A stretch of 64,000 bases of DNA from Candidatus Saccharimonadales bacterium. GTDB taxonomy: Bacteria; Patescibacteriota; Microgenomatia; Levybacterales; UBA12049. Below, piece after piece: positions 1 through 64,000 of this stretch. How positions within the stretch are numbered: position 1 is the first letter of the stretch; the number at the start of each line of letters is the position of its first letter. The position numbers were made by a program, and so were the translations under genes. The DNA is taken from positions 8,143 to 72,142 of the forward strand of contig DATIJS010000057.1 of the NCBI GenBank assembly GCA_035478335.1, written 5' to 3'. A model generated the notes under the pieces. That model had not been told where the DNA came from. It made no database searches and was given only the letters and a program-made list of their open reading frames with translations.

Positions 1-347
1 CTAATTCTGACCCGATGATCATTGATTACCCGATTCCTGCAAATGATGATGCTGTGGGCAGCTTGAAATTGATAATCGGTTATATTTTCGATGCATGGAT
101 AGAGGGTAAAAAAGAGAAATCGGTTGTCGATTTGAAGGAAGCTGCTGAGAAAGAAAAAGAAGATGCGAAGATAGCAGCAGAGAAGGCAAAAGAGGAAGCA
201 AAAGCCAAAAAAACAGATACTACCTGGGCCAAAGAAATGGCAGAGACCGCAGTTTCGGCAAAAAAACCTGAAGTAAAAGAAACTCCAGAGAAGAAAGAAG
301 TAGTTAAAAAAGCTTCAGTTAAGAAAGTTGCTAAAAAGAAAGAGTAA
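1..347 (+). CDS. rpsB: 30S ribosomal protein S2, C-terminal part (gene starts upstream of the window) carrying an unusual ~75-aa Lys/Glu/Ala-rich tail
   Basis: The frame is open from the window edge with no stop before position 15. The block NSDP-IIDYPIPANDDAVGSLKLI matches the conserved S2 C-terminal block (E. coli ...[20 protein letters not shown]...). The gene is followed by tsf in the canonical rpsB-tsf order. Confidence 0.7.
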   Translation, partial: NSDPMIIDYPIPANDDAVGSLKLIIGYIFDAWIEGKKEKSVVDLKEAAEKEKEDAKIAAEKAKEEAKAKKTDTTWAKEMAETAVSAKKPEVKETPEKKEVVKKASVKKVAKKKE

Positions 348-403
348 ATTGTCATTCCCATGAAAATGGGGAATCCATGAATCCGCATTCGCGAGGATGA
401 CAT
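348..403 (+). promoter_or_regulatory. structured TTGTCAT-hairpin-…-ATGACA motif, copy A, in the rpsB-tsf spacer
   Basis: ATTGTCAT + TCCCAT-GAAA-ATGGGGA hairpin + ATCCATG … CGCGAGGATGACA. The 3' arm ATGACA contains the annotated ATG at 397. Confidence 0.4.
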
Positions 404-870
404 TTAATCAAGTTATGGCAAACATAGATCTAAAAACATTAAAAAAACTCAGAGACGAGACGGCCGCATCAATTGCTGACTGTCGTGCTGCTCTGGACGC
501 AACGGGCGGGGATTATAAAAAGGCACTTGAATGGCTTAAAAAAAGAGGAATTGAAAAAGCTGAAAAGAAATCTGGACGCGAGACCGGCGAGGGATTGGTT
601 GAGTCATATATCCATAATGGTGGGAAAATAGGAGTACTAGTAACTCTTCTTTGCGAGACAGATTTTGTCGCAAAAACAGATGAATTTAAGCAACTAGCGC
701 ATGAAATTGCAATGCAAATTTCAGCCATGAACCCAAAAGACACCAAAGAACTCCTAGCACAAGCTTACATAAGGGATGCAGGCATCACAATTGAACAAAT
801 GATCAAGAGCGCAATCGGTAAACTGGGAGAGAATATAACAGTTAAGGAATTCAAAAGGTTTGAGATTTAG
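397..870 (+). CDS. tsf: Elongation factor Ts, short form; the true start is probably the ATG at 415
   Basis: MANIDLKTLKKLRDETAASIADCRAAL aligns residue-for-residue with the EF-Ts N-terminus ([27 protein letters not shown]). A UBA-like N-terminal domain is followed by a dimerisation core. Confidence 0.9.
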   Translation: MTFNQVMANIDLKTLKKLRDETAASIADCRAALDATGGDYKKALEWLKKRGIEKAEKKSGRETGEGLVESYIHNGGKIGVLVTLLCETDFVAKTDEFKQLAHEIAMQISAMNPKDTKELLAQAYIRDAGITIEQMIKSAIGKLGENITVKEFKRFEI

Positions 871-888
871 TTCATAAAGACAGATCTT

Positions 889-1413
889 ATGAGCACCAGC
901 TTAACAGAAAGGGAAACAGTCATTCTTCGAGAGATTGATAATCTCTTGCCTTCAGCAGAATCACCTGAACAAGATCCAAAACTTGAAAAATCTAGAATTG
1001 AATTAGCTCATGCGGGATTAATAGATGATTTAGAAGAAATGGCTGAAGGAATGCGGGGCAATAGGCATGCTGCAGTAGAAGTTGGATACGAGGTAGTAAG
1101 CGAAGGACGGTTTAACCCAATAGTAGCTCTTCGGTGGGCACCTAATCCAGAGGGCGATGGAGTATATTCCAAAGCCGTTAGAAGGGTATTGCTTTTTGGT
1201 GGCCTATGGTTAACGGAATATGCAATGAAAATTGAAATGCCTGCAGGTACCCAAACTATTTGGGAAACATTACAAGTACGCGGAGATTTAGGTGGAGAAA
1301 CAAGAAAAAGTAAATTGAGGGTTGCTATGTCATGCGCAAATGCTAAAATAGTAGACAATAGAAGATTTGAGAATGGTGTTTACATGGGAAGTCCTGGAAT
1401 AGGAAAGATTTAA
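889..1413 (+). CDS. hypothetical protein sitting in the position normally occupied by pyrH
   Basis: Clean ORF between tsf and frr with no recognisable UMP-kinase motifs. Local GC is slightly elevated (~45-50%). Confidence 0.5.
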   Translation: MSTSLTERETVILREIDNLLPSAESPEQDPKLEKSRIELAHAGLIDDLEEMAEGMRGNRHAAVEVGYEVVSEGRFNPIVALRWAPNPEGDGVYSKAVRRVLLFGGLWLTEYAMKIEMPAGTQTIWETLQVRGDLGGETRKSKLRVAMSCANAKIVDNRRFENGVYMGSPGIGKI

Positions 1414-1419
1414 TAAATT

Positions 1420-1971
1420 ATGGATCCGTTAGTTGAATCAACAAAGCAAAGAATAGAGAAAGTACTTGATATCCTCAAAGGAGATTTGGATACTATCCGC
1501 ACAGGTCGCGCAACACCTTCACTTGTTGAAAATATCATTATCAACGCTTATGGCGGAACTGCAAAGCTCAAAGTCATGGAACTGGCAACCGTTGGGGCAC
1601 TGGACACATCAACTCTTGTTATTACCCCATACGACGCATCAATAATAGGTGAGATCCAAAAGGGAATTGAGGCAGCAAACGCCGGATTTACCCCAAATAT
1701 CGATGGAAATCTGATCCGTATAAGTATTCCGCCACTTTCCCAGGAAAGGCGTGAAGAGCTCATCAAGGCAATGCGTCAGAAACTTGAAAATGGCAAAATC
1801 ATGGTGCGCCAGGTAAGGCACGAAGCGATGATTGATATCAAAAAGGAATATGAGGGCCGTGAAGACGATGTCACGCGTCTTGAGAAAGATGTTCAAAGAG
1901 TAGTTGATGAAACAGTTGAGACGATTGAAAGTTGGGGACAGCAAAAAGAGACTGAACTTATGCAGATTTAG
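1420..1971 (+). CDS. frr: ribosome recycling factor
   Basis: Full-length RRF-like sequence (…TIRTGRATPSLVENI…LIRISIPPLSQERREELIK…) of typical ~183-aa length. Confidence 0.95.
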   Translation: MDPLVESTKQRIEKVLDILKGDLDTIRTGRATPSLVENIIINAYGGTAKLKVMELATVGALDTSTLVITPYDASIIGEIQKGIEAANAGFTPNIDGNLIRISIPPLSQERREELIKAMRQKLENGKIMVRQVRHEAMIDIKKEYEGREDDVTRLEKDVQRVVDETVETIESWGQQKETELMQI

Positions 1972-3194
1972 ACTGTCGCTGCAATTGGAAGATCGGTTGT
2001 CATTTTAGGATTATTTCCCCATTTCGGTTCCATGCTATAGATAGAGTCAAAAAATGTAAATAAAGAATCAGCCTGATTTTTTCCTTCAGACAATTCTTCT
2101 TCAGTATGATTTAAAGCAGTTGCCTTTTCTTTGTCTGTCAGAAGCTTTTTTGCATTTTCAAAGTCATCTCTCATGGTTTTTAGGTAATAATTAAGAGGTG
2201 CAACTTCAGCTGATTCATCAGGATTTTCCATATAAGTTATATCAAGAGGATTGCCGGTTGCCTGGCTTTCTGCAGCTTTGCCGGCATTAATAAGACATCT
2301 AATATCATTTTGAAATATTCCCATAAACATTTTTGCGTTTCCAACCCTTGTTGTGTCAAAAGTATAATATACTTCACCAGGCTTGCGTCCGGCTGTTGCA
2401 GTGGGTTTTCCATCCATCTGTCCTGGGGTCACATCAACCATGCGTCTTCCTGTTTCGCCATCAATCCGAGTATTGAGATCGTCAACATCCACTAACGCTT
2501 TATATGCTTCATCAACTTGCGCTTTAAGCTGATCGGTTTGGGGTAAGTTTTCCATTTCTTCATCCCGTAATCTCTTGTCCAAAACCTCAGCATCAATTAA
2601 AAGTTTTACTGATGCATAAACATCTTTTTCCTTGGCATTCTCCAAATTTCTTTTTATCTCTTCCGAATTTTTGCCCCATCTTTTCATTACCTGCTCGACA
2701 ACGTTTTCCAAATTATATGTTTGTCGTTCAGGGAGTTCGTAAGGCTCCGGTGATCTGTTGAACGGTTCAGTTTCATCACTTTTTCTTGATTCTTTTTCCA
2801 CTTGTTGCGCTGCTTCTGTAAGGAGGGGGTTGCGGTTTGCTTCTTGTGTGATTTTTTCTGCTTCACTCGCTTGAGTTTGTTCATCTGCTGATTTTAATAA
2901 TTCTTCTGCTTCTGTTGCGGGGAAGTAAGTTTTTAATGCATTACGTTCTTTTTTTTCTGCTCTTCTTTCTGCTTTTGCAGCTTTTTTTTCTACGCGTTTT
3001 ACTTTATGTCTTTCAAAAAATCCCAATTTTTCACTATCTTCATCAGCTTTGCGAAGAAGCCGTTGTATTAGGCTTTTATCTTTTTCTTTTGATTCAATTT
3101 CGAATTTTTTATCGTCAGCTACCGGATCAAATCCACTTTCGGTATTTCCAGGAATTTTAAAATTATCAAATCCACCACCGCCTCCTTCACTCAT
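1968..3194 (-). CDS. hypothetical highly charged protein with a Gly5 N-terminus and a Lys/Glu-rich middle
   Basis: 408-aa ORF with coding-like composition and no recognised domain. It overlaps the frr stop by 4 nt. Confidence 0.5.
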   Translation of the reverse strand: MSEGGGGGFDNFKIPGNTESGFDPVADDKKFEIESKEKDKSLIQRLLRKADEDSEKLGFFERHKVKRVEKKAAKAERRAEKKERNALKTYFPATEAEELLKSADEQTQASEAEKITQEANRNPLLTEAAQQVEKESRKSDETEPFNRSPEPYELPERQTYNLENVVEQVMKRWGKNSEEIKRNLENAKEKDVYASVKLLIDAEVLDKRLRDEEMENLPQTDQLKAQVDEAYKALVDVDDLNTRIDGETGRRMVDVTPGQMDGKPTATAGRKPGEVYYTFDTTRVGNAKMFMGIFQNDIRCLINAGKAAESQATGNPLDITYMENPDESAEVAPLNYYLKTMRDDFENAKKLLTDKEKATALNHTEEELSEGKNQADSLFTFFDSIYSMEPKWGNNPKMTTDLPIAATV

Positions 3195-3256
3195 ATACTA
3201 TTTAGACTAGCGAATTTTGCGCTTGTTTGCAACTCTGATCGTGTTATAATAAATAG

Positions 3257-4450
3257 ATGTTAATTACTGCACTTGTTTTTCTTCTTCTCCTCTCAGTTCT
3301 GGTACTCATTCATGAAGCGGGGCATTTTTTTGTCGCCAAAAGGTTTGGAATAAAAGTTGAGGAGTTTGGATTTGGTTTGCCTCTGACCAAAGCATTATTT
3401 TCAAAAAAAATAGGTGAGACAATTTATTCATTTTATCCGGCTCTGATTGGAGGATTTGTAAAGCTATACGGTGAAGATGATGCAGGGGCAGGACGTGTAA
3501 AGTTAAAAGTTAAAAGTGAAAAGTTAAAAGTTGGAGATGAAGATAGGGCATTTTATAGCCGTTCACTTTGGCAAAGAGCTGCTGTAATTCTGGCCGGAGT
3601 TGTGATGAACACGATTCTGGCTATTGTTATTTTTTACGCATTTCTCGCTGTATCCAATTTCCAGACAGTTGTTCCTATTCTGGGCGAGAATGCACCGCAA
3701 TTTATAGGAGCTGAGCAGAAATTTATACCAAAAGGTGCATCAATCGGCAGAGTTGCTCCGGGTTCTCCGGCTGAAAAGGCAGGAATTAAGATTCAATCGG
3801 TGGTGACATCAATAAATGGCCAGAAAGTTACAGGCAATAATGAATTGATTGACATAATAAACAAAAATAAAGGAAAAGAGACAACAGTTGACTGGTTTGA
3901 TATTAATGCAAATAAGAAGTTTACAGCAAATATCGTTCCAAGAGTTTCTCCTCCTAAAAATGAGGGAGCAGTCGGAATAGCGTTTGATTATAATCAATAT
4001 GATTTGGCAATCCTAAATTATGAAAAGCCGGAGAATAAAATATTTGCAGGATTTTCACATACATACAATACATTTCTTTACAATGCGGATGGAATTAGAG
4101 CGTTATTCAGTCAATCAGTCAAGGAAAAAAATGTAGGTGCAATTAGTAAAAATGTCGGAGGGCCTGTCATGATTTTCAAAATTGTTGGTGACATAATAAA
4201 AATTCCTGATGCGAAAGAAATAGTACTGCAGCTCTTGAATATGGCCGGGACACTTTCTCTCTCGCTTGCATTTTTTAATGTATTACCAATCCCCGGGCTT
4301 GATGGAGGAAGATTGTTTTTCATCGAAATTGAGGCTGTAACGCGCCGCAAATTAAATCCCAAATTTGAGTCCATCGCCAATGCGGTTGGCATGGCCGTTC
4401 TGATCGGGTTAATAATGCTTATTACTTTTAAAGATATTTTTCTAAAATAA
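3257..4450 (+). CDS. rseP: site-2 protease RseP family zinc metalloprotease with PDZ domain
   Basis: N-terminal TM helix plus HEAGHF (HExxH) motif, a PDZ-like middle and the C-terminal LDGG motif (LPIPGLDGGRL). Confidence 0.85.
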   Translation: MLITALVFLLLLSVLVLIHEAGHFFVAKRFGIKVEEFGFGLPLTKALFSKKIGETIYSFYPALIGGFVKLYGEDDAGAGRVKLKVKSEKLKVGDEDRAFYSRSLWQRAAVILAGVVMNTILAIVIFYAFLAVSNFQTVVPILGENAPQFIGAEQKFIPKGASIGRVAPGSPAEKAGIKIQSVVTSINGQKVTGNNELIDIINKNKGKETTVDWFDINANKKFTANIVPRVSPPKNEGAVGIAFDYNQYDLAILNYEKPENKIFAGFSHTYNTFLYNADGIRALFSQSVKEKNVGAISKNVGGPVMIFKIVGDIIKIPDAKEIVLQLLNMAGTLSLSLAFFNVLPIPGLDGGRLFFIEIEAVTRRKLNPKFESIANAVGMAVLIGLIMLITFKDIFLK

Positions 4451-4455
4451 ATTTT

Positions 4456-5217
4456 ATGTTTGATGCAATTGAAGCTTTATTTAAAAAACAAAATATTCTT
4501 TCCCACAAAAATCAGGGGATTGAGGTAGCGACTGTGAGCAATGCTCAGGCAGGAGTAGATTTGGCAACGCAACTCCTGGATGAATTAGTTGATAGAAAAA
4601 CAGTAATTTATCTATCAGGGGGAAGTTATAAATCACTATACGAGCGCATAGCAAAAGATGAGAATTTGCTTCCCGGAGCTGTTGGACTAATTGATGAGCG
4701 TTTTGGTCAACCACTTCATGATAATAGCAATGAGTTGATGATCAAGCAGACAGGATTAACCAGATATCTGCAAATAAGAGATATTCCATTTTATTCGGTA
4801 TTACAAGTTGATAAGGATCGGATAGAGGTTGCTCAGATGTATGATGAAAAAGTAAGATCTCTTCAGGCGATTTTTCCAAAACATATTGGTTTCCTCGGCA
4901 TCGGTCCGGATGGACATATTTCAAGCATAATTCCAAATAGAGCAGACTTTCACAATCCTTGGTTTGATAAAGAGCGAAATAATCTTTTGGTTTCAGAATT
5001 TGATGATCCCAAGAGTCACTATAAAGAAAGGGTCGGGATGACATTCCTTGGCCTATCTATGCTTGACTTTATCCTAATTATGGCTTTTGGTGAGAATAAG
5101 CAGGTTACCTTGGAATTGGTGTTCGGTGAAGGTTCTGAAGAAGATATTCCGGCAAGATTTTTCAAAAGGCCTGAGATTGCCAAGAAGACTCTTTTAATTA
5201 CCGATCAAAAAGTATAG
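4456..5217 (+). CDS. pgl: 6-phosphogluconolactonase (NagB/Pgl superfamily)
   Basis: GIGPDGHISS motif typical of Pgl/NagB. The gene lies immediately upstream of zwf. Confidence 0.7.
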   Translation: MFDAIEALFKKQNILSHKNQGIEVATVSNAQAGVDLATQLLDELVDRKTVIYLSGGSYKSLYERIAKDENLLPGAVGLIDERFGQPLHDNSNELMIKQTGLTRYLQIRDIPFYSVLQVDKDRIEVAQMYDEKVRSLQAIFPKHIGFLGIGPDGHISSIIPNRADFHNPWFDKERNNLLVSEFDDPKSHYKERVGMTFLGLSMLDFILIMAFGENKQVTLELVFGEGSEEDIPARFFKRPEIAKKTLLITDQKV

Positions 5218-5229
5218 AATGTATTCCGC

Positions 5230-6699
5230 ATGAACTCTCCATTTATTTTTGTTATCTTTGGTGCGACAGGAGACCTGGCCCAGCACAAATTAATTCCGGC
5301 ACTTTTTAAGCTTTATAAGCAGGGCGAGCTGGGAAAAGATTTTTTTATTGTCGGATTTGCAAGGCGCGAGTTTAGTGATCAGCAATACGCACACATGCTA
5401 GGGGACGAATTGGAAACCCACAAAGATCCTAAATGGGCAAAATTTGCCAAAAATATTCATTACCAAAAAGGAATATTTGAAGATCCGGCTGGTTATGAAG
5501 AATTAATTGAAAAGCTAAATGTTTTTGATAAAAAAATCGGAGCGTGCATTACAAGGTTTTTTTATCTCGCAACTCCTCCGGACAACTACCTCTCAATTCT
5601 TGAAAATCTTAAAACCAGTAAACTGTCAGATGGCTGTGGTCCTGCCTTTAACAAATTATCGGGAAGCTTGCAGGAATCGGTTGGTAAATGGGTAAGAATT
5701 GCGATTGAGAAGCCGTTTGGGAGGGATTTGGAGACAGCAAAGGAGCTTGACCGGAAACTTTCGGATATTTTTGCCGAGGAGCAGATTTATCGAGTTGATC
5801 ATTATTTGGGAAAAGAGACAGTTCAGAATATGATTGCTTTTCGATTTGCCAATAATATTTTTGAGCCTGTTTGGAATAATAAACACATAGATCACGTTCA
5901 GATAACTTTTGCACAGGATGAGGGGATTGAAAAACGTGGAAAGTTTTTTGACGGGGTTGGAATTTTGCGCGACATTGCCCAAAATCATCTTCTTCAGCTT
6001 CTTGCAACAGTTGCGATGGAACAGCCCAAGAGTTTCTCAAAAGAAGGTGTAAGAGATGCTAGAGCTGCTGCTATTAAATCAATTCGGCAAATAACACCAT
6101 CAAATATAGCCAAATTTGTTGTAAGGGGACAATATAAGGGTTATAAAGATGAGAAAGATGTAAAAGAAGGATCAACAACAGAAACATTTACAGCATTGAA
6201 ATTATTTGTTGATACACCCAGGTTTGAGGGAGTGCCATTTTATATCAGAGCCGGTAAAAAAATGCCAAAAGAAGTTATCAAAATTTCAATTGTCTTTATA
6301 CAGACCTGTCATTTGCTTTTTAAAGAATACGGTTGTCCGGAAATAGGAAACGTCTTGACTATCAGAATTCAGCCTGACGAAGGCATTAAAATGAGAGTGA
6401 TTGCCAAAAGCCCGGGGAGCAAAGTTGTACTTTCGCCAGTTGACATGAGTTTTTCATATCACCAATCGTTTGGTAATTACGGCATCGATGCATATGAAAA
6501 ATTATTGCTTGATATTTTTCATGGTGATCAGATGCTGTTTAACCGTTCAGATGAGCTTGAGAGTACATGGAAATTAATTTCCAACATTTTAAAAGGTTGG
6601 GAAAAAGAAAAGTTAAAGATTCCAGTTTATAAACCAGGAACCTGGGGACCGGAAGAGGGACAGGAATTAATAGAAAATGATGGTAGGAAATGGTTGTAA
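5230..6699 (+). CDS. zwf: glucose-6-phosphate 1-dehydrogenase
   Basis: GATGDLA N-terminal NADP motif plus the EKPFG and RVDHYLGKE signature sequences. Confidence 0.9.
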   Translation: MNSPFIFVIFGATGDLAQHKLIPALFKLYKQGELGKDFFIVGFARREFSDQQYAHMLGDELETHKDPKWAKFAKNIHYQKGIFEDPAGYEELIEKLNVFDKKIGACITRFFYLATPPDNYLSILENLKTSKLSDGCGPAFNKLSGSLQESVGKWVRIAIEKPFGRDLETAKELDRKLSDIFAEEQIYRVDHYLGKETVQNMIAFRFANNIFEPVWNNKHIDHVQITFAQDEGIEKRGKFFDGVGILRDIAQNHLLQLLATVAMEQPKSFSKEGVRDARAAAIKSIRQITPSNIAKFVVRGQYKGYKDEKDVKEGSTTETFTALKLFVDTPRFEGVPFYIRAGKKMPKEVIKISIVFIQTCHLLFKEYGCPEIGNVLTIRIQPDEGIKMRVIAKSPGSKVVLSPVDMSFSYHQSFGNYGIDAYEKLLLDIFHGDQMLFNRSDELESTWKLISNILKGWEKEKLKIPVYKPGTWGPEEGQELIENDGRKWL

Positions 6700-6746
6700 T
6701 TTAAGAGAACCACGGGTACCACAAGTATCACGGGTATTAAGGGTTT

Positions 6747-8069
6747 CTATTTACTAAATATCTTATTGAGGGCGACGAGGTATGATGCTTCTTTGAGACT
6801 GCATTTGTGTTTTACTGACTCTGCCCAGACTTTTTCAAAGGCCACAGACATCAATTTTTCAAGTCTTTTGAGAACATCTTCTTTTTTGTATTTTTTCCCG
6901 TTCAGATTTTGCTCCCATTCAAAATATGAACAGGCAACACCTCCTGAGTTGGCCAAAATATCGGGTACAATTATAACTTTTTTGTTGGTTAAGTGGTCAT
7001 AAGCTTTAGGTGTTACCGGTCCGTTGGCCATTTCGATAATTATTTTTGCTTTTATGTTTGATACATTATTTTCATTAATTACATCTTCAAGAGCGGCCGG
7101 TACCAAAATATCAACCGGAAGCTTCAGGAGTTCCTCATTTGAGATGAGTTGTCCGCCTCGCGTATCGCAAACACCACCTGCGCAGTAGCATCCGGATAGA
7201 CTACCTTTTTCCATCTTGCATTTCATAACAAGCGGAATATCCAGGGGAATTAATTCTCCGTTAGTGTCTTTCTTAATTATTCCGCCTTTTGAATCACTTA
7301 CTGCAACTACTTTAAATCCGGCTAAGGAGGCAAAATACGCAAAATAATATCCGACATTCCCAAAACCCATAACTGCAATAGTTGTTTTGGATGGATCAAT
7401 TTTTTGTTTTTTGGCAAGTTCCTTGAGCGTTACCACTCCGCCAAATCCCGTTGCTTCAGTTCTTCCTGCCAGACCTTGTTTACCTTTTCCTGTGAATGCA
7501 GCATAGAGTTGGCCTTTGGGTAGCTTGAGTTTTCTCTTTTTTGCAATTTTGATATATTCATCAACCATCCAATCCATGATTTTGGGATTGGTATTTACAT
7601 CCGGTGCAGGAATATCTTTATCAAAACCCAATACATCAAAAGTCTGTCTGACATAAATTCTTGAAATCTCCTCAATTTGGGATTCGGTCAATTCTTTTGG
7701 ATCAATTGCTATTCCACCCTTACCTCCACCCATCGGAATTCCGACAATTGCAGTCTTAAGACTCATCCATAATGAGAGAGCCATAACTTCATCTCTACTT
7801 ACTTTTGCATGGAATCTCAATCCTCCTTTGTATGGACCAAGCTTGTTATTGTGCTGACTGCGGTAGCCTTTGAAGATGGTGATTTCAGAATCAAGCAATA
7901 TGGGGATTTTTACCCGAACTACACGGTCAGGCGCCAAAAATTCTTCCAACTTGTCTTGTGGGAGTTTGTATTTTTTGCCAATTCCCAATATCTCTTCTTT
8001 TGAATTCAGGTAAATATTTGAATCATCCATAATTTTAAAAGATTTAACAAGTATATACTGATTTGGCAC
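6747..8069 (-). CDS. gdhA: NAD(P)-specific glutamate dehydrogenase
   Basis: GGGKGG motif, a Glu/Leu/Phe/Val dehydrogenase core, and a Rossmann GFGNVG segment. Confidence 0.9.
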   Translation of the reverse strand: MPNQYILVKSFKIMDDSNIYLNSKEEILGIGKKYKLPQDKLEEFLAPDRVVRVKIPILLDSEITIFKGYRSQHNNKLGPYKGGLRFHAKVSRDEVMALSLWMSLKTAIVGIPMGGGKGGIAIDPKELTESQIEEISRIYVRQTFDVLGFDKDIPAPDVNTNPKIMDWMVDEYIKIAKKRKLKLPKGQLYAAFTGKGKQGLAGRTEATGFGGVVTLKELAKKQKIDPSKTTIAVMGFGNVGYYFAYFASLAGFKVVAVSDSKGGIIKKDTNGELIPLDIPLVMKCKMEKGSLSGCYCAGGVCDTRGGQLISNEELLKLPVDILVPAALEDVINENNVSNIKAKIIIEMANGPVTPKAYDHLTNKKVIIVPDILANSGGVACSYFEWEQNLNGKKYKKEDVLKRLEKLMSVAFEKVWAESVKHKCSLKEASYLVALNKIFSK

Positions 8070-8138
8070 TCTATTTCAACAAGTAAAAATTAGCTACTTG
8101 AACCAAACTTAATTTTGTGGTTAGATAAAAGTACCTCT

Positions 8139-9059
8139 ATGCAAGTTGCAATTTTAGGCCTATCAGATGCCGGCAAGATAATGCTCTCTAAATTATTAGA
8201 TGCAGGACACGAAGTGGTTGTCTGGAATAATTCAAAAGAAGAACTTGAACAAATTCGTACTGAAAAGGCTGAATTTATTGTGAATCAAAAGCTTACGATT
8301 GTCCACTCAATTGATGAAGCTCAAAATATTTTAAGAAAACCAAGAGTTTTGTGCTCTATGCAGGAGGCTGGTGAGCCGACAGAGACTATGTTATTGCAGT
8401 TAAATCAGTTTACTGAAGCAGGTGATGTTGTTATTGATGGAAGCAATTCAAATTATAAAGATACAGAAAGGCGTTTTGAAGAATTTGATAAAAGAGATGT
8501 TAAGTTTTTGGGAATTGGTCTTACCGGTGGTGTTAGTGCCGGTGAGAATGGATTTTGTCTGATGATAGGAGGAGATCCGGATGCTTACCAATATCTATCT
8601 CCGATTTTTGAGACTCTTGCTATGCCGAATGGTGCTCATAGTTATTTTGGAAGTGGGGGAGCCGGGCATTTTGTAAATATGGTTCATAGCGCAGTTGAAG
8701 AAGGCATGCTCCAGGTAGTTGCAGAGGGGATGGGGATTCTCAGAAAATCAGACTACCAGCTGGACTCTGCATATGTCGCGAATACCTGGCAGGACGGGGC
8801 TATTGTATCAAGCTTTATAGTGGATATGGCTATTGATGCATTAATTAAGGACCCAAATCTTTCGGAATTTGACGGGAGAATTATTGCTCCAAAACTGGCA
8901 AAATTGGCAAGGGAACAGGCAAAAGAGACTAGCGTTCTTATTCCCGCAATTACGCAGTCTCTGGATTTTAGTGAGAAATCACAATATGATAATGCAATTG
9001 CGCAGACATTTACTGCAAAGCTAATTCAAGCAATGAAGAGAGAAATTGATGGAATTTAA
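8139..9059 (+). CDS. gnd: 6-phosphogluconate dehydrogenase (decarboxylating), short NAD-binding-type form (the ORF as tracked starts at GTG 8115)
   Basis: Rossmann N-terminus MQVAILGLSDAG and a 6PGDH-like core (…IGLTGGVSAGENGFCLMIGGDPDAY…). Length ~300 aa like short Gnd/YqeC. Confidence 0.7.
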   Translation: MQVAILGLSDAGKIMLSKLLDAGHEVVVWNNSKEELEQIRTEKAEFIVNQKLTIVHSIDEAQNILRKPRVLCSMQEAGEPTETMLLQLNQFTEAGDVVIDGSNSNYKDTERRFEEFDKRDVKFLGIGLTGGVSAGENGFCLMIGGDPDAYQYLSPIFETLAMPNGAHSYFGSGGAGHFVNMVHSAVEEGMLQVVAEGMGILRKSDYQLDSAYVANTWQDGAIVSSFIVDMAIDALIKDPNLSEFDGRIIAPKLAKLAREQAKETSVLIPAITQSLDFSEKSQYDNAIAQTFTAKLIQAMKREIDGI

Positions 9060-9082
9060 AAAAGAGAGTGGGTGATTTATTT

Positions 9083-9550
9083 ATGGATGATCAAAACGTA
9101 CAAACAGAACAGACGGTAACTACATCAGAGACAATTGCACCACAGGAAGTAGTCACAACAACCAAGTCGGTTGTTCCTCCTGTCGGCGCAACCGAACCGC
9201 CGCACAAAGTATTTCAAAAGAAAAAAACAATTTTCAGAGCGTATCAAGTAATTTGGTATATTTTGGCGGTTATAGAGATTTTATTGGCTTTCAGAATGGT
9301 TTTAAAGGCTATGGGTGCAAATCCTTTCAGTGGATTTGCGACTTTGATTTATGCGTTAAGCGGGCCTTTTGCGGGGCCATTTAATGGCTTGTTCAATGTG
9401 TCAGTAACAGGACAGGGTTCAGTATTTGAATGGTCGACGATAATTGCAGCTGCGGTATATGCACTAGTTGCTTTTGGGATAGTTCAGCTGATTCAAATGG
9501 TAAAACCAGTGACCAAAACAGAAGTTGAACAAAAAGTAGATCAGGTTTAA
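9083..9550 (+). CDS. membrane protein, possibly YggT family
   Basis: Two or three TM helices. The segment …GSVFEWSTIIAAAVYALV… resembles the YggT 'DxS' block. The ORF as tracked begins at GTG 9068. Confidence 0.4.
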   Translation: MDDQNVQTEQTVTTSETIAPQEVVTTTKSVVPPVGATEPPHKVFQKKKTIFRAYQVIWYILAVIEILLAFRMVLKAMGANPFSGFATLIYALSGPFAGPFNGLFNVSVTGQGSVFEWSTIIAAAVYALVAFGIVQLIQMVKPVTKTEVEQKVDQV

Positions 9551-9559
9551 GTTTTTGCA

Positions 9560-9590
9560 AACGGGGCATAATTTCTGTGTCCCGTTCTTC
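9560..9590 (+). terminator. putative intrinsic terminator hairpin after the membrane-protein gene
   Basis: AACGGG(9560-9565)…CCCGTT(9581-9586) stem followed by a U-rich stretch. Confidence 0.3.
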
Positions 9591-9623
9591 ATATGGCTTC
9601 TTAAGTCGTGTATAATGCAATTA

Positions 9624-10382
9624 ATGAGTAATGAAAATCTTGACATAAATTTTGTAGATTCTGGAGAAATAATATCATCACAAAAATCAGAGATAAGTTT
9701 TATAGATAATGAGGGATTGAGAAGAGTGGCGGAAAAACTACCTAAAGTTCCTTTTAATGACAAAGAAGTAATGCGGCGGATCACAGAATTAGTGGCCAAA
9801 AGAGGAGTGCCAAAAGAAGACAGTCTTGTCGGGCTTTTAGCTGAGGCACATGTAACTTATGCGCTTGAACAATTGGCAGCAGAAAAGGAATTAGGTTTGG
9901 ATTTATATCCGATTAAAACTCCATCCAAGTCAAGGAAGTATGTATTTGTTAGAAAGAATGATACTGGAAATATCACAGCTATAGAAAAAAGGGGACATGG
10001 CGGGTTGGCGAGTACTGCAATGGAATACGATGGCGTAGTAATGATTGAAGGTGTGGTAACTCTAGTTGATGTTAGGGCAAGTGCAGAAGGTGGTTCAAAA
10101 GGAAAAAGAAATAAGTACAGCTTGAGGGCTTTGCGAGATGATGATTTGCTTAGAGAAAAGCTTAAACCACTTAAGGATAGATTTCCGCTAGCAAGAAATT
10201 TCGGTTGTATTGCTGTTGGCTCACGGGAAGCAATAGGGAAGTCGGGTGAGCGAGAAAAAGCTTTTGCAGAAAAGGGAATGTTTCTTGTTCCTTTGCCAAT
10301 ATCATTACCTGAGTTAAGAGAGCATGCAGTAGATTTACGTAATCGAATACTTGAAATTAGAGCAGTAAATGCAGGTAAATAA
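9624..10382 (+). CDS. hypothetical protein
   Basis: In the tracked ORF 9555-10382, the first ~20 codons overlap the upstream terminator hairpin. In-frame ATGs occur at 9615 and 9624, the latter right after a TATAAT box at 9611-9616, suggesting a leaderless start. Confidence 0.4.
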   Translation: MSNENLDINFVDSGEIISSQKSEISFIDNEGLRRVAEKLPKVPFNDKEVMRRITELVAKRGVPKEDSLVGLLAEAHVTYALEQLAAEKELGLDLYPIKTPSKSRKYVFVRKNDTGNITAIEKRGHGGLASTAMEYDGVVMIEGVVTLVDVRASAEGGSKGKRNKYSLRALRDDDLLREKLKPLKDRFPLARNFGCIAVGSREAIGKSGEREKAFAEKGMFLVPLPISLPELREHAVDLRNRILEIRAVNAGK

Positions 10383-10395
10383 ATTATTAAAAAAT

Positions 10396-10424
10396 TTGAC
10401 AAAATAATTTTAGTTTTATATAAT
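10396..10424 (+). promoter_or_regulatory. perfect consensus sigma-70 type promoter (TTGACA-17 nt-TATAAT)
   Basis: TTGACA at 10396-10401, a 17-nt spacer, then TATAAT at 10419-10424 (an extended TATATAAT). No ORF follows; a structured GC-richer segment and a terminator do. Confidence 0.55.
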
Positions 10425-10430
10425 CAAATC

Positions 10431-10615
10431 ATAAAGCGTTATTAGTTTGGCTTCCTACCAAACGATTCCTTCGGTTAACTCAGGGGAGACGCTGATTGGG
10501 AAAATCTAGTACTAACCAATCCGGGAGGTTCCCGTTACAGAACAAACTTGTGTCGGCCTAGCTGGAGCAAGGATAAGAATAATTTATCTTTGCACACCAA
10601 GTGGTGTGTTTTTTT
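10431..10615 (+). ncRNA. candidate small RNA (~185 nt) of unknown identity; 6S-like size
   Basis: Bounded by the consensus promoter above and an intrinsic terminator (CACACCAAGTGGTGTG plus a T7 run at 10593-10615). It contains several local hairpins (GTTTGG…CCAAAC, GATTGG…CCAATC, CGGGA-GGT-TCCCG, GATAA…TTATC) and is GC-richer than its flanks. There is no start codon or ORF. Confidence 0.45.
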
Positions 10616-10767
10616 ATAGGTAAATTAGAAAAGCAAGGTGGTACCGTGTCAAAATCAAAAGTCAAAGATTAGAAATCAAAAATAATCAAGACAAAAGATT
10701 TTACGCCCTTGTAAGAATATAACTGTAAGTCAGTTGTGTTTTTGCAAGGGATTTTTTGTTTGTTTAA

Positions 10768-10835
10768 ATTGTCATCCCCGCGCAGGCGGGGATCCAGGTG
10801 TTTATCTAGATTCCCGTTTTCACGAGAATGACAAG
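10768..10835 (+). promoter_or_regulatory. structured TTGTCAT-hairpin-…-ATGACAA motif, copy B (copy A is at 348-403)
   Basis: ATTGTCAT + CCCCGC-GCAG-GCGGGG hairpin + ATCCAGG … CGAGAATGACAA. The outer 7-nt arms are reverse complements. A second copy with the same architecture lies at 348-403. Confidence 0.4.
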
Positions 10836-10858
10836 GTAAGTATTTATAATAAATTAAT

Positions 10859-11881
10859 ATGAAAATAATAGATGTTGAAACATTAATAAGCTTAGTAGGT
10901 AAGCACAGTTTGGATCTTTTTTTGAGAGATCTTATTCTAGCGCTGAAAAGGGATTATGGCAGATGGAATCAATTTACCAATATTCCACGGCCTTCTATGC
11001 ATGTAGAGGGTGGTGTTTTGGAATTGATGCCGATTTGTGACAACGAATTGTATTACACCTATAAATACGTAAATGGTCATCCCAAAAATCCTGAAACAGG
11101 TAAAATGACAGTTGTGGCAACAGGACAACTGTCGGAAATCTCAACAGGTTATCCTTTGATGTTCTCTGAAATGACATTACTTACCGCTCTTCGTACTGCG
11201 GCTAATTCTGCTCTGGCAACAGATCTGATGTCAAGAAATGACGCGAAAGTCCTGGCCATTATCGGGACAGGAGCACAGAGCGAATTTCAGGTCCGGGGAG
11301 TCCAATTAGTACGTGATATTCAGGAAGTAAGATATTTTGATATTGATGGGAAAGCAATGGATAAGTTTGAAAAAAATATGAAAAAAACCAATACTAAATT
11401 AGTTCGATGCAAAAGCGCAAAAGAGGCAGTAAAAGACGCAGACATAATTACTATCTGTACAGCGTGCAAAGAACATGTGGATGTGATTAAGAATGCATGG
11501 ATCAAGAAAGGAGTACATATCAACGCGCTAGGGGGAGATACCATCGGAAAAACAGAGTTAGAATTTGATATTTTAAAACGCTCAAGAATAGTTGTTGAGT
11601 ATTTCAATCAGGCTTACATTGAGGGAGAGATTCAAAGATTTAGCAGAAATGAGGCCAAAAATCGTGTATTTGCTGAGATTCATGAATTAGTAACAGGATC
11701 CAAAATTGCAAGGGAGAATGATGAACAAATAACTGTTTTTGATTCAGTGGGAATTGCGCTTGAGGATTATTCAGCGCTCAGATTGGTATACGAATTATCA
11801 GAAAAATACAACATCGGAGAGGAATTGGACATGATTCCAGTTCTCAAAGATTCTAAAGATTTGATATCTGTTCTGACATGA
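10859..11881 (+). CDS. ornithine cyclodeaminase / mu-crystallin family protein
   Basis: OCD-family length with a Rossmann AIIGTGAQS motif. A TATAAT box at 10845-10850 lies 8 nt before the ATG. Confidence 0.75.
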   Translation: MKIIDVETLISLVGKHSLDLFLRDLILALKRDYGRWNQFTNIPRPSMHVEGGVLELMPICDNELYYTYKYVNGHPKNPETGKMTVVATGQLSEISTGYPLMFSEMTLLTALRTAANSALATDLMSRNDAKVLAIIGTGAQSEFQVRGVQLVRDIQEVRYFDIDGKAMDKFEKNMKKTNTKLVRCKSAKEAVKDADIITICTACKEHVDVIKNAWIKKGVHINALGGDTIGKTELEFDILKRSRIVVEYFNQAYIEGEIQRFSRNEAKNRVFAEIHELVTGSKIARENDEQITVFDSVGIALEDYSALRLVYELSEKYNIGEELDMIPVLKDSKDLISVLT

Positions 11882-11893
11882 TATACTTATGAT

Positions 11894-13123
11894 ATGAAAT
11901 ATTCAAAATTATTTGTAAAGACATTGCGTACTCCTCCCAAGGATGCGGATACAATTAATCACAAGCTTTTAACACAGGCCGGTTTTGTTGATCAATTAAT
12001 GGCTGGTGTTTACAGCTATTTACCTCTGGGACTTCGAGTCCTTAAAAAGATTGAGCAAATTGTTCGTGAAGAGATGAATGCAATCGGAGGGCAGGAAATT
12101 TTGATGCCTGTTTTTCACCCGAAAGATAATTGGGAAACAACTAAAGGCTGGGATAAGGTTGATGTATTATTTAAGCTAAAATCCCGCAATGAAAAAGAAT
12201 ATGCTTTGGGTTCAAGTGAAGAAGAAGTTGTTACCCCTTTGGTTATGAAGAGCGTAAAGTCTTATCAGGATTTACCTCAAGCAGTCTATCAGATTCATTG
12301 GAAATTTAGAGATGAATTGAGGTCAAAATCTGGAATAATGCGGGGACGTGAATTTCTCATGAAAGACATGTATAGCTTTCATGATACGCAAGAAGATTTT
12401 GATAAACTCTATGAAGCTTCAAAAAAGGCTTATTTGAAAGTTTATGAAAGGTTGGGTTTGGTTGCAAAAGTTACCGAAGCATCGGGAGGGGACTTTACTG
12501 AGAAAATTTCTTATGAGTTTATGATCCTGACAGATGCAGGGGAAGACGATATTTTGTATTGCAGCGATTGCGATTTTTGCGTAAATCTAGAGATTGCAAA
12601 AGTGAAGGAAGGAGATAAATGTCCTAAATGTAAAAAAGCTGCTTTACAAAAAGCCCGAGCATCTGAAGCAGGAAATGTCTTTGATCTTGGGCAGAAATAT
12701 ACTAAAGACTTTAATTTTACGTATATGGCTTCAGATGGCAGCCAAAAGTATCCAATTATGGGTTGTTATGGATTGGGGGTATCAAGGGTGATGGGCATAC
12801 TTGTTGAGAAGTTTAACGATGATAGAGGTATCATCTGGCCTGCTTCTGTTGCGCCGTTTGATGTCCATCTTATTTCTATAAAAAGTAACGATAAGGCTGA
12901 GGAGGTTTACAAAAAATTACAAGATGCAGGTATAGAGGTTTTATTTGACGATCGTGAAGATGTGTCGGCCGGTAATCAATTTGCAGATGCTGATCTGATA
13001 GGGATTCCTGTACGGTTGGTGGTAAGTGCCAAGTCTGGAGATAAGATTGAGTGGAAAGAGAGAACTAAAAAAGAGACAGAATTGTTGTCATTTGATGAAG
13101 TTTTGAAAAAGCTACAAAATTAG
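11894..13123 (+). CDS. proS: prolyl-tRNA synthetase (short form lacking the editing insertion)
   Basis: Class II aaRS motifs: GIMRGREFLMKDMYSF (motif 2 region) and GCYGLGVSR (motif 3), with an anticodon-binding C-terminal domain. TGaTATACT at 11879-11887 lies 6 nt before the ATG. Confidence 0.9.
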   Translation: MKYSKLFVKTLRTPPKDADTINHKLLTQAGFVDQLMAGVYSYLPLGLRVLKKIEQIVREEMNAIGGQEILMPVFHPKDNWETTKGWDKVDVLFKLKSRNEKEYALGSSEEEVVTPLVMKSVKSYQDLPQAVYQIHWKFRDELRSKSGIMRGREFLMKDMYSFHDTQEDFDKLYEASKKAYLKVYERLGLVAKVTEASGGDFTEKISYEFMILTDAGEDDILYCSDCDFCVNLEIAKVKEGDKCPKCKKAALQKARASEAGNVFDLGQKYTKDFNFTYMASDGSQKYPIMGCYGLGVSRVMGILVEKFNDDRGIIWPASVAPFDVHLISIKSNDKAEEVYKKLQDAGIEVLFDDREDVSAGNQFADADLIGIPVRLVVSAKSGDKIEWKERTKKETELLSFDEVLKKLQN

Positions 13124-13142
13124 GAATGTTTACCGCCAAGAA

Positions 13143-13547
13143 TTAGAATGGGAGACTAACATTGAAGATTTTGACCCAGAAAAACACATAAATAACGAAG
13201 AATACAATTGCTCCTAGAATATAGAATATCCTGATTAGACCCGAATGTCCGTGCGGTTTTGTTACTATTGCAGACGAAGAACTTTGCGGTAATGGCTGAT
13301 TTATAGTTACAGTCTGAGGCTGCTGTTCGGGGATAGGGGATAGACTGTCTGCAGTGGCATTCGCTGTATTTTCTAGGCTTGCGCTGGGTGTCGGATTGGC
13401 CGGCTGGGCTGCGTCGGCAGACGGTTGTGGCATGATTGAAGAATCTGGTAGTGGAGAACTTCCGGGCGCAGCACTAGGCGCTCCCATCACGCGGTCATAG
13501 GTTTCTTTTAATTTAGGGTCAAGATTGGAAAGTGATTGCGGATCCAT
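13143..13547 (-). CDS. hypothetical Pro/Ser/Ala-rich protein with C-terminal TM anchor
   Basis: ORF with a low-complexity P/S/A-rich middle and a hydrophobic C-terminus (IFYILGAIVFFVIYVFFWV). Confidence 0.4.
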   Translation of the reverse strand: MDPQSLSNLDPKLKETYDRVMGAPSAAPGSSPLPDSSIMPQPSADAAQPANPTPSASLENTANATADSLSPIPEQQPQTVTINQPLPQSSSSAIVTKPHGHSGLIRIFYILGAIVFFVIYVFFWVKIFNVSLPF

Positions 13548-13623
13548 AATATTGCTCTATTAATATCTTCAGACATTTGCAATTATTTGTCAAGGGTGGA
13601 GGTTTTTGCCTTCGAAAACTATT

Positions 13624-13752
13624 AAATCCGAAGCATGAAATCTGAAATCCGAAACAGTATCAAAATACAAATAACAAAAATACAAAAAATGTTTTGATAA
13701 TTTATTAAATTTGGATTTGTTTCGAGTTTCGATATTCTAATTTCGAATTTTT
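13624..13752. repeat. AT-rich palindromic intergenic element, family 2 copy a
   Basis: Arms GAAATC(C/T)GA repeats ↔ TTTCGA repeats around a centre ATAACAAAAATACAAAAAATGTTTT. The centre is shared with 15954-16085. Confidence 0.45.
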
Positions 13753-13775
13753 ATGATCCATGTTATACTACCATC

Positions 13776-14681
13776 ATGAAGATAATAGTTACTCATATGT
13801 CTCCTGACTGGGATGCAATAGGATCTGTCTGGCTGATACGGAAATTTTTGCCCGGATGGGAAGGTGCTGAAGTTAAATTTGTACCGGCAGGGCAGCGACT
13901 CAGGGATCAGGTTTCAGGATTCAGGGTTCAGGACCAAAACCCTATTGAACTCATTGGGGAGGATGAAGTGATCCATGTTGATACCGGGCTTGGGCCGCTT
14001 GATCATCATCAAACGCAAGACAGCGATGTTTGCGGAGCTTCATTAACTTGGGAATATGTTCAGGAAATGATAAAGAATGCCGGTGACAATCTGACTGAGG
14101 AGCATATAGAAGCAATCAGCAGAATTGTTAAAATTATTGTTGATACGGATCATTTTAAGGAAGTTTACTGGAAAGATGCAGCGGAGGACTATCAAGAGTT
14201 TGGTTTGTTAGGACTTTTGGAGGGGTTGAAACTTCAGAAACCCGGGCAAGACTCAGAATATGTACGATTTGGAATAGATTGCCTAGAAGCATTGGTGCAC
14301 ACGTTTGAAAATCGCATTTGGGCTGAGAAAGAAATAAAAGAAAAGGGGATTGAATTTAAAACCAAATACGGAAAAGCAATGGGATTTGAGACACTAAATG
14401 ATACAGTGTTAAAATTGGCACAAAAGCAAGGCTATATTTTGGTTGTCAGAAAAGATCCCCGCAAGGGCTATGTTCGCATTAAAACTCTGCCTGCAACAAA
14501 AAAAGACAAAGGAATTGACCTTACTCTTACATATGAGCAATTGAGGAAGATTGACCCGGATGCAACTTGGTTTCTGCATATTTCTAAAAAAATGCTTCTC
14601 AATGGAACACCCAAAAATCCCAAAATGAGACCAACAAAATTATCTCTAACAGATATTATCAAAGTTTTAGAGAAAATTTGA
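13776..14681 (+). CDS. DHH-family phosphoesterase (NrnA-like)
   Basis: THMSPDWDAIGS (HxxPDxDAxGS) and LDHHQ (DHH) motifs. TGtTATACT at 13761-13769 lies 6 nt before the ATG. Confidence 0.6.
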   Translation: MKIIVTHMSPDWDAIGSVWLIRKFLPGWEGAEVKFVPAGQRLRDQVSGFRVQDQNPIELIGEDEVIHVDTGLGPLDHHQTQDSDVCGASLTWEYVQEMIKNAGDNLTEEHIEAISRIVKIIVDTDHFKEVYWKDAAEDYQEFGLLGLLEGLKLQKPGQDSEYVRFGIDCLEALVHTFENRIWAEKEIKEKGIEFKTKYGKAMGFETLNDTVLKLAQKQGYILVVRKDPRKGYVRIKTLPATKKDKGIDLTLTYEQLRKIDPDATWFLHISKKMLLNGTPKNPKMRPTKLSLTDIIKVLEKI

Positions 14682-14810
14682 AATAACCCAATAACCCAAT
14701 AAGCAAATACTACAAATCAAAATCCAATGCAGAATGCTCAATGAAAATATTTTTTATTTGAAATTTAGTTATTGATTTGTTTATTTGTTTATTGGTAGTA
14801 TTGGGTTATT
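14682..14810. repeat. AT-rich palindromic intergenic element, family 1 copy a
   Basis: Arms are built from short tandem repeats (AATAACCC x2 … TTTGTTTATTTGTTTATT). The sequence is homologous to the element at 16473-16620. Confidence 0.55.
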
Positions 14811-15146
14811 ATGAGTGACGCGAGTTGTCTTTTTTGTAAATTTGCAACTGGGGAAATTAAGAAGGAATTCCTTTATCAGGACGAGGATGTTATGGTTTTT
14901 GCTGACATTCATCCGATCAAGCCAGTGCATCTATTAATAGTTCCCAAGACTCATGTTCCTGAATTTTCCTCTGTTGAGCCTGATTTGATGCAAAAACTTC
15001 TTGAGGTTGTTCGGAAAATGGCCAATAGAGAAGGCTTGGACAAGGGGAGAGGTTACAGGATTGGTATGAACGCCGGGGGAGCAGAAGCGATAAAGCATCT
15101 ACACATTCACCTCATGGGCCCGATAAAAAATACGGATGGAATGTAA
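14811..15146 (+). CDS. HIT-family (histidine triad) protein
   Basis: HLHIHLM histidine triad with a HIT fold length of 111 aa. Confidence 0.85.
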   Translation: MSDASCLFCKFATGEIKKEFLYQDEDVMVFADIHPIKPVHLLIVPKTHVPEFSSVEPDLMQKLLEVVRKMANREGLDKGRGYRIGMNAGGAEAIKHLHIHLMGPIKNTDGM

Positions 15147-15226
15147 GCAGTTTAATATTTGGAATTATCGTATGAAATATTTTGTGTTCAAGAATGTGGT
15201 TAGATAAAGAAAGATAGTAGTAAGAC

Positions 15227-15613
15227 TTAAGGCCTTAGAAGTTTTCTTCCCTCCTCAAGAGAATGATATTTTGGAGGACTTACTGTAGGATCTTGGCCAC
15301 CAGCATTAGGAGAAGTAGTTGTATAGATTGCTGCTTTAGGTGGTAATCCACGCTCGCGGTAAATGCTAAATGTGGTTAGAGTTACGATGCCATCTGCAAC
15401 ACTTTTTAAAATCAATAAATTTCGGTTCCTGTTATTTATATTTATCCGAGTTACAGGAGGACCCTTAGATTTGTGAGGTGAATGAGCAGCAAAATATATG
15501 AGTTGACCTACAGCATTAGGGTCTAGGTCAGCAAAAGGATCTTCTCTTTTTATTACTAAGTTACGGTTTCCGTCTATTCCGGTATCTACCTCTGTATCCT
15601 TTTCGTTACTCAT
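15227..15613 (-). CDS. hypothetical protein
   Basis: Isolated 128-aa ORF between flanking genes. Composition is coding-like but no motif was recognised. Confidence 0.3.
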   Translation of the reverse strand: MSNEKDTEVDTGIDGNRNLVIKREDPFADLDPNAVGQLIYFAAHSPHKSKGPPVTRININNRNRNLLILKSVADGIVTLTTFSIYRERGLPPKAAIYTTTSPNAGGQDPTVSPPKYHSLEEGRKLLRP

Positions 15614-15764
15614 GAGGGTGGTATAGTATCACATCTTTGCTGTTTACACAAGCCACGTTTTGAGGTAAAATGTAATCAACGCTTAACAATTCACAGCTCA
15701 CAATTGACCACAAGGTTAATTGTGAATAGTCAAATGCTAATTGTTTAAAAGGAGGTGTTGTTTT

Positions 15765-15953
15765 ATGGTACATGTTAAAAAACTTCCAGGTCAGTCAGAT
15801 GACCAGGTAATTAGAAATTTTTCCAAAAAAGTAATGGATGCCGGTATTATTCAGGAGGCCAAAAGGCGCAAATTTTATCTTAAGCCATCGCTTGCCAAAA
15901 AATTGAAGAAAAAAATGAAGCAGGAAGAAGCTGCAAGAGTAAAGTTATTTTAA
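15765..15953 (+). CDS. rpsU: 30S ribosomal protein S21
   Basis: MVHVKKLPGQS…IRNFSKKV…RRKFYLKPS…KKLKKK matches S21. The AAGGAGG RBS at 15749-15755 sits 9 nt upstream of the ATG. The tracked ORF start at 15741 is a TTG upstream of the RBS. Confidence 0.85.
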   Translation: MVHVKKLPGQSDDQVIRNFSKKVMDAGIIQEAKRRKFYLKPSLAKKLKKKMKQEEAARVKLF

Positions 15954-16085
15954 TTCCTAATATCTAATTTCTAAATCCTAAATAATACCAAATTCATAAT
16001 AACAAAAAGCAAAAACATTTTGGTATTTGAAATTTATATTTAGAATTTATTTAGAGTTTAGTATTTAGTATTTTTAAAAGATATA
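15954..16085. repeat. AT-rich palindromic intergenic element, family 2 copy b
   Basis: Arms CTAA(T/A) repeats ↔ ATTTAG repeats around a centre ATAACAAAAAGCAAAAACATTTT. Confidence 0.45.
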
Positions 16086-16472
16086 ATGGATAATATCAAT
16101 GTTCTTATTTATGTTGAAAGCAGGTATAAAGTTTCTCGCAAAAAAATAAAATCTGCAATTAAAAGTGTTTGCGAGGAAAATAATCTTACCAGTCCTGTTG
16201 AGGTAAGTGTTGCCATTGTCGGGGATCGTAAGATGAAAAAGCTCAACAAAGAGTATCGAGATAAAGAAGGAACAACAAATATTCTTTCATTTCCGCTTGC
16301 TGAAGGAGAACAGTCCAAATTGCCATCAGATGTAACAAGACTTGGGGATATCATTATTTCTTATCCAATGGTAATTAAAGAAGCTGCGCGGGATGAAGTG
16401 TTGGTAGATGAGCGCGTTGATGAATTGGTAAGACATGGAATGCTGCACCTGCTTGGGTTGCACCATGAATAA
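16086..16472 (+). CDS. ybeY: endoribonuclease YbeY (rRNA maturation factor)
   Basis: NILSFP, GDIIIS and the HGMLHLLGLHHE zinc-binding motif (H..H…H). Confidence 0.85.
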   Translation: MDNINVLIYVESRYKVSRKKIKSAIKSVCEENNLTSPVEVSVAIVGDRKMKKLNKEYRDKEGTTNILSFPLAEGEQSKLPSDVTRLGDIIISYPMVIKEAARDEVLVDERVDELVRHGMLHLLGLHHE

Positions 16473-16620
16473 AAATACTACCAATAACCCAATATGCAAA
16501 TACTACCAATCAATAACCCAATACAAAATATTCAAATATAGAATTCTACATTTAGATTTTTAGCGTTGATTTGACTATTGGATTATTTGTTTATTTGTAG
16601 TATTCTTCGACTGAAAGAAG
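16473..16620. repeat. AT-rich palindromic intergenic element, family 1 copy b
   Basis: Shares ~30-nt blocks with 14682-14810 (AATAACCCAATA.GCAAATACTAC.AATCAA; TTGATTTG…TTATTTGT.TATTTGTAGTATT) and has an inverted-repeat architecture. Confidence 0.55.
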
Positions 16621-16624
16621 AAGT

Positions 16625-18214
16625 ATGGTTTTTTACAGAAAGTATCGCCCACAAAAAATTGAAGATTTAGATAGTCAAGCTGTTCGTCAAACATTGACTT
16701 CCGTACTCTCCCAGAATCCACCTCATGCCTTCCTCTTTACCGGTCCAAAAGGTCTTGGTAAGACATCAGCAGCCAGGATAATTGCTAAAGTTGTCAATTG
16801 CACAGGACGACAATTAACAGTTAACAATTTACAGTCAACAAAAGAAAAGTCAAATGTTAAAGGTCAATTGTCAAATTTTGATTCCATCGAACCATGTAAT
16901 AAATGCGAGCAATGCATCTCCATTACAAATGGAACAAATATGGATATTCTGGAAATTGATGCAGCAAGCAACAGGGGAATTGATGAGATCCGTGATTTGA
17001 AAGAAAAAATAAGACTTGCCCCGATGAGTGCTAGCAAAAAAGTTTACATAATTGATGAGGTGCATATGCTGACAACAGAGGCATTTAATGCTTTGCTTAA
17101 AACTCTGGAGGAGCCGCCAAGTCATGCCATGTTCATACTTTGCACTACTGAACCGCAAAAAGTTCCCGATACTATTTTATCCAGATGTCTGCATATCGCA
17201 TTCAAGCCGGCAACTGAGGAGGAATTGATTCGTTCGTTTAAAAGGATTGTTAAGGAGGAGAAGATTGACATAGCTGATGATGCATTAAAATATGTTGCAA
17301 ATTTATCAGATAGAGGTTTTAGAGATGGAGCCAAAATATTGGAAGAAGTATCCAGCCTATCGGGGGGCAAAAAAATAACAATTCAATTGATGGAAGAAAA
17401 ATATCATGCGTCAAGTTCTGCAGTTTATGTGACAAAGATGCTTGATGCTTTGGGCAAAAAAGATATAAAAGCAGCACTTAAAATTGTTGAAAGCATGGTT
17501 GAGCAGGGTTTTGATATCAAATATTTTATTACTCAGCTAATTGATGTACTGCATGAAATTTTATTGATAAAGACAGATGTAATAGCAAATGAAGAAAAAA
17601 ACATCAATGACTTTAGCATCGATCAATTAATTGTATTATTTGAGTTGCTCTCCGGAGCCCAACTGGATGCAAAGGCTGCTGTTTTGCCGCAATTGCCGCT
17701 TGAATTGGCAATTATAGATTATGGATTGCAAAACTACACCGAGTCAAGCGGGGCTACGCCTGAACAAAACCAACAACTCGGAGATGGTAATCAGCGAATT
17801 TCTGCGTATGGATCAGCGTCAATCAGCGACATGAGGAAACAAGATGGGAATATTAAAAAAATTAAAGCAATGTATGGCCCGGCAAAGCAGGATTCTGTAA
17901 TCGAGAAGACTCCAACACAGCCAAGCGGTGAGCTGTTGCACACTTCGGCAACAGGTACGCTTTCCAGTGAATGGCTGGATACATTTTGGAAGAGTATCAT
18001 CTCAGAGATGAAGAATTATAATCATACAGTTGCCGGAGTGTTAAGAGGTGCAAAAATAGGCAGTTTTGATAAAAAAACCCTTGTTATTGAGACCAGCTTT
18101 AAATTTCATAAAGAGAGGCTATCTGATATGAAAACAATAACAGAATTATCAAGAATCGCAAAAATGCTTACTGGAAAAGATGTGACAGTTGAGGTACAAT
18201 TACGTAGGGACTAG
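16625..18214 (+). CDS. dnaX: DNA polymerase III subunit gamma/tau
   Basis: YRPQKIEDL…FTGPKGLGKTS Walker A motif, a CxxC zinc module (CNKCEQC), DEVHML Walker B and a SRC motif. Confidence 0.9.
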   Translation: MVFYRKYRPQKIEDLDSQAVRQTLTSVLSQNPPHAFLFTGPKGLGKTSAARIIAKVVNCTGRQLTVNNLQSTKEKSNVKGQLSNFDSIEPCNKCEQCISITNGTNMDILEIDAASNRGIDEIRDLKEKIRLAPMSASKKVYIIDEVHMLTTEAFNALLKTLEEPPSHAMFILCTTEPQKVPDTILSRCLHIAFKPATEEELIRSFKRIVKEEKIDIADDALKYVANLSDRGFRDGAKILEEVSSLSGGKKITIQLMEEKYHASSSAVYVTKMLDALGKKDIKAALKIVESMVEQGFDIKYFITQLIDVLHEILLIKTDVIANEEKNINDFSIDQLIVLFELLSGAQLDAKAAVLPQLPLELAIIDYGLQNYTESSGATPEQNQQLGDGNQRISAYGSASISDMRKQDGNIKKIKAMYGPAKQDSVIEKTPTQPSGELLHTSATGTLSSEWLDTFWKSIISEMKNYNHTVAGVLRGAKIGSFDKKTLVIETSFKFHKERLSDMKTITELSRIAKMLTGKDVTVEVQLRRD

Positions 18215-18290
18215 GTGTTAGGGTTTAGGTTTTAGTAATTTTATTTATTACTGATCCCTAAGACCTGAAACCTAAAACCTGATTAGGGAG
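18215..18290. repeat. palindromic intergenic element (TTAGGGTTTAGGTTTTAG … CCTAAGACCTGAAACCTAAAACCT)
   Basis: Imperfect inverted arms of short tandem repeats after the dnaX stop. Confidence 0.4.
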
Positions 18291-18299
18291 GTGATTTTT

Positions 18300-18587
18300 A
18301 TGAATAATCCATTTGGTCAATTAGGAGAACTTAAAAAAATGAGGGATCAGGCAATGCAGATCCAAAAGCAGCTCAAAATGGAAGAGGTTGAGATAAATAA
18401 GCACGGAGTGTATGTTCGAATTTCAGGTGACCAGGAAATCAGAGAGATAATCAGTAACGGTAAATCAGACAATGATATAAGGGGTGCAATAAACGAGGCC
18501 GTTAAAAAGTCGCAAGAAGTAGCTGCCAAAAAACTTCAAAGCATGGGAGGAATGGGCGGACTCGGAGGATTGCTGGGTGGTAAATAA
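18300..18587 (+). CDS. ybaB: YbaB/EbfC nucleoid-associated protein
   Basis: Conserved position after dnaX, typical ~95-aa length, and a Gly/Met-rich C-terminus. GGGAGG RBS at 18284-18289. Confidence 0.8.
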   Translation: MNNPFGQLGELKKMRDQAMQIQKQLKMEEVEINKHGVYVRISGDQEIREIISNGKSDNDIRGAINEAVKKSQEVAAKKLQSMGGMGGLGGLLGGK

Positions 18588-18665
18588 GGGTAAAGGGGAA
18601 AGCGGGAAGGGTGAAGTTTAAAAACTTCTTTCCCCTTAACGCTTAACGCTTTTCCCTAATAAACT
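18588..18665. repeat. GC-richer imperfect hairpin of the same repeat family that flanks the four-helix-bundle gene (gene-less copy)
   Basis: GGGTAAAGGGGAAAGCGGGAAGGGTGAAGTTT | AAACTTCTTTCCCCTTAACGCTTAACGCTTTTCCC. Its units GGGGAAAGCG and GCGTTAAG are shared with 38138-38163 and 38521-38546. Confidence 0.5.
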
Positions 18666-19625
18666 ATGGTAAATAAATCTGAAGATTTTATTCTTTTAAC
18701 AGGCCGTTCAAACGTGCAGTTGGCGAAAGATGTTGCAAAACTTCTTGGGCAGAAACTGCATGAACCTATTAGTCTTTTTTCTGATGGCGAGATAAGAGTG
18801 AGAGTTCCGGTTAGCTTGCGGAATATGCATGTCTTCATCATTCAGCCAACCGCGCCGCGTGTAAATGACAGCATCATGGAACTTCTACTTATGATTGATG
18901 CTGCCAAAAGAGCTTCTGCTTCTGAAATCTCAGCAATTATTCCATATTTTGGCTATTCACGCCAGGATAGGAAAGAAATGCCGCGTGTTCCGATCAGTTC
19001 TTCGGCAATTGCCAATATGATCACAAATGCCGGCGCAACGCAAATTTTGACAATTGATATCCATTCGCAGCAGCAGCAGGGATTTGTTTCAATCCCATGG
19101 GACAATCTGTACGGCAGTTATGCTTTGCTCCCGATGATTAAGTCACTAAAATTAAAAGATCTGGTAGTTGCTTCCCCTGACAAAGGCGGAATGATTCAAG
19201 CAACAGGTTATGCAAAGCTTTTGGGGGCAGATGGAGTAGCACTTGTTTATAAAGAGCGGGATGTTGCTGTCAACGATAAATCAGGGACTTCGGCAATGAT
19301 CGGAAAAGTAAAGGATAAGAATGTACTTTTGGTTGATGACATAATCAGCACGGGAGGCACTATCGTAAACGCTGCTGTCTATTTAAAAGAACGTGGTGCG
19401 AAAAGCGTCAGACTGGCAATTGTTCATGGTCTTTTTGTTGGAGATGCAATCGAGAAAATAAAAAATCCGGTTATTGATGAGATTTTTGTGTCAGATACGA
19501 TTGAGCAGAGAAGTGAAGTTAAAAATATCAAAAAAGTTAAAATTGCTTCAGTTGCACCTCTTTTGGCTGAAGCAATAAAAAGAATTCAAACCGGTCAGTC
19601 GATAAGCCGTGATTTGATTTTGTAA
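18666..19625 (+). CDS. prs: ribose-phosphate pyrophosphokinase (paralog 1)
   Basis: PRPP synthetase signature …GYSRQDRK…, a PRPP-binding loop VLLVDDIISTGGT and a DGEI flexible loop. Confidence 0.9.
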   Translation: MVNKSEDFILLTGRSNVQLAKDVAKLLGQKLHEPISLFSDGEIRVRVPVSLRNMHVFIIQPTAPRVNDSIMELLLMIDAAKRASASEISAIIPYFGYSRQDRKEMPRVPISSSAIANMITNAGATQILTIDIHSQQQQGFVSIPWDNLYGSYALLPMIKSLKLKDLVVASPDKGGMIQATGYAKLLGADGVALVYKERDVAVNDKSGTSAMIGKVKDKNVLLVDDIISTGGTIVNAAVYLKERGAKSVRLAIVHGLFVGDAIEKIKNPVIDEIFVSDTIEQRSEVKNIKKVKIASVAPLLAEAIKRIQTGQSISRDLIL

Positions 19626-19676
19626 AAGTTGGATTTGTCTTGCCCCCGCGCCTCTTTAATAGTACAATAATCTCAG

Positions 19677-20600
19677 ATGAAGATATTTAGCGGGAGTTCA
19701 AATAAGCTGCTTGCCGAAAAATTAGCCCAAAATTTAGGATTGGAATTGTCAGAAATTGAGATACATGTTTTTCCGGATGGAGAGAGGCGCGTTAAATTAA
19801 ATGACATCGTTGTGGATGAAGAGACTGTGGTGGTTCAGTCGACAGCGACTCCGGTTGATCAAAACTACATCGAATTATTCTTTATTATTGATGCGCTTAA
19901 GCGTTCAGGAGCAAAATCTGTTACAGCTGTAATGCCTTATCTAGGCTATCAAAGGCAGGATCATATCTTCCGCGATGGAGAAGCAGTTTCTCTGCAAGTG
20001 ATGATTGGAATTTTGGAATCGATGGGAGTAAATAAGGTGATAGTTCTTGATCTGCATACAATAAAGATTCCTGAATTTTTTCATATACCGATTGATCATT
20101 TGTCAGCACTTCCCCAATTCGCAAAAGTTATAAAGGAAAATGGATGGGACTCTGATTCAATTCTTGTATCACCTGATATGGGGGGTTTAAGAAGAATAAA
20201 GGAGATGTCAGAATTTTTGTCCGGAATGTCTTGGATTGCAACAGTTAAAGATAGGAATTTGGATACCGGTGAAATAACTATAGAGAAAATTGAAAGCTCA
20301 GTTTCCAACTGGAGTATGGAAAATTTAAAAGGGAAAAGAGCCCTTATTGTTGACGACATGGCATCAAGCGGAGGAACATTGATTGAGTCTGCGAAACTTC
20401 TTAAAAAAAGTGGAATTTCAGAAGTGTACGCTTTTGTAACGCATCCGATTTTTTCCAAAGATGCACCTAAATTACTTCAGGACTCAGAGATCACCAAAGT
20501 TTTTGTGACTGATTCGGTTTACGTTTCGGAGGAAAAGAAGTTTCCAAAGTTGGAAGTTTTATCGGTTGCGGAGATGATAGCGAAAGAAATCAAAGATTAA
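19677..20600 (+). CDS. ribose-phosphate pyrophosphokinase family protein (paralog 2, divergent)
   Basis: …GYQRQDH…, ALIVDDMASSGGT and FPDGE. TTGCCC-17 nt-TACAAT (19640-19668) lies 8 nt before the ATG. Confidence 0.8.
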   Translation: MKIFSGSSNKLLAEKLAQNLGLELSEIEIHVFPDGERRVKLNDIVVDEETVVVQSTATPVDQNYIELFFIIDALKRSGAKSVTAVMPYLGYQRQDHIFRDGEAVSLQVMIGILESMGVNKVIVLDLHTIKIPEFFHIPIDHLSALPQFAKVIKENGWDSDSILVSPDMGGLRRIKEMSEFLSGMSWIATVKDRNLDTGEITIEKIESSVSNWSMENLKGKRALIVDDMASSGGTLIESAKLLKKSGISEVYAFVTHPIFSKDAPKLLQDSEITKVFVTDSVYVSEEKKFPKLEVLSVAEMIAKEIKD

Positions 20601-20683
20601 AAATAAAACATCAAATATACATATCAAAAGTCAAAGACACGTTTTTATTTGTTTTTACTTTTTAATATTTAATTTTTAATTTA

Positions 20684-21289
20684 ATGATGAAAATTCCAAA
20701 AGCAATTACCAATTTGGTTGAAAGTTTTGAGCGTCTTCCTGGTGTTGGTCCGAAGACTGCTCAGCGGCTTGCGTTTTATCTGCTGCACGTTCCCCAAGGC
20801 GAATTAGATCGATTCGCTATGTCTGTTGCAGAGCTTAAAAAGAATACAATAATATGTTCAATCTGCTTCTCTGTTGATGAGATTGATCCATGCAGTATTT
20901 GTTCAGATGCAAAGCGAAATCAGCAAATTATTTGCGTTGTTGAGCAGCCGCTGGATATTTTGGCATTTGAGAAAAGTGGAAAATATACAGGCGTGTATCA
21001 TGTCTTGCATGGGAAAATTGACCCATTAAATAATATCGGACCGGATGAGATTCATATTGCAGAATTGCTGCAAAGGTGCAGGAATTCGGATATTAAAGAG
21101 GTTATATTGGCGACTAATCCGACGATGGAAGGGGAGGCAACTGCTATGTACATTGCAAAGCAACTGAAAACTGAGAACCAAGAACTAAGAATTACTAGAA
21201 TTGGAAGAGGTTTGCCAACTGGTGCGGATATTGAATATGCTGACAGTACCACACTTGTTCAGGCAATGACAGGCAGACAGGAATATTGA
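20684..21289 (+). CDS. recR: recombination protein RecR
   Basis: LPGVGPKTAQRLAFYLL helix-hairpin-helix, a C4 zinc finger (CSICFSV…CSICSD) and a Toprim domain. Confidence 0.9.
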   Translation: MMKIPKAITNLVESFERLPGVGPKTAQRLAFYLLHVPQGELDRFAMSVAELKKNTIICSICFSVDEIDPCSICSDAKRNQQIICVVEQPLDILAFEKSGKYTGVYHVLHGKIDPLNNIGPDEIHIAELLQRCRNSDIKEVILATNPTMEGEATAMYIAKQLKTENQELRITRIGRGLPTGADIEYADSTTLVQAMTGRQEY

Positions 21290-21301
21290 TATAATAAAGT
21301 T

Positions 21302-21913
21302 ATGCCAAAGAATATTTTCGGGAGTGAAGAGACAAGTTTTGAGAACGGAATTTCCCTCACCAAACCAGTAAAAGCGATGAGTGATGCAGCCAAGCAGCAG
21401 GCAAAGGCAGCAGCCAATGATTTTGTTGCCCAACTTTATGGTGTGAAGGATAAAACTACTGATCTAAATGATCCGAATGCCAAGAATCAAAAACAGCAGC
21501 AACAGCAAGCCCCTCCGCCAAAACCGAAAAAATCAACACATATACTTTCAGGAATGAGCAACGCAGGAGACCACGCTAAATTCATAGCCCGTCAGCAGTA
21601 TTTGGACAAAGGAGATGCAAAAGGAGCAGAAGACATTATGTTTCATATGCAGCATTATTTTGATGAGTCTGTGATGACGCTTGAGGATCGGGTCAAGAAA
21701 TTCAGACGCGAGCAGGAGCAGCAAAGAGCTGAGCGCAAGAAGCAGCAGGAGGAAGAGGATCAGCAGAAAAAGGAGAAAGAAGCAAAAGAGAAAGAAGAAT
21801 TGCCACAAGCAACAGGAAAGGGAAGAAATAGAATGGGTAAAAAGCCAAAGACCAGTATTTCACTCAAGATGAGTCAGACCAAAACAGAAATCAACCGCGG
21901 AGCGACAGGGTAG
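21302..21913 (+). CDS. hypothetical low-complexity (Gln/Lys/Glu-rich) protein
   Basis: 203-aa ORF with a poly-Q stretch and KE-rich coiled-coil-like regions. Confidence 0.35.
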   Translation: MPKNIFGSEETSFENGISLTKPVKAMSDAAKQQAKAAANDFVAQLYGVKDKTTDLNDPNAKNQKQQQQQAPPPKPKKSTHILSGMSNAGDHAKFIARQQYLDKGDAKGAEDIMFHMQHYFDESVMTLEDRVKKFRREQEQQRAERKKQQEEEDQQKKEKEAKEKEELPQATGKGRNRMGKKPKTSISLKMSQTKTEINRGATG

Positions 21914-21993
21914 GAGTTGAATTACTAATTACGAATCACGAATTAAGGTTTATATTTTGGATTTTTGCCTCAAGTAAGCTATAATGTAAAGAG

Positions 21994-23385
21994 ATGTTAA
22001 AACTCTACAATTCTCTCTCCCGAAAGATAGAAACATTCAAGCCCATTAATCCAAAGGAAATTGGTGTATATACCTGCGGACCTACAGTTTATGACTTTGC
22101 TCATATCGGAAATTTCAGAACTTATACAACGTCTGATATATTGGTTCGCGCGTTAAAATTCAATGGATTTAATGTTAAGTATATTATGAATTTAACGGAT
22201 GTAGGGCATTTGACAGGAGATAATTTGGGGGATGCAGATACAGGTGAGGACAGGATGGAGAAAGCAGCCAAAAAAGAGGGAAAAACTGCATGGGATGTAG
22301 CTGAATTTTATACTGATGCTTTTCTCAAAGATTATGACGCATTAAACCTTGAGCAGCCGGAGCGTTTTGCAAAAGCAACCGATCACATCAAAGAGCAAAT
22401 TGATTTGGTAAGCAAATTAGAAAAAAAAGGATTTACCTATGCAACAACGGACGGCATTTATTTTGATACTTCAAAATTCAAAAACTACGGAGAGTTGTCA
22501 GACCTGGATCAGATCAAAGAAGGAGCAAGAGTCGAAATAAACGACGAGAAGAAAAATCCACGGGATTTTGCACTGTGGAAGTTTTCCAAAACAGATGAGA
22601 AGCGCCATATGGAATGGAAGAGCCCATGGGGTAATGGTTTTCCGGGGTGGCATATAGAATGCTCAGCAATGAGCATGAAATATCTTGGGGAAAGTTTTGA
22701 CATTCATGCCGGGGGAGTTGATCTCAAACAGACTCATCACCCAAATGAAATTGCGCAGGCGGAGGCAGCAACAGGCAAAAAGTTTGTAAATTATTGGGTG
22801 CATAGCGCGTTTATTTTGATTCAAGGCGAGAGGATGAGTAAAAGTCTTGGTAATAATTATCGACTTTATGATCTTGAAAAAAGCGGATATCATCCAATGA
22901 GTCTTCGCTATCTATATCTTCAAGCGCATTACCGCAAGGAACTTAATTTTACATTTCCTTCGCTAGATGGCGCAGAAAACGCCCTCAAAAAATTGCTCCA
23001 GGATATTGCTTTATGGAATGAGCCGGCAGGTGCACTCCCTGAGTATGATAAGCGCTTTCTTGACGCAATCAATGACGATTTGAATACACCCCAAGCCCTT
23101 GCTGTGATGTGGGAAATGGTCAAATCTGACCATCCTACAGCTGCAAAGGCAAAAACGCTTTTTAAGATGGATCAGGTGCTGGGTCTAAACCTTTTTGAGA
23201 ATAGGGAGGTAATTAAACGAGATCAGGGGATTGTGCCTGATGAAATCAAAGCAATGGTTCGCGAGCGGGAACAACTCAGACGCGAAAAGCGATTCAATTT
23301 AGCAGATCAGTTGAGAAGAAAGATTGAGAAGCTTGGATATGTCATAGAAGACTCCAAAACCGGCCCCAAAGCAAGGAAGGTATAG
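21994..23385 (+). CDS. cysS: cysteinyl-tRNA synthetase
   Basis: CGPTVYDFAHIGN (HIGH region) and KMSKSLGN. TATAAT at 21980-21985 lies 8 nt before the ATG. Confidence 0.9.
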   Translation: MLKLYNSLSRKIETFKPINPKEIGVYTCGPTVYDFAHIGNFRTYTTSDILVRALKFNGFNVKYIMNLTDVGHLTGDNLGDADTGEDRMEKAAKKEGKTAWDVAEFYTDAFLKDYDALNLEQPERFAKATDHIKEQIDLVSKLEKKGFTYATTDGIYFDTSKFKNYGELSDLDQIKEGARVEINDEKKNPRDFALWKFSKTDEKRHMEWKSPWGNGFPGWHIECSAMSMKYLGESFDIHAGGVDLKQTHHPNEIAQAEAATGKKFVNYWVHSAFILIQGERMSKSLGNNYRLYDLEKSGYHPMSLRYLYLQAHYRKELNFTFPSLDGAENALKKLLQDIALWNEPAGALPEYDKRFLDAINDDLNTPQALAVMWEMVKSDHPTAAKAKTLFKMDQVLGLNLFENREVIKRDQGIVPDEIKAMVREREQLRREKRFNLADQLRRKIEKLGYVIEDSKTGPKARKV

Positions 23386-23399
23386 GTAATTTCAAGTTA

Positions 23400-25604
23400 T
23401 TATGGCGTTACTATTACTGTCGGGAGAGGAATTGATTGTGTAGGCGATGGAGTAATTTGCAGAGTTTGAGTTGGAGTAGAAGTTGGAACATTTGTCGGCG
23501 TGGGAGTTGGAGTAGGTTCGTCAGGTTTATTTGTAGGAGTTGGGGTAACTGATATAGTGGGAGACGGCGTGAAAGTTGGCGTTGGGAGTTCACATGACTC
23601 AGGCTGTGTACCTGCTATGAAGTATTCTGTGTAGTTTTTGAACCCTGAAATACAGACAGGCTGCATAACCACAAATGTTGGCTTATCAAATGTTTCAAGC
23701 GGTGTATTGAGTAAAAAGTGATCCATCATATTTCTCCAGATTGGTGCAGCGCCCAGAGATCCAGCAACATTATCCATCGGAGTGTTATCATTGTTCCCGA
23801 CCCAGACACCAACAGCCAGACTAGGAGTGTATCCGACAGTCAGGGCGTCGCGAAAATCACTGGTAGTACCTGTCTTGACAGCTGCAATCCGTGAGATAGT
23901 CAAAGCGCCCCCAAATTCCTCAGCGCGAGCTTTATTGTCTGAGAGAATACTTGAAATAAGGTACGAGCCTTCTTCAGAGATTACCTTTTTGGAAGTTTGA
24001 GTATTTAAAAAGCCAAAAAGCTTAGCCCAAAAATTGCCCTCGTCAACTATATTTCCATATTTATCCTTAATTTCGATTACCGATTTTGGCGGGTTGTAAA
24101 CGCCTTTGTCAGCAAAGACGGCATATGCATCAGTTAACTCAAGCAGTTTTACTTCACCCGATCCAAGAACAAGAGACAAGCCGTATCGCGATGCATCAGT
24201 TCCAAGAGTAGTGATTCCCAAGTTTTGAGCTTGCTCAAGTCCTGCCGGTACGCCAACCTTTTCCATCACCTCAACTGCCGGGATATTGAGCGAATTTGCC
24301 AAAGCCCGTCTGACTGTCACAGGCCCTCTAAATCTCTTATCATAATCAAGAGGTTTGTAATTTCCGTCAAATGTTTTGGCACTATCATCTAGAAGAGTTG
24401 CCGGTGTAATCAGTTTGTCCTCAAAAGCCTTCTCGTAAATTAGAGGTTTGAATGAGGAGCCGGGCTGACGTGGAGAAATAGCCATATTTGTCTGACCAAA
24501 TTTTGCGTCTTCAAAATCATATGAGCCAACCATTACAAGTATTTCACCTGTTTTGGGATCAATCGCTATTGCTGCTCCGTTGCTGGCATCATTGTATTTA
24601 AGATATCTCATTTGATTCTTGACAGCCTTTTGCGCATATACTTGTTTTTCTTCATCCAGAGTTGTCTGGACCTGAAAACCATCTCTGATGATCCGTTCCT
24701 CACCATATTTTTTGATAAGTTGGTCTTTGACATAAATCGCGAAATGAGGAGCAAGAGTATTTTCGTCTTTAATTTTGGAAGGATTATATTTTAGAATTTT
24801 ATTCTCTGCATTTTGTTCCTCAGAATGAGTTAAAAAACCGTCTTTTACCATTTCTGAAAGTACGATTTTTTGTTTTCTGAGAGCGCCCGATTCATCATTG
24901 GACAATGGGGAAAGCGCAGAGGGGGCAGGAAGTATACCGACAAGAAGTGCACATTCGGAAAGACTCAGTTCGCTTGCGTGCTTGCCGAAATATGCTTCGG
25001 ACGCATTCTCAACACCAAATGCACCCTCTCCAAAATAAACTGAATTAAGATACATTTCCAAAATATCCTGTTTGGAAAATCTTCTATTCAGCTCTGCTGC
25101 CAAGACGATTTCCTGATATTTTCGAAGGAAGTTTTTATTAGAAGAAAGAAAAGCATTTTTGGCCAGTTCTTGGGTAATTGTTGAACCCCCTTCGACAATA
25201 TGTCCTGCAAAAATATTGCTTATAAAAGCTCTAGCAACTCCCCGGATTGAAAAGCCGGGATTTGTATAAAAAGTTTTGTCTTCTGTTGCAATAACTGCTT
25301 TTTGGATATTGTCAGGAATTTCAACAAGTGGGACATATTGAATTTCTTTTGGCTGATAAAAAGTGAAAAATGGCTTGTTGTCCCGGGTCAGAAGCGTAAG
25401 GCCTGTTTTGCCTCTATTCATAATACTGTCTTTGTCCTTTAAATCCTTTGCAAAGTAGAGATAAGTGATAGGGGGAACTAGGAGGATTAAGATGATTACA
25501 GCAATTCCGGCATAGATAATCTGGTGTTTGTAGCGCTTTGGGAAAGTTTTCAAAAAAGCTTTGAAATTAAACTCTCTCCACCAATCTTTAAGTCTTTTTA
25601 GCAT
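23400..25604 (-). CDS. class A penicillin-binding protein (transglycosylase + transpeptidase) with Thr/Pro-rich C-terminal linker
   Basis: N-terminal TM helix, glycosyltransferase-51 motifs (EDKTFYTNPGFS, GGSTITQEL), a transpeptidase SxxK-like core, and a C-terminal (TP)n low-complexity tail. Confidence 0.8.
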   Translation of the reverse strand: MLKRLKDWWREFNFKAFLKTFPKRYKHQIIYAGIAVIILILLVPPITYLYFAKDLKDKDSIMNRGKTGLTLLTRDNKPFFTFYQPKEIQYVPLVEIPDNIQKAVIATEDKTFYTNPGFSIRGVARAFISNIFAGHIVEGGSTITQELAKNAFLSSNKNFLRKYQEIVLAAELNRRFSKQDILEMYLNSVYFGEGAFGVENASEAYFGKHASELSLSECALLVGILPAPSALSPLSNDESGALRKQKIVLSEMVKDGFLTHSEEQNAENKILKYNPSKIKDENTLAPHFAIYVKDQLIKKYGEERIIRDGFQVQTTLDEEKQVYAQKAVKNQMRYLKYNDASNGAAIAIDPKTGEILVMVGSYDFEDAKFGQTNMAISPRQPGSSFKPLIYEKAFEDKLITPATLLDDSAKTFDGNYKPLDYDKRFRGPVTVRRALANSLNIPAVEVMEKVGVPAGLEQAQNLGITTLGTDASRYGLSLVLGSGEVKLLELTDAYAVFADKGVYNPPKSVIEIKDKYGNIVDEGNFWAKLFGFLNTQTSKKVISEEGSYLISSILSDNKARAEEFGGALTISRIAAVKTGTTSDFRDALTVGYTPSLAVGVWVGNNDNTPMDNVAGSLGAAPIWRNMMDHFLLNTPLETFDKPTFVVMQPVCISGFKNYTEYFIAGTQPESCELPTPTFTPSPTISVTPTPTNKPDEPTPTPTPTNVPTSTPTQTLQITPSPTQSIPLPTVIVTP

Positions 25605-25661
25605 AAAACTGTTCCCATTTTAGCACAAAACCTGTTAAAATAATGTTGATATCGCATCACT

Positions 25662-26186
25662 ATGGAAATTGTCAAACAAACAGAAGCGTTAATGATATTA
25701 GAAGAGAGGTTGAGGAGTAAAGGGGTAATAATTTTATTATTATTAGCGATAGTAGTTATCCTTATTTTGGATCATGGAGTTGGTTTGTTGATTGCGGCTA
25801 TTTTATTAATTTGTCTATTATTATATGTGTATCTCAGCGGTTCTAGTATCGAATCCGCTATTACAATTGATAAAAACAGCGGTTTGATTACTATCGAATT
25901 TCCAAATCTTAGTATGGTAATACCAAAACAGCAAAGAAAGATTGAGGAAATAACAGCAGTTAGAGTAAAAATTCGATATTTTAACCCTACTAAGCTACCA
26001 TATAAATCAATTATTTTGGTATTTACAAATGGAGAAGAAGTGGTCATTAATAGATTGAGTTTCAGTTATAGTATTATATTCCATTTTTTTGTTACTCCTC
26101 AGGAAGTGAAGATCGGTAAAGCAATTGCAGAATTTTTAAATGTTCCATTTGATCAATCATTTAAGTTTAATTTTGGATTTAAATAA
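25662..26186 (+). CDS. hypothetical membrane protein
   Basis: Two N-terminal TM helices followed by a soluble domain. Confidence 0.35.
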   Translation: MEIVKQTEALMILEERLRSKGVIILLLLAIVVILILDHGVGLLIAAILLICLLLYVYLSGSSIESAITIDKNSGLITIEFPNLSMVIPKQQRKIEEITAVRVKIRYFNPTKLPYKSIILVFTNGEEVVINRLSFSYSIIFHFFVTPQEVKIGKAIAEFLNVPFDQSFKFNFGFK

Positions 26187-26204
26187 TGTATAATTATTAG
26201 TGCT

Positions 26205-26603
26205 ATGAATGACATGAAAGATAAGCCAGAGGAATATTGGAAAGAGAAATTGACGCCTGAGCAGTATCATGTGCTTCGGGAGAAGGGGACGGAGGCACCA
26301 TTTAAGGGTAAATATGTAGATAATCATGAATCAGGGATGTATGAATGCGCAGCTTGTGGGCATGAACTTTTTTCCAGTGATACAAAGTTTGAGTCCGGTT
26401 CAGGTTGGCCGAGTTTTGATCAGCCTGTTAATAAAGAAAATGTCATATTAAATATGGATAATAGCTATGGAATGAGTAGGACTGAGGTTGTTTGTAAAAA
26501 TTGCGGTAGTCATCTGGGGCATGTTTTTGATGACGGTCCTAAGGAAACAACAGGACAAAGGTATTGTATAAATTCCTGTTCACTCAACTTCAAAAAAAAG
26601 TAA
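26205..26603 (+). CDS. msrB: peptide-methionine (R)-S-oxide reductase
   Basis: SelR domain with two CxxC pairs (CAACGHELF…[12 protein letters not shown]) and an RYCINS active-site block. Confidence 0.9.
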
Positions 26604-26648
26604 GTTTCTTAATTCATAATTCTTGTTTGATCGTGCTACAATAAATTT

Positions 26649-27035
26649 ATGGATATAAATCCTATCTGCCCAAATTGTTCACTTCAGGTATTGCCGGCGT
26701 TTTATTTTTGTCCAAATTGTGGGAAGAATTTACGTCCCAAGCCATTATCAATCAGTGTTGGTAAGCAAATAGGAATTTATCTAGTGAGCGTTCTATTGCC
26801 GCCGCTTGGATTGTGGCCGGCTGTAAAATACCTAAGGCAAGACGATCAAAAAGCAAAAAATGTTGGAATTGTTGCTATCGTGTTGACGATTGCTGCGACA
26901 GTTGTGACGATTTATATCGCAATTGGTTTGGGTAATCAAATGAAAGCTATATTAAATGCTCAGTTAGGAGGAAGCAGCATTGAGCTGAACAATCCCTTGC
27001 AGCAGGCGCCTGATGCAAATTCGCTATCTCAGTAG
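26649..27035 (+). CDS. zinc-ribbon-containing small membrane protein
   Basis: N-terminal CPNC…CPNCG zinc ribbon followed by two TM helices. TGcTACAAT at 26634-26642 lies 6 nt before the ATG. Confidence 0.45.
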   Translation: MDINPICPNCSLQVLPAFYFCPNCGKNLRPKPLSISVGKQIGIYLVSVLLPPLGLWPAVKYLRQDDQKAKNVGIVAIVLTIAATVVTIYIAIGLGNQMKAILNAQLGGSSIELNNPLQQAPDANSLSQ

Positions 27036-29048
27036 AACTCCTTTTAGTCCACCCCATTCAACAACTGTAAATCCGTCTCTGACAACTTTTGAAAGAGTTT
27101 GAGGTTGGATTGGAGACGGCTTATATGTATATGTTGAATAATCCATAAAAATTCTGTAGACATTTTTGGGCTGGGGAATTATCTGCATTGGTGCGATTGA
27201 GTTCATGTCCTGAGTTTGTAGAAAGCTAATTCGGTAATAATTCGCATTTTTACTTTGCAGCTCAGGCAGCCAATATTCCAGAAAATCATTTTTCTCTTTT
27301 TTTGTAAATTTAACCTCATCAAGTTTTTGGTTTAAAAATCCTGAAAGGTTTCTACTTTCCACAATCCAGCCTTTGTCCACCTGTGGATATTGTTTTTCCG
27401 TACTTTGTCCCGCCCAATATAAATAAGGATATGAATTATTCAAACACGCATTTTTGGCATACTCAGATCCACTTTTAGAGTCATCAATCAGATTGCAGTT
27501 AGTAAATTGAGGTTGTAAATCAGTAAGAGTGCCGTTGGGCTGAGCCAGAACATTCCAGCCGTTTTGATATTGAGGAATTGATACATCAAACCTTATTGGT
27601 GTTGTGAATTTGACACTTACTTTGGTTGGTTTTGCAGGATATAGATAAACAACAGGTTTACCGCATCCGCCCGGAAGATTTATGTCATATTCACCTAAAG
27701 CAACCCATCTTCCCCAATAGTCTTTAAAGAAAATAAGAGGATTCTTGCTTACGTAGTTGTCAAAAGTTGGTTTAGTTCCTTTATTCACCTGTGCGTACAG
27801 GTCCGCATTGCCCGGATCATTGTAAATTCCCAATTTTTTATCATATTCTGCTTTTATTAGCTGATGATTTTTGTCGGAAAGTATAAAAATATCACCATAA
27901 GACGATGTACCAATTTTTTGCAGGTCATGTTCCGACAGGTTATTAATCACGAGAGTATTTACATCAAATGCGCATCCTCCGGGTAGTGCGACATCATATT
28001 TGTCATAAAGCGTTGAGTTTGTTTGAATATCAGATTTTGTAAGTCGAAGATTTGGTCTACTTGGGTAAGTGGGATAATCGGCTTTACTTGATTTAGACAT
28101 AGAAGCAATTGCTTTATTAAACTCAAGCATTTTTTGGGGATATTCAGAAGCATGTTTGGGATTTGTTAAGTCATAAGAGTATGCCAAACCAGTTGAGTCA
28201 ACTGCTATAACTCCGGTTGTTCCATCGATAAATTGGTCTTCAGGATTTGGTGTTGGTGTTATCTTCGGATCGTGATATTGCTCAGGTTTTTTACCGGTAT
28301 AAAAAGTTAATTTGGAATCTTGTGACTTAATAGGAATGTAAGATGAAAAATCTGTATTAAGAATAAATTTGGATTCCGGATTGCCATTCTGATCTTTATT
28401 TCCTGTCTCAAAAAGTTTGGTAAGAAGTATATTTCTATTTAACGCAAAGCGAGAATCTAATTGAATATTTTGAGGATGAGAAGTGTCCAGAGGGGCAATT
28501 TTAGTGATTTTGTTTTTATTTATTTCATACAACGGATCATAGTCTTTTGTTGTTCTTGTTTTTATGTCGATCGGATCAGCGTCCAAAATGTACTTTTTAT
28601 TATCGTTGGATGCGAAAATATATGTAGGCTCAAAACCCTGAGATGGGTTTCCTGAAATAGCAAGATATCTCTTGTAGCCTTTAAATTGCCCGTTTACGTA
28701 TGTTCCAGCCTCATAATATGTACTTGGAGTGGAGGTGTTTGGGTCACTTCGAGTAATAAGTTCCAAATCTTGTGACAACTCCTTAATTTTTCCGGATAGT
28801 TCGACTCTTTCCTCCACTTTCTGTGAGGGGGTTGTGGTTATACTGGGGGAGGTAATTTTTTGAGCCTGAGGAACAGTGGGAATTTTTTTGAGAGTAAGAT
28901 AAAAGTAAATTCCTGCACCCAACAAAACAATAATTATGACAAGCAATATTGGCACAAGTTTGTTAGACGATTTTTGCGGTAGAGGTGGATTAGTTGAGGC
29001 CTCGGATTGCATATGCGGGTTTGGTGGTTGTTGTGGATTTTCTTCCAT
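27024..29048 (-). CDS. large hypothetical membrane-anchored or secreted protein
   Basis: 674-aa ORF with a Pro/Gln-rich N-terminus, a single TM helix (LVPILLVIIIVLLGAGIYFYL) and a large extracytoplasmic domain. Confidence 0.5.
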   Translation of the reverse strand: MEENPQQPPNPHMQSEASTNPPLPQKSSNKLVPILLVIIIVLLGAGIYFYLTLKKIPTVPQAQKITSPSITTTPSQKVEERVELSGKIKELSQDLELITRSDPNTSTPSTYYEAGTYVNGQFKGYKRYLAISGNPSQGFEPTYIFASNDNKKYILDADPIDIKTRTTKDYDPLYEINKNKITKIAPLDTSHPQNIQLDSRFALNRNILLTKLFETGNKDQNGNPESKFILNTDFSSYIPIKSQDSKLTFYTGKKPEQYHDPKITPTPNPEDQFIDGTTGVIAVDSTGLAYSYDLTNPKHASEYPQKMLEFNKAIASMSKSSKADYPTYPSRPNLRLTKSDIQTNSTLYDKYDVALPGGCAFDVNTLVINNLSEHDLQKIGTSSYGDIFILSDKNHQLIKAEYDKKLGIYNDPGNADLYAQVNKGTKPTFDNYVSKNPLIFFKDYWGRWVALGEYDINLPGGCGKPVVYLYPAKPTKVSVKFTTPIRFDVSIPQYQNGWNVLAQPNGTLTDLQPQFTNCNLIDDSKSGSEYAKNACLNNSYPYLYWAGQSTEKQYPQVDKGWIVESRNLSGFLNQKLDEVKFTKKEKNDFLEYWLPELQSKNANYYRISFLQTQDMNSIAPMQIIPQPKNVYRIFMDYSTYTYKPSPIQPQTLSKVVRDGFTVVEWGGLKGVLLR

Positions 29049-29105
29049 AAATTAAGCATAAGGTCTGAGGATGGCAAAGTCAATTATAAAAATAGATTTT
29101 AGTAC

Positions 29106-29210
29106 TTATTTATTATTGACCGGCGCGTAGGCTTTTCGGGTGCGCTTTATCTTACCAGCAAATACGGGCAAAAGTATTGTGATTCCGATTAATATTCCGA
29201 GTTCTAGCAT
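29106..29210 (-). CDS. possible 34-aa hydrophobic micropeptide (not in the ORF track)
   Basis: The minus-strand reading MLELGILIGITILLPVFAGKIKRTRKAYAPVNNK is preceded by AGGAGG 7 nt upstream of its ATG. It lies between the GH18 gene and the 674-aa gene on the same strand. Confidence 0.3.
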   Translation of the reverse strand: MLELGILIGITILLPVFAGKIKRTRKAYAPVNNK

Positions 29211-29324
29211 AAATACCTCCTTTCTGTATGTAGTTGTGATTATTAAATGATAAGTTCTAGTCTAAAATTATAAGCCTATCTATAACATAGCACTGAATAA
29301 AAAGAATGTCAATTTTTTGAACAG

Positions 29325-30551
29325 CTATTTTTTGGAGAATTTGTCTTTCATCATATCCCACAAATCGGGATATGTTGTGTCATAGCCTAGGACCCAGATC
29401 GCAATTCCTCCCAAATCCTGCTTATTCACAAAATCGTATTTGATCCCGATTGACTTAGTGTTTTCAAACCAGACCTGGTGATCAGCTTTTGTCTTTGAAT
29501 CAGTATACCAGCACCATGGCTCCATGGCATAACTGTCAAAGAAGCATTGGTTTTTCTTAAAATTCTTAAATTCTTTTGCCCGGGCATATGATATGACAGC
29601 TGCATATCCTTCAGGACTATTTTGGGAAAATGTCGGACTCTGAATAGTCTTTCCATCTTCAACTGCCCAATCCCAACCATAGTGGGGAACTCCCATCAGT
29701 ATTTTTTCTTTGGGAAGTAGCTTTTCAAGCCCTTCATACATTGAAGTTACATCAAAGAAATATTTGTTTTCTTTAAAACCTGTCATAGGTGCAATAGGTC
29801 CTGCTATCTCTGATGCAGAATTGTAGTAATCATAAGACATGCCTATGAAGTTATCATAGACAGGAGTCAGAGCACGAAAATCAATAATATCAGATTTGCG
29901 TGTTGCTTGGGGCTGGACGCTTATTTCGAGTTTTATTTCCGAATTTTGATCTTTAAGTGCGGACTTCAATTTTTTGCTAAATTCAGTAAATTCCTGTCGG
30001 TATTTGTCATCAGGTGTTCCCAGATATTCAAAATCAACGTTTATTCCATCCAGATTGCGTGATTTTACCTCGTTAATTATATTTATAATAAGTTTTCGTT
30101 GTGCTTCTTGCTTGTCCAGAATCGATTCAATATCATTATTGTCCTGGCAGATAATGGATAGAGTAAATTTTGCTCCGTTGATATGCGTTTTGGTAATAAG
30201 GTCTTTAATTGTCTGGCTTTCCCATTCGCGTTTTCCGGGATTTGTTTCTCCATTTATAACTTTTACAAATTCTCCCTCTTTATTTACAAAAAGACCAAAA
30301 TAATTGACCTCTGTAATCAGATCAAGACGTGTGTATTTGCTATCATCTATTCGCCAATAGGGGAGAAAGCCGATAGACTCTTTCTGCATTTTCACATGCG
30401 GGTGAAGCAGATGTTCCCAATAATACATAGCTGATGTATTGGCAGAGGTTAGTGGATACGTCCTGGTAAGGTAAACTGAAGACCCACCGATTGCGCTGAG
30501 CGCAAGAATAATTATCAGCAATATTAAGTGAGCTACATATTTTTTTACCAC
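29325..30551 (-). CDS. glycoside hydrolase family 18 (chitinase-like) protein, membrane anchored
   Basis: GH18 catalytic motif DGINVDFEY (DGxDxDxE) with an N-terminal TM anchor. Confidence 0.75.
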   Translation of the reverse strand: MVKKYVAHLILLIIILALSAIGGSSVYLTRTYPLTSANTSAMYYWEHLLHPHVKMQKESIGFLPYWRIDDSKYTRLDLITEVNYFGLFVNKEGEFVKVINGETNPGKREWESQTIKDLITKTHINGAKFTLSIICQDNNDIESILDKQEAQRKLIINIINEVKSRNLDGINVDFEYLGTPDDKYRQEFTEFSKKLKSALKDQNSEIKLEISVQPQATRKSDIIDFRALTPVYDNFIGMSYDYYNSASEIAGPIAPMTGFKENKYFFDVTSMYEGLEKLLPKEKILMGVPHYGWDWAVEDGKTIQSPTFSQNSPEGYAAVISYARAKEFKNFKKNQCFFDSYAMEPWCWYTDSKTKADHQVWFENTKSIGIKYDFVNKQDLGGIAIWVLGYDTTYPDLWDMMKDKFSKK

Positions 30552-30649
30552 AATCTATTATAAGTTTTTGAGGCTCATTTTACAAATCAGTAAACTGCGC
30601 TAGTTTGCTATATTGTAATTTGATTATTGTCTAACTATACTTAATTTCT

Positions 30650-30967
30650 ATGAATAAGAAAGCGGTTATCAAAGAGCCGGTAACAGAAGATAAGCTTAGA
30701 GAGGTGTTAAAAGATTATCCAACTAAGAAGGATGTCGAAAATATTGTGTATATAAAATTTGATACGTTTGAGGTGAAGATTGATGATAAGCTGACTCAAT
30801 TTAGAAGCGATATGTTTACCAGGTTTGATGAATTGATGGGGGAGTTGGCTCAGCAGCGTGAAGACAGAATTTTTACAGATCATGATATAAAAGTTTTGAA
30901 AGAAAAATCAGACGAGCATGAGAAGAGAATTAAAAAATTGGAGACAAATCCTACGACCACTCAATAA
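30650..30967 (+). CDS. hypothetical coiled-coil protein
   Basis: 105-aa charged ORF in the spacer between divergent genes. Confidence 0.35.
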   Translation: MNKKAVIKEPVTEDKLREVLKDYPTKKDVENIVYIKFDTFEVKIDDKLTQFRSDMFTRFDELMGELAQQREDRIFTDHDIKVLKEKSDEHEKRIKKLETNPTTTQ

Positions 30968-31023
30968 AACCTCAATTATTATTCCTCTTGCGTATAAGCG
31001 ATAAATTGCTGTAATCTGAGTAT

Positions 31024-31998
31024 ATGCCCAGGATATATGATGTTATTACAATTGGTGAAGCAACGATTGACGCTTTCATGACTCTTCATGATTCCTCAGA
31101 TAAAGTACAGTTTGATCAGAAATCTGGGAAGTTGGAGTTCAAGCATGGAGAAAAGATAAATGTGGAAAAATATGATTTTCTTTTGGGGGGGAATGCTGCC
31201 AATGTTGCTGTTGGCTTGACCCGTCTGGGGCTTAATGCAACTCTTGCTTGTGAAATTGGGGATGATGAGTTTTCTATCAAGATCCGCAACCATCTCGCTC
31301 AGGAAAAAGTTGAACGGGTCCTGGTTACACAAAGTAAAGGCAGGCAATCAAACTTCTCAGTAATTATAAATTTCAAAGGAGACCGGACAATTTTCAATGA
31401 AGACCTAAAGCGAGAGCATAAATTTGATTATGCAGATGTTGCTGCAAAATATATCTATCTGACAAGTATGGGTGAGGACTGGGTGAGGTCATATGAAGAT
31501 GCAGTGGAATTTGTCAAGAAGCATGGAGGAAAAATAGCTTTTAATCCCGGCACGCATCAGCTTCATAATCACACTACACTTATCCATCAAGTTATGAAAG
31601 ATACAGAAATTATTTTTGTAAATAAAGAAGAGGCTGAGTTAATTTTATTTAACCATTACTCAAAAAGGGTTGATGATAGTGATCACTATATTAAAAATTT
31701 ATGTCAGGAATTGCAGGATTTGGGACCAAAAATTGTTGTCGTGACCAATGGTAAGGAAGGCTCCCACGTTTTGGATGCGGAGGGTAATTTTCAAAATCAG
31801 GATCTGTATCCTGGAAAATGTATTGAGAGAACAGGGGCAGGGGATAGCTTCGCAACAGGTTTTTTGGGAGCAGTATTGTATGGAATGGATTTGGCAACGG
31901 CTATGAAGTGGGGAGCAGTCAACTCAGCATCCGTTGTCGGTGTAGTTGGGGCGGAACCTGGGCTTTTAATGAAGGAGGAGATTGAGAAGAGAGTCTAA
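31024..31998 (+). CDS. PfkB-family carbohydrate kinase (ribokinase/fructokinase-like)
   Basis: LLGGNAANVAVGL N-terminal motif and TGAGDSFATGFL C-terminal PfkB signature. TTGCGT-16 nt-TGTAAT lies 8 nt before the ATG. Confidence 0.8.
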   Translation: MPRIYDVITIGEATIDAFMTLHDSSDKVQFDQKSGKLEFKHGEKINVEKYDFLLGGNAANVAVGLTRLGLNATLACEIGDDEFSIKIRNHLAQEKVERVLVTQSKGRQSNFSVIINFKGDRTIFNEDLKREHKFDYADVAAKYIYLTSMGEDWVRSYEDAVEFVKKHGGKIAFNPGTHQLHNHTTLIHQVMKDTEIIFVNKEEAELILFNHYSKRVDDSDHYIKNLCQELQDLGPKIVVVTNGKEGSHVLDAEGNFQNQDLYPGKCIERTGAGDSFATGFLGAVLYGMDLATAMKWGAVNSASVVGVVGAEPGLLMKEEIEKRV

Positions 31999-32029
31999 AA
32001 TTGACCTAATTAGATCGATTAGAAATTAA

Positions 32030-33076
32030 TTAGAGGTCCTGGGATTTTGTTGCTTCAGTATTGTTTTTAAGCTGTGCCTCGTCCAGTTCTCCGATAGACG
32101 CTGCAGATACGAGTTTTAGTTGATTAAGAAAAAGATCCTGAATCTCTTTTGTTGCAGATCTGTCTTTTGCCCACAATTTAAGAACAGGGTCCTGAAGCGC
32201 ACGGGAATATGAAAATGTCACTCCCCAGGGATGTGGTCCTTTTTGCGCAATTCTATTCAGATTTATAAAAGCGTCGTTGCTTGTTTGGCCGCCACTTAGA
32301 AATACAACTCCACCTAAATCAGATGGAGCATGTTCATGAAGCACTTTTACTGTGCGAGTTGCAACATCTGAATGGTCAATTGCGACCCCGCTTTCTTTCC
32401 CGGGAAGCACCATGCTTGTTTTGAGGATTGCGCCGCTCAAATTTACACGCAAATCTTTCATGGCCGCAAATAATTCGTCGTACGTTCTGGTCATAACGTC
32501 CTCTGTCTGTTGAATGCTGTGGGTACCATCAAAAAGTACTTCCGGCTCAACAATCGGTACGATTCCGGCATCTTGGCAGATCCTAGCATAGCGCGAAAGG
32601 ACAAAAGCATTGGCTTTGATGCACTCCATTGTCGGGATATTGTCACCAATTGTGATGACAGATCGCCATTTGGCAAATTTTGCACCACTTTCTGCGTATT
32701 TGGCCATGATTTCAGGCAGTCCGTCAAGTCCCTGAGTCAATTTTTCACCGGGAAAGCCTGGTAGATCGACAAGTCCTTTATCTACTTTTATACCAGGAAT
32801 CATGGAGTTTGCCTTTAGATACTCAGGGAATGTTACTCCGTCATCTGTTTTTTGCCAGAAAGTCTCATCATAAAAAATCACACCACTCATAAATTCAGAA
32901 GCACCAGGTGTGGTAAGAAGCAGATTTCGATATTCCCGTCTTGTCTCCTCTGAGCATTCAACTCCGACACTATCAAAGCGTTTCTTACAAGTTGGAGCGC
33001 TCTCATCAGCCGCAAGTATTCCCTTGCCTTTTGTAACAAGACTCTTTGCAATTTGACCTAGATCACTATTATTCAT
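32030..33076 (-). CDS. fructose-bisphosphate aldolase class I
   Basis: ILAADES motif and class I aldolase length and similarity (…IVPIVEPEVL…Schiff-base Lys region). Confidence 0.85.
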   Translation of the reverse strand: MNNSDLGQIAKSLVTKGKGILAADESAPTCKKRFDSVGVECSEETRREYRNLLLTTPGASEFMSGVIFYDETFWQKTDDGVTFPEYLKANSMIPGIKVDKGLVDLPGFPGEKLTQGLDGLPEIMAKYAESGAKFAKWRSVITIGDNIPTMECIKANAFVLSRYARICQDAGIVPIVEPEVLFDGTHSIQQTEDVMTRTYDELFAAMKDLRVNLSGAILKTSMVLPGKESGVAIDHSDVATRTVKVLHEHAPSDLGGVVFLSGGQTSNDAFINLNRIAQKGPHPWGVTFSYSRALQDPVLKLWAKDRSATKEIQDLFLNQLKLVSAASIGELDEAQLKNNTEATKSQDL

Positions 33077-33145
33077 AACTCATTTAATACTACTCATTAT
33101 AAAAATAAAAAGCAATACAAAAAATAAATTTAGTATAATGTTTTT

Positions 33146-33613
33146 GTGAGAAGAACTATAAAAGGGGAGAAGCAGTTTACTGCATCGGTTTGGCTGATAA
33201 CGAGGACCAAACCCAAAAAAGTTCTCCTAATTCATCATAAGAAGTTTGGTAAGTGGGTTCAGCCGGGCGGGCATATAGAGCAATTTGAAAATCCTATTGA
33301 ATGTGCGATACGTGAGATAAAAGAGGAGACAGGATTGGATATAAGTTTTATTACTGATTCAATCAAAACAACAAGCGAACGGGATTCGTTTTTGCCTATT
33401 CCTGAATTCTTGATGGAGTATCCGATTGCCGAACATGAAGACGAACCAGCGCATTTTCATATCGATATAAATTATGTTGTAAAAGTTAAGGAGCAAATGC
33501 TAAAAGTAAGTAAAAGGGAAGCGCACGACATCGGTTGGTTTAGAAAGTCTGAGGCCCTCAAACTCCCAATCCACGAAAATACGAAAATAATCCTCCAAAA
33601 ACTCTTGTATTAA
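33146..33613 (+). CDS. NUDIX hydrolase (GTG start)
   Basis: Nudix box GGHIEQFENPIECAIREIKEETG. TATAAT at 33134-33139 lies 6 nt before the GTG. Confidence 0.8.
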   Translation: MRRTIKGEKQFTASVWLITRTKPKKVLLIHHKKFGKWVQPGGHIEQFENPIECAIREIKEETGLDISFITDSIKTTSERDSFLPIPEFLMEYPIAEHEDEPAHFHIDINYVVKVKEQMLKVSKREAHDIGWFRKSEALKLPIHENTKIILQKLLY

Positions 33614-33677
33614 TTTTATAACTTTTTAGCATCCCATAGTTGATAAATTTATATAAATTTGGTACCATTGGTGGACT

Positions 33678-34487
33678 ATGCCAAGAAACAAAGACCTACC
33701 ACCAAATTCAAATGAATCAATAGCAGGAATTGAGCACCAGAGACAAGTATTGATCCCACCTGGTTTACCGATACAACGTGTAGTGTTTGAATCTCAATCA
33801 CAACGAAGAACAGAGCCGGCTAAGCAAAGATATCAAGCCATGATAGAGGCACATTTGATGGAGCATCCGGAGTTACCACTTGACAATGGAAAGGTGCAAA
33901 AAGCTTTAAGTATCAGTGCAACTACTCTAGCGAAGATAAAGCGAGCATCTAGGAATGAGGGATTTGAAATACCTATGACCACAAGAGAATACGCTGAATG
34001 GTTAAGAAGAAGAGCAGGTATTCCTAAGAGGCCAAGCTCCAAGGCGCTTGAGGCAGGCAAAGCACAGAGAAGAGCAAAAAAAGAAGCAGCAAATGCTGAA
34101 CGTGAAAAATTAAAAAGCATTGTGAAAGATTTACATGTGGAAGGAATAACGCAGCCTGTAATTTTTGAGATTATTTCAAAAATGCCTCTCACGATAAGTG
34201 TAAGCGAGGGATTAATTAGAAAAATAATAGGTGAGTTATTGCATGATGAAGAAATAGAAAAACATATAAAGGACCCAAAATCACCTCATGAGATTGCTGT
34301 ATTTGATGCCCGAGTCAGAGTTTTTTATAGATTTGGTTTATCTTATGAGGAAATTGCGGATTTAGTTGGGGAGAAAAATCTTTCGAACATTAATAATTCA
34401 CTTGTAAGGTCCGAGGGTAAAGGTTTGGTAACGAGAAGAAAACAAATAAGGCATGGAAGAAAAGGGAAAACTACCAACTCGTCCTGA
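33678..34487 (+). CDS. hypothetical basic protein with HTH-like segments
   Basis: 269-aa ORF. SISATTLAKIKRASR and LSYEEIADLVG…SNINNSLVR look like helix-turn-helix elements. The 3' end overlaps the convergent oxidase gene. Confidence 0.4.
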   Translation: MPRNKDLPPNSNESIAGIEHQRQVLIPPGLPIQRVVFESQSQRRTEPAKQRYQAMIEAHLMEHPELPLDNGKVQKALSISATTLAKIKRASRNEGFEIPMTTREYAEWLRRRAGIPKRPSSKALEAGKAQRRAKKEAANAEREKLKSIVKDLHVEGITQPVIFEIISKMPLTISVSEGLIRKIIGELLHDEEIEKHIKDPKSPHEIAVFDARVRVFYRFGLSYEEIADLVGEKNLSNINNSLVRSEGKGLVTRRKQIRHGRKGKTTNSS

Positions 34488-36123
34488 TGTGGTTCATGGC
34501 GTAGTCCAGATCTCCATGGACTTTCTTGCGGGGATTGAAAATCCCATGCGGGTCAAAGATATTTTTCGTTTCTTCAAAAAGTTTGATAATTTCTTTCCCA
34601 TACATTTGCTCAAGATAAGGCGTGCGGATCAGGCCATCATTGTGCTCACCGGTTATGGAGCCGTGATATTTGGTAATTATGGCATAGACCTTTTCTGAGA
34701 TCTCAGGAATTGCTTTTCGTACTTTTGGATTGGTGATGTCAACAAGCGGGATGATATGGAAGTTGCCGCTTCCTATATGGCCGGCGACAGTAAAGATAAA
34801 TTCAGGATGCTGTTTGATAACATCGGTTATTTGCGGAAGTACTTCGGCAGTAAGGCCAGGGTGGATTACAAAATCATCAATAAAAGGTGCAGTATGTTTA
34901 TCCCTGATCTTATTTCTCAATAGATTAAAGCTCTCGCGTCTGACCAGCCAGTAGCGCTTCTCCTCATCTTCAATCGCGATTTTGGTTTGCGGATGAAGTG
35001 GTTTTAATTTCTCCCGAAGCGTTGCGATTTTTTGCTTGAGCTCTTCGGGATCATTGCCGGTGAAATCAATTTGCAGAATCAGTTTGGGAAGTCTTCCGAT
35101 GAACATTTGCATGAATGCCGGGGCAAAGGCAAGGCCTGACTGGATAAGACCGAAAAGTCCCAGTTGCTTGGCAAATTCCGGGAAAAAGCGAAGTGCGAGT
35201 TTGAGGGTGTTGTCATCATAACTTTCAAAACTTTCAGGCTGAAGCGGCAAAACAGCGTCAATTATCTGTCCGAGATGCGACATGTCATGAAGATATATTA
35301 TTTCCATTTCTCGGTGTTTGTGTACTGGAACCAGCTCCAAATCAGCTTCAATGAGCATCCCAAGTGTTCCTTGGGCGCCCACCCAAAGCTTATTCAAATC
35401 AAAAATACCTTTTTCCTTGTCCCAGACATTCCAGAGAAAGTAACCGGCCGAATTCTTACTGACATCCGGTTTGGCTTTTTTAATCACATCATAGTTTTTA
35501 GTTATAAGTTCATAGAGTTTCTTGTAGACTTCTCCCTCAAAGTCTTTTTGCTCCATTTTTTTATTGAGTTCTTTTTCATTAAGCGGCTTTATTTCATAAA
35601 CATTTCCATCTGAGAGAACGACTTTTGTGCGTTTGACAAAGTTTTCCGTTTTGCCATACATTAGCGATTTTTCACCTCCGGAATTATTGTTAACAATGCC
35701 GCCGATCGCGCAAAGTTCACGGGACGCAGGGTATGATGCAAAAATAAGATCCTGTTTGAGAGTTTCTTTCTCAAAGTCTCGGTAGAAAACGCCGGATTCT
35801 GCGGTTGCGATATTATTTTTTATGCTACCTATATGATTAAAATATTTCTGAAAAGCAACGATAATTGAATCATTGATTGATCCTCCTGCCATATCAGTTC
35901 CGGCAGATCTGCCGGTAAGTGTGAGCTGAGGGTAATCTTTTTTGTTCTTGGTTGTAAATTTGATAAGAGCTTGAACATCCTCTGCGTCTTTGGGGAATAC
36001 TACAACTTGCGGTTTGACTTCAAAAAGACTTGCATCATGACTGTATTTCATCAAAGTCTCATCGTCAGTCAAAACTTCACCTTTTATAGTTTTTTTTAGT
36101 TCTTCGAGCAGGGCAGGATTCAT
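34471..36123 (-). CDS. FAD-linked oxidase (GlcD / D-lactate dehydrogenase family)
   Basis: FAD-binding PCMH-type domain (…LTLTGRSAGTDMAGGS…) and a C-terminal FAD-oxidase domain. Length 550 aa. Confidence 0.8.
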   Translation of the reverse strand: MNPALLEELKKTIKGEVLTDDETLMKYSHDASLFEVKPQVVVFPKDAEDVQALIKFTTKNKKDYPQLTLTGRSAGTDMAGGSINDSIIVAFQKYFNHIGSIKNNIATAESGVFYRDFEKETLKQDLIFASYPASRELCAIGGIVNNNSGGEKSLMYGKTENFVKRTKVVLSDGNVYEIKPLNEKELNKKMEQKDFEGEVYKKLYELITKNYDVIKKAKPDVSKNSAGYFLWNVWDKEKGIFDLNKLWVGAQGTLGMLIEADLELVPVHKHREMEIIYLHDMSHLGQIIDAVLPLQPESFESYDDNTLKLALRFFPEFAKQLGLFGLIQSGLAFAPAFMQMFIGRLPKLILQIDFTGNDPEELKQKIATLREKLKPLHPQTKIAIEDEEKRYWLVRRESFNLLRNKIRDKHTAPFIDDFVIHPGLTAEVLPQITDVIKQHPEFIFTVAGHIGSGNFHIIPLVDITNPKVRKAIPEISEKVYAIITKYHGSITGEHNDGLIRTPYLEQMYGKEIIKLFEETKNIFDPHGIFNPRKKVHGDLDYAMNHIRTSW

Positions 36124-36126
36124 AAA

Positions 36127-37119
36127 TTATTTTTTACGTTTAATTACTTTTTTGACAGCTTCTTTGATGTATTCTGTTCCCATTCCTAATTTCTCAACCA
36201 AGTCTTTGGGATTGCCTGTTTCACCAAATCTATCTTGCAATCCTATAAATTCTATAGGAAGGGGGTTGGTCTTTGCAAGTGCTTCGGCAATTGCTGAGCC
36301 CATACCGCCTGCTATCTGATGATCTTCGACTGTTACAACGGCACCTGTTTGGTTGGTAAATTTGAGTAATCCGTCAAGGTCCAGTGGTTTAATTGTTGCA
36401 ACATTTACGACGGTTGTGTGGACTCCTTCTTCCTCAAGTTCCTTTGCGGCAACAAGTGCATAATGAAGCATATAGCCGGTTGCAAATATTGTTGCCTGCG
36501 GGTTTTCAGATACCCAGAAATCCTGCATCTTACCCGGAATAAATGGTGTTTCAGTAGTAGTCATGAACGGAGTCTTGTCACGTGAATAACGAAGATATGT
36601 TGCAATTGAAGTTTTACCCGCTGCGATAGTTGCTTTTTCAGCTTCAATTGCGTCACATGGAACATAAATTTCGATATCAGGAAGACACCTCATAATTGCG
36701 ATATCTTCAGTTGCCTGATGAGTTGCGCCGTCAGGTCCTGTCATGATTCCTGAGTGATGTCCTGCGATTTTGACATTTGCCCCATTATAAACAATTGTTG
36801 TTCTGATTGTTTCCCAGTTCTTGCCGGGGGAGAATGTGGCATATGAGGAGATGAATGCGACTTTTCCGCTAACTCCCAAACCTGCTCCAACTGCTGCCAT
36901 ATTTTGTTCTGCAACTCCGACTTCAAAAAATCTATCGGGAAATTCTTTGGCAAAAAGATGGGCGTTGGTTGATTCGGTGAGATCCGCGCAAAGCGCGACA
37001 ATATTTGGATTCTCCTGACCTAGCTTGAGCAAACCTTTTCCATATCCGATCCGGGTTGCATCTTTCTCAACATCCTCATCAAATATTTTTGGATTAAGTT
37101 TTAAATTTGGATTTAACAT
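36127..37119 (-). CDS. transketolase, C-terminal (pyrimidine-binding) subunit of a split enzyme
   Basis: …FEVGVAEQNM…GPDGATHQ… motifs. It lies downstream of the N-terminal subunit gene on the same strand. Confidence 0.9.
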   Translation of the reverse strand: MLNPNLKLNPKIFDEDVEKDATRIGYGKGLLKLGQENPNIVALCADLTESTNAHLFAKEFPDRFFEVGVAEQNMAAVGAGLGVSGKVAFISSYATFSPGKNWETIRTTIVYNGANVKIAGHHSGIMTGPDGATHQATEDIAIMRCLPDIEIYVPCDAIEAEKATIAAGKTSIATYLRYSRDKTPFMTTTETPFIPGKMQDFWVSENPQATIFATGYMLHYALVAAKELEEEGVHTTVVNVATIKPLDLDGLLKFTNQTGAVVTVEDHQIAGGMGSAIAEALAKTNPLPIEFIGLQDRFGETGNPKDLVEKLGMGTEYIKEAVKKVIKRKK

Positions 37120-37234
37120 AGTATTTTATTAATCGGGTCCTGTCGTGCTCCTCTCCCGTCCGACGGCTTCACTCACTTTGTTCGTTGCAGGCGCTCGATG
37201 AGAGTCCCTCTCCGCACGCCACCCGCTTTTGTTT

Positions 37235-38137
37235 TCACAAGTCCTGATTTACTATTTTTTCTCTTTCCGCTTCTATTTCCTCAAGTGCCACTTTAACTTG
37301 CTCGTCTTTTGGAGGTGCGCCATCAACATCTTTGAGCCCCGGTGGCATTCCGTGCCATTTGTAATTTCCTTCCATGTAGCTAACACCTTTCCCCGGAACA
37401 GTATGGGCAATGATTATTACAGGTTTGTCTTTTACATTTTGTGCCTCCTGCACAGCTTCAACAAATGCCTTGATGTCGTTTCCATCAACATCAATCACAT
37501 GCCAGTTGAATGCTTCATATTTTGCGCGAAACGGCTCAAGCGGCATGATGTCTGAAATATTCCCGTCAATCTGTATGTTGTTGAAATCAATAACCTGAAT
37601 CAGATTGTTGAGTTTTAATTTGGCTGCAAACATAACAGCCTCCCAGATATTTCCCTCTTGGTGTTCGCCATCGGATGTCAGACAATAGACTTTATAATCT
37701 TTCTTATCAAGTCTTCCGGCTAGCGCAATGCCTGCAGCTTGTGAAATTCCCTCACCAAGAGGCCCTGATGTATTCTCAACTCCGGGAAGCGCAGTTCTAT
37801 GAGGATGACCCTGAAGACGTGTGCCGATTTTCCTTAATGTTTTTAATTCCTCAATTGGGAAATATCCGGCTTGGCTCATACTGGCGTAACGGATAGGGCA
37901 GATGTGGCCGTTTGAAAGGATAAGGCGGTCACGGTCTTCCCAGTCAGGATTCTTGGGGTCGTGACGCAGTATGTGGAAATACATTGCTGTAAAGATATCT
38001 GCCATGCCGAGTGGCCCTCCTGTGTGACCGGCACCAGAGTTCTTGCATGCAGCATCAAGCTCCTCGATTAGCAGTTTTCTGACCTCATTGGCTTTAAGCT
38101 TGAGGTCTTTTAGTTTTTCGTTTGTAAGTTGGTTCAT
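37235..38137 (-). CDS. transketolase, N-terminal (TPP-binding) subunit
   Basis: GHTGGPLGMADI, the TPP-binding SDGEHQEGNIWEA and a GDG-like motif. Confidence 0.9.
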   Translation of the reverse strand: MNQLTNEKLKDLKLKANEVRKLLIEELDAACKNSGAGHTGGPLGMADIFTAMYFHILRHDPKNPDWEDRDRLILSNGHICPIRYASMSQAGYFPIEELKTLRKIGTRLQGHPHRTALPGVENTSGPLGEGISQAAGIALAGRLDKKDYKVYCLTSDGEHQEGNIWEAVMFAAKLKLNNLIQVIDFNNIQIDGNISDIMPLEPFRAKYEAFNWHVIDVDGNDIKAFVEAVQEAQNVKDKPVIIIAHTVPGKGVSYMEGNYKWHGMPPGLKDVDGAPPKDEQVKVALEEIEAEREKIVNQDL

Positions 38138-38163
38138 AAGCGTAAAGCGTTAAGGGTAAAGCG
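38138..38163. repeat. left inverted-repeat arm flanking the four-helix-bundle gene (units GTAAAGCGTTAAG x2)
   Basis: AGCGTAAAGCGTTAAGGGTAAAGCGTTAAGCC. Its units are the reverse complement of units in the right arm (38521-38546) and of the hairpin at 18588-18665. Confidence 0.5.
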
Positions 38164-38520
38164 TTAAGCCATCTTGTTAATCATAACAAATAACATTTTC
38201 ATTATCTCATTTAATAGCGATTCTGCTTCCGTAAAGTCAATATGTTTAAATTTTGAAATAGAATTACAAACCAAAATCTGAGTTTCTAGTTCTGCTGCTG
38301 AACCTAAGGCAATTGAAAGAAATTGAATGTATTCTTTTCTGTGTCTCCTTAGATATCCTTCAGCAATATTGCTTGGGATTGAGACAGCTGCTCGTTCAAT
38401 TTGAGATCGTAACCCATATAATTCGTCCTTTGGGAATTTTTCTGTTAGTAAATAAATTAATTTGACAAGCTCCATTGATTTTTGCCAAACAATTAATTCT
38501 TTGTAAGATTTAACTAACAT
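38164..38520 (-). CDS. four-helix-bundle protein of the 23S rRNA intervening-sequence protein family
   Basis: ELIVWQKSMELV…FPKDELYGLRSQIERAAVSIPSNIAEGY…RKEYIQFLSIALGSAAELETQ matches this family along its whole length (~118 aa). Confidence 0.85.
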   Translation of the reverse strand: MLVKSYKELIVWQKSMELVKLIYLLTEKFPKDELYGLRSQIERAAVSIPSNIAEGYLRRHRKEYIQFLSIALGSAAELETQILVCNSISKFKHIDFTEAESLLNEIMKMLFVMINKMA

Positions 38521-38546
38521 ACGCCTTTCCCCTTGACGCTTTCCCC
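38521..38546. repeat. right inverted-repeat arm flanking the four-helix-bundle gene
   Basis: ACGCCTTTCCCCTTGACGCTTTCCCCTTAACCCTTAAG. Its reverse complement contains GGGGAAAGCGTCAAGG, matching left-arm units. Confidence 0.5.
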
Positions 38547-39824
38547 TTAACCCTTAAGTACTATAAATAAATCCGAAATATTTGACTCCAGCTTGCCTGT
38601 GAGTATCCCATCTCCGATTTTTTCCCAGAACCCGTAACTATTATCATCCGATAAAAATTCATTGACGTCAATACCTTGATCATTTATTTTTTTCAAAGTA
38701 TCAGAGTCTGCAAGTGCTCCTGCCAACTCATAAAAATCCCACCCATCCGATCCGACACTTGCAAGTACAGTTTGATCTTTTATAAACGGCAAAGCGCAAA
38801 GAACCAATGCTTGATTGCGGCCTCCTTTGCCGCTCCCTGTTATCTTGATTGTTGACTCACCACCAGCCAAAAGTATTTGCCCTTGAGGTGTTTGATCAAT
38901 TAATTTCTCTCCAAGAGTTCGTGCATCACCTTGCAATGCATCAGTCAGGACGAAGGCGTTTTTACCGAGTTCGCGTGATTTTTTCTCCATTGCGTTGAGA
39001 GCTGTATGATTACTCAGCATCAGTATATTATGAACCCGCTCAAAATACTTGTCTTCTTTCGGGGTTTCTGTAAAGTCTTCAAGAGTCAGGGGGAGGGTTT
39101 GTTTCATATTATATTTTTCATAAATTCCCCATGCATATTCTATAGATGTCGGGTCTTTAACAAGAGGCGCAGATGCTATAACTGATAAATCATTCCCGGG
39201 AACATCCGAGAAGATCAAATTTACAACAGTAGATGGAAATAGAATTTTTGCCAGTCCGCCGCCCTTAACTCTTGATAAATGTTTGCGGATTGAATTAATC
39301 TCAGAGATTGTGGCGCCGGATTTGAGAAGAGTTTTATTGACTTCGATCATTTTATTGATGTCAAATGTATTTGGTTTTTCAAACAGTACTGATCCGCCGC
39401 CGCAAGTTGTGATAATAACCAGATCTTTTTCATTTAAATTTGATAAATTGTTAATTACAGTTTCTGTGAAGTCGAAATTTGTCTGAGAGGGAAGAGGATG
39501 TGTTCCAAGAGTTGGTTTGATTTTGGTAAATTTTTGCTCTACAACATCAATAACATACCCATCAGTAATTAAGTTTCCCATTTTCTCCTCCAAAATTTTA
39601 CACATCAGAGCTGATCCTTTTCCGAATCCTACTATAAATATACGGTCAAAATTGGCCAGATTAAAGGTTTTATCCTGGATTTTTAGAACTTTTTCGTTTA
39701 AGGAAAAATGATTTTTGAACACTTCTTCAGGTTGAATAGAGGCAAATGCAGATTCGATCAGCTGAAGCACAATCTTGCGGTTTTCGTTTGTCGCAAGCGA
39801 ATCGTAATTTTTTATGTAGGGCAT
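38547..39824 (-). CDS. glycerate kinase (MOFRL / glycerate 2-kinase family)
   Basis: N-terminal DUF4147-like Rossmann domain (…IVGFGKGS…), a C-terminal MOFRL region (…LLAGGESTIKITGSGKGGRNQ…) and ~425-aa length. Confidence 0.8.
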   Translation of the reverse strand: MPYIKNYDSLATNENRKIVLQLIESAFASIQPEEVFKNHFSLNEKVLKIQDKTFNLANFDRIFIVGFGKGSALMCKILEEKMGNLITDGYVIDVVEQKFTKIKPTLGTHPLPSQTNFDFTETVINNLSNLNEKDLVIITTCGGGSVLFEKPNTFDINKMIEVNKTLLKSGATISEINSIRKHLSRVKGGGLAKILFPSTVVNLIFSDVPGNDLSVIASAPLVKDPTSIEYAWGIYEKYNMKQTLPLTLEDFTETPKEDKYFERVHNILMLSNHTALNAMEKKSRELGKNAFVLTDALQGDARTLGEKLIDQTPQGQILLAGGESTIKITGSGKGGRNQALVLCALPFIKDQTVLASVGSDGWDFYELAGALADSDTLKKINDQGIDVNEFLSDDNSYGFWEKIGDGILTGKLESNISDLFIVLKG

Positions 39825-40066
39825 AGGACAGTATAATTAGTGTAACAGATAATAAACAAGTTTCCTACATCCAAATAGAGAAATAATCTTCCCATTATGT
39901 CCTGACTCAAGAATTGCTGACATTAAATTAGTATATAATGGTATATTTTTATCTATTTAGCTTCATTTTGGCCACTTGACACTACATCTAGCGGGTGTAC
40001 AATATGGGTGAACTAATCAATCCCTGAATTAGCTCACCGAAATTATCACTAAGCAAGGAGGCAGGC

Positions 40067-40669
40067 ATGATAGACGAAATGATAATTAAAGGGGATTGGA
40101 GCAATTTTCTTAATCTTGAAAAAGAAGAGCTACTACTTGTAAAACGAAGGCATTACTACGTTCTGATATTCCCTATTTTTCTGTCAATCTTCGTATTATC
40201 GATCTTCAATGTTGCTTTATTCGTTGTTTTTGTCCGTATGATGAATTCATTTCCGCTTTTTATAGTCACCTTACTATTGTCCATCAGCATTTTGATAAGC
40301 CTTATCTCATATACCATAGTTAATTGGTATTTTCATCTCTATATTCTTACGAATCGTAAAATACTTGAAGTGTGGTATACGCCACTATCAGCCCATGCTA
40401 TAAATGACATATTTCTTGATTCGGTAAAATGTACAGAAGTTGATACCAATTCTACAGGCTTTATACATGAATTGATGGATATGGGGGATTTGAGGCTTAC
40501 TTTTGACAGGCCCACTCATCAGGAAGAATTTTTACTCAAAGATATTAAAAATTATGATGAAATAGGTAAATTTCTCACCCAAAAACTGATGGATGGGAAT
40601 AAAAGACCTGCCGGAGATACTGTTTGGATCAGAACGAGATCTAGATTTTTACCCAAACCTGTAATATGA
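40067..40669 (+). CDS. hypothetical membrane protein
   Basis: Two TM helices (…YVLIFPIFLSIFVLSIF…, …FIVTLLLSISILISLI…) and a C-terminal soluble part. It overlaps the next ORF by 4 nt (ATGA). Confidence 0.4.
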   Translation: MIDEMIIKGDWSNFLNLEKEELLLVKRRHYYVLIFPIFLSIFVLSIFNVALFVVFVRMMNSFPLFIVTLLLSISILISLISYTIVNWYFHLYILTNRKILEVWYTPLSAHAINDIFLDSVKCTEVDTNSTGFIHELMDMGDLRLTFDRPTHQEEFLLKDIKNYDEIGKFLTQKLMDGNKRPAGDTVWIRTRSRFLPKPVI

Positions 40670-40920
40670 ATTCAGAAATAATTACAAATTTTATTTTGCT
40701 GCATAGCTTTAAATCAGTTGTTTTGATAGTGATTTTAGCGGTAGCCGTTTTGACAGCCAGCTACAATCGGCTATATTTATATCATTCTCTTCACGTGACA
40801 GGCAAACATATGGGAATTAATGCCTCTGTTTTCATAAAAAGATTCATCGAGCTTGGAGTTATAATCGCGATGATAACAGTCCTGGCCGCAGCATTTTTCC
40901 TCGTAACCGGGTGGTATTAG
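40666..40920 (+). CDS. hypothetical small membrane protein
   Basis: 84 aa with two hydrophobic helices, translationally coupled to the upstream ORF. Confidence 0.35.
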   Translation: MNSEIITNFILLHSFKSVVLIVILAVAVLTASYNRLYLYHSLHVTGKHMGINASVFIKRFIELGVIIAMITVLAAAFFLVTGWY

Positions 40921-41012
40921 AATTAAGCAGAAATGGGTTAAAAAAACCTATAGCTTGACAAGTGAAATAATATAGTGTAAAATACTATGAGTCACGTTTG
41001 TGACATGTAATT

Positions 41013-41567
41013 ATGTTAAGTTTACTTGAAATAGGTGGTCTTAATACAGACACTAGAAAAAATTTAGGTGATGGGGATCACGATTCTTATGCCCACAGAC
41101 TTGCTGCTCAAAAGGAAGAAGCTGCCGCGACAGAAAGACAAGCAGCGGAATCGGCTCGCAGTGCACAAGCTGATGCTAAAAGAGCTGATGCTAAACACGC
41201 ATTACGCAGGCAAAGACAAGTTGCTGCGGGGGCTCTATTGACTGTTGTTGGGGGCGCTATAGCATCAGTTGCATTAGGAATTCTTCCACCAAGAGGCAGA
41301 TCAAGCGCTGATTCGACAAGTCCTTCAGCTACACCCGCAAGCGCATTAAATGCTGGGTGTACAGTATTCAGACAAGATTATATATCACCTCGTGCTGATG
41401 GTACAGTAGCAAGCGTTGTGGCAACTGCAACAGGATTAACGGGAAAGGAATTTGTGAAAGCAATTAACTGCACCATTACAGATCCAGCCAATAGAAGGAA
41501 AATAGGTCCAGATAGTAGAGTGACAGGCCCTATAAATGTTGATCGTCCAGCTCCTACTAGAAAATAA
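41013..41567 (+). CDS. hypothetical Ala/Arg-rich membrane protein in a compositionally atypical (~50% GC) segment
   Basis: Clean 184-aa ORF with one TM helix (AAGALLTVVGGAIASVALGIL). Codon usage is GC-rich and unlike its neighbours. A strong promoter TTGACA-17 nt-TAAAAT and a GTCAC-N6-GTGAC palindrome lie just upstream (40956-41005). Confidence 0.4.
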   Translation: MLSLLEIGGLNTDTRKNLGDGDHDSYAHRLAAQKEEAAATERQAAESARSAQADAKRADAKHALRRQRQVAAGALLTVVGGAIASVALGILPPRGRSSADSTSPSATPASALNAGCTVFRQDYISPRADGTVASVVATATGLTGKEFVKAINCTITDPANRRKIGPDSRVTGPINVDRPAPTRK

Positions 41568-41636
41568 TAGTTAACTGAACCTCAGTATAAATATTATCTT
41601 TAACGTTACACTTTTTATTCCTGCTATAATTATTAA

Positions 41637-43034
41637 GTGACTGCAGTCAATAATAAAACAAAAATCGTCGGTACTTTGGTGCCGATTTCTGCGTTAAGAA
41701 GCAATCAGCAATCTGAAAAAGATTGGGGGACTTTTGAGACAGGTTTGTATTTTCTCGACTGGCTACATAAGACAAATCAATCCGCTTGGCAATTATTGCC
41801 GCTTCACGAGACACAACTTGAGAAAGACTCAGCTACTATTCACGTTCCCTCTCCATATAAAGGGTATGGGATAGGACTGGACCCGGAGTATTTATCTCAA
41901 AAATCAAAAATCAAAAATCAAAAATCAAAAGAAATTGATATATTTATTCGTCAGAACAAGGATTGGATTGAGGATTATGCGTTTTTTTGTGCTCTGCGCG
42001 ATCATTTTGGGACTGATAATTGGGTTCTCTGGGAGTCCGGTTTGAGAAAAAGGGATCAAGCGGCGCTTACAAAATGGAGAATAAAACTGGAAAAAGAAAT
42101 AAATAATCATATTTTTACACAGTGGCAGCTACACGAATCTTACAAAGAATTAAGAGCAAAAGCACACAAGTTCGGTATTGCACTGATGGGGGATTTACCA
42201 TTTTATTTATCAGTAAATAGTCCTCTTGTCTGGGCCCATCAGGAACTATTTCAGATCCCGAAAAGCGGTAAGTTGAGGTTTGTTTCAGGCTGTCCGGATA
42301 CTCCGGCTGCTCATTTTGGGCGTCAAGTCTGGGGGCATCCTCTTTATAATTGGGATTCTGAGCATAGATCAGATCTGATTTCATTCTGGAAGTTGAGACT
42401 TGGTTATCTCTCTAAGCTTTATGATTCTGTCAGGTTTGATCATGCAAAAGCTTTATTTGAGTACGGCAAAATTGATTTGAAGAATAAGTATCAGGATAAA
42501 TATGTAAAAGGTCCGGGGCAGAGTGTTTTTGAAGAATTGATGATTTTTGGCAAAAAATCAGGACTTTCTATGTATGCAGAAGACAGCGGTGAGAATCTGA
42601 AGATGCTTAGAATATATCTTAAAAAATTCAAAACACCAGGGATTAAGATTTTCCGTTTTGCGCTTAATGAGAAGAAAAAGAAATTAAATAAAGAGTATGC
42701 ATTGCTATCTAATTATCCTCAAAATACAGTTGCATACACCACAACTCACGACACCGAACCTCTTCTTGGGTACCTAAATCGTTTAACTGTCTCAGAGAAA
42801 AAACTGCTTTCATTAACAACCGGTGTTAAGTATTCGAGGGATGACAAAGAGTTTGCGCAAGCAATAATAAAAGCTGTTATAGCCTCTCCTGCACATATTG
42901 TAATCGTTCAGCTTCAGGATTGGATTTTGACAACTGATAGGATCAATATTCCCGGAACGGAAAAAGAAGTAGGGGATCTTAATTGGAGATATAAATTGAA
43001 AATTCCGATTGAAGAACTGCCAGATAGTATTTGA
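41637..43034 (+). CDS. malQ: 4-alpha-glucanotransferase (amylomaltase, GH77)
   Basis: GH77 signature blocks …SPYKGYGIG…, …FGIALMGDLPFYLS…, …VWGHPLYNWD…. It contains an in-frame (TCAAAAA)x4-5 repeat at 41897-41931. Confidence 0.85.
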   Translation: MTAVNNKTKIVGTLVPISALRSNQQSEKDWGTFETGLYFLDWLHKTNQSAWQLLPLHETQLEKDSATIHVPSPYKGYGIGLDPEYLSQKSKIKNQKSKEIDIFIRQNKDWIEDYAFFCALRDHFGTDNWVLWESGLRKRDQAALTKWRIKLEKEINNHIFTQWQLHESYKELRAKAHKFGIALMGDLPFYLSVNSPLVWAHQELFQIPKSGKLRFVSGCPDTPAAHFGRQVWGHPLYNWDSEHRSDLISFWKLRLGYLSKLYDSVRFDHAKALFEYGKIDLKNKYQDKYVKGPGQSVFEELMIFGKKSGLSMYAEDSGENLKMLRIYLKKFKTPGIKIFRFALNEKKKKLNKEYALLSNYPQNTVAYTTTHDTEPLLGYLNRLTVSEKKLLSLTTGVKYSRDDKEFAQAIIKAVIASPAHIVIVQLQDWILTTDRINIPGTEKEVGDLNWRYKLKIPIEELPDSI

Positions 43035-44219
43035 TTATTTACCAGGCCTTTTTAGTGGAAGCCTCATATTAAATTTAGATCCTCGGCCCGAATTGCTGGA
43101 TACACTCACTGTTCCTCCATGGGCTAGTACAATTTTTTGGGTTATATACAGTCCAACACCCAATCCTTTGTAATCTTCAACGCTTACAGCACGTTGAAAA
43201 AGTTCAAAAATTTCCTTTTGTTTTGATTTGGAAATTCCGATTCCATTGTCTTTTATAATAAATTCTGCAAATCGATTGTCTTTTTTAACTGTTATTTCTA
43301 TCGGTTTATTTAGTCCGTATTTAATAGCATTTGAAATAAAGTTGGAAATAGCTTGCTCAATCCTGATTTTGTCCCAATTTCCGATTACTTTTTCTTCAAT
43401 ATCAATAATTACTTTGATATTTTCTTTATCAAGCCTAGCCTGAAAATCGGTCAGAACTCCTTTTACCAATTTGTCTAAATCAATCTCTTCATATTCAAGA
43501 TTCAGATTCCCAATAGTTATTATCGAGACAGAAAGAAGATCATTAATCATTTTCGAAAGTCTTTTCGTTTGATTTTCAACGCTTTCAAGCATGTTTAGTA
43601 ATTTTTCAAATGAGAAATGCGCAACCGAGACATTTCTGATATTGTGAAGTGCTGTCTGAGTCTGAAGAAGCATTGAAGTAAGCGGTGTCTTGAGTTCGTG
43701 GGACGCAACAGATAAAAATTCATCGCGTGAGCGTATTTCTTTTTGGTATTTTTTAGTTTGTTCTTCTAGTTCAAAAATTCTGTTCGTTTGCTCCCGCTCG
43801 CGTTTTTTGTATTCTCCGATTCTTGCACGTTGCTGGAGGAGATGTATTAAATAGCTCAGGAATGATCCCTCAGTCGCAAATAATACAAACATAATGGCAT
43901 GTTCTATATCAAAATAAAAATTGATACTATTTGATTGAAGGGGATAAAAGTTCATCAGAATTGCTGACGTGATGCTTGTTAGAATTCCTGCTCCCAATCC
44001 TCCATTCCAGGTGCTGCCTAGTATTAGGGGAATAAAAATCAGAGCCGGCATTTTGCTGATTGGAGCGTCGATAAGCAATATCGTCAGAATTCCAATTATG
44101 GAAAAGAGTATTGCCAGAATATGATCGAGGATTTTGTGGAGAAGTGTTTTTTTTAACTTTATTGTTTCGCCCCGTTGTAGACTAAATGATTTCATGATCT
44201 GCACAACATTATAGATCAA
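43035..44219 (-). CDS. sensor histidine kinase with N-terminal multi-TM sensor domain
   Basis: N-terminal multi-pass membrane region, a HisKA block FLSVASHELKTPLTS and a HATPase_c domain (…DNGIGI…GLGVGLYI…). Confidence 0.85.
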   Translation of the reverse strand: MIYNVVQIMKSFSLQRGETIKLKKTLLHKILDHILAILFSIIGILTILLIDAPISKMPALIFIPLILGSTWNGGLGAGILTSITSAILMNFYPLQSNSINFYFDIEHAIMFVLFATEGSFLSYLIHLLQQRARIGEYKKREREQTNRIFELEEQTKKYQKEIRSRDEFLSVASHELKTPLTSMLLQTQTALHNIRNVSVAHFSFEKLLNMLESVENQTKRLSKMINDLLSVSIITIGNLNLEYEEIDLDKLVKGVLTDFQARLDKENIKVIIDIEEKVIGNWDKIRIEQAISNFISNAIKYGLNKPIEITVKKDNRFAEFIIKDNGIGISKSKQKEIFELFQRAVSVEDYKGLGVGLYITQKIVLAHGGTVSVSSNSGRGSKFNMRLPLKRPGK

Positions 44220-44262
44220 ATTTATAGCAAAAATATGATAAAGATAGATTTTTGATAAATTC

Positions 44263-44313
44263 TTGCAAAACTCTTACAAAACGGCTTGCAAAAAATTATT
44301 CTCATGGTATACT
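44263..44313 (+). promoter_or_regulatory. response-regulator promoter with three helically phased direct repeats (TTGCAAAA / TTACAAAA / TTGCAAAA) and TGgTATACT extended -10
   Basis: Repeats at ~44263, ~44274 and 44286, about 11-12 nt apart. The last doubles as the -35 (TTGCAA), followed by a 16-nt spacer and TATACT at 44308-44313. The ATG is 10 nt downstream. Confidence 0.4.
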
Positions 44314-44323
44314 TAGCAAATAA

Positions 44324-44986
44324 ATGAATAGAATTCTTATAGCAGAAGATGATTTGACAATCCGCGAAGGCATCCAGAATTTTTTAATTGAAAATAATTT
44401 TCTTGTAGATGCTGTTGGGGACGGTGCAGCTGCCCTTGAGTACGTCAGGAAAAACATTCCAGATCTGGTTATTCTTGATCTTGGTCTTCCCAAAATTTCA
44501 GGAGAGTCGGTTTGTATTGAGATTAAAAAACAATTTCCGACGCTCCCGGTGATTATTCTGACCGCCAAAAATCAAACTGCTGATATTGTTGATGGTTTTA
44601 AGCTCGGTGCGGATGATTACATAAGTAAGCCTTTCGAGCTTGACGTGCTTATGGCGAGAATTGGAGTAAGGCTTAAAAAAGAAACAAATGAAAAAATACA
44701 AATTGATGATCTTATGCTTGATCCGCAAGCTGTAAGAGTTACCAGGAATGGAGTAGATATACAACTCACTCCTCATGAATTTAAATTGCTTCATTATCTT
44801 TTGGTAAATAGGGGACGGGTTTTGACACGGGAAATGATTCTCAATAGAGTTTGGAAGTACTCAATGGATGTAGATTCCCGAGTAGTTGATGTTTACATCG
44901 GATATCTTAGAAAAAAAATTGACGGAAAAAGTACTAAAAAACTCATCTCTTCAGTCCGCGGATTTGGCTACTTGATAAAAGAGTAA
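44324..44986 (+). CDS. OmpR-family response regulator (receiver + winged-helix DNA-binding domain)
   Basis: Receiver-domain acidic residues (EDD…D), a K in the …ISKPF… block and a C-terminal trans_reg_C domain (…LTPHEFKLLHYL…VDVYIGYLRKK…). Confidence 0.9.
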   Translation: MNRILIAEDDLTIREGIQNFLIENNFLVDAVGDGAAALEYVRKNIPDLVILDLGLPKISGESVCIEIKKQFPTLPVIILTAKNQTADIVDGFKLGADDYISKPFELDVLMARIGVRLKKETNEKIQIDDLMLDPQAVRVTRNGVDIQLTPHEFKLLHYLLVNRGRVLTREMILNRVWKYSMDVDSRVVDVYIGYLRKKIDGKSTKKLISSVRGFGYLIKE

Positions 44987-45249
44987 ATCTTCTTTCAAAT
45001 TTCTTACCAGCTTTGTAGATAATTCTTAAATTCCGCTGTTAGCATAGCATTTATGTCAAGTTGGGATAAATCAAAATATACAGACAAGCAGAATATACAA
45101 AAAAAGCATATAGAAAAAGGTATGAGAAAAAAGGTGGTTCTGAAAGGGATTCGTAAAAAAGTTTTGGGCTACTGTCAATAAAATATAGGGAGGAGGATAA
45201 ATATCCAATAGATTACCGATTTTAAATATGGTATATTAATATCCACAAA

Positions 45250-47133
45250 ATGGATACCAGCAAATCAAGATTCAAACCAAATCTAACAAAAAAGAAATCC
45301 CACAATAACTCTCTAAAAATGCATGAGGTTTTATTGGCCAAAATAATAGATAGGCTTGCTACATCGATTGATCAAGATATTACTCTTCAGGAAATTTCTA
45401 AACTCCTAGTACCCGATCTCGCTGATTATTCAAGGATCGCAATTGTGGATGATTATAAAAAAATAAAAGAAATTAATGTCAGCCATAAAGATCCTTCCAA
45501 AGTACAATTGGCAAGTGATATATTTGATGGATATAAAGGCAGACCGGAATCAACTCACGGCATCGAAAAAATATTAAATAGCGGAAAAGCCGAAATGATT
45601 GAGATTGTAGATAAAAAAGTACTTCAATCTGTCAAAAGCAATGTTTCGCTTTACAATACAATTAAAAAAATCGGCCTGAAGTCATATATGGGAGTTCCTC
45701 TTATAGCCCGCGGCAGAGTTATCGGCGCGATAACTCTCTCCTCTATTAGAGCGGATCGTTTTTACACAATGAGCGATCTGAAATTTGCGCAGGAAATCGC
45801 AAATAGAATAGCCTTAACGCTTGACAATGCAAATTTATACAGGCAGGCTCAGAATGAAATTATAGTAAGACGTGAGACTGAAAAGAAATTGGTTGATGCT
45901 CAGAAAAGACTTCTTTTTCTTTCTGAGGCGAGTAAATTACTTTCATCAAGTCTTGATTACAAAACTACAATTAACAATATAGCAACTCTTGCTATCCCTT
46001 ATATAGCAGACTGGTACATTGTTGATATGTTAAATGAGAAAGGTCAGATGGAATTACTCTCCGTTGCTCATGCAGACAAAAAGATGGTTAGGTTTGCTAA
46101 GGAGTACCGTAAGACACATCCAGTTGATCTGTCAACAAATTCCGGAACGGCTCGGGTTATAAAAACCGGGAAATCAGAGTTTATACCTATTGTTACTGAC
46201 GAAATGATTGTTGATAGTGTAAAAAATAAAAAAGAACTTAAATTAATTAGAAGCCTAGGATTTACATCAATTATTATGGTACCACTTCTTGTGCAGGGGA
46301 CGGTATTTGGGGCAATGACCTTGGTCTCAGCGGGTTCCAAAAGAATCTTTTCAGAAACTGATTTATCAATGATTGAGGAGCTTGGAACACGTATAGCTCT
46401 TGCGATACAAAACGTTAAATTATATACAGAGGCTCAAAAAGCAATTGATGTAAGAGATGAATTTATATCTGTTGCCTCACATGAGCTAAAAACGCCTTTA
46501 ACAAGTCTCAAGCTATTTTCACAAGTTCTCAAACAGCAAGTTGAAAAAAGGGGAGTAATAGATTTCAGTAAGTATTTTGAAAAGATGGATAATCAAGTTA
46601 GTAAACTAGCTGTACTTGTTGAAGATCTGCTCAATATTACAAAGCTGGAACATGGGAAAATGGAATTTTATATGGAAGAGTTTAATATTGAGAATGTATT
46701 AAAAGATGCAATTGAAACACTTATGCCTATGGCACGTTTTCACAAAATTGTTCTAAAAGGAAAATCTACCAAAAATATATATGGCGATAAATATAGAATC
46801 TATCAAGTGGTGACTAATTTATTAACAAACGCGCTTAAATATTCTCCCTCTGCTAAAAATATTGACGTTCGTGTTGGCACTTCTAAGGCCGGTATTCGCC
46901 TGTCAGTTAGAGACTATGGAATAGGAATAGATAAAAAACATTTAGCTAAAATATTTGATCAATTTTATAGGGTTACAGGTTCCAAGGAAAAAACATATCC
47001 TGGCCTTGGAATGGGTTTGTATATCGCAAATGAAATAATCAAACGTCATGGTGGAAAGATGAGTGTAAAAAGTATAAAAGGAAAAGGATCAGAATTTAGT
47101 TTTACACTTCCATTTAAGAAAAATGAAAAATAA
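45250..47133 (+). CDS. sensor histidine kinase with two GAF domains
   Basis: Two GAF-like regions (…GVPLIARGRVIGAITL…, …MVPLLVQGTVFGAMTL…), a HisKA block FISVASHELKTPLTS and a HATPase_c domain. Confidence 0.85.
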   Translation: MDTSKSRFKPNLTKKKSHNNSLKMHEVLLAKIIDRLATSIDQDITLQEISKLLVPDLADYSRIAIVDDYKKIKEINVSHKDPSKVQLASDIFDGYKGRPESTHGIEKILNSGKAEMIEIVDKKVLQSVKSNVSLYNTIKKIGLKSYMGVPLIARGRVIGAITLSSIRADRFYTMSDLKFAQEIANRIALTLDNANLYRQAQNEIIVRRETEKKLVDAQKRLLFLSEASKLLSSSLDYKTTINNIATLAIPYIADWYIVDMLNEKGQMELLSVAHADKKMVRFAKEYRKTHPVDLSTNSGTARVIKTGKSEFIPIVTDEMIVDSVKNKKELKLIRSLGFTSIIMVPLLVQGTVFGAMTLVSAGSKRIFSETDLSMIEELGTRIALAIQNVKLYTEAQKAIDVRDEFISVASHELKTPLTSLKLFSQVLKQQVEKRGVIDFSKYFEKMDNQVSKLAVLVEDLLNITKLEHGKMEFYMEEFNIENVLKDAIETLMPMARFHKIVLKGKSTKNIYGDKYRIYQVVTNLLTNALKYSPSAKNIDVRVGTSKAGIRLSVRDYGIGIDKKHLAKIFDQFYRVTGSKEKTYPGLGMGLYIANEIIKRHGGKMSVKSIKGKGSEFSFTLPFKKNEK

Positions 47134-47533
47134 TCTCAGCCGGAAAAAAAATATGGACAAGATAAATAAAAGAATTCTCGTTGTTGATGACGATCCAGAT
47201 ATACTGGATGCAATGAAATTGACGCTTGAGACAAATGGTTATAAAGTTGATATATTCGAGAAAGGTGAAGGTTTGTCTGACAAGTTGATTCATAGTAATT
47301 TTTACCCTGATCTTATCATTCTTGATGTATTTTTATCAGGAACAAATGGGAAAGAGGTTTGTAGACAATTAAAAGACAACATCAAAACAAAACACATCCC
47401 GGTATTGATGGTTTCAGCACATCCGGATCTATCTAGATCTATTCAAGATATAAACGCTTCAGGTTTTTTGGCAAAACCGTTTGAAGTGCATGATTTACTG
47501 AAAAAAGTTAACGAAAATGTTTCTACTAAATGA
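47123..47533 (+). CDS. single-domain response regulator (receiver only)
   Basis: ILVVDDDPDILD…D…K receiver signature and no output domain. It overlaps the kinase stop codon. Confidence 0.8.
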   Translation: MKNNLSRKKNMDKINKRILVVDDDPDILDAMKLTLETNGYKVDIFEKGEGLSDKLIHSNFYPDLIILDVFLSGTNGKEVCRQLKDNIKTKHIPVLMVSAHPDLSRSIQDINASGFLAKPFEVHDLLKKVNENVSTK

Positions 47534-47623
47534 ATTCTTCTTTCTCGATTCTTACGCATAATTCACGATCTCATTACTCACTTTCAGTATGCTTAACCCA
47601 AGAAGGTAAGGAGGTGATAAAGA

Positions 47624-47980
47624 ATGTCTAATACACACAAAAAAGCAAATAAAAACGGCAAAGCTGTAGCAGTTGGAGTAGCAGGAGCAGCAGTTGTCGC
47701 AGCGGGGGTTGCGGTAGCGGCTTTATCAAAAAAAGAAAACCGTAAAAAAGCCGGGAAAATACTTAAAAAAGTAAAGAAAGAGGGGAAGGCTTTTGGAATC
47801 CAAGCTATAGCGGAAATTGAAAAAGTGCAAAAACTGCATGCAAAAATTGATACACCATCAAAAATCGGTTCAAAGAAAATCACCGGTTCAAAAAAGCGAT
47901 CAATTAGCACATCTCGCAAAAGTTCATCCCGATTAAGAGGTGATCAGAGTCACCTAATGAATAGTAAAATGGCTAATTAG
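47624..47980 (+). CDS. hypothetical Ala/Lys-rich protein
   Basis: 118-aa ORF preceded by an AAGGAGG RBS. It has a hydrophobic Ala/Val/Gly stretch then a basic tail. Confidence 0.4.
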   Translation: MSNTHKKANKNGKAVAVGVAGAAVVAAGVAVAALSKKENRKKAGKILKKVKKEGKAFGIQAIAEIEKVQKLHAKIDTPSKIGSKKITGSKKRSISTSRKSSSRLRGDQSHLMNSKMAN

Positions 47981-48017
47981 TCATTTGGGATCTTTGAAGA
48001 AAGGAGGTTATCTATAT

Positions 48018-48164
48018 ATGGGTTTAATAGAAACAATCGCAATTATTTTGGTGGTTCTTTGGTTATTGGGATTTGGATTGCATATTGGCGGAAGCATAAT
48101 TCATGTACTCTTAGTAATTGCAATAATAGTCTTTTTAATGCGTTTTATAAAAAGAAACGCTTAA
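48018..48164 (+). CDS. 48-aa small membrane protein (lmo0937-like family; not in ORF track)
   Basis: AAGGAGG RBS 8 nt upstream of the ATG. MGLIETIAIILVVLWLLGFGLHIGGSIIHVLLVIAIIVFLMRFIKRNA has two TM helices and a GxxxH..LLVIA block typical of this small-protein family. Confidence 0.55.
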   Translation: MGLIETIAIILVVLWLLGFGLHIGGSIIHVLLVIAIIVFLMRFIKRNA

Positions 48165-48252
48165 GTAAAAGTTAGATTATATTCAAGAGTAAAACTTAGC
48201 CCATCGTTTAGGTATATTTAATCTAAACGGTGGGTTTTGGTATAATCAATTT

Positions 48253-49173
48253 ATGTCAGTCTCAAAATATCAGGTATTACTTTTTTATAAATATGTCCGC
48301 CTTCCTATTCCGGAATTGATTAAAAAAGAGCAAATCAAATTGTGCGTTGCTTTAAATTTAAAGGGTAGGATTATTCTGGCAGAAGAGGGGATTAACGGAA
48401 CGCTTGAGGGGCTCAAAAAAGATACCAAGAAATATATCGCTGAGATGGATAAGAGTGATTTGTTTAAGGATATAAGCTTTAAGAAAAGTGAGGGAACAGG
48501 AAGTGCTTTTCCCAAATTAAGTATTAAAGTAAGACGCGAAGTAGTGACTGCTAAAATTCCTATAGATCCCACAAAAGTAACCGGTAAATATATTACCTCA
48601 GATTTACTTCATCAATGGATTGAAGAGAAGAAAGAATTTTATATCGTTGATATGCGAAATGACTACGAGTATCAGTCAGGTCATTTTGAAAATTTTATCC
48701 CCTCAGGAATTCACAATTTCTACGATTTGCCGGATGTGCTGCCAAAATTGAAACACCTCAAAAATAAAACAATTGTTACTGTCTGCACAGGTGGTATAAG
48801 GTGTGAGAAAGCCTCCGGATTTTTAGTAAACAACGGATTTGAAGACGTTTACCAACTCAAAGATGGGATACAAACATACATGGAAAAATATCCAAATGAG
48901 CATTTTCTGGGGAAACTGTATGTTTTTGATAATCGTTTAACGCTTGGCTTTAACATCGAAGATCCCAAGCATAAAATTGTCGGGAAATGTCTGCATTGCG
49001 GTGTCTCATGTGACAGCTATGTTAACTGTGAGTATGATATTTGCCATTTTCATTACATAAGCTGTCAGGACTGCATGGATCGCGAGTTAGGTTTATATTT
49101 TGATAAAAAAGAATGTAAGGAAAAATATTTGAAGAGTCCGCAGTATGCCAAAGTTCAGGGAATGAATGTTTAG
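48253..49173 (+). CDS. trhO: rhodanese-domain tRNA U34 hydroxylase TrhO (UPF0176/YceA family)
   Basis: N-terminal LLFYKY…EGINGT block, a rhodanese active-site CTGGIRCEKAS and a Cys-rich C-terminus. TGgTATAAT lies 6 nt before the ATG. Confidence 0.75.
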   Translation: MSVSKYQVLLFYKYVRLPIPELIKKEQIKLCVALNLKGRIILAEEGINGTLEGLKKDTKKYIAEMDKSDLFKDISFKKSEGTGSAFPKLSIKVRREVVTAKIPIDPTKVTGKYITSDLLHQWIEEKKEFYIVDMRNDYEYQSGHFENFIPSGIHNFYDLPDVLPKLKHLKNKTIVTVCTGGIRCEKASGFLVNNGFEDVYQLKDGIQTYMEKYPNEHFLGKLYVFDNRLTLGFNIEDPKHKIVGKCLHCGVSCDSYVNCEYDICHFHYISCQDCMDRELGLYFDKKECKEKYLKSPQYAKVQGMNV

Positions 49174-49178
49174 AATTA

Positions 49179-49736
49179 TTATTCTTCCGGCTCAGGGGGT
49201 AGAAATTCTTCCCCTGCATTATCTACCTTTTCATTATATTCTGAAGGCTTGAGCCAGTAAACATACGTGCAGCCTGTTGCTTTTCTTTCCTTACTATCCC
49301 ATCCGGCTGTACTGCATTTCTTCATTTTCTTTCCTGCATTGGTTGTGAAAAGCACAAGTTTGGATCCGCATTCAGGGCATTCCTCATCTAATGGCTCTGT
49401 AGTTCCATTGATCCACTCCACATAATCACAGCCTTCAACCTTTTTGGTATCTTTATTCCAGACACCTGTTGAGCATTTTTTCATTTTCTTACCAAAACGA
49501 GTGGTTGCAAGAATAAGAGGGGAGCCGCATTTGGGGCATTTCTCATCAAGCGCTTCAGGTTCAATCTCAAGCCATTTTACATAATCGCAGCCGATATTTT
49601 GGCGGGTCTCCGGGTCCCATGATCCTTTTGAACATCTTTGAAGTTTGCGGCCGGTCTTGGTGACTGTTATCTCTCCTAGTGCAGATCCGCATTTGGGACA
49701 GACTTCGTTATTTGTTTTTTCTTCTGCATTTGCCAT
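49179..49736 (-). CDS. protein made of three tandem topoisomerase-type C4 zinc ribbons
   Basis: Three repeats of CP(K/E)CGS…GKKMKKCST..W……GCDYV.W, i.e. the zf-C4_Topoisom pattern, with no catalytic domain. Confidence 0.65.
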   Translation of the reverse strand: MANAEEKTNNEVCPKCGSALGEITVTKTGRKLQRCSKGSWDPETRQNIGCDYVKWLEIEPEALDEKCPKCGSPLILATTRFGKKMKKCSTGVWNKDTKKVEGCDYVEWINGTTEPLDEECPECGSKLVLFTTNAGKKMKKCSTAGWDSKERKATGCTYVYWLKPSEYNEKVDNAGEEFLPPEPEE

Positions 49737-49832
49737 TGATCCATACTACTTAAATGTGTCTTGCTAGTCAATAGACATTTTTGAGCAGCACTTTACATTT
49801 GCTATGTAATGGGTTAATAATTAAAAAGGAGT

Positions 49833-50210
49833 ATGAATAAAGTACTAATTGTTGAAGATGATAAGACACTTCGGGAAATGTATGTTGAGATATTAAAAAG
49901 CGGAGATTTCACTATAGATACAGCAATAGATGGGACGGAAGCCCTTCACAAAATAAAATCTTTTAGACCCGATGCTATTCTTCTTGACCTATTTATTCCC
50001 AAAATTAACGGAATGGATTTATTGAAAAGTATTAAGACAAATCCCGCTACCAAAAATATTAAAGTGATTGTTTCGACCAATGTTCACGTAAATCAGGAAG
50101 AACTTTTACAAAACGGAGCAGAATATGTCCTTCTCAAAGCTGAATACAATCCTGAGCAGCTCACACAAAAAATACAGGAGATTTTAGGAACAACAAATCC
50201 TCAGAATTGA
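49833..50210 (+). CDS. single-domain response regulator (receiver only)
   Basis: VLIVEDDKTLREM…DAILLDLFIPKINGMDLL…K receiver motifs. AAAGGAG RBS upstream. Confidence 0.8.
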   Translation: MNKVLIVEDDKTLREMYVEILKSGDFTIDTAIDGTEALHKIKSFRPDAILLDLFIPKINGMDLLKSIKTNPATKNIKVIVSTNVHVNQEELLQNGAEYVLLKAEYNPEQLTQKIQEILGTTNPQN

Positions 50211-50218
50211 ACATTATT

Positions 50219-51454
50219 TCAGCCTTTGCCCATATTTGTCAGGATCATTAGCGGGATTGATACGATTGCTAAAATACAGATAAGTACAAAGTAAATCCAG
50301 CCTAGTGTTTTCCCAAAATTTCCGCTTGCATGTTTTTGCATTATGCGCTTATCAGCGGCGACTTTTAGTACAGCATAATATGTAAAGGGAAGTGCGAGAA
50401 GAGAAAATATTACTGCATATTCCACTAGGTCAACAGGGTCAATGTTGAACAGAAGGACAAAAAAAGAAAAAATAAAAATTGTGATCCAGGTTGCTGAGAA
50501 TTTTTGGGTTTTGGTTGGATCCAGATGCCGTCCCCAGCGCCATTCAAAATACTGAGCAATGTTGTAAGCACCGGCAAAGCAAGTCTCAAGCGCAGCACCT
50601 GATATGGCAAAAATTATACCGATTAACGCTATTATCATGCCTATCTTTCCAAAGGGAATTGCCGCTAAAAGCACACTTGTTCCATGGAGATTTGGAGTGA
50701 TGTTAAGGGGTTTAAAAATATCGGCACCAAGCACCAAAAGTGATCCAGAAACAAGTGCTCCAAGACTCATCCCTACAATTGCCGTCAGCTTGTTATCTAT
50801 CAATTTTTTAGGATCCCACTTTTCCTCAATTCCACCTGATGAATAAAAATAAACCTCGTAAGGCATCATTGTGCTGGAAATAATCCCGAGCGCGAAATAA
50901 AGATAAGTGTAAATACTTTGAAGATTATAGTGTGGAAGCTTGGGAATCAATCCGGAGCTTATTTCACCGGACGGAATGTGACGTGTGATGACTGCTGCGA
51001 TAAAAATAACCATACCCAAGCCCAAAAGGCCAAATATTTTTTCAAGCAAATTAAATGGCAGTGTCCAGACGATCAATATCAGCACGCCAACAGTTAGAAT
51101 AAGTGCAGGGAGATGGGAAAGTCCGGTTAAGAGTTGGAGTGCAATTGCGACTCCGCCTACTTCAGCAGCACAGGTGAGAATATTTAAAATAGTCGATAAA
51201 ATAAGTACGAGAATACTTACTCGCTTGGAAAAACGGTCTTTGATAATTTCAAAAACAGCTTTTTTGTGAACTGCAGCGATCCTGCCTGAGGCTTCAGAAA
51301 AAACAATTATCCCAATTGCTCCTACCAATACAGCCCACAAAAGTGCAAAACCGAATTTGACACCAGCTTGAACTGAAAAAACCAACTCACCGATATCTAC
51401 AAACCCGCCCATGGCGGTTAATACACCTAGCGTGATTTGAATTAAGCTACTCAT
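50219..51454 (-). CDS. Nramp-family divalent metal (Mn2+/Fe2+) transporter
   Basis: 411-aa polytopic membrane protein (~11 TM) with an N-terminal GGFVDIGELVFSVQAG block resembling the Nramp DPGN/Q motif region. Confidence 0.55.
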   Translation of the reverse strand: MSSLIQITLGVLTAMGGFVDIGELVFSVQAGVKFGFALLWAVLVGAIGIIVFSEASGRIAAVHKKAVFEIIKDRFSKRVSILVLILSTILNILTCAAEVGGVAIALQLLTGLSHLPALILTVGVLILIVWTLPFNLLEKIFGLLGLGMVIFIAAVITRHIPSGEISSGLIPKLPHYNLQSIYTYLYFALGIISSTMMPYEVYFYSSGGIEEKWDPKKLIDNKLTAIVGMSLGALVSGSLLVLGADIFKPLNITPNLHGTSVLLAAIPFGKIGMIIALIGIIFAISGAALETCFAGAYNIAQYFEWRWGRHLDPTKTQKFSATWITIFIFSFFVLLFNIDPVDLVEYAVIFSLLALPFTYYAVLKVAADKRIMQKHASGNFGKTLGWIYFVLICILAIVSIPLMILTNMGKG

Positions 51455-51893
51455 ATAATTTCCCTAGGTACTCAAGCTGCTTTGTAATTTTTTTATTTTC
51501 CAATAGCTCAGATTCAATTTGTTGCTTTTCAGCTGTTTTCTCCTCAATTTTTTTAGTCATAAAAAGATACTCAGATGACAAATTTGTAAGTTTTTTTAAA
51601 TTTGAAAAATCTTTTGGAGCAATTTTTTTACCTTGTAATGTATCTGATATTGATTGAAACTTTTTGTCGATCTGGTTAAGTTGGTTTGTCAGATAGGTTG
51701 AGGTTATTTTATCTTGTTGATAATTCTGAAGAAGAAGTTGAGTTTCATGTCCAAAGCTCTCAAAGTCATTGATTTGTGAGTGGATATCATTTTTATTAAG
51801 CTCTGTGTTGCCAATCATCTGCGTGCCAAAAACCGTAACTCCAACGAGTAAGGCAATAAGGGCAGAAACAATATAGATATAAGATGATTTCAC
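51447..51893 (-). CDS. hypothetical membrane-anchored coiled-coil protein, overlapping the Nramp start by 8 nt
   Basis: 148-aa ORF with an N-terminal TM helix and a Gln/Lys-rich helical remainder. It appears translationally coupled to the transporter gene. Confidence 0.4.
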   Translation of the reverse strand: MKSSYIYIVSALIALLVGVTVFGTQMIGNTELNKNDIHSQINDFESFGHETQLLLQNYQQDKITSTYLTNQLNQIDKKFQSISDTLQGKKIAPKDFSNLKKLTNLSSEYLFMTKKIEEKTAEKQQIESELLENKKITKQLEYLGKLYE

Positions 51894-52020
51894 CAGAATA
51901 ATATATTAAAGATAGATTAATCCTTAGCCAAAAAACGGTAAGAATATAGTAAGTTACATTCTTACTGTTTTCATAGATATTTTTAATAATGTTTTAAACA
52001 CAATTATATAAAGTTCAATT

Positions 52021-52875
52021 ATGAATAATCCTTCAGGACAGCCGCCCCAAGAACAGCACCCACCGGGTACCGAGCAGAAAATGTATCCTAAGCCTGTGAG
52101 CGTCAACCCGAATTATAAGTCATCAGGAAAGTTTAAAGATAAGGTCGTATTAATTACAGGAGGGGATAGCGGAATAGGAAAAGCGACTGCAGTTCATTTT
52201 GCCAAAGAAGGTGCAAATGTCGGGATTATTTATCTGGAAGTCGACCAAGATGCGGAGGAAACAAAAAAGATGATCGAACAAGAGGGAAGAGAATGCTTGC
52301 TTATAAAAGGAGACATTGGAGATAAAGAATTTTGTAAAAAAAGCGTAAAACAAGTCATAGACAAGTTTGCACGTGTAGATGTGCTAATAAATAATGCCGC
52401 AGAGCAGCATCCTCGGGAAAATTTGGAGGAAATTTCAGAAGAACAGCTAAGGAGGACCTTTCAGACAAATATCTTTTCCATGTTTTTCATGACACAAGCG
52501 GTAATGCCGCATTTGAAAGAGGGAAGTAGCATTTTAAATAATGCATCGGTTACTGCATACCGTGGAAGTGAGCATTTACTTGATTATTCATCAACCAAAG
52601 GAGCGATTGTTAGCTTCACACGCTCGCTTGCTGCCAATCTTGCAAAGAAAAAAATAAGAGTAAATGCTGTTGCGCCGGGACCAATCTGGACGCCTCTAAT
52701 TGTATCGACTTTTCCAAAAGAAAGGGTCTCAGGATTTGGGACAGATACGCCTCTTGGCAGGGCAGGACAACCTTATGAGGTAGCAACAGCCTTTATATTT
52801 CTTGCCAGTGACGACGCCTCCTACATAACCGGCCAGACTCTCCACGTAAACGGTGGTGAACCGGTCAATGGATAA
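52021..52875 (+). CDS. SDR-family oxidoreductase
   Basis: TGGDSGIGKA (TGxxxGxG), NNAA and a YxxxK catalytic region. Confidence 0.85.
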   Translation: MNNPSGQPPQEQHPPGTEQKMYPKPVSVNPNYKSSGKFKDKVVLITGGDSGIGKATAVHFAKEGANVGIIYLEVDQDAEETKKMIEQEGRECLLIKGDIGDKEFCKKSVKQVIDKFARVDVLINNAAEQHPRENLEEISEEQLRRTFQTNIFSMFFMTQAVMPHLKEGSSILNNASVTAYRGSEHLLDYSSTKGAIVSFTRSLAANLAKKKIRVNAVAPGPIWTPLIVSTFPKERVSGFGTDTPLGRAGQPYEVATAFIFLASDDASYITGQTLHVNGGEPVNG

Positions 52876-52957
52876 ATATTCATACAAGTCTTTTACATTT
52901 GAGCTGTTAAGATAATTAAGTATAAGTTTATTTTAATAAAGATCGGGGGTGATTTAT

Positions 52958-53104
52958 ATGAGTATTAGTTTTGCAAATCTTAGTCCAATTGTTTCATTAC
53001 TTTTTGGTATTCTTATCCTGGTATTTCCAAAATTTCTCAATTATCTAATTGCTGTCTATCTTATTATCATAGGGCTGTTGGGGCTTGGAATAATCAGATT
53101 TTGA
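52958..53104 (+). CDS. 48-aa small membrane protein (DUF3096-like; not in ORF track)
   Basis: GGGGGTGA RBS-like purine run before the ATG. MSISFANLSPIVSLLFGILILVFPKFLNYLIAVYLIIIGLLGLGIIRF matches the DUF3096 pattern (…ILVFPK.LNY.IA.YLIIIGLLGL…). Confidence 0.5.
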   Translation: MSISFANLSPIVSLLFGILILVFPKFLNYLIAVYLIIIGLLGLGIIRF

Positions 53105-53228
53105 GCAGGCGGTAAAGGTAAATATAAATTTTAGTTTACTAATTTTATACTAATATTTATCTTTTTACTTTTACCCCCTTGACAATTATATTAATTTGAT
53201 ATAAATTTAGATTAAATCTACAATATTT

Positions 53229-54668
53229 ATGGATGACACAAGTAAAAATCTAAAAAATTATCTTGAAATCCCATATGATAAGTTGGAAGAAATGAATCTC
53301 AAAGCAGCCGAAGATTCATTGACAAAAAGCCCCAAAGAACTGGAAAAAGAATATAGTGCATACCTCCTTAAAGAAAAAAGAATTAAAGCAGTTACTGTCT
53401 GCTTTACAGACATCGAGGGGAGATTTCATATGCTGGATTATGACAAGAAGTTTTTTCTTGACTCTATTGCCAATCTTACATTTGATGGTTCCTCAATCCG
53501 CGGATTTTCCGCTCAATTTGAATCAGATCTGAGACTTGATATTGACTGGGGATCTATCAGACATCTGCCGTCTGATGTTTTTGGCAGTGGAAAAGTAATC
53601 TTTTTTGCATCAGTTCATAACCGCAATCACACACAATACGAATCTGATTTCCGTGGACAACTAAAGCTTTATTCGGAAGCTCTTCGTAAAAAAGAAGGAA
53701 TTACAGCATTCGCTGCATCTGAAATTGAAGGATTTTTGGTTGATGGGATTAATTCCGAGCAGAATTTCACAGCTTCAGAGGGTTTGAAACTTATTACAAC
53801 TGGTGGATATTTTCACTCACTCCCGCTTGATAAATTGCGTGTATTTATAGATCATGTTGCAGAAGCTCAGCGTGCCATGGGTTTTAAAAATGAAAAGGAT
53901 CATCCTGAAGTTGCTCCATCTCAGTTTGAAGTTAATTTTTCCTATGCTGATGTAGTCCGCGCAGGGGATCAGATTCAGCTTTATAAATTAGTCTGCCGTC
54001 AGGTAGCAAGATCTATGGGAATGACAGCGACATTCTTGCCAAAACCGGCAATGGGAATAAATGGGTCAGGAATGCACACCAATTTCTCACTCGGAAAGGG
54101 TGGAAAGAATATTTTTTACGATCCAAAAGGACAAGACGGGCTCTCAAAAATAGCTTGGGATTTCCTTGGAAGACTTCTGCAGCATGCACCTGAGATTTGT
54201 CTGGTATTCAATTCTTCAGTGAATGCATACAGAAGACTGGATCCGCATTTTGAAGCTCCAAATCAGATAAAAGTCTCAGCACTTGACCGTGGATCTATGA
54301 TCAGAATTCCTGTCGGAAATGAAAAAACAGCCAGAATTGAAGTCAGGTCTGTTGCACCGGATTCCAATCCATATCTTGTTTTATACACTATTCTGAGAGT
54401 TGGAAAAGAAGGAGATCAGCTGAAAAAAGACGAGGAGAAAAGAGAAAGATCAAGATTCCTGCCTGACAATATCTATGATGCGATCAGAATATTCAAGTCC
54501 AGTGACTTTATGAGTAAAATCTTGGGAGCAAATAATAAAGAAAAATATGCCTCATTCAAGCAAGCAGCTGCTGATAGAAGCCCGAAAGCGCTTGGAACAC
54601 TTATTAAGGAGTCTGAGATTATTTATCATCATGAAGTAACGAATCAGGTTTTGTGGAATAAGTTTTAA
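53229..54668 (+). CDS. glnA: glutamine synthetase family protein
   Basis: GS beta-grasp and catalytic domains (…FTDIEGRFHML…, …NGSGMHTNFSL…, …RIPVGNE…). Confidence 0.8.
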   Translation: MDDTSKNLKNYLEIPYDKLEEMNLKAAEDSLTKSPKELEKEYSAYLLKEKRIKAVTVCFTDIEGRFHMLDYDKKFFLDSIANLTFDGSSIRGFSAQFESDLRLDIDWGSIRHLPSDVFGSGKVIFFASVHNRNHTQYESDFRGQLKLYSEALRKKEGITAFAASEIEGFLVDGINSEQNFTASEGLKLITTGGYFHSLPLDKLRVFIDHVAEAQRAMGFKNEKDHPEVAPSQFEVNFSYADVVRAGDQIQLYKLVCRQVARSMGMTATFLPKPAMGINGSGMHTNFSLGKGGKNIFYDPKGQDGLSKIAWDFLGRLLQHAPEICLVFNSSVNAYRRLDPHFEAPNQIKVSALDRGSMIRIPVGNEKTARIEVRSVAPDSNPYLVLYTILRVGKEGDQLKKDEEKRERSRFLPDNIYDAIRIFKSSDFMSKILGANNKEKYASFKQAAADRSPKALGTLIKESEIIYHHEVTNQVLWNKF

Positions 54669-54715
54669 AAAGTTGCTACTTTCGAGGTGAAAATTGTAAG
54701 TGCTATAATCCTCTC

Positions 54716-55351
54716 ATGAATTCAAAAGTTTGGAACGCTCCAAAACCTCCCTTTATAAAATATAAGAAAAGTATGTTTTTAAATGCTTCAAAAGTTACGG
54801 GTTTGGTTTATCAAATAGGAGAAAGTGAGATTCTCAGAAAGCCATCGGTTGAAGTTTCGTTAAGAAATATAAAAACACGCGAGATGCAATTGAAGTTTGC
54901 TTTTCTTAAAAAAAGGTTGCAACAATATACCAAAATAACCGGGCATGGCCGCGGAATGGCCGCTGTTCAGGTGGGTATTCCGGAAAATTTTTTTGTCGCA
55001 TATACAAATCTTGAAAAAACAAAAATTGAGACCTTTATAAATCCCAAAATTACAAAAAAGTCGGCAAAACATCTGAAATATCCTGAAATGTGCATGAGTG
55101 CCAATCCTGTAATTGTTCCATTGACTAGGCCAGCATGGATTGAGTTTGATTATCTGGAAGAATCAGGAAATTCAAAACATTGGTCAATGAAAGATGAAAC
55201 TAAACTTGGCCGAATGTTAAATCGCGTGTTCCAGCATGAAATTGATCATCTTGCGGGAATTATCAATATTGATCTGGTTAGTTCTCCAAAAGAATTGATT
55301 TTGGAGTCTAACCCATCCTTTTACAAAAAATCAAAATTTGAAACAGTATAA
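54716..55351 (+). CDS. def: peptide deformylase
   Basis: The three PDF motifs: GRGMAAVQVG (GxGxAAxQ), EMCMS (EGCLS) and QHEIDHLAG (HExxH). Confidence 0.8.
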   Translation: MNSKVWNAPKPPFIKYKKSMFLNASKVTGLVYQIGESEILRKPSVEVSLRNIKTREMQLKFAFLKKRLQQYTKITGHGRGMAAVQVGIPENFFVAYTNLEKTKIETFINPKITKKSAKHLKYPEMCMSANPVIVPLTRPAWIEFDYLEESGNSKHWSMKDETKLGRMLNRVFQHEIDHLAGIINIDLVSSPKELILESNPSFYKKSKFETV

Positions 55352-55382
55352 TTTTAAACTAATTCTGCTATACTTTATTCAG

Positions 55383-55892
55383 ATGAAAAAAATAGTTTTG
55401 GCTGTATTAATTCTACTTATTGGCATTGGTGTTGTTTTATCCCAGACTGTATTTAAATCCAAGCCCGTGCATTTCCATGCAGGATTTCAAGTATATGTTG
55501 ATGATAAACTGCAGAGCTTTTCTGATTTTAAATATATGGATGAGACTCCATGTACCAAAAACGGAAAGCCGCTTCCGGATGTGCATGAAGATGAGCAAAT
55601 GGAAAAAGCCCATCTGCACGATCAGATAGGGGACGTTGTCCATGTTCATCGTGAAAATGCTACGTGGGGAGATTTATTCAAAAATATCAAATACCCGATT
55701 GACGGACAAAAAGCTACAGCGTATATCGATGGTGAAAAGGTTGATGATTTCTTGACAATTGAAATTGAGCCCTATGACAGTCTGGTTGTTTTTGTAGGGA
55801 AGCATACTGATGACAAGAATTATCTGAAAAATGCTGTTAAGAAAGATTACATAAAACAGACTGAGAAGAAAAGCGAAACCTGCAGTTCATAA
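55383..55892 (+). CDS. hypothetical secreted His-rich protein
   Basis: Signal-peptide-like N-terminus (MKKIVLAVLILLIGIGVVLSQ) and multiple His clusters (HFHAG, HEDEQMEKAHLHDQIGDVVHVH). The tracked ORF starts earlier at 55338. Confidence 0.4.
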   Translation: MKKIVLAVLILLIGIGVVLSQTVFKSKPVHFHAGFQVYVDDKLQSFSDFKYMDETPCTKNGKPLPDVHEDEQMEKAHLHDQIGDVVHVHRENATWGDLFKNIKYPIDGQKATAYIDGEKVDDFLTIEIEPYDSLVVFVGKHTDDKNYLKNAVKKDYIKQTEKKSETCSS

Positions 55893-56155
55893 TAAAGTCG
55901 CTGAATAAAAATAACTTACGCAAACTAACTTATCTTTTTGACGGAATTCTTCGTTGTTAATAAGCTCCCTCCAAAGGCGGGCAGGCAAGTATCCTCTGTT
56001 ACTATCGCAGATTAACGTCTTCAATTCCATTCAAAAATCCTAAGTGATTTTGCACAATTTATTTTTACTCATCGACTTGTTTTGCCTCTAGTAATCAAGC
56101 TAATTTCCTACTATAATCAATACATTCCTTCTGCCTCTGTCCCTCTGGATTCATT

Positions 56156-56947
56156 ATGAAAAAAGAAAATCTATTTATCGCTTTTATTATTATTGTTTTG
56201 ATATTTATCCACGGCTTGTCGGATAATTTTTTCAGAATTGACAGTACGACAGTACTTCTTCTTGTAATTATTATTTTTATTCCATACATTCCTTTGATCA
56301 AGAAAATCAAATACGGCAATTTCGAAGCAGAGATTACAACTGACGAGATTAGGAAAATTGAAAAAAAAGTTGAACAAATTCCTGAGAAAAAGCAGAAAAA
56401 ACTGTCTTCCGAAAAGCCGGATATCCTCAAGGATCTGGTTGATTCAGATCCGGCACTTGCACTAGCAAAAGCAAGAATAGAAATAGAAAAAAGAATCCGC
56501 TCACTTGCCCAGATCTACGCAAAAGACAAGCTAAGAGGAAAGTTTAACTTGACTGAGATTGTAATTAGTCTTTTTGAGAAAGAGGTAATTGAGGAAACGC
56601 TTGAAAATTTGCTTGTGGATATCATTACAGTTGCTAACCGCGCGATTCATGGAGAATTTGTTTCAAAAGATGATGCAATCAGACTGGTAGATATAGCCAA
56701 CCGTGCAATTGAGGAGCTTGAATATGTTGTCATAAATAATGCTCTCAAAACGGGAAAGGTCAAAACAATTACCAAAAGAGCAGCGGATAAGTTCATTAAC
56801 GGAAAATATACCGTTAAGACGATTGTTCCATATTCCAGAAATCCTGAAATCAGGACATATTATCTCAATCAGCCTGAGCTTGATGTATTTCTTGAGGGCT
56901 ACTACGAAACTGCCGAGTATATTGTGAGTGTCGAGAAGAAGAAATAA
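56156..56947 (+). CDS. hypothetical membrane protein (2 TM + cytoplasmic helical domain)
   Basis: 263-aa ORF that overlaps the next ORF by 20 nt. Confidence 0.45.
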   Translation: MKKENLFIAFIIIVLIFIHGLSDNFFRIDSTTVLLLVIIIFIPYIPLIKKIKYGNFEAEITTDEIRKIEKKVEQIPEKKQKKLSSEKPDILKDLVDSDPALALAKARIEIEKRIRSLAQIYAKDKLRGKFNLTEIVISLFEKEVIEETLENLLVDIITVANRAIHGEFVSKDDAIRLVDIANRAIEELEYVVINNALKTGKVKTITKRAADKFINGKYTVKTIVPYSRNPEIRTYYLNQPELDVFLEGYYETAEYIVSVEKKK

Positions 56948-57722
56948 ACCTCTTAAAATCTGCTATACTTATTTTCCAATTATGATTAATAGAGCTGGAG
57001 ATTTAATGGAGCTTAAGGAGGATGCACTCGATTTGATGCATGATGCCGGATTTGCTATAGAAAATGTCACAGTAGTGCTGGACGAGAAACTTCCATACAT
57101 GGGTCACACTGTTCAGGTGAATGGCGCACCAGTAGTCGTGGTATCGGGAATGGCACTCAAAAGCGGAATGGCTCTTAATCTTTTGATCCATGAATTTGGG
57201 CATGTTTATAGAACTCAATCAGCTCATCCATCACATGACTCAGGTCTCATTCTTTCAGCAATTTCCTTTGTAATGCATGGGAAAGTTGTCCCAAAATACC
57301 AAGAAGAAGTACTTTACGCAATAATAAATCATCTGGAAGATCTATATTCTGATGATATTTTCTTTAAGATTTTTGATTCAGATCGCGCAAATGTGGGCAC
57401 CAATAAATTTTTCCTCGGTTGGATACATAAGCCTGTAAAGAAAGTAAAAAATAAACAGGATTCATGGACAAATGCCGAATTTTTACTAAGCGCTGCTTTT
57501 GCTGATGCAAATCTTCACAGACACAATATAAAAGATGTTGACGGTCTGATCAGAAAAGCAGTTGAGGAATTTTTGAGTAAAATTGATAAGAGAATGAGCA
57601 TAAAATACAATTTTTTCAAAAATCTGATGGTGAATTTGCCAGAGAAAGTGAATGAGAAAGAATATGAGAGATTGTTGATCAGTTATCTCTCAGAATTCCT
57701 CAAAATAGCCAAATTGAAATAA
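56928..57722 (+). CDS. hypothetical protein with HExxH zinc-metallopeptidase-like motif
   Basis: LLIHEFGHV motif; the probable start is MELKED at 57006. Otherwise unrecognised. Confidence 0.4.
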   Translation: MSRRRNKPLKICYTYFPIMINRAGDLMELKEDALDLMHDAGFAIENVTVVLDEKLPYMGHTVQVNGAPVVVVSGMALKSGMALNLLIHEFGHVYRTQSAHPSHDSGLILSAISFVMHGKVVPKYQEEVLYAIINHLEDLYSDDIFFKIFDSDRANVGTNKFFLGWIHKPVKKVKNKQDSWTNAEFLLSAAFADANLHRHNIKDVDGLIRKAVEEFLSKIDKRMSIKYNFFKNLMVNLPEKVNEKEYERLLISYLSEFLKIAKLK

Positions 57723-57897
57723 TTCTTATTGATTTGGCACACTATTCTTACCTTGTTATTATTTTTCAGGGCTATTATAAATCCATGAGGGGTCAAAAAT
57801 AGTAGAAATTCATTAAAAACTACAACACTTATTCTTTTCTGCTCAATCTCCAGAACTCGAATTAATCAAAGATTATCACGTAAGAAAGCTTAGATAT

Positions 57898-58287
57898 ATG
57901 GATAATTTCAATAAGTCACTAAATTCTGAGAAGACGATCTTGGTTGCAGATGATAATCGGGATATTCTGGAGTCTATGAAAATCCTGCTTGAAATGGAAG
58001 GATATGATGTCATAACTACGTCTCATGGAGAAGAAATCACAAGTATGCTGCAGCTCAATCCAGATTTGCTGCTGATGGATATTTGGTTAGCAGGAATCGA
58101 CGGGCGCGATGTTTGCCGGCATATTAAATCAAAAAGTGAGACTAGGGGAGTGCCGATTATTATGATTTCAGCAAGTAAAAATATCAAAAGGTCAGCTATG
58201 GATTCAGGCGCAGATGATTTCATCGCAAAGCCTTTTGAGATAGATGATGTTCTTGGTAAGGTAAAAAAGCACTTGTTCTCTAACTAA
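57898..58287 (+). CDS. single-domain response regulator (receiver only)
   Basis: ILVADDNRDILE…LLLMDIWLAGIDGRDV…K receiver motifs. Confidence 0.8.
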   Translation: MDNFNKSLNSEKTILVADDNRDILESMKILLEMEGYDVITTSHGEEITSMLQLNPDLLLMDIWLAGIDGRDVCRHIKSKSETRGVPIIMISASKNIKRSAMDSGADDFIAKPFEIDDVLGKVKKHLFSN

Positions 58288-58615
58288 GCTTTTTTTTGGG
58301 CTTTTTTTTGGGGAGGGGGAGGACGGTAGCTGTGATTTTGATTAGCTCGGACATATATTCTTTGTCATCCCAGAAGTCTCCGGTTATCAGATAATACATC
58401 TTGGATCCTGGGTAGGCAGGTGCTTCAGTGGGTTTGCCCAAAAAGTTCTTTCCCGCTTCAGTTAGTTTGACAAAAAGGTGATCATCACAGACAAAAGCGA
58501 CTACTTTCTCATCGCAGTAGAGAGCATACTCTCCAAACATTGACCGTGACCTGATCACTCCAGCTCCTGAGATCTGTTCTGAAATGTACTCAATTGTTGA
58601 TTTTTTCGTCGCCAT
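58280..58615 (-). CDS. TfoX/Sxy N-terminal domain protein
   Basis: …SMFGEYALYCDEKVVAFVCDDHLFVK… matches the TfoX_N pattern. Confidence 0.65.
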   Translation of the reverse strand: MATKKSTIEYISEQISGAGVIRSRSMFGEYALYCDEKVVAFVCDDHLFVKLTEAGKNFLGKPTEAPAYPGSKMYYLITGDFWDDKEYMSELIKITATVLPLPKKKPKKKLS

Positions 58616-58661
58616 AATTCCATTTTAGCAGATAAAGTTTGATGTTTGCTATAATTTATTC

Positions 58662-59186
58662 ATGATTCAAATAGTTGATGCGGTTGTAGATGATGTTTAT
58701 GCAATACGAGAAGTACAAAAGCAGACTTGGTTCGCAACTTATCCAAATGAAGAATATGGAATTACGCTTGAGGATCTGCAAGCCAGATTTACAAAGGAAA
58801 CAGAGGAGCAGATAGAAAACAGGCGGAAGATTTATTCAGATCCGTCAGTTCATATCTGGGCTGCAAAAGATGGAGAGAAAATAGTCGGGTTCTGTATAGC
58901 CAAAAAAGAAGGAGATTCAAATAGGATCGGTGCGATTTATTTACTGCCTGATTACCATGGACAGGGAATCGGGAAGCAATTGATTTCAAAAGCTTTGAAT
59001 TGGCTCGGAAATGAAAAGGATATTTATGTACATGTAGCAAGTTACAACAATAATGCAATTAAATTTTATGAAAAAAATGGATTTGTCAGAACCGGAAAAG
59101 ATGCATTTGAGAAGTCGGCGATTTTGCCATCAGGAAAATATATTCCGCAGATAGAGATGTTGAAAAAATCAAGCACTCTGGTATAA
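58662..59186 (+). CDS. GNAT-family N-acetyltransferase
   Basis: Acetyl-CoA-binding motif YHGQGIGKQLI (Q/RxxGxG/A). TGcTATAAT lies 6 nt before the ATG. Confidence 0.8.
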   Translation: MIQIVDAVVDDVYAIREVQKQTWFATYPNEEYGITLEDLQARFTKETEEQIENRRKIYSDPSVHIWAAKDGEKIVGFCIAKKEGDSNRIGAIYLLPDYHGQGIGKQLISKALNWLGNEKDIYVHVASYNNNAIKFYEKNGFVRTGKDAFEKSAILPSGKYIPQIEMLKKSSTLV

Positions 59187-59193
59187 TTTGCTC

Positions 59194-59835
59194 ATGAGTG
59201 ACTTTTCGGAAGAAAAATTATTAAAAGATTGTCCTCATTGTGATCCCGATTCATTTGCACTAAAACACCCCTTGGAAGAAACAGGTAATTTTTGGGTTAT
59301 TTGCGATGTGCATCCAATTTCAAAAGGACATGTTCTGATAATTCCTAAAAAACATCTATCCTGTATAGGTGAGTATCCGGAAAATATTTTCAAAGAGTTT
59401 ACTGAACTTTATAAAAAGTTCTCGAAATTTATAGCATATGAGTATGGGTCAATTAGCACATTTGAACATGGAAAGATAAGTCAAACCGTATTTCATTCAC
59501 ATGTTCATTTGTTGCCATTTAAAGGTAAAGCTATTGATATTGTTCCTGAAGGAATGGATAAGCTGAATGAAATCAAAACAATAGATAAATTAAAGGATAT
59601 TTACAAAAAAGAGGGAAATTATTTGTTTTTCTCAATTGGCAATAAGATGTGGGTAGTTGATACTGTTATTGCTAAGCCTAGATTTTTTAGAGATAGATTT
59701 GCAAATGCTTTGGGAAGTGAGCAAAAAGGCAATTGGAAGGAAATGGATACAAATGAAGACCTAATGAGTGAAGCAAAGCGAGACATCTCAGAACTTGAAA
59801 ATAGATGGTCGGAATTTGGACAAAATAATAATTAA
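59194..59835 (+). CDS. HIT-family protein (second paralog)
   Basis: HSHVHLLP histidine triad and N-terminal CxxC. The tracked ORF starts at TTG 59188. TGgTATAAT at 59179-59187 lies 6 nt before the ATG. Confidence 0.7.
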   Translation: MSDFSEEKLLKDCPHCDPDSFALKHPLEETGNFWVICDVHPISKGHVLIIPKKHLSCIGEYPENIFKEFTELYKKFSKFIAYEYGSISTFEHGKISQTVFHSHVHLLPFKGKAIDIVPEGMDKLNEIKTIDKLKDIYKKEGNYLFFSIGNKMWVVDTVIAKPRFFRDRFANALGSEQKGNWKEMDTNEDLMSEAKRDISELENRWSEFGQNNN

Positions 59836-59847
59836 AGAATTTTATTC

Positions 59848-60333
59848 TCAATAAGTATTGTACTTAACTCTTTTTACAATATCCTCAAGACTTACGTTGG
59901 ATTTGATTAGAAATTCAACTGCATTATTATAAAACTGAGTGTCCCTTATATTCTCAATCTCGCCGTTATTGGTAAGAACTACTACCGGGAGATGCTTGAA
60001 TTCATCAATGGCTCTCAGCTTAAAAAGCATTGTTTTTCCATCCATAATAGGCATTAGAAGATCAAGAAGTATCACATCCGGCTTGAATGCTTTTGCTTTT
60101 TCAAGTCCCAGTTCACCGTTCTCAGCTTTTTCAATCTGAAATCCTTCGGCTTTAAATTTGTCTTCCAATGCATTAGCCAGAGCTTCCTCATCCTCAACAA
60201 TCAGGACTTTTTTGGCCGGTTCTGGAGTCTCAACGGGTTGCTCTATAACAGGTTTTTTTCCTGTCAGGATTTTAATATCTTCCAAAATAGCCATAACACA
60301 ATTATCATAAGACTCGGAAGTGTATTTTGTCAA
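59848..60333 (-). CDS. response-regulator receiver-domain protein with short N-terminal extension
   Basis: …VLIVEDEEALANAL…DVILLDLLMPIMDG… receiver motifs and no output domain. Confidence 0.75.
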   Translation of the reverse strand: MTKYTSESYDNCVMAILEDIKILTGKKPVIEQPVETPEPAKKVLIVEDEEALANALEDKFKAEGFQIEKAENGELGLEKAKAFKPDVILLDLLMPIMDGKTMLFKLRAIDEFKHLPVVVLTNNGEIENIRDTQFYNNAVEFLIKSNVSLEDIVKRVKYNTY

Positions 60334-60406
60334 CTTATTTTTGTTATATTTTGTTGCGTTAAGTCATATTGACAAAATATGTGGATTGATTTATTCTGGT
60401 TCTACT

Positions 60407-60790
60407 ATGTTAGGCAATGTTCCTGTATGTCCAACGCTTCCATCAACCGATCTTCAAAGAAGCAGGAAATTTTATACTGAAATGCTTGGTTTGAGCGTTA
60501 AGAAAGAATTATCGGGGGCAATTTCATTTAGTGCCGGAAACGGTACAGAAATTAATTTGTACAAAAGGGGTCCTTCAAAAGCAGACCATACAGTTGCAGC
60601 ATTCCGTGTCACCAATCTGGAAGAGACGATAGATGAGTTGATCTCAAAAGGTATCGTTTTTGAACAATATGATTTTCCCGGACTCAAAACAGATGAAAAA
60701 GGGATTGCAGAAATAAGCGCAGAAGGAGAAAGAGGCGCATGGTTCAAGGATCCTGATGGAAACATCCTCGCAATAGGTCAGGAGCTATAA
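60407..60790 (+). CDS. VOC/glyoxalase-family protein
   Basis: Glyoxalase-like βαβββ signature (…FYTEMLGL…, …FKDPDGNIL…). The upstream part of the tracked ORF (from 60320) is hydrophobic and overlaps the divergent promoter region. Confidence 0.65.
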   Translation: MLGNVPVCPTLPSTDLQRSRKFYTEMLGLSVKKELSGAISFSAGNGTEINLYKRGPSKADHTVAAFRVTNLEETIDELISKGIVFEQYDFPGLKTDEKGIAEISAEGERGAWFKDPDGNILAIGQEL

Positions 60791-60895
60791 ATCAAAGTTT
60801 TGCGTTACAAGTTTAATACTTCAAGTACTGAATAGATTAAATTCCCTTAAATATGGAATCATTATTTTCATAGATTCCTGTTATAATATTAATTC

Positions 60896-62065
60896 ATGCT
60901 AAAATCCAACAGAAATCTGTTTTTAATTGTCCTCATTGCTCTGGTGAATATGATCGGATACGGAATCATCATTCCTATTCTGTATGCATACTCAAAAAGA
61001 TTCGGATTATCGGATTTTGATAATGGACTTTTATTTGCGCTTTTCTCAATTTGCCAATTCATCTCAACTCCTATAATCGGACGACTTTCTGACAGATACG
61101 GCAGGCGTCCTATGCTTCTTATGTCAATTGCCGGGACAGCTGTGTCATTTTTTATGACCGCATTCGCACCGAATGCAATTATTCTTTTCCTGTCCCGTGC
61201 TTTGGATGGGATTACTGCCGGGAACATACCTGTTGCATTTGCTGTGATTTCCGATTCTACTGAACCCAAGGATAGGGCAAAGGCATTTGGGATGATTGGC
61301 AGCGCTTTGAGCTTTGGGTTTGTTCTCGGGCCGGCGTTGGCTGCATTTACAGTAGGATTTGGTGCAGCTGTGCCATTTATAGTTGCCGGAGTTATCACAA
61401 CAATTGCGGTGATTTTGACAGCTCTTTTTCTTCCCGAAACAAATAAGCACATGAATGAAGTCGTTCATGGGAAATTGTTTGACTTTCCTAAGATGTGGAG
61501 AACACTGTTTGATCCGAACGTTGGAGCAACTTTTCTGATATCACTTTTCTTCTTTATGGCATTTGCATGCGCTATAATTTATGGATTCCAGCCGTTCACG
61601 TTGCATGTCCTGAAAGTAACTCAAACTCAAAATGCTCTACTTTTTACGATGTTCGGAGCTGTTGGGCTTATCGCCCAGAATTTCATTGTGGCACGTGTTT
61701 CAAAAGCTTTTGGTATGAAAAAAGCATTCACATATTCGATTTTGTTGGTAGCACTATCATTTGTTTTGATGTTTTTTGCAAAAGCACTGCCATTTTTTGT
61801 AGTTGCATCAATTCTTCTGGCTATTGCCAATAGTGTTGTCCAGACTCTTATCCCGACAATTCTTTCAAGTGAAGCAGAACCTTCTTCACAAGGAGCGATT
61901 ATGGGATTGAACGCATCATACCAGAGCATAGGAATGATTATCGGTCCGTTAATCGGAGGAGTGGTTGCGACAATTGCTATTCCGTATAGCTTCTTGACAG
62001 GGGCAGTACTTGTTTTAGTTTGCTATTTGCTTTCATTTAAAGTTCTTCGCCCAAAACAACAATAA
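60896..62065 (+). CDS. MFS transporter
   Basis: 12-TM pattern and the MFS motif GRLSDRYGRRPMLL. TGtTATAAT lies 8 nt before the ATG. Confidence 0.85.
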   Translation: MLKSNRNLFLIVLIALVNMIGYGIIIPILYAYSKRFGLSDFDNGLLFALFSICQFISTPIIGRLSDRYGRRPMLLMSIAGTAVSFFMTAFAPNAIILFLSRALDGITAGNIPVAFAVISDSTEPKDRAKAFGMIGSALSFGFVLGPALAAFTVGFGAAVPFIVAGVITTIAVILTALFLPETNKHMNEVVHGKLFDFPKMWRTLFDPNVGATFLISLFFFMAFACAIIYGFQPFTLHVLKVTQTQNALLFTMFGAVGLIAQNFIVARVSKAFGMKKAFTYSILLVALSFVLMFFAKALPFFVVASILLAIANSVVQTLIPTILSSEAEPSSQGAIMGLNASYQSIGMIIGPLIGGVVATIAIPYSFLTGAVLVLVCYLLSFKVLRPKQQ

Positions 62066-62091
62066 TCCGGCAGAAATGTATCGATAATCTT

Positions 62092-62832
62092 TTAGATTCC
62101 ACTAACGTTGAAGAGACGGCCAACTCCGTAAGTAATTGCCATGGCTAGTGCACCGCCTGTGACAACTCTAAATACAGCCCTTTTTATCTCAGCTCCTCCT
62201 ATTTTGGCGCTCAGTGTACCCGTCAGTCCAAGGGCAATAAGGACTGAGAAAAAAGTGAATGGAATTCGGATATTCACAGGGGAAAGTAAGACCGCGCTAA
62301 TGGGGATTATAGAGCCCAATGTAAATGCGCCTGCTGATGCAAATGCTGCATGCCATGGATCAGTCAGATTATTTGGATCGATATTGAGTTCTGCGTCAAA
62401 ATGTGCAGCTTCTGGGTCTTTTTTGGTGAGTTCTTTTGCAACGATGAGAGCTGTTTCGGGGGATAGTCCCTTCTCCTCGTAAATACAAGCCAATTCTTCA
62501 AGTTCTGCTTCAGGATAATTTTTAAGCTCGAAGCGTTCTTTTTTAAGAAGTGCTTTTTCAGTATCACGGGAGCTACTTACTGAAACATATTCACCGGCTG
62601 CCATTGAGATTGCACCGGCTATTATACCTGCAAGTCCAGCTGTAAAAATTATTTTAGTAGAGCTTGTAGCACCCGCAACACCAACAACCAGACCTGCAAT
62701 TGAGACTATTCCGTCATTTGCTCCCAGAACTGAGGCTCTGAGCCAATTTAATTTGGAGTTATTGTTGGATACGTGTGGTTCTGTGTGATTATGCTTTCTA
62801 AGTGATTTGATTTTATCCAGATTATTGATCAT
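62092..62832 (-). CDS. VIT1/CCC1-family iron/manganese transporter
   Basis: LRASVLGANDGIVS and C-terminal TM helices, with a soluble helical middle domain. Confidence 0.8.
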   Translation of the reverse strand: MINNLDKIKSLRKHNHTEPHVSNNNSKLNWLRASVLGANDGIVSIAGLVVGVAGATSSTKIIFTAGLAGIIAGAISMAAGEYVSVSSSRDTEKALLKKERFELKNYPEAELEELACIYEEKGLSPETALIVAKELTKKDPEAAHFDAELNIDPNNLTDPWHAAFASAGAFTLGSIIPISAVLLSPVNIRIPFTFFSVLIALGLTGTLSAKIGGAEIKRAVFRVVTGGALAMAITYGVGRLFNVSGI

Positions 62833-62913
62833 AATTGTATTTTAGCAGATTTTCTAAAATATTTTTTTAAATATTCAGCTAATTCTAAGTTTGGGGTTGT
62901 TATAATAATTTTA

Positions 62914-63387
62914 ATGAAAAAAATTTTACTTTCAGTTGGGGTAATTGGGATTTTTATTCTATACAGTTTGCATCAGCGTGATGAAGCAAATAGTGTTCAT
63001 CCTACGTCACAAGACCAATTGCCTTTAAACTCCGTTGGCTCAGACTCATCCGGCAACCCGGCAATATCTTCAGCACCAAGCGCTACATCCAACAATTCAG
63101 TCACATTTAAAAGCGGAACTTTCACAGGAGATGTAGCTGATGCATATTATGGAAATTTGCAAGTTAGTGCAACTATTGTTGATGGCAAGATTACTGATGT
63201 GCAATTTATTCAATATCCAAATGATGTACATGAATCAAGAAGTATCAACACTCAGGCAATGCCTTACCTTAAACAGGAAGCAATTCAAGCTCAAAATTCC
63301 CAAGTGGATATCGTAAGCGGTGCGACGCAGTCCAGTGAGGCATTTAGACAATCCCTCCAGTCCGCACTCACAAAAGCCCGAACATGA
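62914..63387 (+). CDS. FMN-binding domain protein (membrane anchored)
   Basis: N-terminal TM anchor and an FMN_bind signature …VDIVSGATQSSEA… TGtTATAAT lies 7 nt before the ATG. Confidence 0.7.
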   Translation: MKKILLSVGVIGIFILYSLHQRDEANSVHPTSQDQLPLNSVGSDSSGNPAISSAPSATSNNSVTFKSGTFTGDVADAYYGNLQVSATIVDGKITDVQFIQYPNDVHESRSINTQAMPYLKQEAIQAQNSQVDIVSGATQSSEAFRQSLQSALTKART

Positions 63388-64000
63388 AGCAGACAAAAAT
63401 AATAATGGGAATGCCCATTACAGTTGAAATTGTTGATAATAGCGCAACTGATAAAAGTCTGCAGCAGGTTTTCAATTACTTCAGGCAAATAGATAAAATT
63501 TTCAGTACTTACAAAAAAGACAGCGAAATTTCCAAGATCAACAGGAGAGAAATTGATAAAAAAGATTACACTTTGGAAGTACGCGAAGTTTTGACGCTCT
63601 CTGAAAAAACAAAAAAACAAACAAATGGTTATTTTAATATTTGGCACAATGGGTATTTGGATCCATCAGGACTTGTAAAGGGATTAGCAATTTGGAATGC
63701 ATCAAAGAATCTTAAAAAATATGGCTTTAAAAATTTTTATATTGATGCCGGAGGAGATGTGCAAGTTTACGGATTAAATTCACAAAACAAAAAATGGCGG
63801 GTCGGTATAAAAAATCCGTTTAATCAGAGAGAAATTATTAAAGTTTTATCTTTGACAAATCAGGCAATTGCAACATCCGGAACCTACATCAGGGGAGAGC
63901 ATATTTATAATCCGATTACAAATGTTGAGCAAAAAGAGATCGTAAGTCTTAGTGTGATTGCTCAAAATATTTATGATGCTGACAGGTTTACAACAGCAGC
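63386..64000 (+). CDS. apbE: FAD:protein FMN transferase ApbE (5' part; runs off the window)
   Basis: The ATG at 63386 overlaps the upstream stop. MKQTKIIMGMPITVEI…DPSGLVKGLAI…IDAGGD… matches the ApbE N-terminal half. Confidence 0.7.

What the first reader, a model, noticed from the sequence alone, without database searches (positions are those of the whole stretch)
348..403. Repeated structured motif TTGTCAT-[hairpin]-ATCCA(T/G)G-…-CG(C)GAG(A/G)ATGACA immediately upstream of two genes (copy A, rpsB-tsf spacer)
Copy A (348-403) and copy B (10768-10835) share 7-nt outer arms that are reverse complements (TTGTCAT / ATGACAA). Both have an internal GC hairpin directly after the 5' arm (TCCCAT-GAAA-ATGGGGA versus CCCCGC-GCAG-GCGGGG; different sequence, same position, so the change is compensatory). 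Both then have the ATCCA(T/G)G block and a CGnGAGnATGACA 3' end. In copy A the 3' arm contains the ATG annotated at 397 just before tsf. Copy B ends 24 nt before the ornithine cyclodeaminase ATG. A conserved structure placed next to start codons suggests a cis-regulatory RNA, a protein operator or a miniature inverted-repeat insertion.
Basis: seen in the sequence. Interest (0 to 1): 0.6.

Follow-up and report, generated by a model that had tools for sequence, protein, structure and literature searches.

The report
Ssn-type hairpin repeat pairs, not riboregulators
The two look-alike structured motifs are copies of a DNA hairpin repeat already known from many bacterial phyla (the Ssn-related motif, first described as dRS3/NTS in Neisseria), found here in a Saccharimonadales (CPR) genome, and they are not a dedicated regulatory RNA for the neighbouring genes.

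Summary
Copy A (349-403) and copy B (10769-10834) are the only two copies in the window, and they belong to one family.

Each copy is two inverted ~28-nt units, (T)GTCAT + 8-bp stem + 4-nt loop + stem' + ATCCAG, with the GTCAT ends facing outward.

- **Match to the published motif.** Both halves of copy B match the published Ssn-related motif (SRM) pattern exactly. The left half matches the Neisseria NTS at 25 of 28 positions, and two of the three differences form a compensatory pair.
- **Independent model.** A covariance model built only from other genomes ranks the four window half-units as its top four hits (E 3.6e-11, 3e-10, 3e-7, 0.07). Copy A is a decayed copy.
- **Distribution.** The same gene-less pair occurs in at least 118 genome stretches from about 15 phyla, including four Saccharibacteria MAGs. 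Most copies are intergenic, next to unrelated genes, and have no target-site duplication.
- **Associated gene.** In some loci the pair lies beside, or the motifs flank, a ~95-aa GIY-YIG (Ssn-like) gene. The window has no such gene.
- **Orthologous sites.** About 30 Saccharimonadia rpsB-tsf spacers lack the element, so a conserved tsf regulator is not supported.
- **Start codon.** tsf starts at 415, not 397.

Verdict: a new member of a known kind, of low to moderate interest.

The parts
349..403 (.). Copy A: decayed gene-less pair of inverted SRM-like units in the 67-nt rpsB-tsf spacer. It starts 1 nt after the rpsB stop (345-347) and ends 11 nt before the tsf ATG (415).
   Evidence: Identical in a second sample, L003.
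350..378 (+). Copy A left unit: TGTCAT-TCCCATG-AAAA-TGGGGAAT-CCAT. It has a CCCATG stem variant and one extra G.
   Evidence: R1 gives 32.9 bits, E 3e-7. It fails the strict SRM pattern. The same CCCATGAAAATGGG variant occurs in L067, L113 and L044.
375..403 (-). Copy A right unit (read on the minus strand): TGTCATCCTCGCGAATGC-GGATTCATGG. The 3' stem has a deletion, and the C that follows the palindrome is lost.
   Evidence: R1 gives 14.8 bits, E 0.07. ssDNA fold z -0.3. It resembles the right arm of the Saccharibacteria element L128, CCCCGCATTCGCGAGGATGACA.
10769..10834 (.). Copy B: intact gene-less pair of inverted SRM units with an 8-nt spacer (10798-10805). It lies 24 nt upstream of the ornithine cyclodeaminase ATG (10859) and just downstream of a terminator-like hairpin (10706-10750).
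10770..10797 (+). Copy B left unit: TGTCAT CCCCGC GCAG GCGGGG ATCCAG.
   Evidence: Matches the published SRM pattern. 25/28 identical to the Neisseria NTS consensus quoted, with a T7/A22 to C/G compensatory pair. R1 46.0 bits, E 3.6e-11. ssDNA hairpin -9.7 kcal/mol, z -3.97.
10806..10833 (-). Copy B right unit (minus strand): TGTCAT TCTCGT GAAA ACGGGA ATCTAG.
   Evidence: Matches the published SRM pattern. R1 42.9 bits, E 3e-10. z -3.05.
415..870 (+). tsf (EF-Ts, 151 aa). This is context, not part of the element.
10859..11881 (+). Ornithine cyclodeaminase gene. This is context, not part of the element.

Best explanation
Both copies are gene-less inverted pairs of Ssn-related motifs (SRM). This is the hairpin repeat family first described in Neisseria as dRS3 and NTS.

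**The unit.** It is about 28 nt: GTCAT, then an 8-bp stem that starts at the AT, a 4-nt GNRA-like loop, the return stem, then C(C/T)AG. Two units face each other with the GTCAT ends outward. This gives a 55-66-bp palindrome.

**Inferred mechanism.** When the DNA is single-stranded (replication, transformation or repair), each unit folds into its hairpin. A small single-domain GIY-YIG nuclease of the Ssn family recognises it and nicks the strand a few nucleotides 5' of GTCAT. In an inverted pair this puts one cut just outside each end, one on each strand. The pair therefore resembles the SRM-ssn-SRM unit with the gene removed. That is a REP/BIME-like non-autonomous repeat.

**State of the two copies.** Copy B is intact. 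Copy A is an eroded relic.

**Position.** Their closeness to start codons reflects tolerance of insertions in the short intergenic spacers of a compact CPR genome. Any effect on tsf or ornithine cyclodeaminase expression, such as an RNA hairpin in the rpsB-tsf transcript, would be a by-product.

**Shown versus inferred.** Shown here: family membership by sequence and structure, wide distribution, intergenic bias, presence/absence at orthologous sites, and association of the same pair with GIY-YIG genes in other genomes. Inferred: that an Ssn enzyme acts on these two copies in this organism, and that the pairs move.
For: 1. **Published pattern.** HGTCWYN(0-2)YYVSBRHN(0-5)WNVSBRGN(0-2)RNCYNB hits the window exactly twice, on the two halves of copy B. 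0.14 hits are expected.
2. **Functional bases.** Copy B's left unit is 25/28 identical to the NTS CGTCATTCCCGCGMAVGCGGGAATCYRG. It keeps the GTC before the palindrome and the C after it, which are the bases reported as most important for cutting and binding.
3. **Independent model.** Model R1, built only from other genomes, ranks the four window units first.
4. **Distribution.** TTGTCATYCCC-N6-12-GGGRATCC-N15-40-ATGACA has about 0.8 chance hits expected in 596 Gb (my estimate from the number of specified bases). These include Saccharibacteria loci L076, L105, L117 and L128.
5. **Hairpins in the unconstrained halves.** The right halves were constrained only by ATGACA. 110 of 118 form a hairpin of 7 bp or more starting at the AT, against 1.7% of shuffles. 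On the 69 fixed-geometry units, 98.4% of cells pair, with 52 double-change cells against 11 in shuffles (0/500).
6. **Associated genes.** GIY-YIG genes (PF01541, ~81-98 aa) lie near the elements in L009, L100, L115 and L015. In L009 the gene is flanked by inverted SRMs with GTCAT outward. The L100 protein has Y10/Y21/E68, the same spacing as the Y6/Y17/E64 residues mutated in the paper.
7. **Location.** 99 of 127 elements are intergenic although ORFs cover 84% of those loci. Neighbouring gene orientations are mixed.
8. **Orthologous spacers.** The element is in the window, L003, L006 (different stems) and L160. It is absent from L004/L005 (Tsf 85% identical) and about 30 other relatives.
Against: - No Ssn-like or other GIY-YIG gene is in the 64-kb window: tblastn at E<=10 finds nothing, a motif scan finds nothing, and Pfam on the ORFs tested shows housekeeping or unannotated proteins, with no GIY-YIG, transposase or integrase domain (gene tables).
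- The rest of the MAG could not be read, so a cognate enzyme in this organism is unproven.
- None of the 120 best Ssn-like hits carries a Saccharimonadales name.
- Element density in Saccharimonadia is low: 13 hairpin-type GTCAT hits, only about half of them SRM-like, in 470 kb. That is far below the hundreds of copies per genome in Ssn-rich species.
- Copy A does not meet the strict SRM pattern.
- Mobility is not shown. No close empty-site/filled-site pair was found, and an identical Ssn protein on 16 contigs always sits in the same context.
Confidence: 0.8

Rival explanations
1. A dedicated cis-regulatory RNA structure (leader, translational operator or attenuator) controlling tsf and ornithine cyclodeaminase.
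For: Both copies lie within 11-24 nt of a start codon. As RNA in context they fold into long hairpins: A -22.8 kcal/mol (z -2.2) and B -32.3 kcal/mol (z -2.6). Elements occur in the rpsB-tsf spacer of three separate Saccharimonadia lineages (window, L006, L160).
Against: - About 30 orthologous spacers lack it, including the closest relative with a different Tsf sequence (85%).
- The three occupied spacers carry different stem sequences, which suggests independent insertions.
- The same element sits next to unrelated genes in about 15 phyla, in every neighbour orientation.
- The element is strand-symmetric.
- Copy A is eroded.
- No U-tract terminator was called at either copy.
- The hairpin does not include the tsf start codon or an SD at working distance.
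Confidence: 0.05
2. A gene for a small trans-acting RNA of the FtrB (Francisella) or WsnRNA46 (Wolbachia) type.
For: Copy B with its flanks (10748-10857) hits Rfam RF02748 FtrB at 41.5 bits, E 8e-6, and RF02625 WsnRNA46 at 23 bits. FtrB was detected as a 115-nt transcript, and its northern probe contains AGTCATTCCCGCGTAGGCGGGAATCTC, which is an SRM.
Against: The scores are well below the gathering cut-offs (66 and 65.3). The similarity is confined to the shared SRM units. No promoter-terminator pair brackets copy B. Copy A has no Rfam hit. Deleting ftrB gave no growth, stress or virulence phenotype, so those sRNAs may themselves be transcribed repeats.
Confidence: 0.05
3. A REP/BIME-type repeat serviced by a RAYT (IS200/IS605-like Y1 transposase), or a classical MITE of a DDE transposon.
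For: The element has a palindromic hairpin unit, inverted pairs, an intergenic location and no target-site duplication, as REP/BIME elements do.
Against: The unit matches the Ssn motif specifically. The gene found beside such pairs in other genomes is GIY-YIG, not a Y1 transposase. No transposase-like Pfam domain was found in the window ORFs tested or in the gene tables. The MITE reading fails on the absent TSD.
Confidence: 0.05
4. Chance resemblance between two unrelated AT-rich spacers.
For: Copy A alone folds no better than shuffled sequence as ssDNA.
Against: An independent model gives E 3e-7 to 3.6e-11 for three of the four units. The pattern count is 2 against 0.16 expected.
Confidence: 0.01

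Closest known systems
Ssn-related motif (SRM) / Neisseria Transformation Sequence (NTS) with the SsnA GIY-YIG ssDNA nuclease (PMC11893778, Nat Commun 2025)
   Same: It has the same 28-nt unit: GTCAT, an ATTCCCGCG-type stem, a GMAV loop, and a return stem followed by C. Copy B's halves satisfy the authors' SRM search pattern. Small GIY-YIG genes are flanked by the same motif in other genomes fetched here.
   Different: The host is a Saccharimonadales (Patescibacteria/CPR) MAG; the terms Patescibacteria and Saccharibacteria do not occur in that paper's main text. Copy number is low. No ssn gene lies within 64 kb. The copies are tight gene-less inverted pairs rather than solitary motifs or motif-gene-motif units. 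Cleavage was not tested.
dRS3 repeats and neisserial intergenic mosaic elements (NIMEs)
   Same: They share the ATTCCC-N8-GGGAAT-type palindrome core, used as inverted repeats bracketing short intergenic sequence.
   Different: The strict dRS3 pattern is not met: A-left has N9, and the B units read ATCCCC/GGGGAT and ATTCTC/GGGAAT. The spacer between units is 0-8 nt here, against 50-150-bp RS segments in NIMEs. A role as a phage or recombinase target was not examined.
Rfam RF02748 FtrB (Francisella sRNA B) and RF02625 WsnRNA46 (Wolbachia)
   Same: Their consensus sequences contain the same GTCAT-hairpin units in inverted pairs (alignments).
   Different: The hits are below gathering score. There is no evidence here for a discrete transcript. 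These families are probably transcribed SRM pairs rather than a separate kind of RNA.
REP/BIME elements with RAYT transposase-like proteins (enterobacteria, Pseudomonas)
   Same: They share the logic of short hairpin-forming extragenic palindromes, often in inverted pairs, recognised as ssDNA by a small dedicated nuclease, with no target duplication. Possible side effects on mRNA stability are known for REP elements (my own background knowledge, not tested here).
   Different: The motif sequence is different, and the partner enzyme has a different fold (GIY-YIG rather than HUH Y1).

Membership tests
Ssn-related motif (SRM/NTS) | Sequence matches the published degenerate SRM search pattern | tested here: met
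   Both halves of copy B match; these are the only 2 hits in 64 kb, against 0.14 expected. Copy A's halves do not match, although A-left scores 32.9 bits with model R1.
Ssn-related motif (SRM/NTS) | Oriented hairpin: GTC just 5' of a semi-palindrome and a C just 3' of it | tested here: met
   Present in B-left, B-right and A-left. Lost in A-right, which has T after the palindrome.
Ssn-related motif (SRM/NTS) | Stem conserved as structure across copies (covariation) | tested here: met
   98.4% of cells paired, 52 double-change cells against 11 in shuffles, and slid controls at 52% paired or less. 110 of 118 unconstrained halves form the hairpin.
Ssn-related motif (SRM/NTS) | A cd10448-type single-domain GIY-YIG (ssn) gene in the same genome, often flanked by the motif | tested here: inconclusive
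   None in the window. Such genes lie near the same element in L009, L100, L115 and L015. CDD cd10448 itself could not be run.
Ssn-related motif (SRM/NTS) | Genome-wide enrichment over shuffled genomes | not testable with these tools
   Only one 64-kb contig of the MAG is available.
Ssn-related motif (SRM/NTS) | Bound and cut as ssDNA (not dsDNA or RNA) by the cognate Ssn a few nt upstream | not testable with these tools
   This needs a biochemical assay.
Neisseria dRS3 | Exact ATTCCC-N8-GGGAAT | tested here: not met
   A-left is ATTCCC-N9-GGGAAT. The B units have ATCCCC/GGGGAT and ATTCTC/GGGAAT.
Rfam FtrB (RF02748) | Score at or above the gathering threshold (66 bits) | tested here: not met
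   41.5 bits. The gathering-level scan of the window found nothing.
Classical MITE | Terminal inverted repeats plus target-site duplication | tested here: not met
   TIRs are present, but no TSD of 2-8 nt above expectation was found in 127 copies.
Cis-regulatory RNA of tsf / ribosomal-protein operon leader | Conservation at the orthologous position in relatives | tested here: not met
   Absent from L004/L005 and about 30 other Saccharimonadia spacers. Present with unrelated stems in L006 and L160.
Intrinsic terminator | GC-rich hairpin followed by a U-run | tested here: not met
   Neither copy was called. The hairpins are followed by TTTAATCA (A) and AGGTAAGT (B).
REP/BIME with RAYT | Associated Y1 (IS200/IS605-like) transposase gene | tested here: inconclusive
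   No Y1_Tnp domain appears among the window ORFs scanned with Pfam or in the gene tables. The whole genome was not available.

The most novel reading that the evidence does not exclude
Gene-less inverted SRM pairs may be non-autonomous mobile elements that Ssn-type GIY-YIG nucleases excise and re-insert through single-stranded DNA, without target duplication. That would make Ssn the enzyme of a new class of ssDNA transposon that has spread across about 15 phyla, including the CPR. In Saccharimonadia, repeated independent occupation of the rpsB-tsf spacer would then reflect either a target preference or secondary co-option of the hairpin in the operon's mRNA. The competence-linked role shown for SsnA in Neisseria could also matter in Saccharibacteria, if they rely on DNA uptake as I recall from my own background knowledge; a TfoX_N gene is present at 58280-58615.
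Probability: 0.15. Interest if true: 0.65.

Novelty: new member of a known kind. Interest (0 to 1): 0.25.

Why it matters
- **Annotation.** These hairpin pairs, and probably the Rfam 'sRNAs' FtrB and WsnRNA46, should not be read as gene-specific riboregulators.
- **Host range.** The documented range of the Ssn-type repeat now includes Saccharimonadales and many other CPR lineages. The paper that defined the family surveyed RefSeq reference and representative genomes.
- **Unsettled question.** The tight gene-less pair with outward GTCAT ends and no target duplication recurs across phyla. It is the configuration expected if the SRM-ssn-SRM unit is, or once was, a mobile element.
- **This window.** The practical consequence is small. 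One intact and one decayed repeat sit in two spacers, with at most incidental effects on neighbouring genes.

Tried and rejected
1. **More copies in the window.** Simple patterns gave only chance hits in coding sequence. The full-model scan with filters off found no further copy.
2. **Rfam.** The gathering-level scan found nothing. In E-value mode copy A has no meaningful hit.
3. **Cognate nuclease or transposase in the window.** A GIY-YIG motif regex, tblastn with two family members and Pfam on 40 ORFs all found none.
4. **Clean empty site for copy B.** The nearest ornithine cyclodeaminase homologues are only 74% identical, so no comparison was possible.
5. **Mobility of an Ssn gene.** An identical protein on 16 contigs always lies between mraZ and a glycosyltransferase. 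It is one species sampled many times, so the result is uninformative.
6. **Gene tables for the rest of the contig.** Two look-ups failed because the start codons differ from the record.
7. **Supplementary tables of the Ssn paper.** They are not held, so the authors' genome list could not be checked for CPR or Francisella.
8. **Promoter provided by copy B.** The only match (ATGACA-16-TAAATT, 9/12) would start transcription inside the gene, and promoter-like sites are no more frequent than in shuffles. Rejected.
9. **Enrichment in the rpsB-tsf spacer.** Two further occupied spacers among about 37 relatives, against roughly 0.5 expected from the observed density, is not significant (my estimate).

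Full report
**Source.** The window is contig CAYQPB010000001.1 of MAG GCA_964419385.1. Its EF-Ts and ornithine cyclodeaminase are named by NCBI as from Candidatus Saccharimonadales. G+C is 38%.

- Copy A reads ATTGTCATTCCCATGAAAATGGGGAATCCATGAATCCGCATTCGCGAGGATGACAT. It lies between the rpsB stop (345-347) and tsf.
- Copy B reads ATTGTCATCCCCGCGCAGGCGGGGATCCAGGTGTTTATCTAGATTCCCGTTTTCACGAGAATGACAAG. It ends 24 nt before the ornithine cyclodeaminase ATG.
- TGTCAT-N35-65-ATGACA occurs twice, against 0.16 expected.
- Three other TTGTCATYCCC-like sites are in coding sequence, have no hairpin, and are chance.

**Anatomy.**
- Aligning each copy with its own reverse complement shows that it is a palindromic pair.
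- The left half is (T)TGTCAT + stem + loop + stem' + ATCCAG. The right half is the same unit inverted.
'ATCCA(T/G)G' is the unit's 3' tail.
- Copy B's two units are stable ssDNA hairpins (-9.7 and -4.4 kcal/mol; z -3.97 and -3.05).
- Copy A's units fold no better than shuffles (z -0.2 and -0.3). Its right unit has lost a G from the return stem.

**Identity.**
- The unit recalled the Neisseria dRS3 repeat. A literature search led to PMC11893778.
- That paper defines the 28-nt NTS, CGTCATTCCCGCGMAVGCGGGAATCYRG. It also defines a degenerate Ssn-related motif (SRM) pattern.
- It shows that SsnA, a 94-aa single-domain GIY-YIG protein, binds the motif only as ssDNA. SsnA cuts a few nucleotides upstream of the motif.
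- The GTC before the palindrome and the C after it are the most critical bases.
- Copy B's left unit matches the NTS at 25 of 28 positions. Two of the three differences form a compensatory pair (T7/A22 to C/G).
- The authors' SRM pattern hits the window exactly twice, on the two halves of copy B. 0.14 hits are expected.
- Copy A fails the strict pattern.

**Independent statistics.**
- A scan of one representative genome per species used TTGTCATYCCC-N6-12-GGGRATCC-N15-40-ATGACA. I estimate about 0.8 chance hits.
- The right halves of these elements were constrained only by ATGACA. 110 of 118 form a hairpin of 7 bp or more starting at the AT of GTCAT, against 1.7% of shuffles.
- Loops are GNRA-like tetraloops or CTTGA.
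- On 69 fixed-geometry units, 98.4% of cells pair. 52 cells have changes on both sides, against 11 in shuffles (0/500). Slid controls pair at 52% or less.
- Covariance model R1, built from those units and containing nothing from the window, ranks the four window units first. Scores are 46.0, 42.9, 32.9 and 14.8 bits (E 3.6e-11, 3e-10, 3e-7, 0.07). It finds no further copy.
- The similarity therefore survives formal statistics, and the family is real.

**Distribution and context.**
- The hits come from about 15 phyla. At least 23 are CPR loci, four of them Saccharibacteria MAGs (L076, L105, L117, L128).
- Other hits are from Chloroflexota, Planctomycetota, Nitrospirota, Ignavibacteria, Omnitrophota, Alpha-, Beta-, Gamma- and Deltaproteobacteria, Rickettsiaceae, Zixibacteria and others.
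- 99 of 127 elements are intergenic, although ORFs cover 84% of those loci.
- Flanking genes are co-directional in 50 cases, convergent in 16 and divergent in 11.
- There is no target-site duplication and no conserved flank.

**Partner gene.**
- Small GIY-YIG proteins (PF01541) lie next to the elements in L009, L100 (a Patescibacteria MAG), L115 and L015.
- In L009 the gene is bracketed by inverted SRMs with GTCAT outward. In L100 it lies 70 nt from a gene-less pair.
- The L100 protein has more than 7,000 homologues, many named from Patescibacteria.
- Its Y10/Y21/E68 spacing equals the Y6/Y17/E64 residues mutated in SsnA.
- The window has no such gene. Pfam on 40 ORFs, together with the public gene tables, shows no GIY-YIG, transposase or integrase domain; the annotated genes are housekeeping and several ORFs have no Pfam match.

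**Orthologous sites.**
- The public record and the listed homologues (149-154 aa, most 151; the best hit is the identical 151-aa product of 415-870) place the tsf start at 415.
- The rpsB-tsf spacer carries copy A in a second sample (L003, identical).
- L006 (Tsf 83% identical) carries an element with the same termini but different stems (TCTGAGG...). L160 (53%) carries another.
- L004/L005 (85%) have a 35-nt spacer without the element. About 30 further relatives (61-74%) lack it as well.
- This presence/absence pattern, with unrelated stems in the occupied sites, argues for insertion and decay rather than a conserved regulator.
- Density in relatives is low: 13 hairpin-type GTCAT hits, only about half of them SRM-like, in 470 kb.

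**RNA-level readings.**
- In Rfam E-value mode, copy B with its flanks hits FtrB (41.5 bits, gathering score 66) and WsnRNA46 (23 bits).
- The aligned consensus sequences show that these 'sRNAs' contain SRM pairs. The FtrB northern probe contains an SRM, and deleting ftrB gave no phenotype.
- Neither copy is called as a terminator. Copy B supplies no credible promoter.
- In RNA context both copies form long hairpins. Incidental effects on mRNA are therefore possible, but there is no evidence for them.

**Conclusion.** The finding is a pair of Ssn-type hairpin repeat elements, one intact and one decayed, in a CPR genome. They are new members of a known kind. Two things remain unproven: that an Ssn enzyme acts on them in this organism, and that gene-less pairs are mobile.

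Noticed in passing
window 10396-10616: A perfect sigma-70 consensus (TTGACA-17-TATAAT, 12/12) starts 14 nt after the upstream gene ends. About 185 nt further on there is an intrinsic terminator (10592-10609 plus T7). This is a candidate ~185-nt small RNA. It has no Rfam hit at E<1, and its fold is -51 kcal/mol (z -1.7).
   Followed up: partly
window 10706-10750: A long terminator-like hairpin (20 pairs counted, then ATTTTTTGTT) directly abuts the 5' side of copy B. The 476-nt intergenic region upstream of ornithine cyclodeaminase therefore holds a promoter, two terminators and the repeat.
   Followed up: partly
Rfam RF02748 (FtrB) and RF02625 (WsnRNA46); alignments to window 10748-10857: The consensus sequences of these two Rfam sRNA families contain inverted GTCAT-hairpin (SRM) units. 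The families may describe transcribed Ssn-type repeats rather than dedicated sRNA genes.
   Followed up: partly
window 58280-58615 (- strand): This ORF has a TfoX_N domain (competence regulator family). It may be relevant because SsnA modulates natural transformation in Neisseria.
   Followed up: no
window 38164-38520 (- strand); also L204-L210 at about 316-660: A 23S rRNA-intervening-sequence protein (PF05635) gene is in the window. A gene of the same family lies about 2 kb from the Ssn-like gene in the Patescibacteria locus fetched for P0121. No SRM is next to the window copy.
   Followed up: no
L204-L213 (Patescibacteria MAGs), gene at 2501-2797 in L204: The Ssn-like GIY-YIG gene and a glycosyltransferase sit between mraZ and the Methyltransf_5 (rsmH-type) gene, which are normally adjacent (my own background knowledge). 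The arrangement is identical in 10 assemblies.
   Followed up: partly
L049 6341-6491: This locus holds two tandem, near-identical 78-bp copies of an SRM pair, separated by CCGAT. It shows that the pairs can also amplify head to tail.
   Followed up: no
L133, L137, L138, L139, L155, L163 (rpsB-tsf spacers of Saccharimonadia relatives): Many orthologous spacers are filled with AT-rich short tandem or palindromic repeats (for example AAATTAGAAATTAGAAATT and TTTTAAATTGTAATTCTGAATTTTGAATT). These are unrelated to the SRM.
   Followed up: no
window 1-64000: The whole 64 kb contains no tRNA gene and no Rfam family at gathering score. rpsB carries a long Lys/Glu-rich C-terminal tail (window 15-347).
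   Followed up: no

Follow-up and report, generated by a model that had tools for sequence, protein, structure and literature searches.

Heptanucleotide repeats were first noted in bacterial spacers around 1990, and S23p ORFs in rRNA intervening sequences (IVSs) in 1993. The Coxiella IVS combines an S23p ORF with strain-variable tandem heptamers and has a 28-bp terminal stem that is cut by RNase III (PMC4990558). S23p-ORF rRNA IVSs, which occur in Coxiella burnetii and Leptospira, are considered selfish and horizontally spread (PMC4990558). Heptamer SSRs are exemplified by GGGAATC in Xanthomonas and TAACTGA in Beggiatoaceae (PMC4692102, PMC4679880). MITEs and the Correia, ERIC and BOX repeats are short, gene-less, spacer-dispersed sequences with inverted ends that are folded in RNA, and Correia elements are known to be cut by RNase III (PMC10969869). 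Rickettsia palindromic elements lie in frame in housekeeping genes of a reduced genome, in tolerated loops (PMC10969869).

Here we describe hairpin elements in a window of 64,000 nt from a Candidatus Saccharimonadales bacterium (Levybacterales). Their architecture is that of the bacterial rRNA IVS, with terminal repeats that pair into a long, heptamer-bearing stem, a loop that may or may not hold a PF05635 ORF, gene-bearing forms of about 430–460 nt and ORF-less short forms. Unlike S23p-type IVSs, which sit in 23S or 16S helices, they occupy protein-gene spacers and tolerant protein loops and form many families per lineage, and their excision by RNase III is a prediction; no rRNA or other Rfam family was found in the window. 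With cyanobacterial STRR and other heptamer SSRs they share a repeat unit of 7 nt, a concentration in spacers, inverted pairing in some cases and lengths that differ among relatives, but the Levybacteria units are more degenerate (7–9 nt, imperfect) and a paired hairpin is the rule in spacers. STRR heptamers in sampled Nostoc and related plasmids flank PF05635 genes as in this window; in a limited search we found no link between PF05635 and heptamer SSRs drawn in the literature. The elements resemble MITE-like repeats in being short, gene-less and spacer-dispersed with inverted ends, and in having at most a few gene-bearing relatives, but differ from MITEs in that their arms are tandem arrays of variable unit order and unfixed sequence. 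The likeness to Rickettsia palindromic elements is one of description; the organisms are unrelated and no heptamer periodicity has been reported there.

Results

Six consecutive spacers between 13.6 and 18.7 kb of the window fold more stably than their dinucleotide shuffles (200 per spacer), with z-scores from −2.5 to −8.6 (13624–13752, −2.46; 14682–14810, −8.63; 15954–16085, −2.54; 16473–16620, −3.65; 18215–18290, −2.99; 18588–18665, −4.27). The first-pass annotation had proposed a shared architecture for the first five, and each of them does contain an imperfect inverted repeat whose arms are periodic. Element E1 (13624–13752) lies between divergent genes and contains an inverted repeat of 21 nt at 71% (13645–13665/13692–13712). 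Its arms consist of AAATCCGAA-type units (13624–13655) and TTTCGAG-type units (13709–13752), with lag-7 self-matches reached by 0 and 10 of 2,000 shuffles, respectively. E2 (14682–14810), of the AATAACCC/AATACTAC family, takes up the entire DHH–HIT spacer and holds two overlapping repeats (14688–14708/14775–14795, 21 nt, 86%; 14698–14720/14788–14810, 23 nt, 83%). The rpsU–ybeY spacer is occupied by E3 (15954–16085; TCTAAAT/ATTTAGA family; 15961–15987/16059–16085, 27 nt, 74%) and the ybeY–dnaX spacer by E4 (16473–16605; AATACTACC...GGTAGTATT family; 16471–16502/16576–16607, 32 nt, 78%). E5 (18212–18281) is a short hairpin of TAGGTTT and CCTAAAA units, reported by TRF, that begins on the dnaX stop codon (18220–18235/18265–18280, 16 nt, 88%). 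Under a stricter gapped alignment the palindromes of E1 and E5 are weak (scores 24 and 22).

Three similar repeats lie beyond the five listed earlier. E6 (18585–18657), in the ybaB–prs spacer, is built of AAGGGGA and CTTAACG units around an 18-nt repeat at 89% (18585–18602/18628–18645). A hairpin 5′ of rpsU (15674–15745; fold z −3.97) has CACAATT-type units and pairs 15678–15709 with 15714–15745. An in-frame hairpin insert on the forward strand of dnaX (16809–16872), which pairs 16809–16832 with 16849–16872, occupies codons ~62–83, within the loop that leads from the Walker A motif to the zinc module; hits to its family were also obtained. A weak member, E7 (20601–20683), sits in the prs–recR spacer with an A-rich left and a T-rich, period-7 right part; it has a TRF array at 20652–20682, an inverted-repeat score of only 24, and matches in loci L005, L069 and L002.

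In 13 of the 14 arms, 0–19 of 2,000 shuffles equalled the self-match at lag 7 or 8; the left arm of 16473–16620, a mixture of 8- and 9-nt units, is the exception. As in STRR, units are arranged head to tail, usually as heptamers and in E2 and E4 as 8–9-mers. As in IVSs, complementary termini form a long stem, and its 20–39 bp would be compatible with cutting by RNase III. As in MITEs, the ends are inverted repeats, for example AATACTAC...GTAGTATT. The loops of the five listed elements measure 30–70 nt and contain no ORF, of PF05635 or otherwise.

The homologies claimed within the window held up, that between E2 and the 16473–16620 spacer with an alignment z of 27.6 (BLAST 88% over 49 nt, E 1.6e−7) and that between E1 and E3 with a z of 10. 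E3 is a relative of E1 in which each unit carries compensated changes from G-C to U-A; the covariation comprises three unit-equivalent pairs in 3–4 sequences. The rpsU-upstream hairpin aligns to 16800–16885, around the dnaX insert, with a z of 7.4 and belongs to the same family.

We compared the window with 80 related Levybacteria loci (1.34 Mb). The families are not confined to the window: they turn up again in many Levybacteria genomes, at sites that are not orthologous, as the suggestion of a REP- or MITE-like repeat had anticipated, including genomes whose DnaX proteins are only ~50–63% identical. Full-length relatives of E1 occur in L005, L015, L034, L017, L004 and L045, and relatives of E2 in L001, L007, L061 and L034. 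E4 matches a copy on the opposite strand of the L001 ybaB–prs spacer (83% identity over 133 nt, E 1.6e−24), and five family members from four genomes have nearly invariant arms although their DnaX proteins are 56–63% identical. Of 117 similar between-locus pairs, 110 have members that are differently offset from dnaX; 38 copies in 25 loci make up the largest family, and the 12-mer AATACTACCAAT occurs 16 times in nine other loci. REP/REPIN sequences were considered and rejected as a match, since the arms here are 25–50 nt long, periodic and devoid of the GTAG/CGTC tag, as against a tagged palindrome of 20–40 bp.

Occupancy of a given spacer turns over between relatives: that between ybeY and dnaX may be empty, with the genes 5–20 nt apart in several relatives, or filled by other families or by a gene-bearing cassette. 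No close relatives (64–99% DnaX identity) were present in the databases searched. No target-site duplication was visible at the 5 + 3 delimited copies, which include no empty/filled pair from close strains.

One such cassette is present at full length in the window, on the reverse strand (38137–38557). Its 118-residue gene (38164–38520) lies between arms at 38137–38170 and 38521–38557 that are periodic and inverted (25 nt at 84% and 24 nt at 88%). The product is a member of the PF05635/TIGR02436 four-helix-bundle family (Pfam 23S_rRNA_IVP, E 1.1e−38 and 132.1 bits against a curated cut-off of 33.8; TIGR02436, 122.6 against a cut-off of 24; PDB 2GSC, E 1.6e−24). We know of no enzymatic, mobility or transposase function for PF05635. 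E6 matches the arms of this cassette at 22 of 24 and 24 of 27 positions. Further PF05635 cassettes occur in L017, L019, L023, L032, L051, L053 and L057. Those of L051 and L053 are bounded by arms of the E4 family and lie, like E4, in the ybeY–dnaX spacer, and the right arm of the L057 cassette is 93% identical to an E3 arm over 29 nt. Flanking inverted repeats scoring at least 30 were found at 8 of 11 PF05635 genes compared with 7 of 457 control ORFs, and scoring at least 24 at 10 of 11 compared with 17 of 457. Moreover, the PF05635 subfamily tracks the arm family, and cassette arms run directly up to the start and stop codons, leaving no loop remnants. No PF05635-linked counterpart of the E1 or the E5 family was seen among the sampled Levybacteria loci, and the gene-bearing relatives encode PF05635 only, with no transposase.

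The association extends to other phyla. Plasmid PF05635 genes of cyanobacteria and Riemerella have adjacent period-7 arrays in 14 of 14 cases, arranged as inverted arms (z at least 5) in 10 of the 14, and arrays beside PF05635 genes are the strongest in two 50-kb Nostoc stretches.

Period-7 arrays are ~9 times commoner in the 80 loci than in shuffled sequence, with 376, 108 and 20 arrays of period 7, 14 and 21 against 41, 12 and 1 in shuffles. With genes called crudely as longest ORFs, so that the coding/intergenic split is approximate, 47% of intergenic but 8% of coding arrays could be matched with an inverted partner whose score exceeds the null's 99th percentile. The repeat noted earlier inside malQ, a Glyco_hydro_77 gene, is a perfect in-frame (TCAAAAA)x4.9 array (41897–41930, forward strand), and that noted at 10650–10700 is an A-rich period-7 array (AAAATCA; 10651–10683) inside a 476-nt gene-free stretch. 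Other in-frame arrays on the forward strand are (AAAGTTA)x4.9 in an M50 peptidase gene (3499–3532) and TCAGGAT-type units (13907–13933; TRF period 7/14) in the DHH-like gene at 13776–14681. The dnaX loop measures 15–54 residues in 79 relatives and is of period 7 when long. The excess of period-7 arrays, their presence in coding sequence and the strain-variable heptamer numbers of the Coxiella IVS make the unit slippage suggested in the first-pass annotation plausible.

Discussion

On balance, and by a modest preference, we regard the spacer elements as gene-less, miniature, MITE-like members of an IVS-like class of selfish inverted repeats. The two arms are degenerate tandem arrays of 7–9-nt units. 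Elements would spread or be copied within and between genomes, perhaps by way of the PF05635 protein, and unit number and sequence may drift through replication slippage and arm-to-arm template switching. In transcripts, RNase III would cleave the stem of at least 20 bp as it does that of IVSs, so that neighbouring genes would not suffer from an insertion; effects on termination or promotion, if any, would be secondary. Efficient cutting would, on the other hand, damage dnaX messages with in-frame hairpins, which counts against this explanation. The window contains no rnc gene.

The elements had also been suggested to be terminator/promoter modules. In such a reading the hairpin would stop the transcript arriving from upstream, whichever way it runs, and the right arm would supply a TAGTAT −10 box. 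They do span co-directional spacers from stop to start (median gaps of 9 nt on the stop side and 12 nt on the start side), their 5′ arm is the A-rich one in 86 co-directional cases against 40, and the HIT gene has no Shine-Dalgarno sequence. TAGTAT is present where it was reported, at 14796–14801 (9 nt ahead of the ATG at 14811) and at 16598–16603 (21 nt ahead of that at 16625). However, the hexamer belongs to GGTAGTATT, the unit that ends the arm and is complementary to AATACTACC; it recurs in inverted copies elsewhere, and so is not an independent conserved box. A scan for a G+C-rich stem followed by a T-run matched no element; the loops span 8–70 nt, whereas an intrinsic terminator is a G+C-rich stem of 5–20 bp with a short loop and a T-run at a gene 3′ end. 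Nor are these ordinary terminators, because they also lie between divergent genes, as E1 does, and in frame in dnaX; equivalent hairpins occupy 26 of 143 divergent and 11 of 65 convergent spacers, orientation classes that are approximate given the crude gene calls. Sense-strand arm mismatches show no excess of G.U (180) over A.C (156), wobble mismatches are not enriched over transversion-type ones, and several relatives dispense with the ybeY–dnaX element altogether. We therefore consider a terminator/promoter function unlikely as the defining property. Iteron- or operator-like binding arrays for a regulator or nucleoid protein, another earlier suggestion, would account for short repeated units with arm sequences conserved across genomes. 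This reading is unsupported because each family adjoins different genes in different genomes; the many unrelated unit sequences and the in-frame copies in coding sequence also speak against it, and we give it very little credence.

The elements might instead be mutational by-products, in which heptamer slippage and quasi-palindrome template switching act in place, with neither copying nor a link to any gene. An overabundance of heptamer SSRs has been found in many bacteria and attributed to slippage by the polymerase (PMC4679880, PMC4692102), simple direct arrays do occur here in Lys-rich protein loops, and all units of one element share the same variant. Yet elements of 100–130 nt are 83–93% identical at different sites in genomes of saturated divergence, and an origin in place fits neither a PF05635 association far above background nor the tracking of arm family by protein subfamily; we judge it improbable. 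The same PF05635 data could also arise if pre-existing host hairpins were insertion targets of a mobile PF05635 gene, making the gene-less elements primary and the cassettes secondary. Some insertion sequences do prefer palindromes, as IS1397 does in BIMEs. This would leave the dispersal of gene-less hairpin families at non-orthologous sites unexplained, and the close abutment of cassette arms on the gene is not what it predicts, so that we hold it to be distinctly unlikely.

More broadly, and only tentatively, PF05635 four-helix-bundle genes and inverted heptamer arms may constitute one widespread, undescribed class of self-propagating element, present in CPR, cyanobacteria, Bacteroidota and rRNA IVSs, in which a pentameric protein would recognize the heptamer arms and gene-less hairpins would be miniature derivatives. 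Two old and hitherto separate puzzles, heptanucleotide repeats and S23p ORFs, here look like components of a single class of element across three distant phyla. Should this be true, S23p would gain a function and the large 'four helix bundle' gene family a testable role, and the STRR heptamers of cyanobacteria would be explained. Some assembly breaks would be accounted for as well, and annotators would be warned that such hairpins are not ordinary terminators. In the reduced genomes of CPR bacteria, much of the spacer DNA and many in-frame insertions in protein loops would stem from these elements.

Heptamer-armed hairpins in the intergenic spacers

By its DnaX relatives, the window belongs to Candidatus Levybacteria (CPR/Microgenomates). 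Between 13.1 and 20.6 kb it encodes an unknown minus-strand protein, a DHH-like protein, HIT, a further unknown minus-strand protein, S21, YbeY, DnaX, YbaB and two Prs paralogues. The first-pass annotation had described five spacers in this region as palindromes with arms of short tandem repeats, and this architecture holds. An inverted-repeat search finds an imperfect inverted repeat in each of them: E1 (13624–13752), E2 (14682–14810, DHH–HIT), E3 (15954–16085, rpsU–ybeY), E4 (16473–16605, ybeY–dnaX) and E5 (18212–18281, from the dnaX stop codon). Further imperfect inverted repeats lie at 18588–18665 and 15674–15745. The folding of every element beats that of dinucleotide shuffles (z −2.46 to −8.63); by gapped alignment, the weakest palindromes are E1 and E5. 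Tandem Repeats Finder gives arrays of period 7–8 in both arms, and the lag-7/8 self-match of 13 of the 14 arms is matched by at most 19 of 2,000 shuffles. The two homologies proposed earlier are both significant, E2 with E4 at z 27.6 (BLAST E 1.6e-7) and E1 with E3 at z 10. Between E1 and E3, G–C to U–A changes fall at three unit-equivalent pairs, and every unit in both arms is altered together.

Rfam searches gave no family at gathering thresholds in the window and none at E values up to 1 within 13500–18800; neither tRNA nor tmRNA was found in the window. TIGR-Tas arrays and CRISPR were set aside as readings, given the 7-nt period and the lack of an array and of an associated gene.

The pattern extends well beyond these spacers. 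In 1.34 Mb comprising the window and 80 Levybacteria dnaX loci, arrays number 376 at period 7 (41 in a dinucleotide shuffle), 108 at period 14 (12) and 20 at period 21 (1). Intergenic DNA, about 11% of the sample, holds 214 of these 504 arrays. An inverted partner no more than 180 nt away and above the 99th percentile of the null accompanies 47% of intergenic arrays versus 8% of those inside ORFs. In co-directional spacers the hairpin covers a median 75% of the spacer and starts a median 9 nt past the stop codon.

Arrays also occur in frame. In 79 relatives, DnaX has a loop of 15 to 54 residues separating the Walker A motif from the zinc module; where this loop is long, its DNA shows period 7 and in many cases a strong fold (down to −42 kcal/mol). 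The repeat units of these inserts are also found in spacers, both within the genome concerned and in others; the window's own insert (16809–16872) and the hairpin preceding rpsU are related (z 7.4). Simple in-frame arrays are present in the DHH-like gene, malQ and an M50 peptidase gene.

Dispersed families and spacer turnover

That the elements form several dispersed sequence families is borne out, for one of them, by full-length relatives of E4 outside the window. One, in locus L007, occupies the ybeY–dnaX spacer as in the window; another, in L001, lies in the ybaB–prs spacer on the opposite strand (83% over 133 nt, E 1.6e-24); a third, in L061, sits between the DHH and HIT genes. In a five-copy alignment of this family, from genomes whose DnaX proteins are only 56–63% identical, variation is nearly absent from the arms and unconstrained in the loop. 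E1 has relatives at six loci, with a copy upstream of dnaX in two. We clustered 177 hairpins by BLAST because nhmmer, applied to the largest family, which is AT-rich, recovers no more than 3 copies. That family has 38 copies at 25 loci, with at most 5 in one 21-kb locus, and 110 of 117 similar between-locus pairs lie at different distances from dnaX. No target-site duplications are visible at the copies examined.

Occupancy differs among relatives. The ybeY–dnaX spacer is empty (5–20 nt) in L011, L016 and L039, and in L001–L009, L012, L017 and others it holds hairpins of wholly different units. Close strains were sought for gain, loss and unit slippage: the nearest DnaX beyond the source assembly is 63% identical, the databases searched hold none of 64–100% identity, and the window's ybaB product has no database record. 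The elements are identical in CAYQPB010000001.1 (GCA_964419385.1) and in two short Logan contigs. These independent short-read contigs (L082 and L083, equivalent to the window from 14782 onwards) both begin inside the E2 right arm, which suggests that the hairpin repeats break assemblies.

Over the 12.3 kb compared, the window and the public contig show 11 differences, 9 of them within 115 nt (20638–20752), beyond the tandem ribose-phosphate pyrophosphokinase (prs) paralogues at 18666–19625 and 19677–20600. This stretch comprises the right part of the prs–recR spacer element and the first recR codons, with a 1-nt indel in the element's T-rich array and synonymous recR changes, and resembles a small patch of recombination or polymorphism.

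Other repeats in the window

A gene-free stretch of 476 nt (10383–10858) has a perfect TTGACA-17-TATAAT promoter (10396–10424) and two terminator-like hairpins (10592–10609 and 10706–10750). The stretch probably encodes an unannotated small RNA; it matched no Rfam family at threshold. At 10748–10857 lies a member of a second, unrelated dispersed family, a palindrome of the TGTCATYC...GAATGACA type that is richer in G+C, with other sites in L031 (15766–15821), L061 (9167–9253 and 12847–12917) and L024 (20418–20487). Two Rfam sRNAs, FtrB (41.5 bits against a cut-off of 66) and WsnRNA46, show weak matches to it and are probably built on this repeat. The inverted repeats in two long spacers, 52876–53228 and 55893–56155, are strong (scores 52 and 46) and lack the period-7 arm pattern. 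The convergent spacer at 6700–6746 has CACGGGTA-type units, the vocabulary also found in the arms of a PF05635 cassette in L017 (18692–19155).

Heptamer arms flank PF05635 genes

[quoted passage not shown] In the PDB it matches the pentameric S23p of Xanthomonas (2GSC, E 1.6e-24). Inverted period-7 arms flank the ORF at 38137–38170 and 38521–38557, and are identical to E6, the ybaB–prs spacer element (18585–18657), at 22/24 and 24/27 positions. In the Levybacteria sample, a flanking inverted repeat scoring at least 30 accompanies 8 of 11 PF05635 ORFs versus 7 of 457 other ORFs of 90–160 aa; at a score of at least 24 the counts are 10/11 and 17/457. The cassette arms belong to the families of E2/E4, E3 and E6.

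The association recurs on plasmids. A tblastn search of PLSDB with the window protein found 34 plasmids, mostly of Nostoc, Calothrix, Trichormus and Anabaena, together with Riemerella. All 14 cyanobacterial and Riemerella genes analysed (L084–L097) adjoin period-7 arrays, which form inverted arms at z of at least 5 in 10. Some lie within operons (nrdB–nrdA, cas6–cas4, cas10/cmr2–cmr3) with heptamer arrays on both sides, as in Nostoc edaphicum, where (TAGGGAG)n–gene–(TCCCTAC)n runs from nrdB to nrdA. Two 50-kb Nostoc stretches contain 11–15 period-7 arrays, the strongest adjoining the PF05635 gene, and also gene-less inverted array pairs.

The ybeY–dnaX spacer carries arm–gene–arm in L051 and L053 versus the gene-less E4 in the window. 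Among the PF05635 proteins, three are flanked by AATACTACC arms and share 51–61% identity, against at most 41% with the rest; arms and gene are thus inherited together. Alternatively, PF05635 genes may insert into hairpins, a reverse relation that we consider less likely.

Origin and possible function of the elements

A terminator or promoter role, raised in the first-pass annotation, found no backing as the elements' defining property. A terminator/promoter scan, stem plus T-run included, flags no element, with counts not above shuffles, and the elements are not ordinary terminators. Hairpins scoring at least 30 occupy 133 of 468 co-directional, 11 of 65 convergent and 26 of 143 divergent spacers, and E1 itself sits between divergent genes. 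Sense-strand G.T mismatches (180) are not in excess over A.C (156), giving no sign of selection at the RNA level; their sum is roughly half that of the other mismatches (629), the proportion that unselected substitutions predict. From this pattern, the arms resemble diverging inverted copies and not RNA stems under wobble-tolerant selection. The elements may still contribute to transcript ends. At the start of the HIT gene (14796–14813) there is no Shine–Dalgarno sequence, the hairpin arm reaches the ATG, and TAGTAT lies 9 nt upstream, a spacing that would fit a leaderless transcript.

Known elements offer several parallels. The Coxiella 23S rRNA intervening sequence (IVS) is a 428-nt 'selfish element' with an S23p ORF, an RNase III-cut terminal stem of 28 bp and two or three tandem GACAGAT heptamers, the number depending on the strain (PMC4990558). 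CPR rRNA insertions also bear PF05635 ORFs (PMC11270868). Rickettsia has palindromic insertions in frame, and Correia elements are cut by RNase III (PMC10969869). An excess of heptamer simple repeats, with occasional inverted pairs, is on record and has been attributed to slippage of the polymerase (PMC4679880, PMC4692102). In the papers searched we found no description of such elements in CPR, and no link between PF05635 and heptamer arms outside the Coxiella IVS.

We lean towards placing the spacer elements in an IVS-like class of inverted repeats with heptamer arms, as its members that lack a gene. Their structure, their grouping into families and their association with PF05635 genes are demonstrated here, and we infer that they are mobile, change by slippage and are processed by RNase III. 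The period-7 arrays and hairpins themselves are a trait of the Levybacteria lineage.

Follow-up and report, generated by a model that had tools for sequence, protein, structure and literature searches.

A four-helix-bundle gene framed by inverted heptamer arrays between operon genes of a Saccharimonadales bacterium, and its counterparts in other phyla

Introduction

I found that a gene for a four-helix-bundle (4HB) protein of the PF05635 family lies between two operon genes of a Candidatus Saccharimonadales bacterium and is enclosed by two complementary arrays of degenerate 7-nt repeats. The window analysed here is the whole stretch of DNA from this organism, 64,000 nucleotides in length. It is rather likely that positions 38138-38558 of the window constitute a compact, promoter-less PF05635 cassette with lineage-specific inverted heptamer arrays, in which the stem formed by the arrays insulates or excises the insert and the encoded protein recognises the arrays. 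In related genomes, arms and gene were found together at other junctions, which indicates that they travel together and that the cassette is or was mobile. A similar framing of 4HB genes was found in many phyla. This family-wide architecture appears to be undescribed so far; full-text searches of the openly accessible literature returned no paper tying PF05635 to heptamer arrays. An earlier annotation of the window, hereafter the sequence-only reading, had recognised the framed gene and missed three features, namely the 7-nt periodicity, the generality across phyla, and the link to published orphan heptamer repeats.

The 4HB family has come up mainly in three connections, namely the rRNA intervening sequences (IVSs) that carry it as cargo, the DGR protein Avd, and the cas operons in which its presence is puzzling. 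The family (23S_rRNA_IVP) has solved structures and no known function. It is very large: in a word-filtered protein search, at least 7,997 of the 8,000 candidates scored were matches.

Results

A 4HB gene spliced into an operon

The minus-strand ORF at 38164-38520 (118 amino acid residues) is a clear PF05635/TIGR02436 gene in the profile search. It matches PF05635 with an E-value of 1.1e-38 (132.1 bits, cut-off 33.8), TIGR02436 with 8e-36 (122.6 bits, cut-off 24), and NF008911 with 143.6 bits (cut-off 137). Since all of these matches exceed the curated cut-offs, the assignment to the 4HB family made in the sequence-only reading stands. The protein also matches the sequence of PDB entry 2GSC (XCC0516) with an E-value of 1.6e-24. 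The segment YGLRSQIERAAVSIPSNIAEG of the translation corresponds to the motif GxxRxxxSxxxNxxE(G), aligning with the same motif in 2GSC; this motif has been described as conserved in the 4HB (23S_rRNA_IVP) family (PMC3936711). A public assembly calls the gene from Met16, giving a protein of 103 residues (P0001), while homologues align from residue 1-3. It is the sole gene of its kind within the 64-kb window.

The gene lies in a co-directional row that reads glycerate kinase (GK), 4HB, transketolase-N, transketolase-C, and FAD oxidase. The upstream neighbour (38547-39824, minus strand) is a glycerate 2-kinase-like gene with DUF4147 and MOFRL domains, whose last codons and stop codon lie inside the 5′ arm of the insert. 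The downstream neighbour (37235-38137, minus strand) encodes the N-terminal subunit of transketolase (tktN) and has its ATG at 38135-38137. Domain assignments thus bear out both neighbours as they had been named before. The gap on each side of the 4HB ORF is exactly 26 nt. As for other signals, the window has 13 promoter-like sites against 11.0±3.4 expected, which is no more than chance, and an own promoter for the cassette was therefore rejected. The cassette is promoter-less and leaves no room for a promoter in the lineage of the window. No Shine-Dalgarno-like sequence was found by direct reading between the 3′ arm and the tktN ATG. The GC-rich spacer at 37120-37234 occurs once in the window, matches no Rfam family, and does not fold significantly (z=-0.44).

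The 5′ arm in the mRNA sense (38521-38558, minus strand) consists of about five degenerate heptamers, reading CTTAAGG, GTTAAGG, GGAAAGC, GTCAAGG, GGAAAGG, and a remaining CGT. It is purine-rich, holds the TAA stop codon of the GK gene (38547-38549), and abuts the 4HB ATG. The 3′ arm (38138-38163, minus strand) is its complement, reading CGCTTTA, CCCTTAA, CGCTTTA, and CGCTT; it begins right behind the 4HB stop codon, and its end adjoins the tktN ATG. Thus, the insert is spliced seamlessly into the operon, with the 5′ arm supplying the stop codon of the upstream gene and serving the 4HB gene as a purine-rich leader, and the 3′ arm abutting the next ATG. Tandem Repeats Finder (TRF) gave periods of 7 and 14, and autocorrelation also gave a period of 7. 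The units are therefore degenerate 7-nt tandem repeats and not units of 13-15 nt as had been supposed. Inverted flanks of about 26 nt do exist where the sequence-only reading had placed them, although the 5′ arm extends further, to about 38558.

The segments 38137-38161 and 38525-38549 are 84% complementary over 25 nt, and another register gives 88% over 24 nt. In the predicted fold of a 436-nt sense RNA, the arms close the entire ORF (MFE -100.2 kcal/mol, z=-3.35), and none of 100 shuffled sequences folded as well. The flank-to-flank duplex has a predicted energy of -33.2 kcal/mol (z=-3.9). The proposed pairing of the two arms, which places the ORF in a loop, is thus upheld. An intrinsic terminator was considered and rejected, because no U-tract exists at the arms and the 3′ arm runs straight into the ATG; terminator-like sites in the window number 4 against 3.6±1.6 expected, and none of them lies at the arms.

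Gene-less hairpins of the same units

A gene-less (solo) hairpin of the same heptamer family lies at 18587-18657 on the plus strand, between a ybaB-like gene and prs. The stop codon of the ybaB-like gene (18585-18587) is at the base of the 5′ arm, and the prs ATG is at 18666. The predicted energy of the hairpin is -32.5 kcal/mol (z=-3.84), a value that no shuffle out of 200 reached. Its two arms can be aligned with those of the cassette in register and with the same polarity, the purine-rich arm coming first in both; the claim that the hairpin at 18588-18665 is built from the arm units was thus correct. Across the whole window, dense clusters of shared 8-mers occur only at this hairpin and the two cassette arms (27-32 per site, at most 4 elsewhere). 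The hairpin is followed by AATAAACTATG, which does not pass as the U-run of an intrinsic terminator. A second solo hairpin, of the TAG type, was found at 18215-18290 on the plus strand (TAGGTGT, TAGGGTT, TAGGTTT ... CCTAAGA, CCTGAAA, CCTAAAA). This unit type is the commonest one around 4HB genes in other phyla.

A pattern search of metagenomes with the 19-nt arm motif CCCTTAACGCTTWACGCTT returned 54 loci. Although many cassettes had been expected, a 4HB gene adjoined the match in just one of them. The remainder comprised solo hairpins, one-sided arrays, arrays within coding sequences, and telomere-like (CCCTAAA)n arrays, the last in contigs of higher GC content. In low-GC, CPR-like contigs, solo hairpins lie at nusG/rplK, at atpH/atpA, upstream of rpiB, and at other junctions; their purine-rich arm always comes first, and they stand directly before the next ATG. 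Solo hairpins adjoin cassettes in Ignavibacteria, Omnitrophota, Elusimicrobia, and other groups.

Near the loop, the sequence of the solo hairpins in the CPR-like contigs is similar to the leader of the cassettes, for example GGGTAAAGAAATAAAAAC in one solo hairpin and GGGTAAAGATAAAATAG-ATG in one cassette. The solo and the ORF-bearing forms are thus two states of one element, and the gene-less hairpins of the same units are the solo form of the cassette. Conversion between the forms may proceed by loss of the ORF or by insertion of the ORF into the loop; both are compatible with the data. When the solo hairpins were compared with MITEs, inverted arms were present, and the single relative with an ORF codes for a 4HB protein instead of a transposase.

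The cassette at other junctions in related genomes

The closest genome available is that of Levyibacteriota OFTM270 (locus L002/L003), whose 4HB protein is 84% identical to that of the window. It has the same operon, with the cassette at the tktN/tktC junction and a bare 5-nt spacer at the GK/tktN junction. The OFTM270 arms are homologous to those of the window, and the 3′ arms are nearly identical. There, the upstream gene is tktN, whose reading frame continues into the 5′ arm and ends at a stop codon that the arm provides. The tktC/FAD-oxidase junction of OFTM270 has a gene-less hairpin of the same units, while the corresponding gap in the window is 3 nt. The C-terminus of the window GK departs from its OFTM270 orthologue after ...DLFIV. 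The proteins of the neighbouring genes are 60-78% identical between the two genomes; compared with the 84% of the 4HB protein, this means that the conservation of the cassette is not below that of the adjacent housekeeping genes.

Further homologues, 77-79% identical and with the same arm family, were found in unrelated operons, namely at cupredoxin/Cu-ATPase (two genomes), pheS/pheT, and glycosyltransferase/polysaccharide synthase junctions. The stop codon of the upstream gene lies inside the 5′ arm in the window and at L002, L083, and L088, and ...CGCTTTACGCTT-ATG leads straight into the downstream gene in three contexts with three different genes. Since the cassette is at different intercistronic junctions in related genomes, it is or was mobile, as the sequence-only reading had suggested; the empty site that this predicts is found at the GK/tktN junction of OFTM270. 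Between the filled and the empty GK/tktN sites, neither a target-site duplication nor exact boundaries are recognisable, the genomes being too diverged (72-80% DNA identity). No catalytic function was identified for the cassette.

Survey across phyla

Is this architecture common to other members of the family? I fetched 80 4HB loci from species-representative genomes of many phyla, including CPR groups, Bacteroidota, Omnitrophota, Elusimicrobiota, Acidobacteriota, Planctomycetota, Clostridia, and Rickettsiales. The remaining genes at these loci supplied the controls (242 for the flank duplex test). Flank duplexes with z<-3 against shuffles were found for 49% of 79 4HB genes and 4% of the 242 controls (Mann-Whitney p=1e-21). 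The lag-7 autocorrelation of the 5′ and 3′ flanks was 0.47 and 0.43, respectively, against 0.31 in controls. Neighbouring genes were co-oriented at 85-86% for 4HB genes and 71% for controls, and the median gap to the neighbouring genes was 48 nt. None of the 40 loci checked lies in an rRNA gene.

Arrays were detectable at 64 of 84 4HB genes, with a median of about four units per arm; arms typically have 3-5 units and range from 2 to 13. For about a quarter of the 4HB genes no array could be detected, and the complementarity of the flanks is weak in about half. Across loci, the 5′ arm is purine-rich (C 12%), and most of its units follow the pattern TAG[GC]Gnn; the 3′ arm is complementary to it. 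Stop codons in all three frames occur in the 5′ flank of 57% of 4HB genes (20% of controls) and in the antisense of the 3′ flank of 43% (14% of controls). TAG is enriched 4.6-fold in the 4HB flanks, and neither TAA nor TGA is enriched. The unit sequence varies by lineage, and the pairing of the arms is retained. The similarity of arms tracks the similarity of proteins (Mantel r=0.27, p=0.001). Other arrays within the same 6-kb locus share exact heptamers with the arms of their own cassette about ten times as often as with those of other loci (0.157 vs 0.015). The flank duplex is as stable in the sense as in the antisense orientation (-40.4 vs -39.4 kcal/mol, p=0.10), and thus an RNA-level stem is not separable from a DNA-level inverted repeat by this measure. 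The median pI of the 4HB proteins is 9.1.

Framed copies also occur in cultured organisms. In Xanthomonas, the gene for XCC0516, the protein of PDB entry 2GSC, lies between accB and accC, with GGGAATC-type heptamers before it and CCCATTC-type heptamers after it, and the predicted fold closes the gene (z=-8.7). On a plasmid of Nostoc edaphicum, (GGGAGTA)n and (TCCCTAC)n frame a copy between nrd genes (-89 kcal/mol). A Geminocystis plasmid has a 4HB copy framed by (AAAAGGG)n, and a Stanieria plasmid has one with inverted heptamer arrays (3′ arm of the CTTCTGC/CCTCTGC type, flank duplex -46 kcal/mol). Some viral contigs in IMG/VR hold framed copies as well. Some cyanobacterial copies have a leader of about 45-60 nt between the 5′ arm and the ATG; if transcription starts in this leader, the cassette would have its own transcript without the 5′ arm.

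The GGGAATC repeats of Xanthomonas were described by Rehm et al., who counted 186 sites and 70 convergent pairs in X. campestris, with a preference for four units, a location at or overlapping stop codons, and an unexplained function (PMC4692102). They read the repeats of Xanthomonas and Nostoc as G-quadruplex (G4) formers, and GGGAATC forms a G4 in vitro (PMC4692102). For X. citri, the same study found that assembled transcripts have an end at heptamer arrays more often than at control repeats (PMC4692102), which is a hint at a relation between arrays and RNA processing. A term search of that paper found none of '23S', 'S23', or 'helix bundle'.

Discussion

Relation to known elements

The cassette is best filed as an element of the IVS kind, but one with a location outside rRNA and with heptamer arrays as its basis. 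Like the rRNA IVSs of Leptospira, Coxiella, and CPR bacteria with their S23p or 23S_rRNA_IVP ORF, it encodes a PF05635 protein, has terminal inverted repeats whose pairing gives a long stem around a loop that holds the ORF, and is inserted into a host unit on whose transcription it depends. In Coxiella, a 28-bp terminal stem encloses the S23p ORF of the IVS, and RNase III cleaves the element (PMC4990558); this agrees with the topology that the sequence-only reading had proposed. CPR rRNA insertions also hold the 4HB gene (PMC11270868). The sporadic distribution, which suggests mobility, is another common trait (PMC4990558; PMC11270868), and an old proposal in the IVS literature has the IVS ORF serve mobility (PMC4990558). 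Unlike the rRNA IVSs, which sit in a helix of the 23S or 16S rRNA, the window copy lies between protein-coding genes of an operon, the window has no Rfam match, and the arms are 7-nt arrays that give a stop codon and abut the start codons of the neighbours. Excision by RNase III without religation has been demonstrated for rRNA IVSs and is putative for the window cassette.

Like the repeats of Xanthomonas (GGGAATC) and Nostoc (GGGGA(C/T)T), the arms consist of tandem 7-nt units in about four copies, lie near or over stop codons, and often form convergent inverted pairs. The Nostoc unit is the reverse complement of the cyanobacterial STRR1 heptamer. The window units (AAGGGGA and AAGCGTC) have another, lineage-specific sequence, and the 5′ arm does not have the four G3 tracts needed for a G4. 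A REPIN-RAYT-like relation of the cassette to the dispersed hairpins is putative. As with REP sequences and REPINs, dispersed intergenic palindromes also flank a putative partner gene in inverted orientation, and the repeat sequence is lineage-specific and matches the flanks of the resident gene. Unlike a RAYT, the protein is a 118-residue four-helix bundle without an HUH/Y1 transposase domain (only PF05635 and PF22296 match), and in place of one imperfect palindrome there are tandem arrays of heptamers. The fold is homologous to that of Avd, the DGR accessory protein, with weak matches to PF22296 (bAvd) and NF033474. Avd itself forms a basic pentamer and binds both nucleic acid and the reverse transcriptase. 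No reverse transcriptase or template/variable repeat adjoins the 4HB gene, and identity with DGR/Avd was rejected on the NF033474 score (32.7 bits, cut-off 80) and on the immediate neighbours (GK, tktN, tktC, and FAD oxidase).

A possible mechanism

In the operon transcript, the arms would pair into a stem of about 25 bp with the ORF in the loop, that is, in the topology of a 23S rRNA IVS. A duplex of this length is long enough for RNase III. The stem may insulate the insert structurally or, by analogy with what RNase III does for rRNA IVSs, excise it, and the cassette would thus be tolerated harmlessly in rRNA or in operons. No rnc-like (RNase III) signature motif was found within the window. 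The purine-rich 5′ arm might double as the ribosome-binding region of the 4HB gene, and stop codons in every frame would make insertion safe in any upstream reading frame. Because ribosomes terminate and start inside the arms, translation would oppose formation of the stem. Recognition of the heptamer arrays probably falls to the 4HB protein; binding to repeated 7-nt units fits with its basic nature (the median pI given above) and with the five chains present in each of the PDB entries 2GSC and 2RLD, both of 4HB relatives.

Could the arms be ordinary intergenic hairpins, such as terminators or attenuators, or products of slippage that happen to lie beside the gene? The window genome does have several repeat-built intergenic hairpins without an enclosed 4HB gene, and control genes show a slight lag-7 excess. 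Nevertheless, the association is specific to the family (49% vs 4%), recurs in many phyla with different unit sequences, and involves arms that move with the gene and diverge together with the protein (the Mantel correlation), and neither a U-tract nor a terminator-like site exists at the arms. Coincidence is thus very improbable. It is hardly credible, too, that the G-rich arrays act as G4 elements, as was proposed for the Xanthomonas and Nostoc repeats. Many 5′ arms hold GGG runs, and the in vitro result for GGGAATC (PMC4692102) is in line with the idea, but many arm families have no G3 tracts (TAGCGTA, TAGGCAA, and CAGTTCA), direct reading of the window 5′ arm gives just three runs of three or more G, and what is conserved across loci is the complementarity between the two arms. 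G4 formation was therefore rejected as a general explanation. A reading that deserves more weight, though I hold it to be unlikely, is that the element works at the DNA level: the arrays would be terminal inverted repeats or hairpin-forming recombination sites, used by an enzyme in trans or in slippage and template switching, and the RNA stem would be incidental. In a variant, solo hairpins would come first, and the ORF alone would insert into their loops; such hairpins are present at numerous junctions as potential landing pads. The equal complementarity on both strands agrees with this, as do the outermost position of the arrays, as in transposons, the leader inside the arms of some cyanobacterial and viral copies, the cassette at L152, which is antisense to its flanking nrd genes, and the expansion of heptamer arrays within coding regions of the window genome, which suggests slippage. 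On the other hand, the gene tables of the loci examined show no transposase or integrase linked to cassettes, no target-site duplication was seen, the empty GK/tktN site of OFTM270 has no hairpin, so that a landing pad is not required, and members of the family in rRNA are demonstrably processed at the RNA level (PMC4990558).

It is also conceivable, if somewhat doubtful, that the 4HB protein is a long-term resident factor in a REPIN-RAYT-like partnership, with the dispersed arrays as its putative binding sites and mobility being secondary. The protein would regulate intercistronic hairpins, through mRNA stability or the coupling of translation, and would regulate itself via its own arms. The dispersed arrays match the arms of the resident 4HB gene in the surveyed loci, in the window, and, together with the published sites (PMC4692102), in Xanthomonas. 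The insert is stably inherited at one site in Xanthomonadaceae, as found here and in PMC4692102; the vertical retention of the gene at accB/accC speaks for a resident factor, and mobility would be slow or ancient there. The basic proteins, the five chains of related PDB entries, the typical 3-5 units per arm, the reported preference for four units (PMC4692102), and a 4HB protein more conserved than its housekeeping neighbours (window vs OFTM270) point the same way. Against it, the number of units per arm varies from 2 to 13, solo hairpins far outnumber cassettes in the metagenome pattern search, and S23p of Coxiella is apparently not made in vivo (PMC4990558).

Implications

Besides the cassette reading of the window, in which a stem insulates or excises the insert, a wider proposal can be made tentatively, as possible rather than probable. 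PF05635 proteins may, together with inverted arrays of heptamers, make up a two-part system that is widespread across bacterial phyla and has a logic like that of REPINs and RAYTs, in which the oligomer recognises its own arrays and the rRNA IVS is a special case. If this is true, the gene rides in a hairpin of its own arrays, gene-less hairpins populate operon junctions, and the orphan heptamer repeats of Xanthomonas and cyanobacteria are explained as well.

Earlier work noted 4HB genes in cas loci, among them one between cmr3 and cmr2, and took this as functional association (PMC3936711). The present results suggest hitch-hiking in operons instead, and the presence of a 4HB gene in cas or metabolic operons should not be taken as functional association. 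The 4HB copies outside rRNA have a common architecture, the cassette moves between operon junctions, and its arms match dispersed hairpins of the same genome. Culturable models exist in the accB-XCC0516-accC locus of Xanthomonas, for which a crystal structure is available, and in the Nostoc plasmids. Thus, the IVS ORFs, the unexplained heptamers of Xanthomonas and cyanobacteria, and the stray 4HB genes of operons may be brought together into one testable system.

Other repeats and composition anomalies in the window

Two long intergenic hairpins (14682-14810 and 16473-16624; -42 and -27 kcal/mol, respectively) consist of ~8-nt AATAACCC-like repeats with loops of 60-70 nt, and in contrast to the heptamer hairpins they have the C-rich arm first. 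They are a second hairpin family sharing the genome with the heptamer hairpins. Near-perfect heptamer arrays were also found within long ORFs (3499-3532 and 41897-41930). The (AAAGTTA)x4.9 array is translated into a peptide including VKLKVKSEKLKV, and the (TCAAAAA)x4.9 array into one including SQKSKIKNQKSK. Thus, the heptamer expansion in this genome extends to coding sequence.

The 115-nt tktN/tktC spacer (37120-37234) is the same junction at which the closest relative, Levyibacteriota OFTM270, has its cassette of the four-helix-bundle protein (4HB) gene. This unique spacer has the highest G+C content in the window, up to 65% as compared with 38% for the genome. An Rfam search with the spacer gave no match, its predicted fold was not significant (z=-0.44), and no further copy was found elsewhere in the window. 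Another local G+C peak (41085-41200) lies in an Ala/Arg/Ser-rich ORF of 184 aa (41013-41567), whose composition resembles that of high-G+C genes and differs from that of its neighbours. Either the DNA here is of foreign origin or the apparent ORF is not coding at all; both are possible readings.

Arm-like sequences and cassettes in other lineages

The 19-nt arm motif also matched very long one-stranded heptamer arrays of the CCCTAAA/CCCTTAA type in five metagenome contigs (L091, L092, L095, L102, and L107) of ~50% G+C. These arrays look telomere-like, are probably of eukaryotic origin, and count as false positives with respect to the element. A giant hairpin (-107 kcal/mol) was found in metagenome contig Ga0105099_10004185 (L132, 3850-4100), where ~18 GGGTTCA-type units lie opposite an array of CCCTTAA/CGCTTAA units, also ~18 in number; the two arrays enclose no ORF. 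Metagenome contig Ga0256826_1017888 (L111, 380-1600) has a 4HB gene with only the 5′ arm at the gmd/fcl junction. Its fcl coding region contains the in-frame arm-like heptamers AGCTTAA CACTTAA CGCTAAA as well as AAGCGTTAAGCGTTAAGGG, which appear to be insertions relative to the E. coli Fcl sequence.

In the cyanobacterial-type cassettes of cyanobacterial plasmids and viral contigs (L148, L150, L155, and L157), a conserved leader of ~45-60 nt separates the 5′ arm from the ATG codon. Since this leader contains a TATAAT box resembling a -10 element, together with recurring ACTTCAAACTT motifs, these cassettes may have their own promoter located inside the arms. In Nostoc edaphicum plasmid pNe_5 (L152), a framed 4HB gene (259376-259744) is flanked by both ribonucleotide reductase subunit genes and lies on the strand opposite to them. 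Thus, it is possible for the cassette to be placed antisense to its host operon.
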